Source of the DNA: Stegostoma tigrinum
Taxonomy: Eukaryota
Assembly: GCF_030684315.1 (NCBI RefSeq)
Contig: NC_081361.1
Coordinates: 17,473,861 to 17,537,860 of the forward strand
Length of the DNA: 64,000 nt
Reading direction: 5' to 3'
Shown: one piece after another, positions 1 to 64,000 of the stretch
Position numbering within the stretch: the stretch's first letter is position 1
How the letters are laid out: every line of letters starts with the position of its first letter
Notes under the pieces: generated by a model
The model's database searches: none
The model's input: the letters and a program-made list of their open reading frames with translations, nothing else
Told to the model about the DNA's origin: nothing
Program-made: the position numbers and the translations under genes

Positions 1-313
1 AGCATTCCTGTAGGTGATGTCAGCCACTAGGAGGCGCCCCCCACCCCACCTCCTGAACTTGAGAGATGGTGAAGTCGCGCCCCCGCAGCAGATTAGCCAG
101 GCCCAAGGAGCGACAGTCGTTACCCCACGACCAGATCAAAGGCCCACAGGTCCAGGCACCGGACCATTTCCCATACCTGCTGAGGTGCGGTATCCCGCAC
201 TCCTGCAGAAACAGGAGGTCCGCCTCGATGGTAGTCAGGTAGGCCAACGTGGACACACATCTTGCGGTGGACTTGACGCTGCGCACATTAATGCTCGCAA
301 CTCGTGCCCCCAT
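1..313 (-). pseudogene. Tx1 ORF2 N-terminus (AP-like endonuclease), frameshifted near 45
   Basis: ATG at 313: MGARVASINVRS...ADLLFLQEC (APE motifs SxNVR and LQE). After the frameshift it reads GRLLVADITYRNA. Confidence 0.85.
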
Positions 314-647
314 TGTGGGCAGTGACCGCAGTACCCTCCCCAAGTCCAAGGTCCAGCCCCTCCATCTGTCCCTTCATGCCCATTGCCCGGGCTAACTGCT
401 GCACGCTCTCCGGGCTCAGGAAACCGTCTGTGCTGCCTTCCGGGTGGCATCCCCCCCGTCAGGGGTGCGGAGGCAGGAGGGTCCGGCTCCGGGTCAGGCT
501 GTGGACGCACTGTTTCCTCCTTCCCGCCTGGAAGTTCCGGGGGGCCCTCCAGTGCTCCAGCGGCACTTGACTGGGTGTCGGAGGGAGCCTCAGGACGCCT
601 CCCGTCACCTGGAAGCGGGGTGCTGCTTTCCTTCCCCCTCGAGGCCT

Positions 648-1742
648 TTAACTTCTGCTTCGGGTGGGCCCTCTCCGAATCCTCCTCGTCAGAGAAGCTC
701 TTATAGCCCCCCTGTAGCTGCCTCTTCCCGCCTGATGGTTGCGGTTCCTGGGCCCGTCGACGCACCTTCCTCCTCGCTTTCCAGACTGTTGTCCACTCCC
801 CTGGGTTGCCTGTCGCCGCCTCCATTGGCTCCGGGTTGTCGGAGCCTGCAGGGGTGCTTTGCTGGCCTCGGGCCCATCCTGCAGGGCTGGGCCCTCCTGC
901 ACGGCCTGGCCCTCGTGCACATTAGTGGGGTCCTTGCTGGGCCCTGGTGCCTTCCTCTCCTCTGGGGGGGCTGGCCCCGCATTTCCCCTGCCGGCGACCT
1001 GGGCGTAGGTGGTACCCCGCCGCGGGCATGCCCTATAGAAATGGCCCGATTCCCCGCAAAGGTTGCAGCTTCTCTCTCGTGGGCAATCCTTTGCAAGGTG
1101 TCCCTCCTCCCTGCAGTTCCTGCAGATGGTGGCTTTGCAGTCGGCCACCATGTGACCTGACCTACCACAGGCATGGCAGATTTTAGGTTGCCCTGCATAG
1201 GTCAGGTAGCCCCTGCTCCCGCCGATCGCGAAGCTGGACGGTGGGTGTGCGACATCCCCGTCTGCGCCCATCCTCAGCATCACCTTGACCTGCCGCTTAC
1301 TCGTCCTGATGCCAAAGGGGTCCACGATGTCAGTTAGGTCCCCTTCCACCTTCACATACCTTCCGAGGAAGGTCAGGACATCAACTGCTGGCACATGCGG
1401 GTTGTACATGTGCACAGTCACCATACGGCTCCTCTGTGCTGGCATCACAAACAGTGGGACAGCGGTCAATACAGAGAGGGGGCCCTCACCTCTTTTCTCC
1501 TCTAAAACCTCCAGGAAGCGCTCGCAAAGCTTGGCACTCCTGAAGGTCACGTCATAAAAACCTCCTCTGGGGAAATCCTGCAGGCAGTAAATGTCCGCAG
1601 CAGCGAACCCACAACAGTCCAACAGGACCCTCTTCACGAAGAAGGTGCGGTCCACAGGTGCACCTTCATCCACCTTCTTCATGGAAATGCGGATGGTGTT
1701 CCGGACCCCCTGACCTGGGGCACGAGCACTTGCCGCAGCCAT
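648..1742 (-). pseudogene. Tx1 ORF1 (ZCCHC3-like zinc-knuckle nucleic-acid-binding protein), frameshifted near 835; the low-complexity C-terminus continues in the 235..825 frame
   Basis: ATG at 1742 (MAAASARAPGQGVRNTIRI). Knuckles CHACGRSGHMVADC, CRNCREEGHLAKDC and CNLCGESGHFYRAC. Confidence 0.8.
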
Positions 1743-1898
1743 CGTTGCAGGTTGGCTGCTCCCCTGAACCAGCATTAGGCCGAAGCCAGCATTAAGATCC
1801 ACTGGTCGCAAGGGTGCACAGCCAACCCGACGTCCTCCTTTCACCTCCAAGATAGCACTCTCGTCCTCTCGGTCCACAAGAGAGTGGGTCTTTATTGT

Positions 1899-2771
1899 GT
1901 TCGAGATGTAAGCTAGTTCACTGAGTTTGCCGGTTTGTTCCCAGATGTTTTGTCACCATTCTAGGTAACATCAACAGTGAGCCTCCGACAAAGTGCTGGT
2001 GTTATGTCCCGCTTTCTATTTATCTGTTTAGGTTTCCTTGGGTTGGTGATGTCATTTCCTCTTCTTTTTCTCAGAGGATGGTAGACTGGCTCCAAATCAA
2101 TGTGTTTGTTGATGGAGTTCCGGTTGGAATGCCATGCTTCTAGGAATTCTCATGTGTGTCTCTGTTTGGCTTGACCTAGGATGGATGTGTTGTCCCAGTC
2201 AAAATGGTGTCCTTCCTCATCTGTATGTAAGGATGCTAGTGATAGTGGACCCTATACAGACAACAAGCAAAACGAACATCATCTACAAAATACCTTGCAA
2301 GAACTGTGACAAACACTACATTGGACAAACAGGCAGAAAGCTAGCCACCAGGATACGTGAACATCAACTAGCCACAAAACGACATGACCCACTATCACTG
2401 GTATCCTTACATACAGATGAGGAAGGACATCACTTTGATTGGGACATCACATCCATCCTAGGACAAGCCAAACAGAGACACGCACGAGAATTCCTCGAAG
2501 CATGGCATTCCAACCGGAACTCCATCAACAAACACATTTTCTCAGAGGATAGTAGATTGATTCGGAGCCAAAGAACAGGAAATGACATTACCAACCCAAG
2601 GAAACCTAAACAGATAAACAGAAAGCAGGACATAACACCAGCGCTTTGTCGGAGGCTCACTGATGATACTACCTAGAATGGTGACGAAACGTCTAAAATC
2701 TAACCTTCCAGCTCAGCGAGCAAGCTCACATCCAGAACCTCAACCTGAGCTACAAATCTTCTCAAAACTCG
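1899..2771. mobile_element. Penelope-like element (Penelope/Poseidon-type GIY-YIG), 5'-truncated fold-back copy
   Basis: Plus arm encodes NIIYKIPCKNCDKHYIGQTGRKLATRIREH...REFLEAWHS...INKH. About 1899-2247 is the inverted copy of about 2388-2738. Confidence 0.9.
2656..2697 (+). ncRNA. Minimal type-I hammerhead ribozyme motif in the PLE 3' repeat (core intact, stem II partly mutated)
   Basis: CTGATGA (2660-2666), tACTACC-tagaat-GGTGAC, GAAA (2686-2689), CGTC. A mutated mirror copy lies at 1944-1977 on the minus strand (CTGTTGA-tGTTACC-tagaat-GGTGAC-AAAACATC). Confidence 0.65.
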
Positions 2772-3419
2772 AAAGCAGTTAACGCTTTGGGTCCAGTGTT
2801 TGAGGTTAATTGCATAGAATCATTTAGGGAGAAGCTATATGCGGACATGGGAAAGAAATGAATAGAAGGATATGTGAAGAGATTAGATGGAATAGGGTGG
2901 GAGAATCAGGCAAGAAGCCATAGGTTCTAGTACAGCTTCCTTTTTCAGGCCCACTGATTATTATGTAACTATTTTGAATTGTCTAATTATACAAAGCCCA
3001 ACAATTCTGTTTGTTCTGGAATTTCAATTTATTTGCACATAATTTGTGTGCGCAATTTTATGACAACTAAATCTAATTTCAAATAAAGATGACTGAACAT
3101 TGAGTTCATCAAACACACTGCACTGTATTAATTTTCATACTCTGTCATAAAAGAAATCATTTGAATATCTGAATATTTTAATTCATATCCGCTGACTTAA
3201 AGGGTGGTGAATGGCAGTCATTGGTCATTTGTAAGATTTAACCTTTGAAATTTGGTCAAATATTGGCAAGGAAATCTCTTTCTGATTTCCACCTACCATT
3301 CCTCTCAACAATACCTTAGCTGATAGAAAAATATTTTTCTGCATGAACACTAATTGGGGCAGGTATTGAGGGTTACAAGGATACAGAATGCACTCTGGGT
3401 GGAGCTCAGTATCACCACT

Positions 3420-5655
3420 ACTCATTGAGTTAAACCACTCAACAGCTGGACTACATCCACAACAAATGATGAGAGAACAAACAAAAGGAAAAAACCTTAC
3501 TTGGCTGCATCCTCACTAATGAACTTGTTGCAAATATGCCTATCCAAGACATTACTGGTAGGAATGGCTACCGCACAGTCCTGTGGAGACAATGTCTTAT
3601 TTTTGTATTGAGGATACATTGCATAATGTTATATGACACTAACACTGTGCTAGATTGACTTCGATGAGATCTAGCAGCTGAAAAACTGGTTTTATGGGCA
3701 ATCTATAGCAGAACTGTATTCAACCACAAGTTATTTCATAAACTGCCATATCCCCCACTCTAAAATAGTATCAAGTCAGGGGATCTACGCCACTTCAGTA
3801 AAGGGTGCTGGAAGGCATGCCAGAAAAGCACTGAATATGCCTAAAAATGAGATGTCAACCTGATGTAGCTACAACACAAGATTACATGCTTGCAAAACAA
3901 TCAAACTAACAAGTGATAGACATTGGTTGTGCATCCTATGGATGATATCGAAACTCTGCAGACTTCTGACATCCAGTCATTCATGGTATTGAACAATTAA
4001 ACAACCAAGAGATGGTTCCACAAATATCCCCATCTTCAATGGAGACGGAACCCAGCATTTCAATGCAAAATACAAGGGTAAAGCATTTGCGATCATCTTC
4101 AGCCAGAAGTGATGAGTGGATGATCCATTCTGATCTCCTGAGAAGGTCCTCTGTTTCACAGATGTCAGTCTTCATCCAATTTGATTCAAAAGATGTCAAG
4201 AAACAGCTTAATGCACTGGATGCTGCAAAAGTTAAAGGCCCTGACAACATTCTGACAATATGCTGAAGACATGCTTGAGAATTAGCTATGCCCCAGCTAA
4301 AGTGTTTCACAACAACTACAATAATGTAGAAAATTGTCCAGCTATATGCCGCCAACAAACAGGCAAATCCAACTCAGCCCATTATGGCTCTATTAGCCTA
4401 CTCTCAGTCATTATAGTGATGCAATGGGTCACTGTAAGTGTTACCACATGGTACTCGCTTAGCGATAACGTTCTCACTGACAGTCAGTTGAGTTCTGATA
4501 AGGCTACTCAGCTCCTGGCTTCATCACAATCTTGAACAAAAGTGTCGAATTCCAGAGATGAGGGAAAAGAGACTTTGTTTGATGTAGACAAAGTATGGCA
4601 CCAAATAGTCCTAGATAAACTGGATTCACGGGGAATCTGGCAAAAACTCTCCACTGGCTGGAGACATACCAGCCCAAAGGGAGATGGCTGTGGCTGTGGA
4701 GGTCAACCGTTTTAGTTACAGGATATCATTAGAGTTTCTCAAGGTAGATATTTTTAATTAACCCGTTCAGTTACATTATGAAACATGTCTCCAGCAGACT
4801 TCAACCAAACATTCTGGCCCAGAGGTAGGAATACGACCACTGCATGACAAAAATCCATTGTTTCTCAGGGTAATGTCCTAAACCAAACCAACATTCTCTA
4901 ATTTTCTTATTAGTTGAGCAGGTTTATGAGTCACATGCACTGCTCCAACTTCCAAAACCAGACGTGAGAGCAGCTGCGCATGCCGGGAGCGTTGGACTCA
5001 ATTGTCATCAGCTGCTTCCTTCCATTCCATTCTTTCCACCATAAAGGCCAGATGTGAGAATGTTTGGCTAATAATGGTACAAAGTTCAAAACCATTCACG
5101 AAACTACAGATAATTAAATAATCCATGTCCAGATGCAGTAAGGCCTAGACAACATCCATCATATCAAGTACCTTTTGGGCACTCAAATGTCAGGCTATGA
5201 CCATTCAATGTCATTACCATGGCTGAGTCCTCCGCTGCCAAAATTGAGGTTACCAATGACTAGAAACCGGATTTACCATCTAAATACTGTGCCTATAAAA
5301 GCAGGTCGTAGGCTAGAAATTCTGCAGCAAGTAAGTCACCTTGTCTCCCTAGTGCCTGACTGCTATCTGAAAGGCACAAGTCAGGAGTGTATAGAATACT
5401 GTCACATTGCCAAGATGAGTGCAGTTCTAACAATACTCGACATTTTTCATGAAAAAGCAGTCTGCTTGACCATTACCCCATCTAACACCTTCCAAATTTA
5501 CTCCCTCCACCAACCATGCACAGTGGCAAAAGTGTGTACTTGCTGGAAATAACCAAGGATCCTTCAATAGCACCTGCCAAACCTGCAACCACCACCACTT
5601 AGAAAGACAAGGGGAGCAAGTGAGTAGAAACACCACCACCTACAAATTCCCCGCC
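3420..5655 (+). mobile_element. Degenerate CR1/L2-group LINE ORF2 remnant; its 3' end resumes at about 6660-6845 after a nested CR1
   Basis: Translates in pieces to DVKKQLNALDAAKVKGPDNI, KSNSAHYGSISLLS and KAGRRLEIL (pre-RT and RT motifs). Confidence 0.7.
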
Positions 5656-5656
5656 A

Positions 5657-6655
5657 AGGGCAAATGCATGGTGATGCCTTTTGGGAGAACTATTGCAGGA
5701 GGGAAATGCGCAGTAAATGGCAAAACCCATGATAGTATCAAATACAGAGGATCTGGGCGTACACGTCCACAGTTAACTGAAAGTGGCAACAGAAGTGGAT
5801 ATTGTGGCCAAAAAGGCACATGACATTTATGAATTCATCAGTCGGGTTATCAAGGATAAAAATTAGCAAGTCATGTTGCAGCTGTATAGAACTTTAGGTA
5901 GGTGAGATTTTGAAAATTGTGCACAATTTCAGGAGCCACACTGCCAGAAGGATGTAGAGACTTTGGAGAGGGTACAGGAACTGTTTGCCAGGATGTGCCT
6001 GGTTTGGAGGGTATTAGCTGCAAGGAGAGATTACACAAACTTATTTGTTTCACTTGGATGAAAGGTGACATGATAGACGTTCACAAAATTATGGAAGGCA
6101 CAAATAATCAGAATCTTTTTTATTCCTTTATTTATTCACAGGATGACGGCATTGCTGGCTAGGCAGCATTTACTGCCCATCTCTAATAGCCTATTGCTGC
6201 AGTCTGGAGTCACATGCAGGCCAGACCAAGTAAGGACGGCAGCTTTCTTCCCTAAAAGGATATTAGTGAACCAGATGGGTTTTTCATGACAATCGACAAT
6301 GGATTCATCATCATCATTATATTCTTAATTCCAGGAATTTTCCCAGGGTAGAAACATCAATGACTAGGGGACAAAGGTATTAAATAAAAGGGGATAAATT
6401 TAAAGAAGATGTGAAAAGCAGTTTTTTTTTTGTTTTTACGTGGAGAGTGGCAAATGCCTGTAATGTGCTGCCAGACGTGGTGGTAGAGGCAGATACAATA
6501 GCAATATTTAAGAGGCATCTTAACAGATATATTAATAGGCACAGAATAGAGGAATACAGACAGCGTAAAGGCAAAAAGGTCTTCAGTTTAGAAAGGCATC
6601 ATGCATTGACATAGTCTTGGTGGGCCTAAGAGCCTGGTCCTGTGTTGTGCTGTCC
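5657..6655 (+). mobile_element. CR1-type LINE 3' fragment containing a nested SINE
   Basis: KCMVMPFGR and FTWRVANACNVLPDVVVEADTIAIFKRHLNRYI, which are CR1 ORF2 C-terminal motifs. Confidence 0.8.
6118..6335 (-). mobile_element. SINE fragment of the tRNA-headed family also at 21762, 32400 and 54440
   Basis: Shares the ggagtcacatg-aggccagacc...ttagtgaaccagatggg body with the other copies. Confidence 0.65.
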
Positions 6656-9600
6656 TTTAAGCCAGACACCATCCTGACTTGGAACTATACCACTGATCCT
6701 GAGTCAAACTCCTAGAACTCCATTCCCAACAGCACTGTGATTGCACCTACCCCAATGGACTGCAAAAGTTCAAGAAGGCATCATCAGCCTTTTAAGCAAT
6801 AAATGTTAGTCTAACCAATAACACACATATCCTATGAGTGAATATATATTTTTAAAAACTCAGCAGGTCCAAAGGGAGGATTGTTGGATGATTTGTCTCT
6901 ATATATTCAGCAAATAATATTCATTCATTCATTCATTCCCAGGAATGTTTTTACATACAATTTAAATAACATAGTACATTAATAATACTGTATTTTGATC
7001 AGCCATTTCACATAATGGTTGTGGATGAAAGCATTATTTGAGCGATTGCAATTCATGCCTCTTGATGTTTATATTGAGTCAACAGTAATTCTCATTTTTC
7101 AAAATTGCCTATTCAGTTTAATCTAGATCTGTGAGCAGCACACTTACCCCAAACCCCCTCAATATTCCATTAAACTCAATATTTCTGATGACTTAAACGA
7201 GAAAACTTTGAAATACCAAGTGGCAGGTCTAGACATTCTATCATAGGATCCCAAAGGGTCAATTCGATTTTAGACAAATCAAAGGTGATTACATCATGCC
7301 TTTGGAAGCAATTTGTCAATAAAATCAGGACTGAAATTCCTTCTTTGCTGCAATTCTACGTGACAGTCTGTCACAGCAATGCCCCCACACACTTGTCACT
7401 GACAGACAGGTTACAATTGTTATGTAAATACCCAGCTTCCTTTCACAGATATGATCCTGTCATTTTTATGCAACTCTAGAATTACTGGTGTCCGTTGTAA
7501 GCTATAAGATACTGGGTTCATACAAGTTGACAGACACCAAATGCACTGATCTATAATCAGCTTTCCTATCACGATTAAACCTCCAAATATCTGTTATGTT
7601 ATTAAAAGTTAGAACAATCCAACAGGGGACAGTAAAATTGATAACCATTGCTGGAGGCTGAATTTATCGAAGGCTCCCTTGCCATAATTTAAATATGTTA
7701 TTACAACAGTGATTAAACCTCAAAAGGTGCATTATTTGGTTTAAATCACTTTGAAGCAGCGAGAGGCCGCACAAGATACAATAGAAAGGCAAGTCTTTTC
7801 ATTTTTCAATAACTTTAACAGTAGAAATATTTTGATAATCAACAAAAGGTCACTGGACTAAAAATGTTAATTCTACTTTTCTCTCCAAAGATGCGACCCG
7901 ACCAGATCTTCTGAGCTTCCCCAGCACTTTGTTATTATTTCAAATCTCTAGAAACTGCAGTTTTTAACTTTTATTTTTATGTATACTTGTAAGTTCAAAT
8001 TTTGGGCATTAAACTCTTTAAATTATCAGCATGTACTGCTATGCCACACAGAACATGACTGTCTCTACTCACCAGTCTGTGCAGAAGATCCCTTGACCTT
8101 AGTCCGTCCAATATGTTCAACCTTAAGCTGATTGAAAGAATTTTGTTTCACTGAGTTTTATATTTCTCCAATTATACCTGGTTAAGTTATGCATAAATAC
8201 AAACAGTTTGACTACACAAACTCATTGATAACTTGAAAAACTTGGTGTCTTTGACAGGAAACGTGCAACAAGGCACGAAATAAAGCTCTCAATATATCTC
8301 AGATTTTCATATTTGTGCTTGTACTGTAGTAATAAGATAGCAACTATTAGCTTGTCTAAAAAACAGGAACTCCATTTTGAACTACTTATCTACGTGCAGT
8401 TTTCTCCTGTGATGCACATACAGGTGAATCAGAGATGATGTTCATTTTAAATTCAGTACATCATTAAGTCTCACATTAACAAGGAGTGGTGTAACAAATA
8501 ACATTTGAGAAAAAAAACTCTAAATCAGAGATGGTGTGGAAATTTTTATGTTCATTCTAGCACAGATCTTCATCTAATGTTACATTAAAATCTTTGTCAT
8601 TTATCTCAATTTGCTTTCATAATTGAAATGCATGCTAACTTGCATCCTGTGATTTAACAAATCAACTCAAATAACTTAAAAACTACTGGTGAATAGACAA
8701 AAAAAACCCCTATAATCAATGTGAGCTTTCAAATGATATGTCACTACATCAGTGTAAGTGAAATGGGAATTCTAAATGCACTCTCCATAATTTGTGAAAA
8801 GTGAAGTCACAAGTGAGATTTACACTAACAATACTCATGTCCTTTGTCACAACATTGCTTCACAAGAATAGGCTCTGCAGACATACGTAGAGTTCCAAAA
8901 ATCGTTTAAAAGTGTTGCGCATTTCAACTAAAGCTGTTCTTCACATGAGCATAAGCCTTCACTCAATATAATACCACTGTTACTATACCAGCTCAATTTC
9001 ACCTCTGGTCCAAGACTCTTAGCCACTCAATATAATCACAAAGGTTTAGCTGACAGGGACTAATTCTAACTTCTTAGTGTGACATTTGCAGATAGGCATT
9101 TCTATGTTTGGATAAAGAGAGAAACTGCAGGTCCAAGCAGTTAAGCGTACGATTCCATGCAGTTTATTCATAACAGAGCTGGCTAAAGCTTCGTGTGTGG
9201 ATTTCCTAGGATGGGTAGTTGTTATGATCACACCCGCTTGATCAAGTATTTTTTGTTGCAATCATTTATCAAAAAGATCACTAGTCAATGACCACCAGTA
9301 AGACTGGTTAACATACTTTCTCCTTCCAACTACCAATCCTGTTTGGAAGGTCGCTTTCCTGCAATTTCAGATGTTTAAATCCACTACTGAAAGTTGCAGT
9401 ATAAAGGAACAATCTGAATTGATGACTGGTAATATTTGAGAGGCTATCCTACCGAAGTGAGCTCCCTGCTAAAGCTAAACAACTAAATTCACTTTCCTTC
9501 CATTACATTTTTGTTTAAATTTGATACTAATTTTAATCCACTTCCCTTTTACATCAAACTAAACTACCTTAACTGCAAAGCTTGAAGAAAACAAACTGAA

Positions 9601-10749
9601 GTACACAATTGGCTCTCTTTCACAATATCACAAGCAGTGAAGTAAGAAATTATATTATTCAGGAATATATTCATCCTCAAGACCAAAGAAGGAATTGACT
9701 TTTTAAATGTACTAAAGCAATGGGATCAGTATTCAAAGATCAAGACAATGCTGATTTCTGTGCAATATGATAAAGCATATATATGCAAGAATGGATTCAG
9801 TGCGTAGGTCACCTAGATAGATTTTCTGCTAAATACTGCAGATTAAGCTAACTGCTAGACACTTTTCTTCTTATTTGTTGCTGGGGATGTGGGTTAGGGT
9901 TTTTAGATTAATCCAACAAATTTCTTGGTCATTTGTATTCTAGGACTATTATATATTGTGGGTTATGGGAAATGGGAAACTGCCGGTTTACCTCAAGAAA
10001 CACTGAACAAAGTTTATTTTAGTCCTTATTTTGGAAAAAAGAGAAAACAGTAGTATCTGGTCATCAAAATATCTCTCAGGTAAACACACATCAATGTTAT
10101 TTTTGTTTATGTATCTTAGAATACCAATTCCCAGTGCGCTATCAGTACCCTGAGCACACAGTTGAGATATCAAAATATCCAGAGGGTACATAACGTCTAT
10201 TAGGTGCTAGGCGCTAACATCTTGCCCAACTTTGCCTTTGTAAACAGAAATGCCGTGCGGAACAGATATGACTTTATTTCAATTATTTCACTGTGAATTA
10301 GCAAATTCCCAAATGTCAACAGGTCCTATTTAAATTGGAATCCCTCTTGTTTTTTTTTAAATCAAGTGTGGATACACTGCTGCAAGTCTGCAAGGAGTAC
10401 GCTCGGCAAAATTAAAACGAAGATAATCAGTGTTACAAGCCGCTGATGAAATTCCACACAAACAGTAGCTTAATCTGTATTTTGGCACCTGTACAGTACA
10501 ATGTACATCATCTAGCTAATGGCTGTATTGATTATTCAGGACACAAACACCTCTGAATTTGGTGCCAAAACTTGAATTCAGCTCCCTTCCATGGGGTTAG
10601 CCACAAAGGCTTTCAATTGCTGAAGTCTCAAACAAAAAACATTAAAGAAAAGAGGATTTTTTTGACTAATTGGAGCTCAGTAAGTCAAAAGGATATTGAC
10701 TCCCAAGACATTTAAACCCATTATCAAGTCTAGGAGAGCTATGCCATGT

Positions 10750-12350
10750 TCTTGACTATTTTCTGCACAACGTACATCATCTGCAAAACTGGAAATATTA
10801 CATTTCATCCCTACATCCAAATCATTAATAAATATTCTGAATTGTTGAGGCCAAGCACTGATCCTTGTGGTACCCCGCTAATCAAGGCCTGTCAATGCAA
10901 GAATAACCCATTTATTCCTCGTGTTTGCTGTCTGATAGCAAATTCTTAACCCTTGCCTGTACATTCCCACCTATTCCATATGCTTTAATTTTGTTAACCA
11001 ACCTTGTCAAAAACCTTCAGAAAATCCAAATATACCTCATGAACCAAGCATTCCAACATTTTTGTTGACAATATTCTCAAAAATCTCCAACAAGTCTGTC
11101 AAACACGATTTTCCATTCAAAAATCCATGTTGACTATGCCCAGTCAGATCAGTTTTATGTGTTTACTTATCACATCCTTTATGATAGATTCTATTTGTTT
11201 CCCTGCGCTGCTGCGAGGCTGATAGGTCTGCAGTTCCTTAGTTTTTGTTTTCCCTTGCTTCTTTATTAAATATTGAGGTGATTTATGCAAATATCCAATC
11301 TGCAGGAATCCTTCCTGAAAATGTGGAATTTTTGAAGATGACTAACAATGCATCAGCTATCTCCACAGTCACCTCCTTCAAAAGAACTATACAATCAGGT
11401 AGTAGTGATTTATCAACTTTTAACTCCATTAATTTTTCCAGTGCAACCTTCTTACTACCAATCTTGTACTTCAAGTTCTCATTTTCCCTAGCCATTTGGT
11501 TCTCTAATTCTGTCAGGTTCTCTAATTCTGTGAGATTCCCTATATATTCCTCGGTGAAAAGACACAGAGTAACCTTTTAGCTACTCTGCCATTTTTTCTT
11601 TTCTCCATTATAAATTCTCCTGACTCTGCTTTTAATGAACCCACATACATCTCAGCCAAACATTCCCATTTATGTACCTACAGAAGCTTTTACTGTTCAT
11701 TTTTATGCTTTTTGCTAGATTCATTTGTGTTCCATTCTTCCCTTCCTTATCAGTTTCTCACATTCTAAATATTTCCCATTCCTCGGGATTATTACTATTT
11801 CTGGGTAGTTCACTAAGTATTTACTTTTAACTTTGTACAATCCTTAACCTCTTGCTTCAGCCACGCCTGACTGACCTGGCTTGAGCTTTTATACCTTACA
11901 GGAATATATAGGTGTTCTGGACCATGTAAAAACTATCCACAGCTGATGCAAAGTCATGCCTTTTAGTTTATTTTCCCAATCCAGGTCAGCCAACTGGCAT
12001 CTCCTGCTTTCAAATTCCTCATTTTCAAATTAAATATGCTTGTTTCAATAAGATCACTGTTCATTCATATAAACTCCAACAGATACAGGCCCACTCTGTC
12101 CAACTTTGATAAAACAATCTCCTTATCCCAGGAATCACCTGTCTCTAACACAATTATATCTTTTCTTAAATAAGATGATCAAAACTGTACACCATACTCC
12201 AGATGTGGCCTTGCCAATGCCCTGTACAATGATAGTAAATACTCCCTGTTGTTGTATTTCAATTCCCATGCATTAAATGACAACATTCTATTTGCCTTTG
12301 CAATCACTTGCTGTACCTGAATTCTTACTTTTGAGTGTCACGTACCAGGC
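10750..12350 (-). mobile_element. Degenerate CR1 LINE fragments
   Basis: LEKLMELKVDKS...LKEVTVEIADALLVIFKNS...IPADW. Confidence 0.75.
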
Positions 12351-13279
12351 CTAGTTTAGAGGCACAGATATGGTAGGTCCCACCATTCAGGTAAAATATA
12401 CCCTCTCCAAGTTCATGACAAGCGTATTTGAATATCAGTGATATTCTCTAAGGCTTTCAAACAGCCCTGGATCATCTTAATCTGAAGTTATTCTTTGCTC
12501 ACTGCTGTTAGCCTTGACATATCATTTAATCAGATGGGTGTTTAGCCCAATGATCTCTTAACAAGCTGATGCTTGTCATCCAAAGTGATGTTATTCTTCT
12601 TGCTGAAAGCAGTTGGCTATAAAGTTAACTCTACCACCTAAAAAATGGGCAGCAATTGAATTATTGTAGACAGATATAGGCAGTGCTGGATAACCTACTG
12701 ACAAATGGCGCCTTACCTCCAATGCATGTCAACAACTCTGTCATGAAAGCTTTCCTCACCTATCTTGCCACTGCAAACAATATAGCTCTTTTCTGCTACA
12801 AGTATTCATCTCAGTATTTATCTACAAGCAATCACGGGGAGGACATTGCAGAAGGTATGGTTGAAAATGTTTAGACAAAGAAGAAATTTTCGAGGAAATG
12901 CATCATTCAACTTGACAGTAAGTGACAGCTTTGTTCCTAATAGCTTGAAATGCCAGTTAACAGTTTACAGAGAAAAATCAATCTTTGGTTGTGAAGTTAG
13001 TCACAATTTATTTAGCCCAATAAATTGGAATGGCTGGCATATCATATGCCACAGACTAGCCAATAGTTGTTAAACACAAAAATAGTAAGTGCTACAATTT
13101 AAACTTACTACCATGTTTATTTGTACCAAGTAGGGTCTGCCTTATCTGCATCAATATCAGAGTGTTGAGAAGTTCAAATACAAAATGACTCAATATGCAT
13201 TGTCCCACAGGCAGGTTTGGGACCTATCCATTTGTCGTAGGCAATTCTCCCAATCATTTATTAAATAACAGTTCAGCCT

Positions 13280-13715
13280 CAGGTGGAATATTGCGTTTGG
13301 TTCTGGATGCCACGCATTAGCAGGAACACGACAGCATTACATAGGGTACAGAGAATGTTGGAACTGTTCTTCTTACAGAAGGTAAAGGTGAGAGAGATCT
13401 GATCAAGACATTCAAAATTATGACGGGTCTGGACAAAGTAGATAGGAAGGAACTGAGGTAGAGACACAGATTTAAGTTAACTAACAAATGAAGCAGTAGC
13501 AACAGAAGGGAAAGAAATGCAGCGACTGGTTAGTATCTGGGATGCACTACCTGAGGCAGGTTCAATTGAGCCTTTCAGAAGGCAAATGGATCATAATCTG
13601 AAAAAGAAATACTGGCAGAGTTATAGGAAAAAGCAGCGGAGTTGCAATTGATAAATTATTCCTTCAGAAAGCCTGCACAGTCACAATGGGCCAAATGGTC
13701 TCCTTCTATGCTATA
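13280..13715 (+). mobile_element. CR1 LINE 3' fragment
   Basis: EYCVWFW / DLIKTFKIMTGLDKVD-like sequence followed by a CR1-type 3'UTR. Confidence 0.7.
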
Positions 13716-13844
13716 ATCAATAAAAACTCCAATACACCTTCAAAAAGACACTGACGTATTAGCAAAGATTGAGACTGAAGCAACAAAAACAATTCCCTGA
13801 CCTAAAGTACACAGTATTTTCTTGTAGCTATAGGGAATTTTTTT

Positions 13845-14080
13845 TTTTAAATTATCCTTTCATGGAATATAGATTTTGCAGGTAATGACAGCATTTGTTG
13901 CCCATCCCCAATTATCCTTGAACTGACTAGCTTGCTAGGTCATTTAAGACGGCAGTTAAGAGCCAACCCACAAAAATTAATTAATTTTAAACTCCCTGAG
14001 CTGTGTGTACATAGAACGTTAGTCTGGGTAATTTGATCGTTTTCGTTCAGTAACATTTAAAATATGTCGTCACATCTCCT
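13845..14080 (-). mobile_element. Degenerate tRNA-headed SINE
   Basis: gcatttgttgcccatcccc...ggcagttaagag, shared with the other copies. Confidence 0.5.
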
Positions 14081-15979
14081 GAAAATTTGGCTGAGACAGT
14101 CGGCTATAAACAGTACGACCTAACTTTTGCAAACTTTATTACATATATCAAACAGAAACGTTATGAGAAAGCAGTCAACAAAAGATTTATTTTCTGCTCC
14201 TTCCAGGTTAAAGGCTCTTATGGAAAGAATGAAACTTTTGGTAACCAACCCAAAAAAGCTCTATAGAGCAGAAAATAACAGAAAAACATACAGAATCCCA
14301 ATTTTTTAAATAAATCTGTGTAAACAGAAGCGCTAGGTTCTTGCTCTTCAATTTTGTTAACTGTCAACCTCCAGGCACTCAATAGTTCACAGTTTTAACT
14401 AGGTCTACATTGTAGTACCTAATCTGACTGAGGTAGCACAACAAGGGTGTGAATTGCAGTAAACTTAAATCAAGCACTTCCTTTTCTTGAAATGCTTTTT
14501 GCTGTCTGGTATGCGAGTAGTATAGAAATGGCTGCTGCGAATCCAGTGGGTGATATGGAGACAGTCTGGTAGCTACAATGCCTCTACGTTTCGGCATTTC
14601 TCTTTCTTGCGGATGGGAAACATAGGGAGAAGCTTATTGTATTTGACAACCACAATTACCCAGGACACAGAAAATCAGCAGGCTGTTAATTGTGTGAACA
14701 ATAATTGCAGATAGCATTTTTCCTCCCTCGACGGAAAAAACACAACAGAGGATTAGTACATGTCAGATCCACCCCATATGCAGGTGGACCTGCCTTCAAG
14801 CCCTGAAATGCATCTGGGGACATTTCACAAATGCAGGAACACCCTTTTGTAGTAATCCTGACAGAGCATGAAATCACAAAAATACCAAGCCCAATGGAAT
14901 ACAGAGAGACAAATCCCTTCATAAATATATCACTGTCTCTACCGTGGCTACTGAGAAATTATATCTATTTTGCCCTTTGTCTCTGATTTATCCACCAATT
15001 ACTTGCATATTCATTCATTTATCCCGCGACTATAAACACCAAAGAACTCATGTAATAAAAGCACATAATTGTACAGTTACTGGGCTGGATCACTAACTGC
15101 AACTGTGAAATATTTAAAATGCATGTAAAAGTTGTGGATGAAAAGGAAGGGAGTCAGCTTCTGGACCCAGAGAAATGGGGTTGGCTTACCCTAAAAAAAA
15201 TCGTAAATCATTGCACGTTTTCGGGACATGGGCAACACTGGTTATGCCAGGAATTACTGTACATTTCTAACTGCCCTGGAGGAGATGGTGGTGAGCTATC
15301 TTCTTGAACAGGTCTACTAACACAAATTGTGCTGTTAGGGAGAGAAGAAAAAACTGAAACTGTTAGAAACTGAAATATGACAACATTTTTAAAAATTGAA
15401 TTATCAAAATGTTAAAAAAATGATGTCATGCAAATATAAAATTGATTTTTTATGGCCAGAGGATCTTCAGTAATAGTTATGAATTATACTATTAAAGTCC
15501 AAGTATGTTTTGTTAACAAGGTGCGAATTTTTCAGAGACTGTTCAGCACAAATGCAAATAAAGATGTCGTTGACTGCTCAGTGATTTCACTCGATAGGAA
15601 CTTGAAGAGCAAGGGTCTTGGTTAAATGTAAAATCAGTCATACGTTTACAAATGTGTACGCAGAATGTGCTGTCAATTTCACAGGAATAGTGAAAGACAA
15701 CGGTTACATCGGCATCACAGTAACAACACCTTGACATACGGGGTATTTAGACACAAACGGAAGCAGAATCAGAATACTTCAATGTTGACAATAATTATCA
15801 AGTTACCATTGAACATAAAGCTACACCACACAAAGAAAGCATTTATTTCACAGACTCAACAGTACTTAAATTATTTAAAACAAGCGTAAGTCACCAGAAG
15901 TTAATTTTTTTCCCCCAAAATAACTGACACATTCTTCTACACTAAAAGTCACTGTAAACACACCATTCAGAAACTGGTA

Positions 15980-16462
15980 AAGAAGATTCACTAGGATGAT
16001 CCCTGGTTTAGAGAGACTGTCTTATTAGCAAAGGCTAAACAGGTTGGTAATCTACTCGCCAGAGGTTAAAAGAATGAGAGGTGATCTAACTGAAACTTAC
16101 AGGATTCTTAACAGGCTTGACAGGGTAAATGCTGAAAAAGATGTTTCCCCTCACAGGTGAGAATCTAGGACCAGATGGCATAGCCTCAGAGTAAAGTGGT
16201 GCTAACTTAAGACTGAGATGAGGAAAAATTGCTTGTCTCACAAAGTTTGAGTGTCTTTGGAACTTCTTGCCACATACAGGTGTAAGGGGCAAAGTCTTTG
16301 TATACAACTAAAGCGGAGATAGATAGATAGATCCTTGATTAGTAGGGGAATCAAGGGTTATGGGAAAATGCATGAAAGTGGATGATGAATGGCAGCTCGG
16401 CTATGACCTTATTGAATGGCACAGCAGGCTCAAGGGGTCAAACGGCTATTGTCTTATGGTCA
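15980..16462 (+). mobile_element. CR1 LINE 3' fragment
   Basis: aagaatgagaggtgatctaactgaaacttacaggattc... and a 3'UTR similar to 18380-18778. Confidence 0.8.
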
Positions 16463-16739
16463 CAACTAACACTCTTCAGAAGCATATGCATAAAGTTGGG
16501 ACATTTTAACCAGGCAGCTATGACCTACTTACTGCATCGTGGATCTCAATCACAGATTTAAATCTAACAATTAAAACTGTTCATTAAGGCAGTACTCACT
16601 GTAATTTTTCCAAGTGCAACAGCTTCTGAGCATACTTAGAAGCCTTAAAATGAAAAGTTATCTATTAATTTCAAAGTCAGTGACCTAATTTTTTTCTTAG
16701 ATCCCAATTAACTATTTCTTTGTTAACAGGTTTAAAACT

Positions 16740-17230
16740 TCTGTTTTTCTCCCTCTCAGTCGCCCATTTTCAACATCCCTCCAGGCTCACACCTCCCTTG
16801 CAAACTCCTTCACTTCTCTTGCGGATTCCTCCTCTCCACATTACACTTTGTGCAGACTCCTGATTTCCTCCTACTCACTCCTCTTGCTGTGTTCTTCTTC
16901 CCCTCAAAACCATTTGCAGCCTCCGCCTTCCCCTCCACACTCTTCAGCCTGCTTCTCTCCTCTGCACAACTTGCAGCCTCCTTCTCACCCAAACCACTTT
17001 CTAGCCCACACTTCTCTTCCAGCCTCCTTTACCACTCGACTCTAACTTGCATCCTTCTTCAACCCCACAAACCTCTTACAACCTCCATTTCCCAAAAGCC
17101 CCTTTCTAGCCATGTTCTCCTTGCCTCAATAAACACTTTGAATCCGCCTTCTTGACTTTCCACCAACTTCTACCAAATCCTTCTCCTTCTCTTCACACCA
17201 CTACCACTTGACACCCTTAACTCAGAACCA
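16740..17230. repeat. Pyrimidine-rich low-complexity tract
   Basis: C/T-rich plus strand with imperfect ccttctc/cagcctc units. Confidence 0.5.
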
Positions 17231-17544
17231 ACAAATAGTACTCATGAAGTCAGCTTCCAGCCTTGGCTGAAGGCCTGCTATACCAACCAAAGGTCGTTCT
17301 TGGCACATCAGCTCCCAGACCCAAGATCTCTCAACTCCACAACACCGACTCTCTGCTATTGGATCTCAGCAAAAGGATTCCCCAGCAAATCCCTCATTGG
17401 CAAAAGTGACTTTATGAACTGCTCACTGCTTTTCCAATCAGACAATATATCTTAACTTACCTGTGTTTGCTGCTAATACTGAGCCTACCAGCAACAACCA
17501 TAGAATAGAACCAGCCTAAAGTCATAAGTCAAGGGGGAAGTCAT

Positions 17545-18778
17545 GAAGGGGAAATCATGTCTGATTAATTTATTAGAGCTTTGCAAGGAACCCTCTACCA
17601 GAGAGTCGACAGAGAGGAACAAGTAGACAGGTTATGTTTGAATTTCAAGACAGTGTTCGACGAGGTACTGTACCTCACAAAAGTTTACCTCATAACAGCG
17701 CTCAGTGTAGCAGGTAGCATATCAGCATGGATAGAGAACTGGCCAATTGTCAGGAAACAGCAAGTGGGATAAAGGGCTCTTTTTCAGATTAGTAGCCTGT
17801 GACCAGTGGGGTTCTACAGGATCAGTGCTGGGACCGCAGCTGTTTACAATATATATTAATGACTTAAAGAAAGCAAATGTACTGCAGACTGTGGATAAAT
17901 TTTCATTCAGCACAAAAATAGGTGGAAAGGCTGGTTGTATAATCAATACAAACATGTTGCACGGTGATATTTATAGGTTAAATAAGTGGGCAAACAGTTG
18001 GCAAATGGAGTACAATATGGGAAAATACAAAGTAGCTCATTTTGGAAGAGAACAAAATATTATTTAAGTGGACAGAAACTGCAGAAAGCTGCAACACAAA
18101 GAGATATGGGGATAATTCTGCACGAAACACAGAAAAAGTAGTATGTAGGTACAGCAGGTAATCAGGAAGGCTAATGGAATGTTGGCCCTTATTTCAAGGA
18201 AGATGAAACATTAGAGTAGGGAAGTCTTATTGGAACTGTACAAAGTGCTGTTGAGACAACATTTGAGTGGCTGAGAGCAATTTTGGTCCCCTTATTTAAG
18301 GAAAGAAGTTCAGAGGAGAATCTCTGGGTTTGGAGGAGTTGTTTTATGAACAAGGATTAAACAGTTTGGGATTCTATCACTGGAGTTTAAAAGAATGAGA
18401 GGTGACCTCATTGAAACATGTAGGATTCTTAAGGGGCTTGACAGGGTAAATGCCCAGAGGATGACTCCACCATGAGTGTGTTTAGGGCCAGAGGGCATAG
18501 TTTGGAAATAAAAGCGTGCCAATGTACGACTGAGATGAGGAGGAATTTCTTCACTGATGGTTGAGTGCCTTTGGAACTCTTTGCCACAGAGAGGCGTACA
18601 TATTTATAGCTAAGATATATAGATTCTTAATCAGTGGAGGAATCAAGGGTTATGGTGAAAGGACAGGAAAGTGGATGTGAAGAATTTCAGATCAGATCAG
18701 TCACAATGCTATTGAACGGTGGAGCAGGTTCACAGGGCCGAATGGCCTGCTCCTGTTCACATTTCTCACAGTCTTAGG
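17545..18778 (+). mobile_element. CR1 LINE RT/3' fragment
   Basis: GSVLGPQLFTIYINDL...KWANSWQMEYNMGK. Confidence 0.85.
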
Positions 18779-21761
18779 GTAATCAGAAGTGTTGCTTCAC
18801 AATTTCCTTCCACTCTATATTCATGGGCGACTCTTCTCTGATCATTAGCAAATAATAAAATCTACCATACCAAAGCACAGAGCATCCAAATTACTGAAAT
18901 AGTCAAACTCCATTAGCTTTAATAGATGAGAACTTGTTAACCAGAAGGCAGGGGTCATTATTTCTTGGTTAACAATACATAATACAGAGTTTCTTTAAAA
19001 AAAAAGTACTGTATTAAAGAGACATAAGAAATTTCATGCATCGCAACAGCCAAATTAAACTAGGGCATAAAACGGTGTCTCAGTATCCTCATTAACTATG
19101 TTACTCAACCATTTCTGCAAAGATTGAGTTTGAAGTTGCTATCTTTCGCAGAACTTCAACAGTGTCAGACTGTAAGTGATTAAAATTCCATTTGTAATCA
19201 TAGCCCACCAACCAATCCCTACCATCCAATATGGCAGTGTGACAAATATTCCTCAATGGTTGTTTAAAAGCAAGAACAGAAAGCTCATCTTTCGACAAGC
19301 TGTAACAATATTTCTTTTCCTGAATTATTTTAAAATCAGAAGACAAATTTTGAACATTTTTAAATTCAGGCAAGGTGCCACAGGACAACTATCCATAAGT
19401 ATATACTCATGAGGAAGCACAAGACTATTGAGAAGGTGAGGCAAAGATTCAACCTGTGCAAAGTCCAAGGTTCCTTTACTATTGATGTGCCTACAAATAT
19501 GGCATTTACAAAGAATTCAGATGTGTGTCTGCATACAGTTGTGCTGTTGTCTCAAAGCCAATGTAAAATTTTCTCTTACTCTTATAAAAAGGATCAAAAC
19601 TGAAGGTGAAGGGACTAGGAGGTCTGTTGATTTACTTCATATGGTAGTTAGTTTCCCAAAGTGGTTACAGATCTTTTCTCATTGAATTAACGCATAGTCT
19701 CCTCACAAGTAATCTTGAAGCCTCATGTTATATATCGGTATCACAAGGTGCCTTGAGTGCATCATAAGTACTAGGAAAGATATTAAATTTCCTTTAAAGT
19801 TTTTGTTACGATGAGACGACAATGCCCCTTTCAAGGGAGACAAGTAGTTTGTTATGGGTCCTTCAAAAGAGGAATACATTTACTTCAACTAACTGTCCTT
19901 CAGAAAAGGTTTAAAGAGTCAAATAAATACATTTAGTTTTTTTGGCATTGTTGGAGTTCCTCATACAGATCATTACGTAGAATGGAACCTTCATTTTCTG
20001 CAATTCAAATTATTGACCATCGCTTTTGACCAAATCTGCCCAAGATCTTCTTTCACAATCTAACTCGCACCAATCTTCTTGAGAAGTAAAATTATCATTA
20101 AACCCTTCAAATAAAAACCATGCATCTTCTGCCGTCTCCACAATTTTTCATTTCGATAACCACAGTGTTACTGTACTATACCTATAAAGCACAAGTTTGG
20201 GGTCTCTCAATTATTTGAATATTTTCAGGAGCCTCTCCAAATGACAACTAAGAAAAAGTTTAATCAATTCACAAAGATGGTTTGTGCTAAGAGCCATGCA
20301 AAAAGTGCGTATGTGTAGCACGAACAGCATTTCGCACCAATTTTGCACCTAGAGTCACCCAAATGGAGCAATGCACCATCCCTATTTTTTTTTAATGTGG
20401 CTTAACAACTTCTCGCCGCAAAAACGTAAGAAAATCTAAGGCCCTCAACTTGACTAACTTTTCAATCAGCTACTGTCAACCACACTAACATAAGAAGTGA
20501 CCCAAAATCATTTACTGGTCAGCAGAGGCAGGACTATAATGCCCAAGGAAGGCAGCATATGTGGCACTTTTAACAGTGGTTCCTAGACAAGGAGGCAACA
20601 CATTGTAAACCATCTACACTACAATGAATTTACTCAGGACCAACACAGCCTTGCACTTTTATCTGTTGTTACAGATGACACTGGAGATGAATAACCTGTT
20701 TGTTTGACAAACTGCTTTATTTTTGATTAAATATAAATTGTATACATCATCCTATGGTCATTATTATAAAGCACTCTGCAGACAGATAGCTATAAGAAAG
20801 ACTCCATGATGTTTATGACGATATTTAAATGATATCCACAACATCCCTGATACAGTAACTAGAAAATCTCATCCTCATTACGCAAGCTGGAATTTAATAC
20901 CTACAGGAAACCTGAGAAATGAAATAACTGTATCTTGTAATCAATTACTCAAACTAGCCCTTTGTCAGGATTCAAGCACCTGTTAACAACAAGCGATCAA
21001 TGATATCAACCATCATTAGAGGAACAGGCCTATCTGGTCAAAAATAAATCTGGCCTGACAGAATTCAATATACTGCCTGAAGCCGAAGTTCTTTTCTTAG
21101 AAAGAACATTTAACAACTGAAACCTTCTGTTTTTCTTAAAAAAAAGCTTTAGAGGTGCGATTACCAGCACAGTCATGGTGTTGGTAAGTATCAATCCTGT
21201 ATAAACACGTTATTCCCACCCCGTGCTGCCTCATTATAAGTTTCACATATCCACAAATATCAAATGGAAGCGGTTTAATAAGCCCAAAACAATCCCTTTG
21301 TCAAAGAATGAAAAGGATAAATTTCCAGGTAAATTGCAGGCCAACAACTTTCAAGTCAACATATCAGACCATAGGATTAAAGTGATTCCCTAGAAATCAG
21401 AAAAATCCTGCTGTTTTCAATACTGCTTAATACAGGCGCACTTTCATGAGTCAAGGGGCTCTTGATTTCAACATCTTGATTCCCTCATCTAGTTTGTGAC
21501 ATGTTAAAACATAGTAAAAATATATTCAATGAATCACAAAATCCACCACTCTGGATGCATACCTAATCCCAGAACGAGAATTTAGTAGCAGGTATCATAT
21601 CATACTTGATTATTGTGTAAATTTTAGCAGATACAAAACCCATGAATTCAACATTACTTAGCCTGTTCCTTGCGAAATAAGCTAATTATCTATTGACAAA
21701 CATTGCAGAAAAGAGCTTCCATTCAAACACAGAAAAGTGGAGGTGTTAATACTGCACATTT

Positions 21762-22095
21762 TTTTAAATTCATTCGTGGAATGCGGGTGCATTTATGGCC
21801 CATGCTTAATTGCCCAGAGGGCAGTTAGGAGTCATTGCTGTGGGCCTGGAATTGCACGTAGGCCAGACTAGGTGAGGCTGGCAGATTCCTTCACTAAGCG
21901 GTCGTTAGTGAACCAGTTGGGTTTTCCTGCCACTGGCAATGGTTTCAAGGTTATCAATCTTCACTCCAGAATTTTTGTGAATTCAAATTCCACCGAGTGT
22001 CATGGTGGGATATCAAACCTGGGTCCCCAGAACATTACCCGCGTTACTGGATTAATTGTCTAGCAATAGTACAATTAGGCCAACACATCTCCATC
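21762..22095 (-). mobile_element. Near full-length tRNA-headed SINE
   Basis: tRNA-like head at the right end, shared body, and a LINE-like tail resembling 6780-6845. Confidence 0.7.
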
Positions 22096-22499
22096 TTCTG
22101 CTGCTTGTAACTACTCCTACCAGGGAATCTGCTGAAATCTGTATAGTGTGCCATACATTGTCTTGTGCCTTACTCACACATCTTCTGTAGCTCATCTGCA
22201 GCCATTCTGAAATCTCTCAATCATGCTCTCTTTCTGCAGTTTTCCACTTTGCCCTTCACAAATGATTTCTAGTGTTTCAGCTTTGCTCAAAGGCTGAAAT
22301 ACTGATTTTTTTTCCTGGGTGAAAACTGATTTTAAAGAAAAGAGAGCTCCAATATATAAACAGTGGCAAATAGAGCATTTCCTGAAAAATCCAGGTTTGA
22401 ATCCGATCCAGCTAGTGTGGTGAAATGTCTCTCTCACATTAAACAGCTTTGCAAAGGTTCTACATTCACAGCTAATTTTGGCAGCTGAATATGCAAAAT

Positions 22500-22860
22500 A
22501 GAAAGATACAAAATATACAAAATAGAAGTAGGCCATTCAACACGTCAAGCCTGCTCTGTCATTCAGTAAGATCAATGTTGGTATGTTTGTGTTAAGTTCC
22601 ATATTTCCATCTAACCAAGATAACCACTGATTCCTTTAAAAGAATCTATTCGCCTTTGATTTAAAAATATTCAATGCCACTGCTTCCACCACCTTTAGAG
22701 ACAGAATTCCAAAGTCGTACAAGTCCCTGGGTGGAAAAGTTTCTCCTTACTGGTGTCCTGAAAGGCAGCCATCTAATTTTAAAAAGTGTGGCCTCCTAGA
22801 CGAACCTACAAGAGAAAACTTCCTTGCCGTGTTTACCTTGTCAAGGGCATTCGGGATCAG
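22500..22860 (-). mobile_element. CR1 LINE 3' end
   Basis: Reverse-complement CR1 3'UTR (gtaggccattcaac...cctgctctgtcattcagtaagatc). Confidence 0.65.
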
Positions 22861-23149
22861 ACAAGAAATCAAAAGTCACAAATTATAATTCTAGTTAGTG
22901 TAAGTAAAAGCTGAAATGCAGGGTGACATGTGGATCATTACAAAGCATAAACAGGCATCCTGAATGTACAGTTTCCATGTCCCTATCTAAATATCCAGTT
23001 AAACAGGAATATGGCAAAATACAGGAGTTTTAAAAAAGTTCAATCTTAGAACTCAGGACTGAGGCTAGGTTCTAAACAGCAACAGAAAAATAAGGTGGCC
23101 ACATCCTGACTGTGGAAACCAAAACTCTGAAATTAAGAGCTTGTCAACA

Positions 23150-23480
23150 GCGGCTCAGTGGTTAGCACTGCTGCCTCACAGTGCCTGGAACCTGGGTTCG
23201 ATTCCAGCCTCGAGCGACTGTGTGGAGTTTGCACGCTTTCCCCATGTCTGCGTGGGTTTCCTCTGGACGGTCCGGTTTCCTCCCACAGTCCAAAGATGAG
23301 CAACTTAGATGGATTGGCCATGCTAAATTGCCCATAGCATTGAAGGATGTGTGGGTTAGCTACAGGAAATGCAGGGTTATGGGGGGAGTGAGTCTTGGGG
23401 AGTGGGGATTGTTTTTTGGAGAGTGGTTGTTAGCTTGTTGGGCCGAATGGCTTGTTTCCACTACGTAGGGATTCCATGGA
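23150..23480 (+). mobile_element. HE1-type V-SINE
   Basis: A box ggctcagtggttagc, B box ggttcgattcc, and V-domain tgtgtggagtttgcac...ccggtttcctcccacagtccaaaga. Confidence 0.85.
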
Positions 23481-25689
23481 TATGTACTGAAACTTGTGAA
23501 TTAGCATTCCATAAAGCAGCGCATATCAGCAGTTAGGACAAACAGAAACTCAATACTGACTGCAATGATTCTGGATAATGCATGGTGTCTTGTATCAGTC
23601 CATCATATGGGCTTCACTTATTACTACTACTAATGGGGCAAGTGGCAAAATTTAGGCAATGGAGGAGTTAAATATTTACTATGGCTCGTTCTCCCTCGGG
23701 CCATTTTTAGAATTATGAATTTTGAGCTTATCAAGAGAAATGTCAACAACTGGGAAGAGTACATGCCAGCTTTTGGACACCAGCTGTCAATATCAAGGCC
23801 TCAGGATGAATCCTTTTTATTATCTGTAACATCAGTCATTTGTGACCTGAGTAATGTTGCCAGGGTAGCACTAGGGAATCAGCTCCTAGTGGTAAGTGAA
23901 TTTAGAATGCCATAAACTCAATTAATAAAGAATAGAAAATTAAAAGTGCCAGAAAGAGAGGAAAACAGTGAGAGCATGAACAAGTGAGGGAAAATATTGA
24001 TGTCAACCCATTTGCTTGGATTAGTTTCATACCCAGGCACCACAGTGAGCATCCAATCTTATACCCAAGTTCCCTCCCAACTTGCTGCACTTATTGGTCA
24101 TGGCCATGAATTCCTTTAAGCCCTCAACAAGAATTTATCAGTAAAACTGATTCAAGCTACCATTCCAATCATTCGGAAACCTGCAGAATTGAAAAGCTAC
24201 TGAAGAAGCTGCAAGTCAAGACCCTAATGTTATTTAGTAAAATGTTTTTGTTCACACATGTTTCTAACAAATCACAATTGGCAGAAGATTTACATTGTTA
24301 TTTAACAACAATCTTTTCTATTGCTTTGGTATCTGCAAGTTCATTATCTCACCAATTTGTATGTGAACCACTGTATTTTCATATGTTAAATAATTTCAGT
24401 AACAAGTTAAATTAATTCTAACACTTATCTTTAGTCTTGTGTACCAGACATAACCAACTGAGAAAAGGGGTTTAAAAAATGTAAAATGCACTAGCTGGAA
24501 AGCAAACTCCATATTCCATGAATATGATCCAACAGTGCCACCTTATGTCAAGAACAGCACTATGCAGTTAGTTACACATACAATCTGGAGAAGTACTAGA
24601 TTCAAGCAAATGAAAAAGTTGCTAATCAAGCTCTTACAGAAGATTGCATGTGCAAAATAAAAGGCTAGATTCTTCTCATAAACTATTTCCTGTTTTTCTA
24701 TGCACGTTTTCAAAATGGGCTTAGATATGGTTCTTGTGGTTAAAGGGTTCAAAGCATTTTGATAGAAAGCGAGAGAATGGTGATGTATGATAAACAATAA
24801 TCACATTAAACGGTGGAACAGACTCAGAAGGGTCAACTGGCCTACTCCTATTTATTACAACAAACATCAATCTAAATTTAGTTACTGCCAGTGAATATTT
24901 AATATAGCCTATATTTCTCTACTAAATATTTAATAGCATCCATAGTTACAAGCAGAAGACAAGTCCAATTATATCAGAATGATGATTTGCCAAAGTTCAG
25001 TTTTTAAAAGAACTCAAAATTCAAGCATTTCCTTCCTCATTTTCAAAGTACAAAGCATTTTTGTTTTTCATGGCTTAAATGTAAAACAGTAGCTCAAATG
25101 AAAAAGAAGTACACATTTTAAAACTTAACAACAGTTTATAAATTAATTCTTAGAGTGAATTATCCATCAGTCAACAGGCTTCAATGAAATTTATAGTCAG
25201 CCAGATAATTGAAATAGATAAATCATTACACTTGCACAGCAGAAAGAAATAGCACAATTTGAAACCAATGTCATTGAGCACCAATTGATTACTAGACTCA
25301 TTTTGTTCCATTCAATCAACTGAACAGTCTAGAAATACCATCACTGCTTGCATTTGTCTACTTTCCACTCATCTCTTCTACACATTAGAGATTACACGTT
25401 CCGGAGATACTGTCAAAAACTATTGTCAAGTCAGTGCAGTCTATCTATAGATGATAAATACAGTTGCCACACTACACCAGTGGTGAATGAAATAACTGGT
25501 GATTTAAATAGGCTGCTTACATGTTGTTGAAGCTGCAATCATCCAGGCAAATGAGGAGTAGTCCTACTACATCCAGTCATGAAATGCTGGTGGATAATTA
25601 AATGATTAACAGGACGGCAAGTCTTCACAAGTATGCCCATACTCAACGGCTCACAATGTCCAGCACATCAGTATTCAAGCATTTATTTT

Positions 25690-26400
25690 CATCGTTAATC
25701 ATAAGTGTCGAATAGATGCACAATTCTGACCTCTTCCTAAGGTATCAGCATCACAGATGCTAGTCTTTATCCAATTCAATCCACTCTATGCGATGTCAAG
25801 AAACAGGTGAAGTCACTAGATATGCCCACCAGTCTACTCTCAATCATCAAACTGAATTGAAGGGGTCATTAACAGTGCTCTGAAGCAGTACTTAGGCAAA
25901 ATCACTGCTCAGTGATATTTAATCTGGGTTCCATCAGGACTACGTAGCTTCTGATCTCACTACACCCCTGGTCCAAACAGTGAGATCTGAGCTCCAGAGG
26001 TGGGATGAGAACAACTGACCATAACAACCAGTGTCCAGGTCATCAAGAAACCCTAGAAAAACTGACTTTGATGTGAATCAGGGGTAACATTCCCCACTGG
26101 TTGGAGTCACACCAAGCACTAATAAAGATGGTTGTGGTTGTTGGAGGACATTCATCTCAGTCTTAGAACATGATTACAGAAGTTGCTCCATCACAAGGCC
26201 AAGAAGGAGAATATTCAATGACGAGTGTGCAATGTTCAGTGTCATTCATGCCTCCTCAGAAAGTGAAGCAGCTCATTTCCGAAGACAGCAATATCTATTA
26301 GGTTCAAACTGATAAATGGCAAATACCATTTGTATCACATACTGCCTAGCAATTGCCTACAAGAGAGAATATCACTACCTTACAATGAAGTGCAATGTCA
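25690..26400 (+). mobile_element. Highly degenerate LINE remnant, same family as 3420-5655
   Basis: Shared blocks with 4150-4720 (cacagatg..agtctt.atccaatt; ccactggttggagtcacacc). Confidence 0.55.
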
Positions 26401-26837
26401 ACCTCACACATACAGCATGTGACAACAACCTCTGTGGAAAAAGCACTGCGTATTTTTCAACCAAACAGCTACATGGCAAATTCTAAGGGGAGTAGTTCTC
26501 AGTCAGGTCAAAGGAGCTTCCAAATGTCAAAGGCTTTCCGATACAATTAGTCAAGGGCATTGTCCCATCTCAGTCCAAGGGCTCTGGCATAGGTCCTCAT
26601 CTACTTGGGGTGAGCATAATCAGGAACAGGCCATGGTCAGTTTAGCTAGTTCAGTGCAAACAGTCAGGCATGTCGTGGTACATTTGTCAACAAGCAGCAC
26701 ACAGATCAGCCAGGGGCTTTGGTCAGTCATCACCTGGGGCTGTCTGTGCACATCAGTCATTGGAATGGGCCATGATAAGTCCTGAGGTCAGCTGAAAGTT
26801 GGAAACTTGGTGCTGGGGACTGGAGGTAGTAATCTGC

Positions 26838-27056
26838 TGTCGTGATTATAATGAGGTCAGCTAGCTGGATCTCATTAGAATATGAGTTCCTGATTGGACT
26901 AGATTAACAGCCCCATTTGGAGAACCCTGGCTGATAAATATAAACAGGAGTGTCACACATCCTGCTCCCTGAGAGCTGGCTCAGCATCAAGGACTCTCCA
27001 TGTGTAAATAATGGGTAACTTGGAATCAGGATGTTGGTTTCTGTTGAGTTATCTCA
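26838..27056 (+). mobile_element. Solo LTR (probably Gypsy-like)
   Basis: TG...CA termini, internal TATA-like taaatataaa, and a 5-bp flanking repeat tctgc/tgtgc with one mismatch. Confidence 0.6.
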
Positions 27057-28189
27057 TGTGCAAAGCAGAGGGGAAGAAAATCACTGTGGGGAAATTTGAC
27101 ATTTGAGTGAGACAGAAAGTGAAACAGAGCGACACAATGTCGGCAACCACCAGTGGCCTCCACAGGGGAAACCATGCAGCACAACAGTGGGCATAACCAA
27201 ACTACAGAGCTGCGTGCAGAAGGTAATGATGAGAATTGCAGCAGTAATTCCAGGTGGCGTTGAGGAACATGTGAAGGATCAGTGCTGGTGAGCTGGCTAG
27301 GGAATACCAAGAAGGAGACATAGAAGTTGTGGGGAAGCTCTCAATTACCAGATTGCACCCAAGACTTAATTTGCTCAGTGTGACCTGCATTGCCTTGCAC
27401 GTTCAACCCCTAAATGTGCACTCTGAATGGTAAATGGCTGCAAACACACCTGGGTGAGTGCAGTGCTTTTATTTCCATCTCAGTACATGGGCTACACTTG
27501 TGAGCATCATGAAGTCCTTCCTATATTCAAGTATGCCTTTCTTAGATGATGTAGGGCTGGGAAGACAAGGTCTCAGAACTCCTGCAGCATGTATAATCAA
27601 GGATCCTTTTAGACTTGTGAGGCTGCCGATTGGGTTTTGAAAGCTGCCACACGTGGACCTCGAAACAGCTGGAAAATTTACAGGGAATCCAGTTTATAAT
27701 CCCTTACTGATATAACTGATGCTGCATTCATTTGGAGTAAAGTCCTATGTCAAAGTTCCACGTAAAGACGTTCTAAGGCACTCCCTGTCAGAGTGCTCCA
27801 TGTCCTACTGTATTGAGGACAATGCTGAACAAAGTCAATTATGAGTGATGAGAATGCTGACTGGTCACACTACTAAGGACTTGTTCTGCTATTATTCCCC
27901 ACAGATATGCTGCAGGCATGACTGACAGGTCATACCACAACAGGGGTTATCGTCATGCTGTTGCACAGCATTAAAGGACATAAATATAAAAGGAGAATCA
28001 AATGTTCAAGCAAGCCAAGGGCCAGCAGATGTCGAACAGCTTCCACATAAAGAGGTCACTGTTAAAAGGTCCTTTCAGAACAGGGAGGTACTGATCCTTC
28101 ACATATTTCTCAATGCCACCTGGAATTACTACTGCAATTCTCATCATTACCTTCTGAGATCAGCTCTGCAGTTTGGTTATGCCCACTGT

Positions 28190-28830
28190 TGTGCTGCATG
28201 GTTTCCCCTGTAGAGGCCACTGGTCGTGGCCGAAGTCTTCTGTCCTCTATGCCACCTGTTCCTGCTGAGTGAAGTGCAGTGTTGCTATCCTGGGACATTG
28301 TCATAGAGCTATGCAAGCTGCTGGAGCAGCACCCACAATATGAAGGAGTGGGTGACCAATCATTCCAATGACTGTAAAGGGGACAACTGCACTAAATTTT
28401 TATCCAACTGGCTCCTTCCAAAGAGCCATTGGAGACTGGTTGAGATCTGTCAAGCTTTGAGCCAGAAATACTCCAAGGCTGTAAACAATGCAATTTGTGG
28501 CAGATTACACCATTTCATTGCATCTTGCCAAGACTAGGTCACTGCTCAAGCCTAGGCAGCAGCTTTTTTCCAGCTTAGTTGATGTTCCCCCAGCTGTAGG
28601 GTGTGACAGATGTGCACAAGTCAGGAAGGCCGTATCATAACATAGAGGAATTCACTAATTTAAAAAGGTTTCATTCCATCAATATGCAAGACCATCAACA
28701 CCACATCCTCGAAATCTGCATCAGGTCCCTGGAAACTGCACTGATGCATGTACCCTTGAATTTCTGTTGAATTTAAGGGTTGAATGTGTTATAAGGGTGG
28801 TTACCGGGGGAGACAGAGACACGAGATGCT
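28190..28830 (+). mobile_element. PIF/Harbinger (HARBI1-like) transposase remnant
   Basis: Broken frames give LSEVQC, DIVIELCKLLEQ, MTVKGTTALNF/YPTGSFQRAIGD, a KGFHSINMQ-like block and a GWL.GD-like block. Confidence 0.65.
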
Positions 28831-29189
28831 AAGGCGTAATACACTGGTACAAAACCACTTTATCTAATTTTCTAGCAGAGTTTTAAACAAGTTCCTTTAA
28901 ACATATTATGTGCCCACACATTATTACACAGAGCATATTTTTGTTCTTAATACTAACTTTTAGTATAAATGACAACTTGATGAATGTTTCACATTGGTTG
29001 AAAAATTCACATGTCTGTTGGACAAAAGAAGAAGCTGAAGTAAAGGGTGACGAAAGGTTGCACAGGATTGGAGGAAGTGAGAAAGTATTGAAGAAAAGAT
29101 CTGGAAAGAAGAAAAGCATTAAATTATGCAAAATATGGTCATTTCCAATCAAGCAGCTGGAGAAAGTAGATGTTTCCCAGTAACATTAC

Positions 29190-29286
29190 CTGAGGGTTCC
29201 ACTCTGGGTCCAATTTATTTACAGCTGCAATATATTCTTTCATAGCCTGTCGTGCAGTCATATCCCCCACCGCCTTCCATGCTTCC
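29190..29286 (-). CDS. ACBD6: Acyl-CoA-binding domain-containing protein 6, coding exon 3 (97 nt)
   Basis: (W)EAWKAVGDMTARQAMKEYIAAVNKLDPEWNPQ closely resembles the vertebrate ACBD6 ACB domain. Acceptor acag|G, donor CAG|gtaatg, phase consistent with exon 2. Confidence 0.95.
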
Positions 29287-30236
29287 CTGTGAGTAAATAA
29301 GAAACTATTTAAGTTGAAGACATTTAAAGGAACATAAACCTGTTCAAATTTGGCTTGCTTCATCAGATGTACAGCTGGGCATACTTCTGTTCCCCTAACT
29401 GTTTACCTCTCACCCTTTCCAAGGTGTGCAGTACCTTAAGTTAGGATGCAAAGTTACAGGTGGCAAGCCCCTACTCACTCCTTCAATGTATTAATAGTTA
29501 CAAATTATGTGAAGCCTCCATCCAGATGATGGTTCAGCAGTGGATAAGCGTAATAACAAAGAACATACAAAGAAAAAAAATTTCACATCTTCATACACAA
29601 AGACAAAAAGGTATCTTGAAACTCAAACTTAAATCAAGTTGGAATGAAAGGCAGTTCCGAACCTCGAGGCCTATCTGTGCACAAGAACCTTGCTTTTGTG
29701 TTTTATCTAAATCTCTGACTGGATTCCATAACACTATTTTGTATAAATAAAATAATAGCAAAATACTGTGGATTATGGAAATCAGAAATTAAACTAAATT
29801 ACTGGAAAAGCTCCACAATTCTGACATCTACAATGAGGAAAACAAATTAAGGATCCACGTTGATGACGACTCTTTAGAACAAGAAGAAGAATAAAATGTA
29901 CAATCGGAAATGTAGATTGTATCCCTCCAATTGAATAATTGTAAACTCCACATTGACCACGGAATGTTTTTGGTATATTGTATATATTTATTAAATACAC
30001 AGACGACAGTGGGAAACCAAGGCTGGGAAAATGATCACACATAAGAATGAGTCATAATCAACTCAAAACGTTAACTCTGTTTCACTCTCCACAGATGCTG
30101 CCAAACCTCCTAAATATTTGTCACTTCTGTTTTTATTTTAGTTCATTTATATTTCTTTCTCTCTCAAAATATATAGTATGTACAGAATGTCATATTTCAT
30201 ACTTATTTAAAACATTACTCTTTTTAAGTCACTTAC

Positions 30237-30301
30237 CATTTCTGTTTGCCTTCAAAATCAAAGAATCCAGGCTTTGGAATGTTGCATTTCCCAAATTTGG
30301 C
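30237..30301 (-). CDS. ACBD6: ACBD6 coding exon 2 (65 nt; not shown in the ORF track)
   Basis: AKFGKCNIPKPGFFDFEGKQK(W), compared with human VKVGNCNTPKPSFFDFEGKQKW as I recall it. Acceptor tttttag|G, donor TG|gtaagt. Confidence 0.95.
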
Positions 30302-32399
30302 CTAAAAAGACAAAATATAGGTATAATAGCTGAAACAATCATTAAGTGCAACAAAACAGGTCAGATACCACAAACCTCACACAGATTATGTTCCTTTGGT
30401 TCATCCCGAGCAAGAGACATAAGAGAACTAAATCCCATTTCAGCTGGTTGAATTCAAAGGTTAAAAGAAGGGTGTCCTCTTTGAAATCAATGGTTGGTAG
30501 ATGTCACAAACATGGAATCAAGACTACATGTGTGAACAAAGCATACTGATGGTTTGGACGACACATCCTAAAATTCTTGCCTTTGAAGAGCTCTAGAGGC
30601 AACAGTCATGCCCTCATGACTGGTTCATCATTTTAGGTTTCCTTGAATTTAATAAACGTACACAATATACCACAAACCTTGATCACTATGGGGCTTAAAA
30701 TTATACAACTGCAAGGATTAGGACTACTCTTCTTACTTCACAATTTACACTACTCACAAGGGAGGAGTTTAAGTCTACAAACTGCACTTTGTACAAAACT
30801 ACCTGGCAGTTCCCCAATTTCTTCACTGCATATTACTGTTCCTTCTTGTAGCTCCTTTGTCACATTTTTCTGAGTGACAGCATTCAATATCATACAATCA
30901 TATCGTACCCAGGTTATCACCAATGTGTGGTGAACCAATAAAGCAATAACATTGATTAGACAAAAAACTACAGATGCTGGAATCCAAGATAGACAAACAG
31001 AAGGCTGGAAAAACACAGCCTGGCCGGCAATATCTAGAGGAGGAAAAGTCAATATTTCAGGTATTACCTTTCTTCAGAACTCAACAATAACATTGCCTAA
31101 TTAAAACAGTCATGTCTTTATATGGGTTACATTCCTGAGCAAAACCATGTGTCCTTTTCTGACACAGCGACTGTCTCCTCACCTGCTGGCTCCTTACTTG
31201 GGCATAATTCTGTTGGTGATGGGACAAGTACAAAGTTATTACTCGAGCTTGAACCACTGATAGTCTACCTGAGCAAAGAAGGTTTCGTAGCTGAGCCTGG
31301 ACATGTATATTTCCTGCAAGAGTGACTGGACATCTCTCAGGTGAGAAAAGAACCAATTTTCTCTGCTTTAAGCCTAGAGAACCAAAGGGAATCACAGAAA
31401 TCAGCTAACTCGGGAGACTGTGTTTACAGCAGAAAGGTTACTTGAATAGCTCTTTTAAACAGCCAGCAAAAATACTAAAGACCAAATGATTTCCTCTTGC
31501 CCTGCAAAGTTCACCTCCTGATCCGAGTGTGGTGTAACGTTTACGCGTGGTCAACATTCCTTCTACGTCGCATGTAAGGTTCCATGCTTAGGAATAGGCA
31601 TCAGCACGACACATAGCACTGACTTCCAGTTTGGGAGGTCGCTGGTGCACACAGACCTCGGCAGCCTGGGTGTCAAAAGGAAAATTAGAGGGAATGTTGG
31701 GCATGAAGTTTTCAATGATGTTAGTTAGCTAATGCAGGAAGTATCTTTTCTGCTGTTTTATGCTGGGCAACTACTAAGTAACATTTAGTTGTTACAGATC
31801 TTAATATGTACTTCTTTTACAGTAGAAGGCCAAAGCCTTTAAATATTGGAGATTCTTTCTATCTCATGATAGAAAATTGATATCGAAAAGGTAATCTGTC
31901 TCTATGGAGATTGTAACTTCAGCCCTAATTTATTAACCATAAATTATTATAATCATGCTTATATTTGTTAGTTCACCTGCAGCACTACTCTCCATCTGGT
32001 CACAGATTTATTTCTCCCACATTGACCCTCCGCACTGTGTGTTCTAGTATACAAAGAGAATCAAATTGGTTAATACCGAGCATTGCTTACAACTCTCACG
32101 AAAGGACGCTGACCCCTATGGTTTTAAGCCAGATACAGATTTACAGTCATATAGGAAATAACTCTCTTAAGATCTGAAGAAACTGATGATTTTGAAAATA
32201 ACACACTTTCTCATTCTCCCTTAATAAGAAAGAGTCAAGTTGATACAGAGAAAGTACAGCATAGATTTTATTTCTTCCAAGGACCAAATTATCAATAAAG
32301 GCTTTGTACAAGACATTTAGGAGGTGATAAAACAGTAACAAGTTGCCTCATAAAGGAAGATAAGCAAAAGGGTTACCACTTGGCTAGGCCTGGAATTAA

Positions 32400-32765
32400 A
32401 GACACATTCTTATTTGTTTGTTGGATATGAGTATCAATGGCAAAACCAACATGTTGACCATCCTGCATAAAACTGAGTCGTTTGCCAGATCATTTCAGAA
32501 GATAGTCAAGAGTCAACTGATTTTTTTACTTCAGGAATCAGATGCAGGCAAAACAGGGTAAGAATTAGATTTTCTTCCCTGAAGAACATTTGTGAAACAG
32601 ATAGGTTTTTACAGCAATCTGGTAGGTCTGTGGTCATGAATTCAGATTTATTGATTTATTGAATTTAAATTCCATCAGTGGCAGTGGAGGAATTGCATTT
32701 CCAAACTTTGTCCAGGTCTCTGGATTATCAGCTTTGTAACACTACCAGTAGGCCACCATTCCTTA
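32400..32765 (-). mobile_element. Degenerate tRNA-headed SINE
   Basis: Colinear with 21762-22095 and 54440-54830. Confidence 0.55.
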
Positions 32766-33719
32766 CCTCTGATACTTGCTCTTTGGAAATTGGACAATCA
32801 AGTGGGAAGATGAAATTGATTGACTGATTGACATGAGATGGCTGCACATCCATAAAAATTAAAGTGCACAAACAAGCACTCAGTAAGGAAAAAGCATAAA
32901 AAAAAGGAAGTAATTGTTGCAGCACACAACAGAAACCAGGCCACCATCAAATTCTGAACTAATAAACCTTCTCATCTATCACTAGTTACATATCTACACT
33001 TTCAACTCCAATTATGTGCTGTATTTAAACTGTCACTTCTTAGTAAACCACCTTACAGGAACTACTTATGAGCCACAAACTATTTGAGCAGTGCTATCCT
33101 TGGCCAAATCTTTTATAAGGTATCAGGATATTACTGAAGGGTTTCTATTTATTTTCATCAACAAATATAGGGAATCAATGTTTATATTCATTCCTGTAGT
33201 TTACATTTAGATTGGAACTTAAGTTCTTGTATTGATTTCTCTGTGACTTGTTTATGATCATCCTAGCATTTACCCATTATGGATTTGCCCTTTTGTTCAA
33301 ATTGCTAGGGTTTACTTAATTTTACCTGTCCCTTGCATCATTACCACAATCGTAAAAGTTTAGCTATTCATACTTGTTGCCCAACTGCCATCTATCCCTC
33401 ACCTCTATACAATCCTTGGTGAGAGCTATGCCTATTCATACTTGTACCTTAGAGTTTACCTATATTGGAGATTTTACCTGTTTGTGGTGAGCATTATAGC
33501 TGTTGGCACACGTCTCTTGGGCTCAACTGTTTTAGTGGGTTTTAGGCACTTTGTACCTTTTCAGGGATGCCTGTTTTACATGTTTATGGAGGCTTTTATT
33601 TACCTACTGTCAAGGTATGTTTTAACTGTTACAAGTGAGCATCATCTTTCAAGCTGCTCCAGGGGCACATTTTATCTTTCAACCTTTTTCAGGAAAACAC
33701 GCAAATTAAAGCAAAGGAG

Positions 33720-34140
33720 GGAGACACAGTGGCTCAGTAGTTAGCAATGCTATCTCACAGCACCAGAGATCCTGGTTCGGTTCCTCTTTTGGACTGTGTG
33801 GAGTTTGCATTCTCTCCATATGTTTGCGTGGGTTTTCACTAGGTGCTCCGATTTCCTCCCACAATCAGAAGAAGCATGAAATTGTTAGTGTGAAAGCAGG
33901 CCATTTGGCCCATTGGGTCCACACTAACATCCATGGGCTGTGGGTACACAAAGATGTGCAGTTTAGGTGGATTGGCCATGCTATATTGTCCTGTGATGTT
34001 CAGGGATGTGTAGGCTAGGCGGATTAGCCATGGGAAATGCAGCCTGGCAGGGATTAGGTTGGGGAGGTGTGTCTGGGTGTCATCAGAGGGTCATTGTTGA
34101 CTCGATGGGCCAAATGGCTGTATGGATTCTTAGATTTCTA
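33720..34140 (+). mobile_element. HE1-type V-SINE with a short internal insertion
   Basis: gtggctcagtagttagc...ggttcggttcc...tgtgtggagtttgca...ggattggccatgcta. Confidence 0.75.
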
Positions 34141-34599
34141 TGAAAATAGTGCGGACACTGGAAATCTGAAACATGAACAGTGCTGGAGAAACTCAGCTGG
34201 TCTGGCAGCTGAGAGAGAGAAACAAAATTAACATTTTAAGTCTGAAATTTCAGGAGTCTTTGAAATGACCATGATGCTTGCCATATCAGGCTCGAAAGGA
34301 TAACTCCTGCTTCTTCTCTTCCTAAAGATCTGAGGAAGGGTCACTCAACCCGAAGCGTCAATTCTGGTTTCTCTCCACAGATGTTACCAGACCTGCTGAG
34401 CTTTTTCAGCAACTTTTTTTTGTTTTTCTCTCCTCCTCCAGATGCTGCCAGACTTGAGTTTCCCCAACACATTTTTTTTATACAGGTCTGTTTCTGTGCC
34501 GTAGGGGGACAGGTTTAAATAAAAGCAAAACACTGCGAATGCTGGAAATCTGAAAATATGAACACGAAGTGCTGGGTAAACTCAGTGAAGTGTTCAGAG

Positions 34600-35895
34600 A
34601 TAGCAAGAATTGCAGATGCTAGGGTCAGAGACAACAGAGTGGAGCTAGAGGAACACAGCAGGCCAGGCAGCATCAGAGGAGCAGGAATGCTGACATTTTG
34701 GGTCAAGACCCTTCTTCAGCAATAGGGGAGGGAAATAAATAGAGGGGAGGGGTAGGGATTGGGAAGGTGATAGGTGAGTGCAGATAGGGAGTGGTGGGGA
34801 TTAGTCAGTGGGATGGCAGGGATGGAGAGGTGAGAGAGAAGATGGACAGGTTGTGTGTCAAGTCAAGAAGACAGGGATGAGGAGATTTTAAAACTGGTGA
34901 ATTCCACATTTAGGCCATTGGGCTGTAGGCTCCTCAGGCGGAATATGAGTTATCGCTCCTCCAATTTGATGTCTCTATGGGGTGGCCCAGGATGGCAATG
35001 TCACCCAGGCAGTGGGAGGGGAATTAAAATGGTTGGCAGCTGGAAGGTGTTGTCGTTTGCCATGTACAGATGCTCTATGAAACGGTCTCTGAGTGTACAC
35101 TTGGTCTCAATGATGTCGAAGAGGCCATGTTGGGAGCAGCAGATATGGCAGACCAAGTTGACAGATGTACAGATCAATCCCAGTCTGAAAGGTTTGTTTT
35201 GGGCCTTGATTGGAGCTGAGGGGGTGTAGCACTTCCTGCAGTTGCTGGAAAAGATGTCTAGTGTAGCAGGGCTAGTGGGGAGTGTGCAGCAGATGAGGGA
35301 GTTGCAGAGTGAGCAGTTCCTAGGAAAGGCAGTTAGCGGTGGCATGGGAATATAGCTGGCGGAGAATGATACAATGGATGCAGAGATTAGTGGAGTGGTA
35401 AGTGAGGACCGGGGGATTCTGTTTTTGTTTTAGGTGGGGGGGGTTTGAGGGCAGAAGTGCGGGAAATGCAAGTGATGCGGTCAAGAACATTTTCGATCAC
35501 CGGAGAGGGAAAGTTGACAGTCCTTGACGTAGGAGGACATCTGGGATGTCCCGGAGTGGAACACCCTATCTTGGGAGGGGACATGGCGGAGGGGTTGGGA
35601 GTAAGGAATTGTATTCTTGCTGTAAGGTAGGTGAGAGATGGTGTAGTCCAGGTAGCTGCAGGAGTTGGTGGGTTTGAAACAGACGTCAGTTTCAAGGAGG
35701 GCACCAGACATACATACCCGCCGTCACCGACCAACACCCCACTTCATTCATTCCTTCATTCCTTCCTTCCCTTCTATTAATTTCGCAGCTCCCTCTCCTT
35801 CCGGAAGAGTCCCGACCCGAAACGTCAACTTTCCCGCTTCCCCGACGCTGCCTGGGCCGCTGTGTTGCTCCAGCATCCACACAGGTGTTATCTCA
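34600..35895. mobile_element. Older Neptune-type PLE: long minus arm (about 34600-35700) and short plus arm (about 35720-35895)
   Basis: Minus strand gives ETDVCFKPTNSCSYLDYTISH and ICTSVNLV.HICCSQHG...IETK..LRDRFIEH. Degenerate hammerhead ends at about 34690-34720 and 35800-35830. Confidence 0.75.
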
Positions 35896-35938
35896 ACACA
35901 GTTTTGTTGTTGTAATGTCTACGTGTCCCTCCCCCCCA

Positions 35939-35940
<2 letters not shown>

Positions 35941-35972
<32 letters not shown>
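35941..35972. repeat. (AC)16 microsatellite, read as (GT)16 starting at the ACBD6 intron-1 donor
   Basis: Counted directly. Confidence 0.95.
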
Positions 35973-35974
<2 letters not shown>

Positions 35975-36161
35975 GTTTGAAGCGGCTGTACAGGTAGAGC
36001 AGAGTCTCGCGGCCGGCCGCATGCGCGAGCGTCTGCACGTGCGCGGCCGCGCGCTCGAACTCAGTCTCCAGCGCGCGCCCGCCTCCTCCTCCTCCTCCTC
36101 CGCCCTCAGTCTCCGGCACACGGTCCTCGCTATCGCTCGCCTGGTCTGACACCGCCGCCAT
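35973..36161 (-). CDS. ACBD6: ACBD6 coding exon 1 (189 nt, 63 codons)
   Basis: ATG in good Kozak context (gagATGG). MAAVSD...G9-RALETEFERAAAHVQTLAHAAGRETLLYLYSRFKQ, then donor CAG|gtgtgt. Exons 1-3 splice in frame into a complete ACB domain. Confidence 0.92.
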
Positions 36162-37589
36162 CTCGGGTAGGGAGCCCGTGACCCAGGCTCCGGGGGAAGT
36201 TCCCCACTGACCTGTTAATTATTCGCTGCCGAGGCAACGAAGCCGTGGGAGAGAAGTAGAGAAAGAGTCCAGCTCCGACCGTTTAACCGCTGGTTCTTTT
36301 GCACCCCACCCCCACCCCCCGCTACTTCTCACACCGCTGCCCGTCCCGGAGCTGTCAACACTCCGGGTGGAACGCACCGGCCGCCGTGCGAAGGTTCCGC
36401 AGCGAAAATGCACCTTATTCTTTTGAACGTGCCCCGACACATTTAACAAAACAAAAAGTCGCGTCGCTTTCTGCTTTTACGTTTGTTTTCGAGCCACGTC
36501 TCCCACACTGATTTTAAGCTTTCGCGTGATGTTGGCAACAGCATTGCAGGTAATTTTGGTGACCGATAATACAGTATAGCAGTTTGACAAATTGGAGCAC
36601 TGCATGGTGTTATGTAGAACTGCCTTAGAAATAGGGGGATCTACCAACACACTACCCTGTATGGGTTTCAGCTCGTAATGAAGGTTTGCTATTTGAAACT
36701 ACATGGAGTCTTTGGTCTAGACAGGTGAAAAAAAAATTCCTTGTTTTAACCAGAGAGTTTTCTGTGGCTCACAAAACACGTTGGATCAGATTTTTCGTGG
36801 ATTTGCAATTTCTCACAGATTTGCCACATTTTTTTCTACTTTATATCAGGCGATTCCTATCAGGACTCATTCAGAAATGTGGAGCTTTGTACTTCATTCT
36901 GACCTGTACCCTTCTAGTGCAAAATTCTGGGCCACAACCTTTTTTTTAAAAGCAGTTCAGCTACAGTGTTCTGAAATTTAAAGGTCTGGAATCAGACAGC
37001 CTCTTCGACTGCTATGTTAAGATAAGTGTTAGATGGGAATGGTGGGAGGGTAAAAGTGCTGGGTAAATCGGTGCCAGGTGGGTAGTTTGACAGAGGTAGC
37101 ATGTTCAGGATGAGAGGAAGTGGGTGAACAGCTTCATAAAATGAGAGGACCTGTTTGATAAAGACAGTAATAGCAGGAGATATTATCCAACAACAGAGTC
37201 CCTTCACTTTGTTTCTTCCTGTAAGAGTAAAAGTGTGACAGCACAGGAAGATATGTGGATAATTGTTCACCACTGATGATCCCCGTAAGCAGCTATTCAT
37301 CCTCCCAGACTGGCCTTTACCCATTTCTTTTGCTACTCAACTGTTTTTCTGTCTCTGTTGGCTCCATCTATCATTTACTTCTATATAACCAGGTCAAACA
37401 GGACTCAATGAGATGACCCACACATTGACAAAGGCACTCAAGGACAGTACTTGATCAAAAATTAAGGCATGTAAAATGGCAAAAACTAGTGGTAGGCCAG
37501 AGGATTTTAGGAGCCATTATTGGACAACTAAAGACCTAAATAAACAGAGAAAATTTGAGTTTTGATACTAAATTAGCAACATTTATGAA

Positions 37590-38170
37590 AGCAAAGGACT
37601 TTGTATAGGACTTTGGTTCAACCACATTTGGAATACTGCGTACAATTCTGGTGGACACATTATCAAAAGGATGTGGATGCTTTGAAGGGAGTACAGAGGA
37701 GGTGCACCAGGATGTTGCCTGATATGGAGGGAGCTAGTTATGAAAAGAGGTTGAGTAGATTAGGATTATTTACATTAGAAAGAAGGAGATTGAGGGTGAA
37801 TCCGATTGAGGTCTACTAAATCATGAGAGATATAGACAGGGTGGATAGCAAGAAGCTTTTTCCCCAGAGTGTGGTACTTAATTACTAGGAGGTCACGATT
37901 TCAAAGTGAGAGGGGAAAAGTTTAAGGGAGATGTGTGTGGAAAATTCTTTATACAGAGGGTGATGGGTGCCTGGAATGCGATGCCAGCGGAGGTGGTAGA
38001 GCCAGGCAAGATACTGTCATTTAAGATGTATCTGGACAGATACGTGAGTGGGCAGGGTGCAGAGGGATACAGATCCTTGGAACATAGGCAACAGGTTTAG
38101 TTAGAGAATCTGGATCTGCACAGGCTTAGAGGGACAAAGGGCCTGTTCTTGTGCTGTAATTTTCTTCGTT
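37590..38170 (+). mobile_element. CR1 LINE 3' fragment
   Basis: LYRTLVQPHLEYCVQFW...VQRRCTRMLP...LERRRLR and FFIQRVMGAWNAMP. Confidence 0.88.
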
Positions 38171-38189
38171 CACATAGTGAGACCTCCAA

Positions 38190-40430
38190 GGGTACATTAA
38201 AAGACAGTAATTAAAGTAAGCATAGGAACTTGGAGGATATGACTATAGAATTGATAATGGGAAACAGGTAAGCAGATGATTTTAAATCAATACTTTTACA
38301 ATGGTCTTCATGGTAGGGGATAATATAAATACCCCAAAGAATACAAATAAGCAAGATGCTATTAAGAGAAGAGGCCTTGTTGTAGGCTCTATAATGAGGG
38401 ACAAAGTATTTCACAAACTAATGGGGCTAAAGGTAAACTAGGACCTGATAGCCTGCATCCAAAAAATTTAAAGAAGGTGGCTGCAGAGATAGTGAAGATA
38501 TTGGTCTAAAATCGTGAGAATTCACTGGATTTGAGGAGGGTTCCTGTGGATTGGAAAACTGCTTATGTGACAACCCTGTTCAAGAAGGGATGGAAACAGA
38601 AAGCAGCAAACTGTAGGCTGGCTAACATCTGTTATTAGGAAAATTATTAAGGAAGAGATAGTGGGGCATTTAGAAAGGTTGAATGCAACCAGATAGTATC
38701 AACATGGTTTTGTGAAAGGGAAATTGAACTTTGGCTTTTGTTGCTAGAGAGTTGCAGTTTGAAAACAGTAAAAACCTTGTTACAACTGTACAGGGTCTTA
38801 GTGAGGTCGCACCTGGAATATGGTGTACGGTTTAATCCCTGTATTTTAAAAATGTGTATACTGGTATTGAGGACTATACAAAAGTGCTTCACTGGACGAC
38901 TACTTCTGATGAAGTATTTGATAAATTAATTATCCCCGAAAAATAAGGGAAGCTCACCTTTCCCTTGTAATCTGTTAAAAGAGGGGTTAAATGAAAGAAA
39001 ATCCCTGATTCAGTTTATAAATAACAAGAAACAATTCCTTTATTTAACCCGAACAATGAACAAAATAACAGAATTGCTAACAAAGCAAACAATACTCCTA
39101 TAGACTACAAACTACTCCCTAACTGACCTAAATTCTACTGGAATGCTGTTCAAATAAACACAAGTCCCACTTATATAAACCCAGTTAATAACACAACAAT
39201 AAATTAAAACTTAATCTCTCCAAAGTTCACACAGACTGTCTTCTGCAACACTGTGCCTTCTCCAGCCTTTTTCCTGTCGATCTCACATACCAAATGTCTG
39301 TCTTCCGCTGTTTCTGCTGTCAGGGATGTTTTCCTCTGCATTCATTTAAGTGAGGACTTTTAGCAAGAACTGCCATGGTACCTTTTTATTAATTATATTG
39401 TGCTTTCTCTGAGAGCTGAATGGTGTTGTCTCTTGGCAGTTGGCTCTCCCTGAAATACCCTCATCTTTATACTCATGATGACATAACAATATTTCTCATG
39501 TAGGATTGCTGTTCCCAACGCCATCAGATTTAAATTTAGTAGGTTTTTAGCATCTCAGGGCTTGGTTTAAATTGATTGGTTTAAATTTGAAAAGACCTGT
39601 TGTCTTGGTAAAAATGCTGCTTGGCTGTTTGCTACAAAATGTTTCCATTCGGGCGCTGTTTCTGTGCACCTGCACTTCAAGTTGCTGGTCAGATATCCAT
39701 TTTAACACTGAGCAGTGAAAAAACGCCATTTTTCAAGGTATGATGCACTGCTTTTCCCCACTATCATTTTTTACCAATATATTCTAACTTCCTGCCTTCT
39801 AATTCATGAATACTCTACACAACTTCGTAACAGAAGAATGAGGGTGAACTTATTGAAACGTACAAGATTCTGAGGGGCCTCGACAGGGTAGATGTTAGGA
39901 TGTTCCCACTTGTGGGGGAATCTCAAATCAGGGACATAATTGCAGAATAAGTGCACACTTACTTAAAAATGAGAAGCAAAAGAATTTCTTCTGTCAGAGC
40001 ATAGTGAATGTCTGGAATTTTCTACCCTGGAGGGAGTTATGGAGGCTAGATCACTTAAAGAGAAGGTCACCGATGGTAAGAACTGCAGATGCAGGTGTCA
40101 GAGAAGACTCAATGTGGAGACCCCTCTTTTCTCTATTTATTTCTGAGCTCCCTTCCCACCTCCCATTTCTGAAGAAGGGTCCTAACCCAAAACATCAACT
40201 TTCCTGCTCCTTTGATGCTGCCTGGCCTACTATGTTCCTCCAGCTCCACACTGTGTCATTTTCAAAGAGGAGGTACAGAGTTTTGAAATATCAGGAATTT
40301 GACACCTAGGCAGAGCTAGCCTGAAAGAGGTGTTGAAATCTGGCGCAGATCCACTGTGATCTTGTTGCACAGTGAGACAGGCTTCGGGGTCCAAATGGCC
40401 TACTCCAGTGTCTATTTCTTATGTTCTTAC
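38190..40430 (+). mobile_element. Degenerate CR1 LINE interrupted by an LTR-like insert and a short PLE remnant (about 40070-40260)
   Basis: LLQLYRVLVRSHLEYGV. The CR1 resumes at 39833 (gaagaatgagggtgaacttattgaaac). Confidence 0.7.
38915..39832 (-). mobile_element. LTR-like insertion (possible solo LTR)
   Basis: Interrupts a CR1. The minus strand begins TGTTACG and has CCAAT-, TATA- and AATAAA-like motifs in the expected order. The left boundary and TSD are unresolved. Confidence 0.4.
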
Positions 40431-41269
40431 ATCTTGGTCTTTCTGTGTGTAGGGTAATCTGGTCAATGTAATCATCCTGGTACCTAGCTTGCAATTCTCA
40501 TCAAAGTAATATCTTTGGAGATTATTTACTGATTCGATTGTGTTGTGTGGTTCATTCTACCAGAGCAGGTATGGTTTGGTGAGTCTCCTGAATTGTGACT
40601 ATACAAAGATGTATGCATACTGGTAGTCCTGCCACTGCTGGTCCAGTGATAACCATCAGATGGAAAATTCAGGAATCCAAGCTGAACTTGAGTGTTGGCA
40701 CACAATATGATTCTGCCAAAATGGAAAATTGGTGATCTGTTATTCAATGAGAAATGATCTCTCATGAGTTGTACCATCAAGTACCACTTCGTGAGTTACG
40801 TCTTTTAGGATGTGTTGTGGTGATATGTTCACATTAGCTGTCATTGTCAGTTTTAGCTGTTAATATGTGTTGTACTGCCTTCTCAGGACAAATGATAATT
40901 AATAGCTGTAAAAGGTTCTGGTTATCTCAACATTGAAATGCTGTGTGACAGTAATGATATGGAAAGTTGGTCATGTTCAGCAGTTTGCCTTTCACTCATA
41001 TGAATCTCACTAATGTGTTTGTACTTGTGCATCTTCTAAGCATTTTCCTTGTGTTGTGGTTCTGTACTGTATTGATGACCACTTGTGTTTTATTCTATCA
41101 TTTAGGTCAGCAGATTTCTTGCAAATAAGTCCACAAGTGCTCTGCAGATGTCAACACAGGCTAGACAGCTTTTGAGCAGGTGTGACAAACTGTATTTTTT
41201 TTCCAATTTGTTAGTTTTATGTGCTTTGCTGACCCCAACAATAAAATTACATGTACCTAAAGCATGTAA

Positions 41270-42003
41270 TTCTTGTGGTTGGTTGGCTTGTCAAGCTGGT
41301 TCATTGTTTTTCTGCAGACATTTCGTTACGATGCTGGGTAACATCATCAGTGCATCCTCTGATGAAACGCTAATGTGTTTTCCCTTCTGTTATTTGAACT
41401 CTGGAGTCCATTGAGCTGAGTTACCTCACTTCTAGTTTTCCTTGGCAGTGGAGTATATATTGGGGTTGAGCTCTATGTGTTTGTTGATGGCTTTCGTCGT
41501 GGAGTACCAGGTTACTAGGAATTCCCTTGTCTCTGTTTTGCTTGCCCCAGGGATCTTTCTGTCATCCCAGTTGAATTGGTGGTTCTCCTTATCCCTGTGG
41601 GATAGAGATGAGTGAGTATAGGTCGTGTCTTTTTGCAGCCAATTGACATTCATGTACGCTTGTTAATTTCCTTCCTGTTTGTCCGATGTAGTATTTGTCA
41701 GAAAAACTGGGTCAGAAGATGTGTATTACATGAACGACACCAGAAAGATACTACATGCCCCGACACACTCATCACGCTACCTTACATCAGGAACACATCT
41801 GAACTGACCACAAGACTTCAACAACCACCGGGCATCAGAGTAGCACACAAACCCACATCAACCCTATGACAACTGCTGACGCGAACCAAAGACCAACTAG
41901 CCACTGTTGAGAGGATCAGTATCATGTACAAGATTCCCTGCAGAGACTTGATAAACACTACATCGGACAAATGGGAAGGAAATTAACAACAAGGGTATGT
42001 GAA
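41270..42003. mobile_element. Penelope/Poseidon-type PLE remnant (minus 3' arm plus plus-strand RT-EN linker)
   Basis: HQFNWDD..I...REFLVTWYSTTKAINKHIEL on minus. TLPYIRNTSELTTRL...RVAHKP and YKIPC..YIGQMGRKL on plus. Confidence 0.8.
41313..41354 (-). ncRNA. Minimal hammerhead ribozyme motif
   Basis: TGCA-CTGATGA-t-GTTAC-ccagcatc-GTAAC-GAAA-TGTC-TGCA: 4-bp stem I, 5-bp stem II, and one C>T change in the ACGT palindrome. Confidence 0.65.
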
Positions 42004-42039
42004 AATGGTGTTGTCGTGCAGTGAAAATATGTGTAGAAA

Positions 42040-44595
42040 TTACAAATACGAAAAGAAAAATCACTTTGATGGGATTGTACTATAGGCCTCCCCAATAGTA
42101 AGAAGGAAATTGGAAAGCAAATATGTAGAGAGAGATCTCAGATATGTATAAGCATAGTAAGGCTGTAATGTAATGCCACCATCAATTTAAAAGTTTGGAT
42201 GGTGAAGAATTTGTCAACCGTGTTCAATAAAGTTTTCTTTTTCAATATACGGTGCTCCTACTAGAGAAGGAGCAAAACCACACCCTCTTTTGGGCAATAA
42301 GGCAGGGCAGATGACTGAAGTAAGAGTGGGGGAACACTTTGCATCTAGGTATCGTAATTCTATATTTTCAAAATGACTATGAAAAAGGATAAGCCTTCCA
42401 TAAAAGTTTTTAATTGGAGTAAGGCAAATTTTAATGGTATGAGACAAAAGCTTTGAAAAGTTGATTTCAAAGTAGACTGTTCGCAGGTAAAAGGATGTCT
42501 AAGAAATGGTAGGCGTTCAAGAGTATGATGACCAGAGTTCGGAGGCATTTTGATCCTGTTAGAGTGAAGGATAAGGCTGGTAAAATTAAGGAACCGTGGA
42601 TGAATATCGATATTGAGGCTCTAGTCAAGAATAAAAGAGAATCTTCTTTTAGATATGAACACCTTCACTCAATTGAATCTCTTAAGAATGTCCCTGTACT
42701 CTTTATTTTGATTAAGAGAGAAACCAGAAATGCAAAGGAAGAATATGAGATAACATTGGCAGATAAGGTATAGGATAAGCGAAAGGGATTCTACAAATAC
42801 ATTAAGAGCAAGAGGGTAATTAGAGAGAGGGTTCAGCCTCTTAAAGATCGAAGAGGTCATCTTTATGTTGAACTCCAGGAGATGGGAACATATTGAATTC
42901 ATATATCCCGTCAGTTTTTACTATATAGTAAAAACTGTTATCCATCTATTGCAAGGGGAATTTAATGCAAAAGGAGAAGGTTGTTGGAGTTCTTTTAGAC
43001 TCCAAAAGAAATGGAGTTTAGAAAGTGCAGAGAAATAAACTTTGATACTTTAAAAACAGTTCACTTTACAGAAGAGAAAGTTTGGGAGGTCTTAGGGAAT
43101 ATAAAGACAGATATATCTCTGGGACCTGATCTAATGTATCCTAGAATGTTGTAGGAAGTAAGGGAGGAAATTACGATACCTGTTGTGGAAATATTTGCAA
43201 CACCTATAACTGTGGGTGAGGTGCCTGATGACTGGAGGGTGACTAACGTACCTTTATTTGAGAAAGGTTGTAAGGAGAAACCAGAGAACTATAGACATGT
43301 GAGTCTGACTTCGGCTGTGGGTAATTTGTTGAAGGTGATTAAAAAGAAATGATTTATGGACATTTAGAGAGGCAAAAATTGATGAGTGATAGCATAATTT
43401 TGTGTGAGGAAATTTGTGTCTCAAACTTGATTTGAGCTTTTTTCAGGAAGTTACCAAAAAGATTGATGGCAGAGCAGTAGGTTTTGGTGAAGCCTTTAAC
43501 CAGGTTCTGCATGGTAGACTAATTAATGAAATTAGGTCCCGTGGGATTCAGGGTGAGTTTGTCAGTTGGATACATAATTGACTTAATGGCAGGAGACAGA
43601 GTAATGGTAGAGGGCTGCTTTTTGGACTGGATAGCCTGCGACCACAGGTGTTCCACAGGAAGCAGTTCCAGATCCTCTTTGTCATTTACATAAATGATTT
43701 GGAGGAGAATACAGAAGGCATGGTTAGTAAGTTTGTGAATGACACCAAAATTGGTGGCATAGTACACATTGAAGAAGGTTTTCTAACATTACAGAAGGAT
43801 CTTGATCAAATGGATCAATCGGCTGAAAAATAGCAGATGGAGTTCACTCTGGATAATGTGAGGTATTGCATTTTGGTGCAACAAACAAGGGTAGGGATTA
43901 TATAATTAATGGTAGGGCCTATGTTGTAGAACAGGGGGACCTAGGGGTGCAGGTATATAATTCTTTGAAGTTGGCGTCATATATAGACAGGGTGGTTTAA
44001 AAGGTATTTGCCTTCATTGCTCAGTCGTTTGAGTATAGGAGTTGGGAAGTCATCGTTGAGGTTGTACAGGACATTGAGGCATCTTCTGGAATACTGTATC
44101 CTGTTCTGGTTACCCAGTTATAGAAAAGGTTCGGAAGAGGTTTACCAGCATGTTGCCGTATGTGGAAAGTTTGAGTCATAAAGAAAGGCTGAATAGATTG
44201 GTCTTATTTCACTGGAGCATCGGAAGTTGAGAGGTGACCTGATCGAAGTTTGTAAAATAATAAGAGGTATAGATAGAGTTAATGGTAGTTATGATGGGAG
44301 ATTTCAAGACTAAAGGAGACATTTTTCAGGTAAGAGGAGAGAGACTTTATAAAAGACGTGAGGCAATTTTTTTTTACTCAGATGGTGGTTCGTGTGTGGA
44401 ATGAACTTCCTGAAGAAGTGGTGGATGTGAATACAGTTACAACGTTTAAAAGACATTTGGATAAGTACATGAACAGGAAAGGTTTGGAGGGATATGGCAG
44501 GAACAGGCACGTGGGACTAGTTTAGTTTGGGATTATGTTCAGCATAGACTGGTTGAACCAAAGGGTCTGTTTCCATGCTCTATGTTTCTATGTCT
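42040..44595 (+). mobile_element. Long degenerate CR1 LINE ORF2 and 3'UTR
   Basis: EPWMNIDIEALVK, GPDLMYPRML, LFVIYINDLEENTEGMVSKFVNDTKIGG. Confidence 0.85.
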
Positions 44596-44749
44596 CGAAG
44601 TGTTTGCCTTCAAATTGTCTTTGCAAGCCGTTGCACTACACTCTGCTTCTTAAAAAAAAACTTTTGTTCATTTCTTTTCGTGATTTTGCTTCTCCTTATC
44701 ATTTTTCTCTGTTGTGGCTTGCAATTGCATAAGGCTTATATGTCAGGAG

Positions 44750-45400
44750 AGTCAGAAATCAGAAAACTTAATAGAATGTTATCATCTGTTGCAAGGGGGA
44801 TTGAATGTGAAAGGAGAAGGTTGTATTTCATGGTGGAAACACATTCGGTATGCTGTGCACTGTATTTGGTCTCCTTGGTTAAGGAAGAATGTAAATGTAT
44901 TGGAAGAAGTCCAAATAATGTTGACTAGATTAATCCCTAAAATAGGCAAAATGTCTCAAGGAAAGGTTAGACCCACAAACTTTTATCTGTTGGTATTTAG
45001 AAATTTATGTGGTGACTTTATTGAAATATGATAGATTCTGAGGGGGTCATAACAGGTTAGATGTGGAGAGGATGTTTCCTCTTATGGGAGAATCTGGAGT
45101 TAGGTGTCATTATTTAAAACCAGAGGCTGCTAATTTAGAACAGAGATGAGTTATGCTTTGTTTTTTTTCTACCAAAACATCGTTAGCCTTTGGAGCTGTC
45201 TTCCTGAAAAGACAGTGGAAGCAGAATCTTTTGAATTTTTTTTAAGGCATAGGTGGGTATATTCTTGATAAGCAAAGGGGTGAAAGGCTATCGGGAGTAG
45301 ACAGGGAATGTGGCTTTGTAGTTACAATCACATTAGCCATCGTGTTATTAACTGGCGGACCTGACTCGATGTGCTGAATGACCTGCTTCTCATAAGATTT
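44750..45400 (+). mobile_element. CR1 LINE 3' fragment
   Basis: WSPWLRKNVNVLEEVQIMLTRLIP. Confidence 0.7.
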
Positions 45401-45759
45401 TATGTCCACTGGCCTGCGTCAACTTAAGATTCTCCTTTAAGAATTGCAGGCTGTAGTAGCAGATTTGTTGAAAATGAGGGATCCACCTGAGGTCTGGACA
45501 TGGGTAAGCCTTTTTAATGTTGAAAATGACAGCTAGCAGCTCTTTGGAATAGTGCTTTAATTACTGCTTAACTTTATTAAAAGAATTGGATTCATCTTTT
45601 CTGTTTTAAAGATAGAGAGGGAGATGTAGTGTATATAGTACTTCACTACAGGTCTGTAATGTAAAGTTTTGAATGTATTTCTAAGTTCAGCCTTGTTATT
45701 TTGCAGCAAGACGTCCTGAGATATTTTTTGTTTAAAGTTTTCAAGAAGATTTGTAGCAC

Positions 45760-46370
45760 GGGTTGTGGACATGCAACCAAACCCACTGGTTTGGCAAGCA
45801 AACGTTTCATCACCCTGCTCAGTAACAATGTCAGTGCGCCTCTGGTGAAGTTTCGCTGTTGTGTTCCTTGTTATTTATACATCGATAAATATTGACCTCA
45901 CCAAAGAAACAATTGCCACGCTGCTGGACATATCATGAAAGCAGGCAACCCAGGACGACATCAACGTCAAAAAGGACACCACCATGAAACTACAATCAGA
46001 TTAGCCATCCTGTTATTAACTGGCGGACCTGACTCGATGTGTTGAATGACCTGCTCCTCATAAATTTTTATGTTCACTGGCCTGCGTCATCTTAAGATTC
46101 TCCTTTAAGAATTGCAGGCTGTATTAGCAGCTTTTTTGTTGATTTTCACACTGAATAAGGTGTGATGACATCACAGAAGTTTTTATTTTTACACCAATTT
46201 GGGAAAAGAAAATGAGGGATTGTACCTCACAACCCACTTCACCTTCGACAGCATATACAGACAAATCAATGGAATACCAATGGGATCCCCAATATCAGGA
46301 CTGATTGCAGAAGCAGAAATGCAAAGGTTAGAATGGACAGCACTCCCCACTATACAATGCAAACTGTATG
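45760..46370. mobile_element. PLE remnant: decayed hammerhead end (minus) and RT fragment (plus), split by a locally copied segment
   Basis: TSINIDLTKETIATLL...KDTTMKL | LTTHFTF..YRQINGIPMGSPISGLIAEAEMQRLE, which contains the PLE RT G.PMGSP.S motif. Confidence 0.8.
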
Positions 46371-46379
46371 ACTGTTTTT

Positions 46380-46665
46380 TTAGATTAGATTACCTACAGT
46401 GTGAAAACAGGCCCTTCGGCCCAACAAGTCCACACTGCCCCTTGGAGCATCCCACCCAACCATGAACACTACGGGCAATTTATCATGGCCGATCCACCTA
46501 GCCTGCTCATCTTTGGACTGTGGGAGGAGACCGTAGCACCCGGAGGAAACCCATGCAGACACGGGGAGAATGTACAAACTCCACACAGACTGTTACCCGA
46601 GACTGGAATCGAACCCCTGGTGCGGTGAGGCTGCAGTGCTAACAACTGAGCCACCTTGCCGCCCT
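46380..46665 (-). mobile_element. HE1-type V-SINE
   Basis: Reverse complement of the family at 23150-23480. Confidence 0.85.
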
Positions 46666-47176
46666 GTGTTTGTACTGACGGGTATTGATGTTGCTGATTG
46701 TCTGTCTCAATTCTCTGATGTCCGAAGCTGTTGTCCAGTTGGTTTTCAATTACTTTTCCAAAAATCTGCCGTCAAGATATTGGAGTCTTCTTTATAGATG
46801 ACCATTGCTATGGCTGCTAGGCATAATAGTAAGCTTATAATCCAGCTGGACATCTTACCTCATAAAAGCCAAAAGAGCTACAGGTGCTGTAAATCGGAAA
46901 AAATAGTATTCACTGGAAAAGCTGAGCAGGCCTGGCAGCATCTATGGAGAGAAATCAGAGTTAAATTTTTGGGTCGAGTGACCCTTCTTCAGAACTAGAT
47001 ACCTGACAAAGCAGTGTTTATGTTAAGATATCTCCCATAATATAAGAAAGCTGGTGCACATGTTGAGATCTTAAATAATTCAACAAACATTTATATCCAA
47101 ACATTATATTCGCAAGATAATAAAATGTGAGGCTGGATGAACACAGCAGGCCAAGCAGCATCTCAGGAGCACAAAA

Positions 47177-47210
47177 GCTGACGTTTCGGGCCTAGACCCT
47201 TCATCAGAGA
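47177..47210 (-). ncRNA. Minimal hammerhead motif (intact core)
   Basis: CTGATGA-a-GGGTCTAGGCCC-GAAA-CGTC-AG. Confidence 0.7.
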
Positions 47211-48386
47211 GGGGGATGGGGAGAGGGAACTGGAATAAATAGGGAGAGAGGGGGAGGCGGACCGAAGATGGAGAGTAAAGAAGATAGGTGGAGAGAGTGT
47301 AGGTAGGGAGGGGATAGGTCAGTCCAGGGAAGACGGACAGGTCAAGGAGGTGGGATGAGGTTAGTAGGTAGCTGGGGGTGCGGCTTGGGGTGGGAGGAAG
47401 GGATGGGTGAGAGGAAGAACCGGTTAGGGAGGCAGAGACAGGTTGGACTGGTTTTGGGATGCAGTGGGTGGGGGGGAAGAGCTGGGCTGGTTGTGTGGTG
47501 CAGTGGGGGGAGGGGACGAACTGGGCTGGTTTAGGGATGCAGTAGGGGAAGGGGAGATTTTGAAACTGTTGAAGTCCACATTGATACCATATGGCTGCAG
47601 GGTTCCCAGGCGGAATATGAGTTGCTGTTCCTGCAACCTTCGGGTGGCATCATTGTGGCAGTGCAGGAGGCCCATGATGGACATGTCATCTAGAGAATGG
47701 GAGGGGGAGTGGAAATGGTTTGCGACTGGGAGGTGCAGTTGTTTGTTGCGAACTGAGCGGAGGTGTTCTGCAAAGCGGTCCCCAGGCCTCCGCTTGGTTT
47801 CCCCAATGTAGAGGAAGCCGCACCGGGTACAGTGGATGCAGTATACCAGTATACCTCCCAGTCGCAAACCATTTCCACTCCCCCTCCCATTCTCTAGATG
47901 ACATGTCCATTATGGGCGTCCTGCAGTGCCACAATGATGCCACCCGAAGGTTGCAGGAACAGCAACTCATATTCCGCCTGGGAACCCTGCAGCCATATGG
48001 TATCAATGTGGACTTCACCAGTTTCAAAATCTCCCCTTCCCCTACTGCATCCCTAAACCAGCCCAGTTCGTCCCCTCCCCCCACTGCACCACACAACCAG
48101 CCCAGCTCTTCCCCCCCCCACCCACTGCATCCCAAAACCAGTCCAACCTGTCTCTGCCTCCCTAACCGGTTCTTCCTCTCACCCATCCCTTCCTCCCACC
48201 CCAAGCCGCACCCCCAGCTACCTACTAACCTCATCCCACCTCCTTGACCTGTCCGTCTTCCCTGGACCGACCTATCCCCTCCCTACCTCCCCACCTATAC
48301 TCTCTCCACCTATCTTCTTTACTCTCCATCTTCGGTCCGCCTCCCCCTCTCTCCCTATTTATTCCAGTTCCCTCTCCCCATCCCCC

Positions 48387-48420
48387 TCTCTGATGAAGGG
48401 TCTAGGCCCGAAACGTCAGC
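48387..48420 (+). ncRNA. Minimal hammerhead motif (intact core)
   Basis: CTGATGA 48390-48396, GAAA 48410-48413, GTC 48415-48417. Confidence 0.7.
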
Positions 48421-49779
48421 TTTTGTGCTCCTGAGATGCTGCTTGGCCTGCTGTGTTCATCCAGCCTCACATTTTATTATCTTGGAATTCTCCAGCATCT
48501 ACAGTTCCCATTATCTCTGATTATATTCGCAAGCACATGAGTGCCTGATATCAAATTAAGGCATGAAGTTACAAAGACAATATGTTTCCAGTAGCATGTC
48601 AAACTTTACATGATCAGTTAAGGTGGAGTGGTGACCTTTACATCCTCTCTCACTATGGTAATACCACGTTACAGCGACGACGTCATGAGTATTTTTCTTA
48701 AAGACATATTGTCATAACACAACAGCACTCCTCAGTATTAACCCTTTCAGTCTTTCTTTGTGTTTTGTTAACCTGCTTTATCTCTCAATTGCTTTTTCTG
48801 GTTCTGAATACAATACCTATATTGAGTTATGAAGTATTACATTTTGGTGGGAGGAGCAGGGAGAAGCAAAATAAAGGATACAATTCTAAAAAGTTTGAAT
48901 TCTAAAGATTCAAGAATTTGTGTATACTGCAGCTACAGATTTTCTTCTCTTCTCCGTTCCCTGTCTAATATGTACAGTAAGTTTATCCCCAGATGATGAT
49001 AGAGAGACAGGACTGGAATTTCCTTCCTGGTGTAAACTGGAAACCATCTGAGCTTCCTTTTCCCCTAGTCAATCTTTGAGATTTTCATGGGGGTGATCCC
49101 TTTTATTGAAATGGATACACCAGCAGGCAGAATGTCGGAGCTGAAAGGCCAGTCAGAAGCCTTTCAGCTTGCGATGAAGAGCAAGCCGCAACATAGGATG
49201 TTATATAATACACGGAGCCCTGCTCTCACCAGCTTCTTTAAAACCTCAAATAAAGAAAAACAGAGGAAGCTGCCAGACAATAGCTATTGAGGTTGGGAGG
49301 CAAAATCCCTTGACGGTAGCTGTTGGCAGTACCTGTATCCATGTAGACATGGAGAGAGTTAAATTTCTCTGTATCTCTGGCTCCCTGTCTACCATTAAGT
49401 GCAATGGTGGAGCCCAAAGGCATTCAAAAAGTGTCGCAGGATAAATCTAGCACCCATATGTCACTCGGTTTAACTTCTGTGCTGGGAATGCTTTTCAAAG
49501 CAATGATCCCAGACAAAATTAGCAGTGATTTATACAAGTGTAACTATTATAAGGAGAGATGGCACATAATCGTTTAAGCCAAATTGTTGACTGGGAGCAG
49601 AACAATTTGATCTTGCAGTCTGCCATGATGATTCTTTTTCTTCCATTGTCTTTCAGGGTGACAGAGGGTTTAAAACATCACCTCATACGCTCAAGTTCCC
49701 TTCTCAAATCAATTTGATGGAGTGTTTAAATGAGGTAACATAGGTGGCTGTTGAGAATATTGTGGTAGATGTGGTGTAA

Positions 49780-49990
49780 GGTAAAGTTGTATCGACCCAG
49801 AGAGCTGCACTCTCATTAAAGAGGGAGGTCTGATGGTGGGTTTAACCTGAGGGTTACCATGTCTCAAATGAGGGATGAGTTTGAGAAGTCAGGTCACCTT
49901 ATGCTGACATCAGCTGGTACAGGAATTGAACTTCCACTGTATACCCTGCGGCATAAGACAGCCATCCAGCCAACTGAGCTAAACAACCCC
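49780..49990 (-). mobile_element. tRNA-derived SINE of another family, nested in a decayed CR1 (about 49400-50660)
   Basis: Minus strand starts ggggttgtttagctcagttggc (A box) and has gttcaattcc (B box). Confidence 0.6.
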
Positions 49991-51734
49991 CATGGTATGC
50001 ATGGGTTTCTAAAGGACTTTTGATGTGCATGCCTCATAATAGTCTTGCCAGCACACATGAAGCACTTGTAATATTACAGACAGTGGCAACATGAGTGAAA
50101 TTGACTGACTGACAGGAAACTAGGTGGAATACAGGTGCCTTTTGTTTGGAGTAAGTTATAGAGTGGTGTTCTGCAGGGATTGGTGCTGGGACCGTTACTT
50201 TCTTTGATACAGGTATAGAACCTCAAATCTGGGGCTGAAGCCATGCCAGATTTTGGAATTTCTTTAGATTTTGGTTAAGCCAGGACAGGTATAATCAAGC
50301 AATGTGGATATAGAGCATTATGCCAAACAGAAAAGCTGGTAAAACATCCTGCACCATACCACTTCAATGCAATGTCTTTCTGGATTGCACACCCAAGTTT
50401 TTTTTTAATTTTAATAAAAGTTGATGCAAAAAGTGCTAAGTTTTTAAACAGCTCTGGGGTTTTTTATGGTAATTGGCTTGTAGATACCAATGACTCAACG
50501 TGGAAGGTAAAGCCGTAATTTCCAAACCTGCAGATAATAGGAAACTTTAAAGGTCAGTGAATTGTGAGAAAGTGAAAAACTTGAAAAGGACACACACAGG
50601 CTAGTGGAATACGGTGACAGATGACGTGTAACAAAGAAGTGCAAGATTTGATCAGGGAGTGTTGAGTTACAAATGGTTTATTGAGAAATAACAGCTCAAA
50701 CACAGAATAGGCATATGATCAGTAACAGGGGAGAACAGTGTCCCTAATTAGACTAATGAATGACGGAGCAACATAGTTTGATATTCCAGTCTGCCATGAT
50801 GGTTCTTTTTCTTCCTTTGTCTTTCAGGGTACATTGGGTTTGAAGCATCACCTCATATTCTCAAATTCTCTTTTCCAGCATTTATTTATGTGCTTTATTT
50901 TAGATGCTAGTGGATACTTCACAAACCTCATTTATTTAGTTGCCTTTCCCCCATTGAACTAATGCTTTCGTTGTACAGAGCCTTCGTCAGATTCCTCCTG
51001 GAGATCTGCATTCCATTTAGAGGTGCACAGTACTATGTCTGGCCTGCTCAGTTCCTACAAACAAGTGCACAGTGTGATCTGTCGCTCTGATTTCCACCAT
51101 CCTGCCAATTGTGTGAATTGAGCCTGCTATTAATATTGGATTGGCTATTAATATACTCCATTAGCCTAGAGTGTGTGGAATGTGTAAGTTAATAATAGGA
51201 TAGTTAAGGGTCTTGTGGTGTGGCGGTAGTGACACTACCCTGAGTTAGGACGCCTGGATAGATGTGTGAAATAGCCTCTCTGAACATGTTGATCAACGTA
51301 AATAATAGAATGGTTATTGGCAAAAAGTTCAATTGATGATCGACATGTTCTCAATTTTGTTCAGCCCTCTTGGAATTTTTTTACTTGTGTTGCACAGTGC
51401 AGTAAATAGTCCAATGTAAATATCTTGGTTTAAAGTAGCAGCTTAACTTGGAGTTGGATCAGTAACCATTCAATGGTCATTCGCTTGTCCTCTGAATTTC
51501 AAAATATATCAATTGGACACCTGTAAGTTTGACTGATCTTCCCCTGTCAGGATTCCAAATGATTCTACCAATGTTGGATGCAGTGATGAACATTTCCCAA
51601 TACATAGGGCACATACATGTCTAAATGCCAATAACAGATGGAAAGAGCAGCTGCTATTAATAAGCCTGTGTAATGAGCAAAGGCTGTGCTTTCCCCATTG
51701 GACCCATTTTAACAAAATGCCTCACTCTGAATGA

Positions 51735-52200
51735 GCTAAAACACTTGCCTCTGAGTCAGCAGATTATTGATTGAAGTCCTACTCCAGTATTTTGAGCGCA
51801 ACGTTCAAGCTGACATTTGCATGCAATATAGAAGGAGCATGGTTCAAATGCCACCTTAGAGATAAGACATTAAGCCAAAACCAAGTGAATACCAATTTCA
51901 AAGAAGAGCCAGTATTTATCCCTCAAACAACAGATTGCCTGGTTGCTAACAGTGTTTGTGGGGCTTTGCTCTCTACAAATTGGCAGCCAAATTTCCTGTA
52001 GTAGAGGAATAACTTAACTTTGAACGCTGTGCAGAAGTGTTCAAATGTTATTGTTTATTAGCTGTAAAGCTTTTCGAGATGTCCATCGGACATCTACTGA
52101 AGGAGAACATAGGCTCATTAAAAACACTGTGCAAAAAAAACAAATCTTCTTATGTGTCCTAAAGTCATGAAAAACCCTATAAATACAAGCCTTTTTTTCT
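51735..52200 (+). mobile_element. Ancient SINE remnant (possibly DeuSINE-type)
   Basis: ctctgagtcag...gaagtcctactccag...aagctgaca head resembles old shark SINEs. Heavily decayed. Confidence 0.4.
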
Positions 52201-52897
52201 AGTGAATATTATTATTAGTATTGTGTTTTATTAATGTTGACCTGTTAAAACAAGGGCAGTGTTAGCTTTGGAAATCTTTTGATGTGTGACCTGCCTTGCT
52301 GTGTAAATTTGCTAACTGCTTAGTTTAATTTTCAGAGACTGATATTACTGAAACACTGTCAATATTATGGAAAAAATAAAATCGTACATGGACTGCAGTT
52401 CAGTTTTACAAAGGCAATTTAATAAAATTTTTTATGGAATGTTGTGCTCCTTTGAACAGCAGTTAAAAGCTAAGTGCAGCAACTGATGTGGTTTCAGATC
52501 TTTACCACCTTTTATTAAGCTTGGAACAATAAGTTTGATTTGCATTAATAAAAATACAATTTGAAGTGAATGTATGTGTTCTAAATAGGATTGTTAAATT
52601 CAGGTGAGCTCAAGGGTGTGTGTCTGGATGCTCTCGGAGGATCGAAGTGAACTTGATGGGCCAACTGGCCGACTGCGACACTGTAGGGATTCTTTATCTT
52701 TAGCACCACCATCATTCTCTTCTTGCTGCCACTCTTGTCCTCAGTGTCTTACAATCTTCCTCACCTTAGGCCTTGTCTTGTCTTGCTTTGACCTCACTGA
52801 GAGTCTTACATCAGTTTGGTCTTGCTTTGAGTCTATTGTTTATGTGTTTCTGTAATTGAGGTCGAAGAGATGAAAACGAACAACTAACATCTACTAC

Positions 52898-53080
52898 AAG
52901 GTGTAGAGCTGGATGAACACAGCAAGCCAAGCAGCATCAGAAGAGCAGAAAGGCTGACATTTCAGGCCTAGACCCAAATGTCAGCCTTCCTGCTCCTCTG
53001 ATGCTGCTTGGCCTGCTGTGTTCATCCAGCTCTACACCTTATCTCAGATTCTCCAGCATCTGCAGTTCCTACTATCTCTA
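52898..53080. mobile_element. 183-nt non-coding hairpin derivative of a Neptune-type PLE 3' end
   Basis: 65-nt arms 52898-52962 and 52976-53040, 13-nt loop, 40-nt one-sided tail. Confidence 0.85.
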
Positions 53081-53117
53081 AACTAATACCTAGTATCTAG
53101 ATAACTAATATCAGTAG

Positions 53118-53990
53118 TATTGAGGAGTTGGGGAGGCTGCAGAAGAATTTGGACAGGTTAGGAGACTGGGCAAAGAAGTGGCAGATGCAGTACAATGTTT
53201 GAAAGTGTGAGGTCATGCACTTTGGTAAGAAGAATAAAAGCATTGACTGTTTTCTAAATGGGGAGTAAATTCAGAAGTCTGAAGTGCAAAGAGACTTGGG
53301 AACTCTAGTCCAGGATTCTCTCAACTTGGTAAACTTGCAGGTTGAGTCAGTAGCCAGGAAGGTAAATGCAATGTTGGCATTTAGTTTGACAGGACTCGAA
53401 TATAAAAACAGGGATGTACCACTGAGGCTTTAAGGTTCTGGTCAGGCCACGTTTGGAGTATTGTGTACATTTTTGGGCTTCATATCTCAGGAAGGATGTA
53501 CGGGCCCTGGAGCGGGTTCAGAGGAGGTTCACGAGAATTGTATCAGGAATGGAAAACTTAACATATAAGGAATATTTGAGGACTCTAGGATATACTCATT
53601 GGAGTTTAGAAGGATGAGGGGGGATCTATTTGAAACTTACAGAATACTGAATGGCCTGGACAAAGTGAATGTTGGGAAGATGTTTCCGTTGGTAGGAGAG
53701 ACTAGGTCCTGAGGGCATAGCCTTAGAGTAAAGGGAAGAACGGAGATAAGGAGAAACTTCTTCAGCCAGAGAGTGGTGAATCTATGGGTTCCACTGCCAC
53801 AGAATGCTGTAGGGGCCAGGTCATTGAGTGCATGTAAGACTGACATAGACAGGTTCTTGATTATCAAGGGGATCAAGGGTTACCAGGATGAAAGCGGGAG
53901 AATGGGGTTGAAGAACTTAGCAGCCATGATTGAACAGCGGAGCAGACTCAATGGACCAAATGGCTTAATTTCTGCTCCTATGTCTTAGGT
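53118..53990 (+). mobile_element. CR1 LINE 3' fragment
   Basis: LQKNLDRLGDWAKKWQMQYNV.KCEVMHFG...RNFFSQRVVNLW. Confidence 0.88.
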
Positions 53991-54439
53991 TCGTGATGCA
54001 AGACCATATCTAATATACATATACAAATCTGGCAATAAAACAGGTCAACAAAGTTCATGTTAGATAAATTATTACAAATTATAAGGAAAGTGGGTGCAAA
54101 ACCATTTTTAAAAAAAGTTTTAAATGGATCTTGGGAGACAAAATGAGGCCCTTTTTGTGGTCTCAGTCTGAGAGGCAGCATAACAGACACAAAGCAAGTT
54201 CATAGATTACAAATAAGAATGATGTAGTAGGTTGGTGAACATTTCATGTTTTGCATCCTGATTAGCTGCTGTGACTTTTTCTCTTTGAGGGTCAAGAGTA
54301 CTTACTAAGCACTGGCAAAGATTGACCAATACCTTAAGGAATACTTAAGCAAGTTCAGATGCGACAAAGTAATGTGAAGAATAAACAGGAGAGATACAGG
54401 TCATTCAACCCAAATGATTCATGACACTCTTTTTGTATA

Positions 54440-54830
54440 TTTTCTTTATTCTTTCACGGGATGTAGACAAGCACTAGTGATATATTAATTGTGTAGATGG
54501 TATTTGTCACCATCCCTTATTGCGCTTGAACTGAATAGCTTGCTCGGCATTTCAGAGAGCGTTTTAAGTCAGTCACGTTGCTGGAATCACAATTAGACCA
54601 GACCAAGTCAGGCCAACAGATTTTCTTCCCTGAGGGATGATAATGAACCAAACAGGCTTTTATTCATGACCACCATTATGAGACTAGCTTTATATTTCAA
54701 GTTTTTACTAATTAAATTTGAATTTCACTAGCTGCTGAGGTTGGATTTACACCCGTGGCCCCAGATCATTAACCTTGGCCTCTGCATTCTAGTCCAATCA
54801 TATTGCCACTGCAAAGCCATGTTCCCCAGC
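54440..54830 (-). mobile_element. tRNA-headed SINE
   Basis: Colinear with 21762-22095. Confidence 0.65.
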
Positions 54831-55568
54831 ACAGTGGAGATGTCTTAAAAAGGAAAAATCATTCCACATCTCTCCTCTATCTGTAACAGTACTTACAGAC
54901 CAGTACTGAACAGAGTGTTTACTAATTTTTTTTAACCACTATTTCCCCTTTCTCATTCAGGGTGCATTAGCTTAGCAACAAAAACAGAAGTAGCTAGAAA
55001 AACTCAGCAGGGCTGGCACCATCCATGGAGAAAAATCAGAGTTAACATTTCGGGTCTGGTGACAGACATTAGATTAGGATTCTGTACCTATAATGGTTTG
55101 TACTGAAATTACCTCTTCCCTGAATTCTGTCATTGCTCAGTTACTTGTTAACCCAGCAGGTGCTTTTTCCAATATACCCCTGGTCGGGACCACTCTTAAA
55201 TGATTAAAATTAGTTCTTTCTGAGGTGAGCATTTTATGTTTGAAATTTTCTGATCTCTTTCCACAAGTAGTCTAAACTGAATTTTGTTGTGCTCACTGAT
55301 AGCTAAATGATGTCTAACTGTTAAATTCTCCATTTTAATCTCATCTCACAGAGTTTAAACTGTTTCTTTCCTTTTTGAACTAAAAGTATATTAATTGAGA
55401 AAATTCTGCCTTTCATGTGTAAACGTTCTTCTTTCCTAACCATGACATTGTTTTTCCCAATCTATGCTAGGGGAGTTAATGTCTTCTCTGAACTTTGCTT
55501 CTCACAGTTTGGAACACTTTTAAGCAAGCTTCAATGTTCCAAAACTGAAATCAGATAGATTCAGGCTT

Positions 55569-56942
55569 AGATAATAAAGTGTGAAGCTGGATGAACACAG
55601 CAGGCCAAGCAGCATCTCAGGAGCACAAAAGCTGACGTTTCGGGCCTAGACTCTTCATCAGAGGGGGATGGGGTGAGGGTTCTGGAATAAATAGGGAGAG
55701 AGGGGGAGGTGGTCTGAAGATGGAGAGAAAAGAAGATAGGTGGAGAGGACAGTATAGGTGGGGAGGTAGGGAGGGGATAGGTCAGTCCAGGGAAGATGGA
55801 CAGGTCAAGGAAATGGAGGTGTGGCTTGGGGTGGGATGAAGGGATGGGTGAGAGGAAGAACAGGTTAGGGAGGCAGAGACAGGCTGGACTGGTTTTGGGA
55901 TGCAGTGGGGGGAGGGGAAGAGCTGGGCTGGTTTTGGGATGCGGTGGGGGAAGGGGAGATCCGACCCCACCACCCAAGACATTTTTCCATCCCCGCACTT
56001 GTCTCCTTTCCGGTGAGACCACTCTCTCCGTGACTCCCTTGTTCACTCCACACTGCCGTCCAACCCCACCACACCTGGCACCTTCCCCTGCAACCGCAGG
56101 AAATGCTACACTTGCCCCCACACCACCTCCCTCACCCCTATCCCAGGCCCCAAGTTGACTTTCCATATCAAGCAGAGGTTCATCTGCACATCTGCCAATG
56201 TGATATACTGTATCCATTGTACCCGGTGTGGCTTCCTCTACGTTGGGGAAACCAAGCGGAGGCTTGGGGACCGCTTTGCAGAACACCTCCACTTGGTTCG
56301 CAATAAACAACTGCACCTCCCAGTCGCGAACCATTTCAACTCCCCCTCCCATTCTTTAGATGACATGTCCATCATGGGCCTCCTGCAGTGCCACAATGAT
56401 GCCACCCGAAGGTTGCAGGAACAGCAACTCATATTCCGCTTGGGAACCCTGCAGCCCAATGGTATCAATGTGGACTTCACCAGCTTCAAAATCTCCCCTT
56501 CCCCCACCGCATTCCAAAACCAGCCCAGCTCTTCCCCTCCCCCCACTGCATCCCAAAACCAGCCCAGCCTGTCTCTGCCTCCCTAACCTGTTCTTCTCTC
56601 ACCCATCCCTTCATCCCACCCCAAGCCGCACCTCCATTTCCTGCCTACTAACCTCATCCCACCTCTTTGACCTGTCCGTCTTCCCTGGACTGACCTATCC
56701 CCTCCCTACCTCCCCACCTATACTCTCCTCTCCACCTACCTTCTTTTCTCTCCATCTTCGGTCCGCCTCCCCCTCTCTCCCTATTTATTCCAGAACCCTC
56801 ACCTCATCCCCCTCTCTGATGAAGGGTCTAGGCCCAAAACGTCAGCTTTTGTGCTCTTGAGATGCTGCTTGGCCTGCTGTGTTCATCCAGCTTCACACTT
56901 CATTATCTTGGATTCTCCAGCATCTGCAGTTCCCATTATCAC
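55569..56942. mobile_element. Neptune-type PLE fold-back insertion with a 14-nt target-site repeat (one mismatch)
   Basis: Plus arm is open 56017-56586, with the Cys-rich linker PCNRRKCYTC followed by GIY-YIG (NVIYCIHCTRCGFLYVGET). agattcaggcttag at 55557-55570 and agattcagtcttag at 56943-56956. Hammerhead motifs at about 55631-55662 (-) and 56816-56845 (+, GAAA mutated to AAAA). Confidence 0.93.
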
Positions 56943-57009
56943 AGATTCAGTCTTAGGATTGTTTAGCTAATCCTTTCCATTTAGAACCATTACAACATCC
57001 TTAATGCTG

Positions 57010-57430
57010 TCATAGAATCACAGAAGAAGCCCTTTGGTCCATCATCTCTCCCATCAATGCTAGACTAATTGTACATTAGTTTCACTTTCCAGCATTTGGC
57101 CCATTGCCTTGAGTGTTATGACATTTTAAAGTGCTCATCAAAGTGCTTTTTTGAAAGTTCTGAGGTTTCTTGCCTGTAATGTAATGAACACAGCCACATT
57201 AGGGGCATTTAAACAGTCCTTGGATAAGCATATGGATGGTGATGGGATAGTGTAGGGGAGGGGCTTAGATTGGTTCACAGGTCGGCGCAACATAGAGGGC
57301 CGAAGGGCTTGTTCTGCGCTGTATTGTTCTATGTTCTATGTTCTATGTTCTACTACCTTCCCAGGTAGTGCATTCCAAACTCCCACCACCGTCTGCATGA
57401 AAATAATTTTTTCCTTAACTTCCATCCTAA
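57010..57430. mobile_element. Minus-strand CR1 3' end containing a younger plus-strand CR1 tail (about 57185-57350) ending in (ATGTTCT)n
   Basis: cgcaacatagagggccgaagggcttgttctgcgctgtattgttct followed by (atgttct)3. Confidence 0.65.
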
Positions 57431-57929
57431 ACTCTCTGCCTTTTACTTTTCAAGGTTTAAGTCATGGTTGGTGTTCATTCTTCATTCTTTTATATTTGGT
57501 AACCAAGAATATTAAGACTTCAGCCTTGCTTGAGCCAAGTCTCTGTTAAGGCAACACCACCATAATGCCATGTAGTAATCTGTTCCTAGAGCTTGCCAAT
57601 TTTATTTGTCACATTAAAGATATTGGTATACATATAAGTAGCTGGTTTCCTCAGTCTGGTCCCTGCCATTTTTGCTGATTTTACTGTTGCTTATGCATCT
57701 GTTCTCAGACCACATTTCTGCTATTTTCAGATTCCGCTCATCTAGGCAAATTTGTTTAACCCTTGCCCAACAATACTAGTTAATCCGTTAGTCAGGTAAT
57801 TGTTCCTGACTTATTCAAATTTGTACAGTCCCCAATATCCCAAGAATCATAATCCTTTCCTTCTGTATCACTTCTCCAGCTTCTGCACTATTTTCCTGTT
57901 TCCATACTCATTGGTGTACGGTAATAGGA

Positions 57930-58128
57930 ACAGGTGTGTCTGCTATAATGAGTGTTCCATTAATGCAAATTGACTAACAATTAATGAATAGTAGATGCTG
58001 TTTGGATAACATAAACTTGCTGCTGCACAGGTATAGCATTTTCCCTATCATATGAATTTCTATGGCAATTTTCTGTAGTGCAAGGTCACACAAGAATGCA
58101 ACTATCGCATTATAGGAGAACTATCCAT
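57930..58128. mobile_element. Possible Tc1/mariner (Tigger-like) MITE
   Basis: Imperfect terminal inverted repeats caggtgtgtctgctataatg and cattataggagaactatcc. Confidence 0.4.
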
Positions 58129-60489
58129 GAGCTTATTTATTTTCCTTTTGAGTTTTTTTTTATTAGAATCTTAGCTAGTGTAAGAATTGCATAATTTTAA
58201 CTCTTTTTTTTTCAAAAATATCATTTTCATGACTTTAGTTGTCTTGCTTTCTTCTTAAGGTATTGTAAATAATTCTTAAAGGTAGAACTTTTTAACTAAC
58301 ATAATGGTGGAAATATCTCAAGTTAATTAATAAATGATCGAACATTTCATAGAATTTTTGACAAAAATAATAAACACCTGATGCCATGTTCAACTTGTAT
58401 CTCATTTGTGTAGTTTTGTCCCTCCATTCCACTACTAAATATTTTCAGATGTGTTATCTTCCCATTAATGTCCCACATGGCTAACACTCAGTCTATGCAT
58501 CTATACAATAAGGTCAGAGGTGCGGAGGTAGAGCTTTTGCTTATAACTGTTCTGACATTATGTTGCGTAGAAATCTGCTCTATTTACCAGATTCTTCTGT
58601 GTGTCGATGTTAATAATAAATAATTTAATTATTGCTGGATCCAGTAATGTTATAGATTAATAATTTGGTATGGTGTGTGTGACCACCAGGTGGCAGATTC
58701 CCCTTACTGTCTACATTCCCAAGGTATGCTGGCTGTTTTCAATGGTGGTTAGACAGGAAAAATGCCTGGTGCATAGAATTTACTGCAGAACAGGCCACCC
58801 AGCCCAATTCTTCGATGCCAGTCAGTTTTCCTTCATTCTATTTCATTGCATCTATCATGACAATCTTCTGTTCCATTTTTTTCCATGCTTATCCAGCTTC
58901 CAATTAAATGCATCCATGTTATTTGGCCGATGTAGTATATTGGGATATGTTTGCTGCATTGTGCGATTTAAAGCAAATGTTTTTAAATTTTTGAGTTTTT
59001 TTCTCAACTCTTGCTGTTATAATGAAACCTGCTTAACAATTACCCCATTCCCGTAGACACACACACATGCATGTACACTGATGTTGGACTCTGCAGTGAA
59101 TTAAATAGTTCAGTGGCAGCAGTTTAAATATACCTTTGATGTATGCCATTATCAAGCCGTAAAGCCAGAAGCAACTAATTGATGAATGTGTTTGGATGCC
59201 TCACTTGAGCTTTTTTTTCCATTGAAAGTCCTGATATTTCCATAGAAGGTTCTGCCTCATTAACACAGAAGTGTAGTTGGTAAATGAGCTGCCCAGTTTG
59301 CTACTGAGTCACGTAGAGCAGCTTCATCTGTTGTATTGGTTGATCTCAGCTGGAACAATACATTTCGCCTCGGTGTCACTACACCAGGGAAGGGAAAAAT
59401 CGACTGGGGTCTCACTCCACCCATATTTCTGAAGCTGTTTGTACAAAACATTAAGTGAGAACAAGTCCTGGCTGAAAAGATTACTATCCCAGGAATAATC
59501 AGTGTGCATATTTTCAAAGCACTCATTGCTCTTAATTTAATGTTATATATTGCCATGTGCAATTAACTCATATATGTGGCATGGTCGTTAGCCACAGTTT
59601 CATAATTGGGGTTCACACTTCTGCACAGAGGTGAAGAGAATATATTTTTCTCTGAGATTTGTGCAACTTTTAAATTTTCAGTTGCATGCAAACTTAGAAA
59701 ATCAAACGTAAACAAGACATCCTTGTACATGAAAGTAAGTAGCTTCTAGTAACTGTAATTGAAATATATTGTGGGCCTGACTGATGCTCATAAAGTAGCT
59801 GTAAATAGAATTCTTAGCATCACTTTTACCAACTAAACAAAAGCATGGAGCACAAGTTTCCCAGTGAACTCTCCATTACAATGCAATGACCAATTAAAGC
59901 AAACTTACCAATCAATCAGTACCTATCTCTCATGACTCATATTGCTGCTTTCCTTGACAATTTGTATTGTTGCTTCTGTCCTGAGAATTCAGCATGAAAA
60001 TAAACTTTTAATCATGTATCTCTTTCAGAGATATTCAAGTTCTGTACTACAAAGTCAATATTATAAATTTAAGATTCTTCTACATCAGATCTGATTCTGG
60101 GGAAGCTGCCATTGCATGGTGCTCTCACGTGTACAGTACTGTAGAAGCAAAACTATTAATTACATTGGAAAATCTTACCCTGGCACCCCTTGCAGGCACA
60201 TCGAGCACTGCAGGTATCCCTGACTCGTTTAAAATGAACTCTGACCACAGAAGAGGTAAGAATTTACCATGTGTTTTGGTATTATGACCTGCTCATTTTT
60301 AACCATTAACAATAATTTTACATCTAGTTTTCCAAATGACTTCTCAGTTAAAATATTTATCTACATATGTCCAAGTGCAACATCATTGTTCAATTTTGCA
60401 AATTTGTTCTTTGACAATCAGAATTTTACACCAAGCTGCTCTCAAAGTTCCAAATTTTTCTCTGAGCCCAAAATTCCTGTTGATGCATG

Positions 60490-63130
60490 GACTCATCTAA
60501 AACAGACAAAGTCCTTCAGCCAGCCCACTAAGTCTGCACCAACATAACTAACACTAAAGATGTGCAAATCCCAATTTCCTGCACTTGTACCATATCTTTG
60601 AATGTTATGATATTTGAAGTACTCATCCAATTCCTTTTTAAGAGGTTGTAAGATTTCTAGCCTCCACTACCTTCCCAAGCAGTGCACTCCACGTTCCCAC
60701 CACCCAGTAAGTGAAAACGTTTTTTTCCAAATCCCCTCACTTTACCCCTTACTTTAAAACTATGCCCTCTCATAATTGACCTCTCACCCAAGACAAACAG
60801 CTGCTGTCTATTAACACTGTCCACATCCCTCATATACACCTCCATCAGGGGCCCCCATCATTCCTCTCTGCCCTATAGAAAACAATCCAAACCTATCTAG
60901 TCTGTCCTAATGGCTCAATTTCTGTATCCCAGGCAACATCCTGGTGAAGTTCCTTTGTATCCCATCCAGTGCTATCACATCCTTCCTGTACTGATGTGAA
61001 CTGAACTACACATAGTACTCCAGTTGCAGCGTTACCAATACTCTGTACAACTCCAACATTACCTCCTTGCTCTGTACCATGACTGATTAAAGCAAGTGTG
61101 CCAAATGCTGCCTTAACTATTCTGTTCACGTGCTCTGCCACCTTCAGGCATCTGAGAACAATTATTCCAAAATCCCTCTGTTCCTCTCAGCTACCCAGTG
61201 TCCTAGCATTTGTTAAATACTCCCTCATTTTGTTTCTTCTTCCAAAGAGCATCACATCACACTTAATAGGGGTAAGTACCCTCTGCCACTAGTCTGCCCA
61301 TCTGATGAACCCATCTATATCTTACTGTAACCTATAACCATCTTCTTCACTATTATCCTTTCTCCCAGTCTTGTGTTGTCTACGAATTTGCTTGACACAC
61401 ACCCCGACATTTTCACCTGTATCATTTATGTATATAACAAACAATAATGATCCCAGCACTGACCTTTGTGATAGACCACTGGACACTGGCCTCCAATCAC
61501 TCAAATAGCCTTCTACTACCATCCTTTGTGCCCTGTTCCTCAGCCAGTTTCTGATTCATCTTGCCAAGTTTCCCTCAATTCCATGTTCTTTAACCTTCTC
61601 AATCAGTCTCCCCGTGGGACCTTGTCAAAGGCTTTGCTAGAGACCATATAACCTATATCAACTGAAACTTGCCTCTTCCTCACACTTGATCACATTTCCA
61701 AAAAATTCTAACAAATTTGTTCAGAATTACCTCCCTCTGACAGAGGCATGTTGACGATCTCTAATTAATCTATGCCTTTCCAAGTGAGTATGAATTCACT
61801 CCTTCATAGAAATATAGAAACAAAGAAAATAGGTGCAGGAGGAGGCAATTCAGCCCCAGTGCTATGTCCACTTGACTTTTGAATGTGTTCAATGTTTCCC
61901 AATAGTTTCCCTGTCACTGACGTGAGAATCACCAGCCTGTAATTTCCTGATTCATTTCTATCATCCCTCTTAAAAAGTGGAACCACATTAGCCATCGTCC
62001 AGTCCTCTGGCACTTGCCCTGTGGCCGGAGAGGAATTATACATTTGTGACAAAGCCCGAGCAATTTCCTGGCTCAACTCCCATAGCAGCCTGCAATGCAA
62101 TTCATCCAGGCCAAAGGATTTTTCCATTTTTAGCCCAACAGAACTTCCAATACCTCCCTCTTTCCTATGTCCAAAGTATGCAAGTTCCTCAAGGTCCTTT
62201 TTCCTAAATTCACTACCTACATTCTCCTCTGAAGACGAGTATTCCTTCAACATCCTTCCAATAACCTGCAGCTTCTCGCTCAGGTTGCTCCCTTGGTCCC
62301 AAATGGGCCCAACTCCTTCCCTGATTAATCTCTTCCCTTTAATGTATTTATAAAATACCTTGGGGTTCTCCCTTATCCTGCTTCATAAATCTGTTTACGT
62401 GTCCCCTTTTTTTGGTCACCTGTTTGCTTTCTTAAGTTCCATCCTGCACTTCCTGAATTTCTCCTTATGGACTTGCTAAAAGCCCTGCCGTTCTCCTTTA
62501 TCCAGTCCTGAATTGTCCTAGACATCCAGAGTTCTCTGAACTTATTGCTTCTACGCTTCCCTGTGAAGGGTACATGTTGGACCTGTACTCTCCTCAGCTC
62601 CTTTTTTGAATGCCCCTATCGTTCTGCTGTAGATTTACCCACAAGGAGCTGTTCCCAGTCTACTGTGGCCATATCCTGCTTTATTTTAATAAAATTTGCC
62701 TTCCCCCAATCCAAAGCTGTCTTTTGCAGGCCATCGTTTTCCTTGACCAGAACAAATTGGAAATGTACCATGATACGGTTGCTAACGCCTAATTGATCCC
62801 CTACTGCCACATCGAACACTTGTCCAGCTTCTTTTCCAGAACCAGATCCAGCACATCCCTTGTTGAGCCTTCTACATATTGATACAAAAAATTCCCATCA
62901 ATATATTTCAAGAAATCCACCCCCTCTAAACATAACAATATGACTATCTCAAATTATGTTAGGAATGTTGATAACCCAAGTAGCACTACTTGCTTATTAC
63001 TCTTACACACTTCTGAACTATCTACATATTCGCTGCTCTATTTCTTGCTGACTCTTTGACCATTGTACATTCCTAGTAAAGTAGCTGTCCCCTTAACATC
63101 CCTAAGTCCTACCTCCAAAGTCTCATTTGA
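60490..63130 (-). mobile_element. Long degenerate CR1 LINE
   Basis: QVPEDWTMANVVPLFK..RNESGNYRLVILTSVTGKLL and SDWRPVSSGLSQRSVLGSLLFVIYIND. Confidence 0.88.
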
Positions 63131-63149
63131 TGACCCTTCCAAATTCATC

Positions 63150-63768
63150 ACACCAAATGTGGCATCACTGTTTAAAGTAGGAGGTCAACAAAAGGTGGGT
63201 AACTATAGGCGCATTATAGTGGGGAAAATGCTTAAATGTATAATCAAGGAAGAAATAAGACATCTCGACAGAAATTGTCCCAAATTAAAGCAGTATGGGT
63301 TCATAAAAGACAGGTCATGTTTAACTAATATACTGGAATTCTTTGAGGATATTACAATTGTGGTGAGTTATGGGGAACTGGTGGATGTGGTGTAACTCAA
63401 TTTCCAGAAGGCATTCGATAAGATGCTGTACAAAAGGCTGCTGCATAAAATAAAGGTGCATGGTGTTATGGGTAATGTATTTGAATGAAGAGAAGATTAG
63501 TTAACTAATAGAAAGCAAAGAATGGGGATAAATGAATGTGTGTTTCTGGTTGGTGATCAGTAGCTAGTGGTGTGCCTCGGGGATCAGTGCTGGGACTGTA
63601 ATTGTATAGAATTTATATTGATTTACATTTGGGGACCAAGTGTAATATTTCAAAGTTCGCAAATAACACTAACATGAGTGGTAGAACAAAGTCTTCAGAG
63701 GGATATAAATAGGTTAAGTGAATGGGCAAGGGTATGGCAGATGGAGTACAAAACTGGTAAATGTGAGG
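63150..63768 (+). mobile_element. CR1 LINE RT fragment, interrupted by a PLE
   Basis: QYGFIKDRSCLTNILEFFEDIT and GVPRGSVLG. Confidence 0.8.
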
Positions 63769-64000
63769 TCAGAGATAATGGGAACTGCAGATGCTGGAGA
63801 TTCCAAGATGATAAAATGTGAGGCTGGACGAACACAGCAGGCCAAGCAGCATCTCAGGAGCACAAAAGCTGACGTTTCGGGCCTAGACCCTTCATCAGAG
63901 AGGGGGATGGGGGGAGGGAACTGGAATAAATAGGGAGAGAGGGGGAGGCGGACCGAAGATGGAGAGTAAAGAAGATAGGTGGAGAGAGTGTAGGTGGGGA
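63769..64000 (-). mobile_element. 3' end (with tail and intact hammerhead core at 63871-63898) of a young Neptune-type PLE; continues past the right edge
   Basis: Nearly identical to the reverse complement of about 48290-48520. Confidence 0.9.

What the first reader, a model, noticed from the sequence alone, without database searches (positions are those of the whole stretch)
1742..2050. Tx1 LINE fused to a Penelope hammerhead, with a sequence switch exactly at the predicted cleavage site: a LINE that may target PLEs and borrow their ribozyme
Seen: on the minus strand the order is PLE 3' repeat, hammerhead remnant (1977-1944), 45 nt of PLE-like sequence (1943-1899), Tx1 5'UTR, ORF1 ATG (1742), all in one orientation. 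Aligned by hand and ungapped, the two arms of the fold-back PLE differ at 9 of 107 nt (about 92% identity) up to the GTC/ATC triplet (2050-1944 vs 2587-2693). They then differ at 15 of 45 nt (about 67%) immediately after it (1943-1899 vs 2694-2738). The fold-backs at 47 kb and 55 kb show no such switch. Known: many Tx1-clade families are target-specific, including for other transposons; R2 elements release their 5' end from a host co-transcript with a ribozyme and can carry upstream target sequence; PLEs carry hammerheads. Inference: the 45 nt came in with the Tx1 RNA, so its 5' end was defined by PLE hammerhead cleavage at a donor locus and replaced the homologous target sequence on integration. 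Alternative: a PLE-internal template switch between subfamilies, with a chance Tx1 insertion next to it. I do not know whether this has been described.
Basis: partly seen in the sequence, partly recalled or inferred. Interest (0 to 1): 0.8.

Follow-up and report, generated by a model that had tools for sequence, protein, structure and literature searches.

The report
LINE that invades a Penelope ribozyme
A young jumping gene with thousands of copies inserts at one fixed spot inside the self-cutting RNA motif of another jumping gene and rebuilds that spot at its own front end, mostly with a damaged catalytic core, so it likely disables the ribozyme and joins its front end by sequence matching instead of borrowing the cut.

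Summary
The counts are right (9/107, 15/45), and the targeting is real. A Tx1-type LINE (2,744 exact 3' ends) inserts in the loop II/stem II border of one Penelope family's minimal hammerhead. 60 of 60 sampled 3' ends join there, 53 to the PLE tail and 7 to another Tx1 leader. The 45-nt leader is element-borne (29 of 30).

The ribozyme-borrowing part is not supported. Tx1-linked alleles begin 31 nt upstream of the cleavage site: A6U in 40/125 Tx1-side hammerheads vs 1/73 free arms, G16.2A in 98/125 vs 7/73, intact core in 9/125 vs 35/73. They lie on the Tx1 arm and not its fold-back sister. An RNA cut at GUC could not carry them. The 'switch' matches the end of the 15-18 bp target duplication seen in four truncated copies.

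Likely mechanism: the RNA includes upstream PLE sequence, and its cDNA anneals to the new target, as in R2, overwriting the ribozyme core. Ten literature searches found no Tx1 targeting Penelope. This scan noted similar targeting in two other genomes (unchecked). No RNA data.

The parts
1..313 (-). Start of Tx1 ORF2 (APE endonuclease); continues left of the window to a poly(A) end at L031:6617-6639
   Evidence: Exo_endo_phos, RVT_1 and zf-RVT matches in the adjoining part
648..1742 (-). Tx1 ORF1, ending early in this copy (364 aa; sister copies have 551-557 aa stop-to-stop frames that include about 70 codons upstream of the ATG)
1743..1898 (-). Tx1-specific 5' UTR
   Evidence: 99% identical in 40 of 40 scored copies; no match to the PLE arm, 36 of 49 differ
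1899..1943 (-). 45-nt leader (+34 to +78): an old copy of the PLE tail, inherited with the Tx1 element
   Evidence: 1,222 exact pattern hits, 29 of 30 followed by Tx1 UTR; leader subtype follows the body tree, 10 changes vs 26.2 shuffled; ends where 69 of 144 PLE tails end
1944..1957 (-). Duplicated target stretch (+20 to +33): 3' half of stem II, GAAA box and cleavage triplet; here with Tx1-type G12A (1951) and G16.2A (1946)
   Evidence: the same stretch follows the poly(A) at 60 of 60 sampled 3' ends; alleles
1958..1981 (-). 5' half of the minimal hammerhead (stem I strand, CUGANGA box with Tx1-linked A6U at 1974, stem II, loop II); inferred first nick at 1958|1957 or one base on
1982..2248 (-). 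Left arm of the host PLE fold-back; target-derived upstream of about 1986
   Evidence: sister-arm sharing
2249..2655 (+). PLE GIY-YIG fragment and right arm
2656..2771 (+). Empty target: right-arm hammerhead (core from 2660, cleavage after 2693) and PLE tail

Best explanation
This is one of thousands of copies of a Tx1-type LINE that inserts at a fixed site inside one Penelope family's hammerhead and carries a PLE-derived 5' end, and its RNA likely reaches at least 31 nt upstream of the ribozyme's cleavage site, so the cDNA likely anneals to the new target and overwrites the catalytic core with disabling bases. Numbering: 0 = first C of the CUGANGA box (window 1977); cleavage would be after +33. 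Shown: the 3' junction at +19/+20 or +20/+21; a duplication ending at +34 to +37 in truncated copies; tandem re-insertion into the rebuilt site; Tx1-only alleles at +3, +26, +27 to +29 and +31; target-derived sequence upstream of about -9. Inferred: (1) an ancestral Tx1 came to lie just behind a PLE tail ending at +78 and was transcribed with it; (2) ORF2 endonuclease nicks the bottom strand near +20 and the top strand near +35; (3) the cDNA 3' end pairs with target from roughly -9..+3 to +35 and mismatches resolve variably, so donor alleles survive in about 80% of insertions at +31 and about a third at +3; (4) the leader past the second nick is never overwritten and has drifted, which gives the sharp switch; (5) the rebuilt ribozyme is mostly dead, which would keep the RNA's upstream homology and cap. 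Whether the dead core is selected or neutral is open (about even).
For: Target: 30/30 3' ends ranked by likeness and 30/30 taken in genome order; 29/30 5' ends found with an ORF1-side query. Upstream alleles: the A6U motif (958 sites) is followed by Tx1 in 29/30, the A6 motif (13,955 sites) in 1/30. In 125 Tx1-side vs 73 free arms: A6U 40 vs 1, G16.2A 98 vs 7, intact core 9 vs 35. In 72 Tx1/sister pairs the allele is on the Tx1 arm only: +26 22 vs 2, +31 47 vs 2, +3 38 vs 0 (the +3 count includes loci picked for A6U). A multi-base variant replacing the GAAA box recurs, 4 of 4 with A6U in the tree set. A6U is linked to G12A, 22/42 vs 13/55 (by-eye tally; p=0.005). Copies with target-type +31 share +26 variants with their own 3' duplicate (3 of 4); copies with Tx1-type +31 do not (0 of 18). 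Four truncated junctions end at +34, +36, +37/38 and +31..37; L057 shares a private base on both sides. 32 of 36 copies picked by the 3' end are full-length with uniform 5' junctions, as R2 elements with upstream homology are (PMC3774820, passages).
Against: No RNA was seen, so the RNA 5' end, the promoter and ribozyme activity are all inferred. No tandem-duplication junction that would expose the RNA 5' end was found. The second-nick position rests on only 4 truncated copies, two with microhomology; 60 more candidate sites gave none, and a third class of candidates could not be read. A6U and G16.2A do not cluster on the body tree (22 vs 22.2 and 14 vs 14.2 changes), which fits variable overwriting but also recurrent mutation; the tree is poorly resolved among young copies. 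G12A and G16.2A are CpG changes that also occur in 8-11% of free PLE sites. Tracts are not always continuous (L208 has A6U but target-type bases to +49). The Tx1 leader keeps, and lengthens to 4 bp, the pairing of stem I. Exceptions to targeting exist: L143 (3' flank), L073 and L333 (5' flank), L403.
Confidence: 0.7

Rival explanations
1. Ribozyme borrowing: read-through RNA is cut at GUC/AUC, the RNA starts at +34, and everything upstream is target duplication.
For: The first fixed Tx1 allele is at +36 in 187 of 193 sites; stem I pairing is kept; about one copy in five has target-type +31 and shares variants with its 3' duplicate; 9 of 125 have an intact core.
Against: Tx1-only alleles at +3, +26, +27-29 and +31 cannot be carried by an RNA starting at +34. 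Some target-type +31 copies still have A6U (7 rows). Minimal hammerheads need dimers and cleave weakly in vitro, monomers not at all (PMC4209133, results read). Copies with target-type +31 form no clades.
Confidence: 0.07
2. The RNA has a fixed start near +4, and A6U is made afresh at each insertion by a non-templated base added to the cDNA; only +4 onward is inherited.
For: A6U shows no clustering on the tree; no Tx1-specific allele is clearly seen upstream of +3, and A6U copies share sister alleles at -13 to -1 (14/40, expected 0.13).
Against: The change is almost always A to T at one position (42 T vs 3 C/G in the first 100 sites, by eye), with no enrichment at neighbouring positions; non-templated additions are usually mixed (recalled). 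This rival also denies ribozyme borrowing.
Confidence: 0.13
3. A PLE-Tx1 composite was copied as a unit (by either element's enzymes, or by DNA duplication), so the apparent targeting is hitchhiking.
For: Host PLE and Tx1 copies are of similar age.
Against: Tx1 arms match their own sister arm at the -50 polymorphism in 41 of 54 pairs and share rare private bases with it; upstream fold-back structure and tail length vary by locus; truncated copies sit at the same site with duplications; tandem insertions use the same site; 20 fold-backs carry Tx1 in both arms.
Confidence: 0.04
4. Post-insertion gene conversion among occupied sites, not RNA, spreads the upstream alleles.
For: About 1,500 near-identical occupied sites exist, and some tracts are patchy (L208).
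Against: Conversion would not stop between -9 and +3 in 95%-identical sequence, and should also homogenise upstream polymorphisms, which stay target-like; A6U is near background in 12,059 free sites (0 of first 100).
Confidence: 0.06

Closest known systems
Tx1L of Xenopus laevis and crocodilian Tx1-Mar, Tx1-8_Crp, Tx1-4_AMi, Tx1-9_AMi (PMC4494074, parts 1-4 of 5 read)
   Same: Tx1-clade LINEs that insert preferentially into other transposons (piggyBac Tx1D, Mariner-N4, LTR elements, Harbinger); tandem insertion around a duplication; 5' heads taken from other RNAs; co-transcription from the target proposed.
   Different: The target here is a Penelope-like element and the site is inside a ribozyme; the 5' end is a copy of the target itself, both sides of the nick; specificity is near complete at one or two bases.
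R2 elements whose RNA carries upstream 28S sequence (PMC3774820, 12 passages read)
   Same: Uniform 5' junctions explained by a cDNA-target heteroduplex; junction variants can be carried in the RNA and propagated; earwig R2 carries 22 bp of downstream target with 3 substitutions at its 5' end.
   Different: R2 has a restriction-like endonuclease and its own working HDV-like ribozyme. This element has an APE endonuclease, and the only ribozyme is the host's hammerhead, which it mostly breaks.
Minimal type I hammerheads of metazoan PLEs (PMC4209133, results and discussion read)
   Same: Extra base after A9, G10.1-C11.1 pair, long stem II, short stem I, no stem III, palindromic 15.2-16.2, single or opposite-strand copies 100-700 bp apart.
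   Different: About 11% of exact sites here (1,482 vs 12,059) are split by a LINE, and the rebuilt 5' copy usually lacks the palindrome or a core base.

Membership tests
Tx1 clade LINE | Two ORFs; ORF2 = APE endonuclease, RT, C-terminal zinc domain | tested here: met
   uninterrupted 1,159-aa frames in L150, L164, L177, L258, L269
Tx1 clade LINE | ORF1 with RNA-binding domains and CCHC knuckles | tested here: met
   PF23057, PF23058, PF00098; that this layout marks Tx1 is recalled, and a paper search for it found nothing
Tx1 clade LINE | RT groups with named Tx1 elements rather than L1 | tested here: inconclusive
   RT region 44% identical to a zebrafish protein named 'transposon TX1 uncharacterized 149 kDa protein' (341 bits); human L1 ORF2p 254 bits over 810 aa. 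No tree with reference families was built; closest hits are unnamed amphibian proteins at 45-47%.
Tx1 clade LINE | Poly(A) 3' end, target duplication, target specificity | tested here: met
PLE minimal hammerhead | CUGANGA and GAAA boxes, extra base after A9, G10.1-C11.1, palindromic 15.2-16.2 in the free PLE site | tested here: met
   read against PMC4209133; stem II probability 0.99; no Rfam match
PLE minimal hammerhead | The same core intact at the Tx1 5' junction | tested here: not met
   intact in 9 of 125; this copy has three core changes
PLE minimal hammerhead | Self-cleavage activity | not testable with these tools
   needs a cleavage assay
R2-type ribozyme-processed co-transcript | RNA 5' end set by self-cleavage; nothing upstream of the cut is inherited | tested here: not met
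   alleles up to 31 nt upstream of the cut travel with Tx1
R2-type homology-guided 5' joining | Uniform 5' junctions and propagation of upstream variants | tested here: met
R2-type homology-guided 5' joining | Rare tandem duplications that mark the RNA 5' end | tested here: inconclusive
   none attached to Tx1 among the hits read from two patterns
Penelope-like element (host) | GIY-YIG domain, hammerhead-bearing terminal repeat, inverted tail | tested here: met
   (E=5e-4, below cut-off); a full-length copy with RT was not located

The most novel reading that the evidence does not exclude
A LINE has become a sequence-specific parasite of a ribozyme: it cuts inside the Penelope hammerhead, takes over the PLE's transcription, and has been selected to carry core-killing bases (A6U, G12A, G16.2A, GAAA-box replacement) that it writes over each new target, because an active hammerhead would cut off the upstream homology and cap it needs. 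This would be ribozyme disarming by a retrotransposon, and a natural fine map of how an APE-type LINE completes its 5' junction.
Probability: 0.35. Interest if true: 0.8.

Novelty: new variant of a known kind. Interest (0 to 1): 0.62.

Why it matters
How LINEs with APE endonucleases nick the second strand and join their 5' end is still poorly understood. Here more than a thousand independent insertions into one target, many with an untouched sister arm as a pre-insertion control, record which bases came from RNA and which from target. The family also adds a new target class for Tx1 (a Penelope ribozyme; about 11% of exact sites occupied), shows one retroelement disabling another's processing signal, and offers a young site-specific LINE with uninterrupted ORF2 copies and mostly full-length insertions for mechanistic study.

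Tried and rejected
Rfam scan: no hammerhead match. RNA runs: no RNA holder listed; this is no evidence on expression, and no reads were laid. My idea that Tx1 alleles at +3, +31 and +41 build one replacement hairpin was rejected, with pair probabilities 0.00-0.01. A helix between the core box and leader +53..+59 appears in 5 of 7 Tx1-side folds, but the free PLE has most of the same complementarity, so it is only a lead. A long conversion tract (to -50 or -100) was rejected: the 21-nt repeat and -50 differences are PLE polymorphism, shared with or varying equally between sister arms. Searches for duplicated junctions gave only PLE fold-back centres, PLE-only tandem hammerheads, ordinary sites and chance hits. 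The 47/55 kb PLE family is not seen as a target: 5 hits, none Tx1. 60 candidate truncated junctions gave none. The endonuclease domain alone had no PDB match. The Tx1L endonuclease paper (PMC85248) is not held, so its duplication length was not checked. Literature: (listings) gave no report of Tx1 targeting Penelope or of a hammerhead tied to Tx1. Repbase, Repbase Reports, Kojima and Fujiwara 2004 and most subscription journals could not be searched, and no supplements were read, so a family entry may exist.

Full report
Observation. The window is G000:C10:17473861-17537860 of a 3.2-Gb genome. The two arms differ at 9 of 107 bases up to the triplet and at 15 of 45 after it (p=3.6e-4), and similarity ends at 1899. 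ORF1 (1742-648) has ZCCHC3-type domains and CCHC knuckles. ORF2, mostly left of the window, has APE, RT and zf-RVT domains. The fold-back holds a GIY-YIG fragment. The RT region is 44% identical to a protein named TX1 149 kDa and more distant from human L1. The 47 and 55 kb fold-backs show no switch and belong to another PLE family. Below, 0 is the first C of the CUGANGA box (window 1977), and cleavage would fall after +33 (1944). Hammerhead residue numbers are recalled convention.

Targeting. With the leader-plus-UTR query, 40 of 1,594 candidates were scored, all 99-100% over the whole query. Of 30 loci, 29 have the hammerhead upstream and one a Tx1 poly(A). With an ORF1-side query that lacks the leader, 26 of 30 have the hammerhead, 3 a tandem Tx1 and 1 neither. 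At 3' ends, poly(A) is followed by the target from +20 or +21 in 30 of 30 ranked hits (27 PLE tail, 3 Tx1 leader) and in the first 30 of 2,744 exact 3'-end motifs (26 and 4). Exceptions seen elsewhere are L143 (3'), L073, L333 and L403 (5'). Over all loci fetched by then, a set partly picked by hammerhead patterns, 193 of 207 5' ends follow the hammerhead, 12 are tandem and 2 are other. This copy's own 3' end joins the leader of a second, older Tx1, whose 3' end joins the PLE tail. Exact counts give 1,482 hammerheads followed by the Tx1 leader start and 12,059 followed by the PLE tail; a small part of the first group may be free sites with a point change.

The leader. A leader pattern has 1,222 exact hits. 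29 of 30 are followed by the Tx1 UTR; L302 is followed by PLE tail but sits behind a Tx1 poly(A). Leader subtype follows a tree of 91 element bodies (10 changes vs 26.2 in shuffles), so it is inherited. It ends at +78, where 69 of 144 free PLE tails end (+70 to +79; another 56 end at +105 to +114). I infer capture of a PLE terminus by an ancestral Tx1.

The boundary is not the cleavage site. The hammerhead variant A6U (+3) has 958 exact sites, and 29 of the first 30 are followed by Tx1. The normal version has 13,955 sites, and 1 of 30 is. In sets not picked on these bases, Tx1-side vs free arms give A6U 40/125 vs 1/73, G16.2A (+31) 98/125 vs 7/73, G12 changed (+26) 46/125 vs 6/73, intact core 9/125 vs 35/73. 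A by-eye tally of the first 100 rows agrees (42 vs 0, 75 vs 8, intact 15 vs 71; tests). A variant that replaces the GAAA box recurs only on the Tx1 side in the loci read. Fold-back sister arms serve as pre-insertion controls: in 72 pairs the allele is on the Tx1 arm alone 47 vs 2 times at +31, 22 vs 2 at +26, and 38 vs 0 at +3 (the last includes loci picked for it). Upstream the Tx1 arm behaves as target: A6U copies share sister variants at -13 to -1 in 14 of 40 cases (0.13 expected; free pairs 12 of 41), and -50 agrees in 41 of 54 pairs. Weak excesses at -11 (7 vs 3), -50 (9 vs 3) and -56 (4 vs 0) remain unexplained. So donor sequence reaches +3 and seldom passes about -9. An RNA cut after +33 cannot carry these bases.

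What makes the switch. Four 5'-truncated copies keep target sequence to +34, +36, +37/38 and +31..37 (microhomology), a duplication of about 15-18 bp; in L057 a private base is on both sides. In full-length copies the first fixed Tx1 allele is at +36 in 187 of 193 sites, and target-type bases run further in 6. Copies with target-type +31 share +26 variants with their own 3' duplicate (3 of 4, p=0.009); copies with Tx1-type +31 do not (0 of 18). Thus sequence past about +35 is never overwritten and has drifted, while +3 to +33 is a mosaic of donor and target. The second nick happens to lie 1-4 nt from the ribozyme's cleavage site. This rests on few truncated copies; 60 more candidates gave none. 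32 of 36 copies picked by their 3' end are full-length.

Mechanism. Target-primed reverse transcription from a nick near +20 is inferred from established LINE biology. The cDNA would then pair with upstream target, as proposed for R2 elements whose RNA keeps 9-36 nt of upstream 28S; there junction variants propagate through RNA, and earwig R2 carries downstream target at its 5' end (PMC3774820, passages). Minimal PLE hammerheads need a dimer through the 15.2-16.2 palindrome and cleave weakly (PMC4209133). G12 is the general base (PMC6155905, passage), and the need for A6 is recalled. G16.2A breaks the palindrome, so most Tx1-side ribozymes are predicted dead. Selection for this is plausible but unproved: two of the changes are at CpG sites, A6U and G16.2A are scattered on the tree, and neutral decay of an early donor haplotype fits the frequencies too. 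Against my reading, the leader keeps stem I pairing, about a fifth of copies look like plain duplications, tracts can be patchy (L208), and no RNA was available.

Comparison and novelty. Tx1 families that target piggyBac, Mariner, LTR and Harbinger elements are known, as are 5' heads from other RNAs (PMC4494074, parts 1-4 of 5). PMC4640811 (passages), PMC11167929 (part 1 of 4), PMC4889948 (one passage) and bioRxiv 10.64898/2026.07.22.740005 (passages; no mention of Tx1) add nothing on this pairing. Ten searches (listings) found no Tx1 targeting Penelope, but Repbase and subscription journals were out of reach and no supplements were read. Two earlier notes of this scan describe Tx1 targeting of Penelope ends in other genomes; no look-alike DNA was found, and I could not check them. 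The family is young (median non-CpG divergence 1.0%, this copy 2.1%) with uninterrupted ORF2 frames in several copies.

Verdict. Real and well supported as a Penelope-hammerhead-targeting Tx1-type family with a target-derived 5' end (about 0.96). The homology-joining, broken-ribozyme mechanism is about 0.7, and ribozyme borrowing as the main route about 0.07. New variant of a known kind; interest 0.62.

Noticed in passing
L031:1685-6616 (left of the window): A second, older-subfamily Tx1 copy with internal deletions lies head-to-tail behind this one and ends on the PLE tail, so this locus is a two-copy array.
   Followed up: partly
L386, L387, L388, L389, L390, L395, L396, L397: PLE-only tandem duplications of the hammerhead with a unit of about 56 bp (roughly -17 to +37) recur at unlinked loci, up to three or more units; they could form the dimer a minimal hammerhead needs and resemble nascent retrozymes.
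   Followed up: partly
window 1959-1918, minus strand: An ATG at +18 opens a frame that stays open for about 33 codons in the PLE tail but is stopped after 13 codons in 181 of 186 Tx1 leaders by the near-fixed +57 C-to-T change. It may be the PLE start codon turned into a short upstream ORF; the first nick falls in or next to it.
   Followed up: partly
free PLE arms: PLE tails end in two clusters, +70 to +79 (69 of 144) and +105 to +114 (56 of 144), suggesting two reverse-transcription start regions.
   Followed up: no
L302:1500-1590: A Tx1-type leader follows a Tx1 poly(A) but continues into PLE tail with no Tx1 body; possibly loss of a tandem copy by recombination between leader and tail.
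   Followed up: no
L364, L369, L380-L384: Very short PLE fold-backs repeatedly turn at the same point, about 16 nt upstream of the hammerhead core.
   Followed up: no
window 47113-48484, 55569-56908, 63769-64000, 52885-53042: A second PLE family with its own minimal hammerhead forms long and short fold-backs; no Tx1 insertion at the equivalent site was found.
   Followed up: partly
window 1978-1982, minus strand: The bases around -1 fit a recalled initiator consensus, which would put a transcription start inside the inferred -9 to +3 boundary; untested.
   Followed up: no
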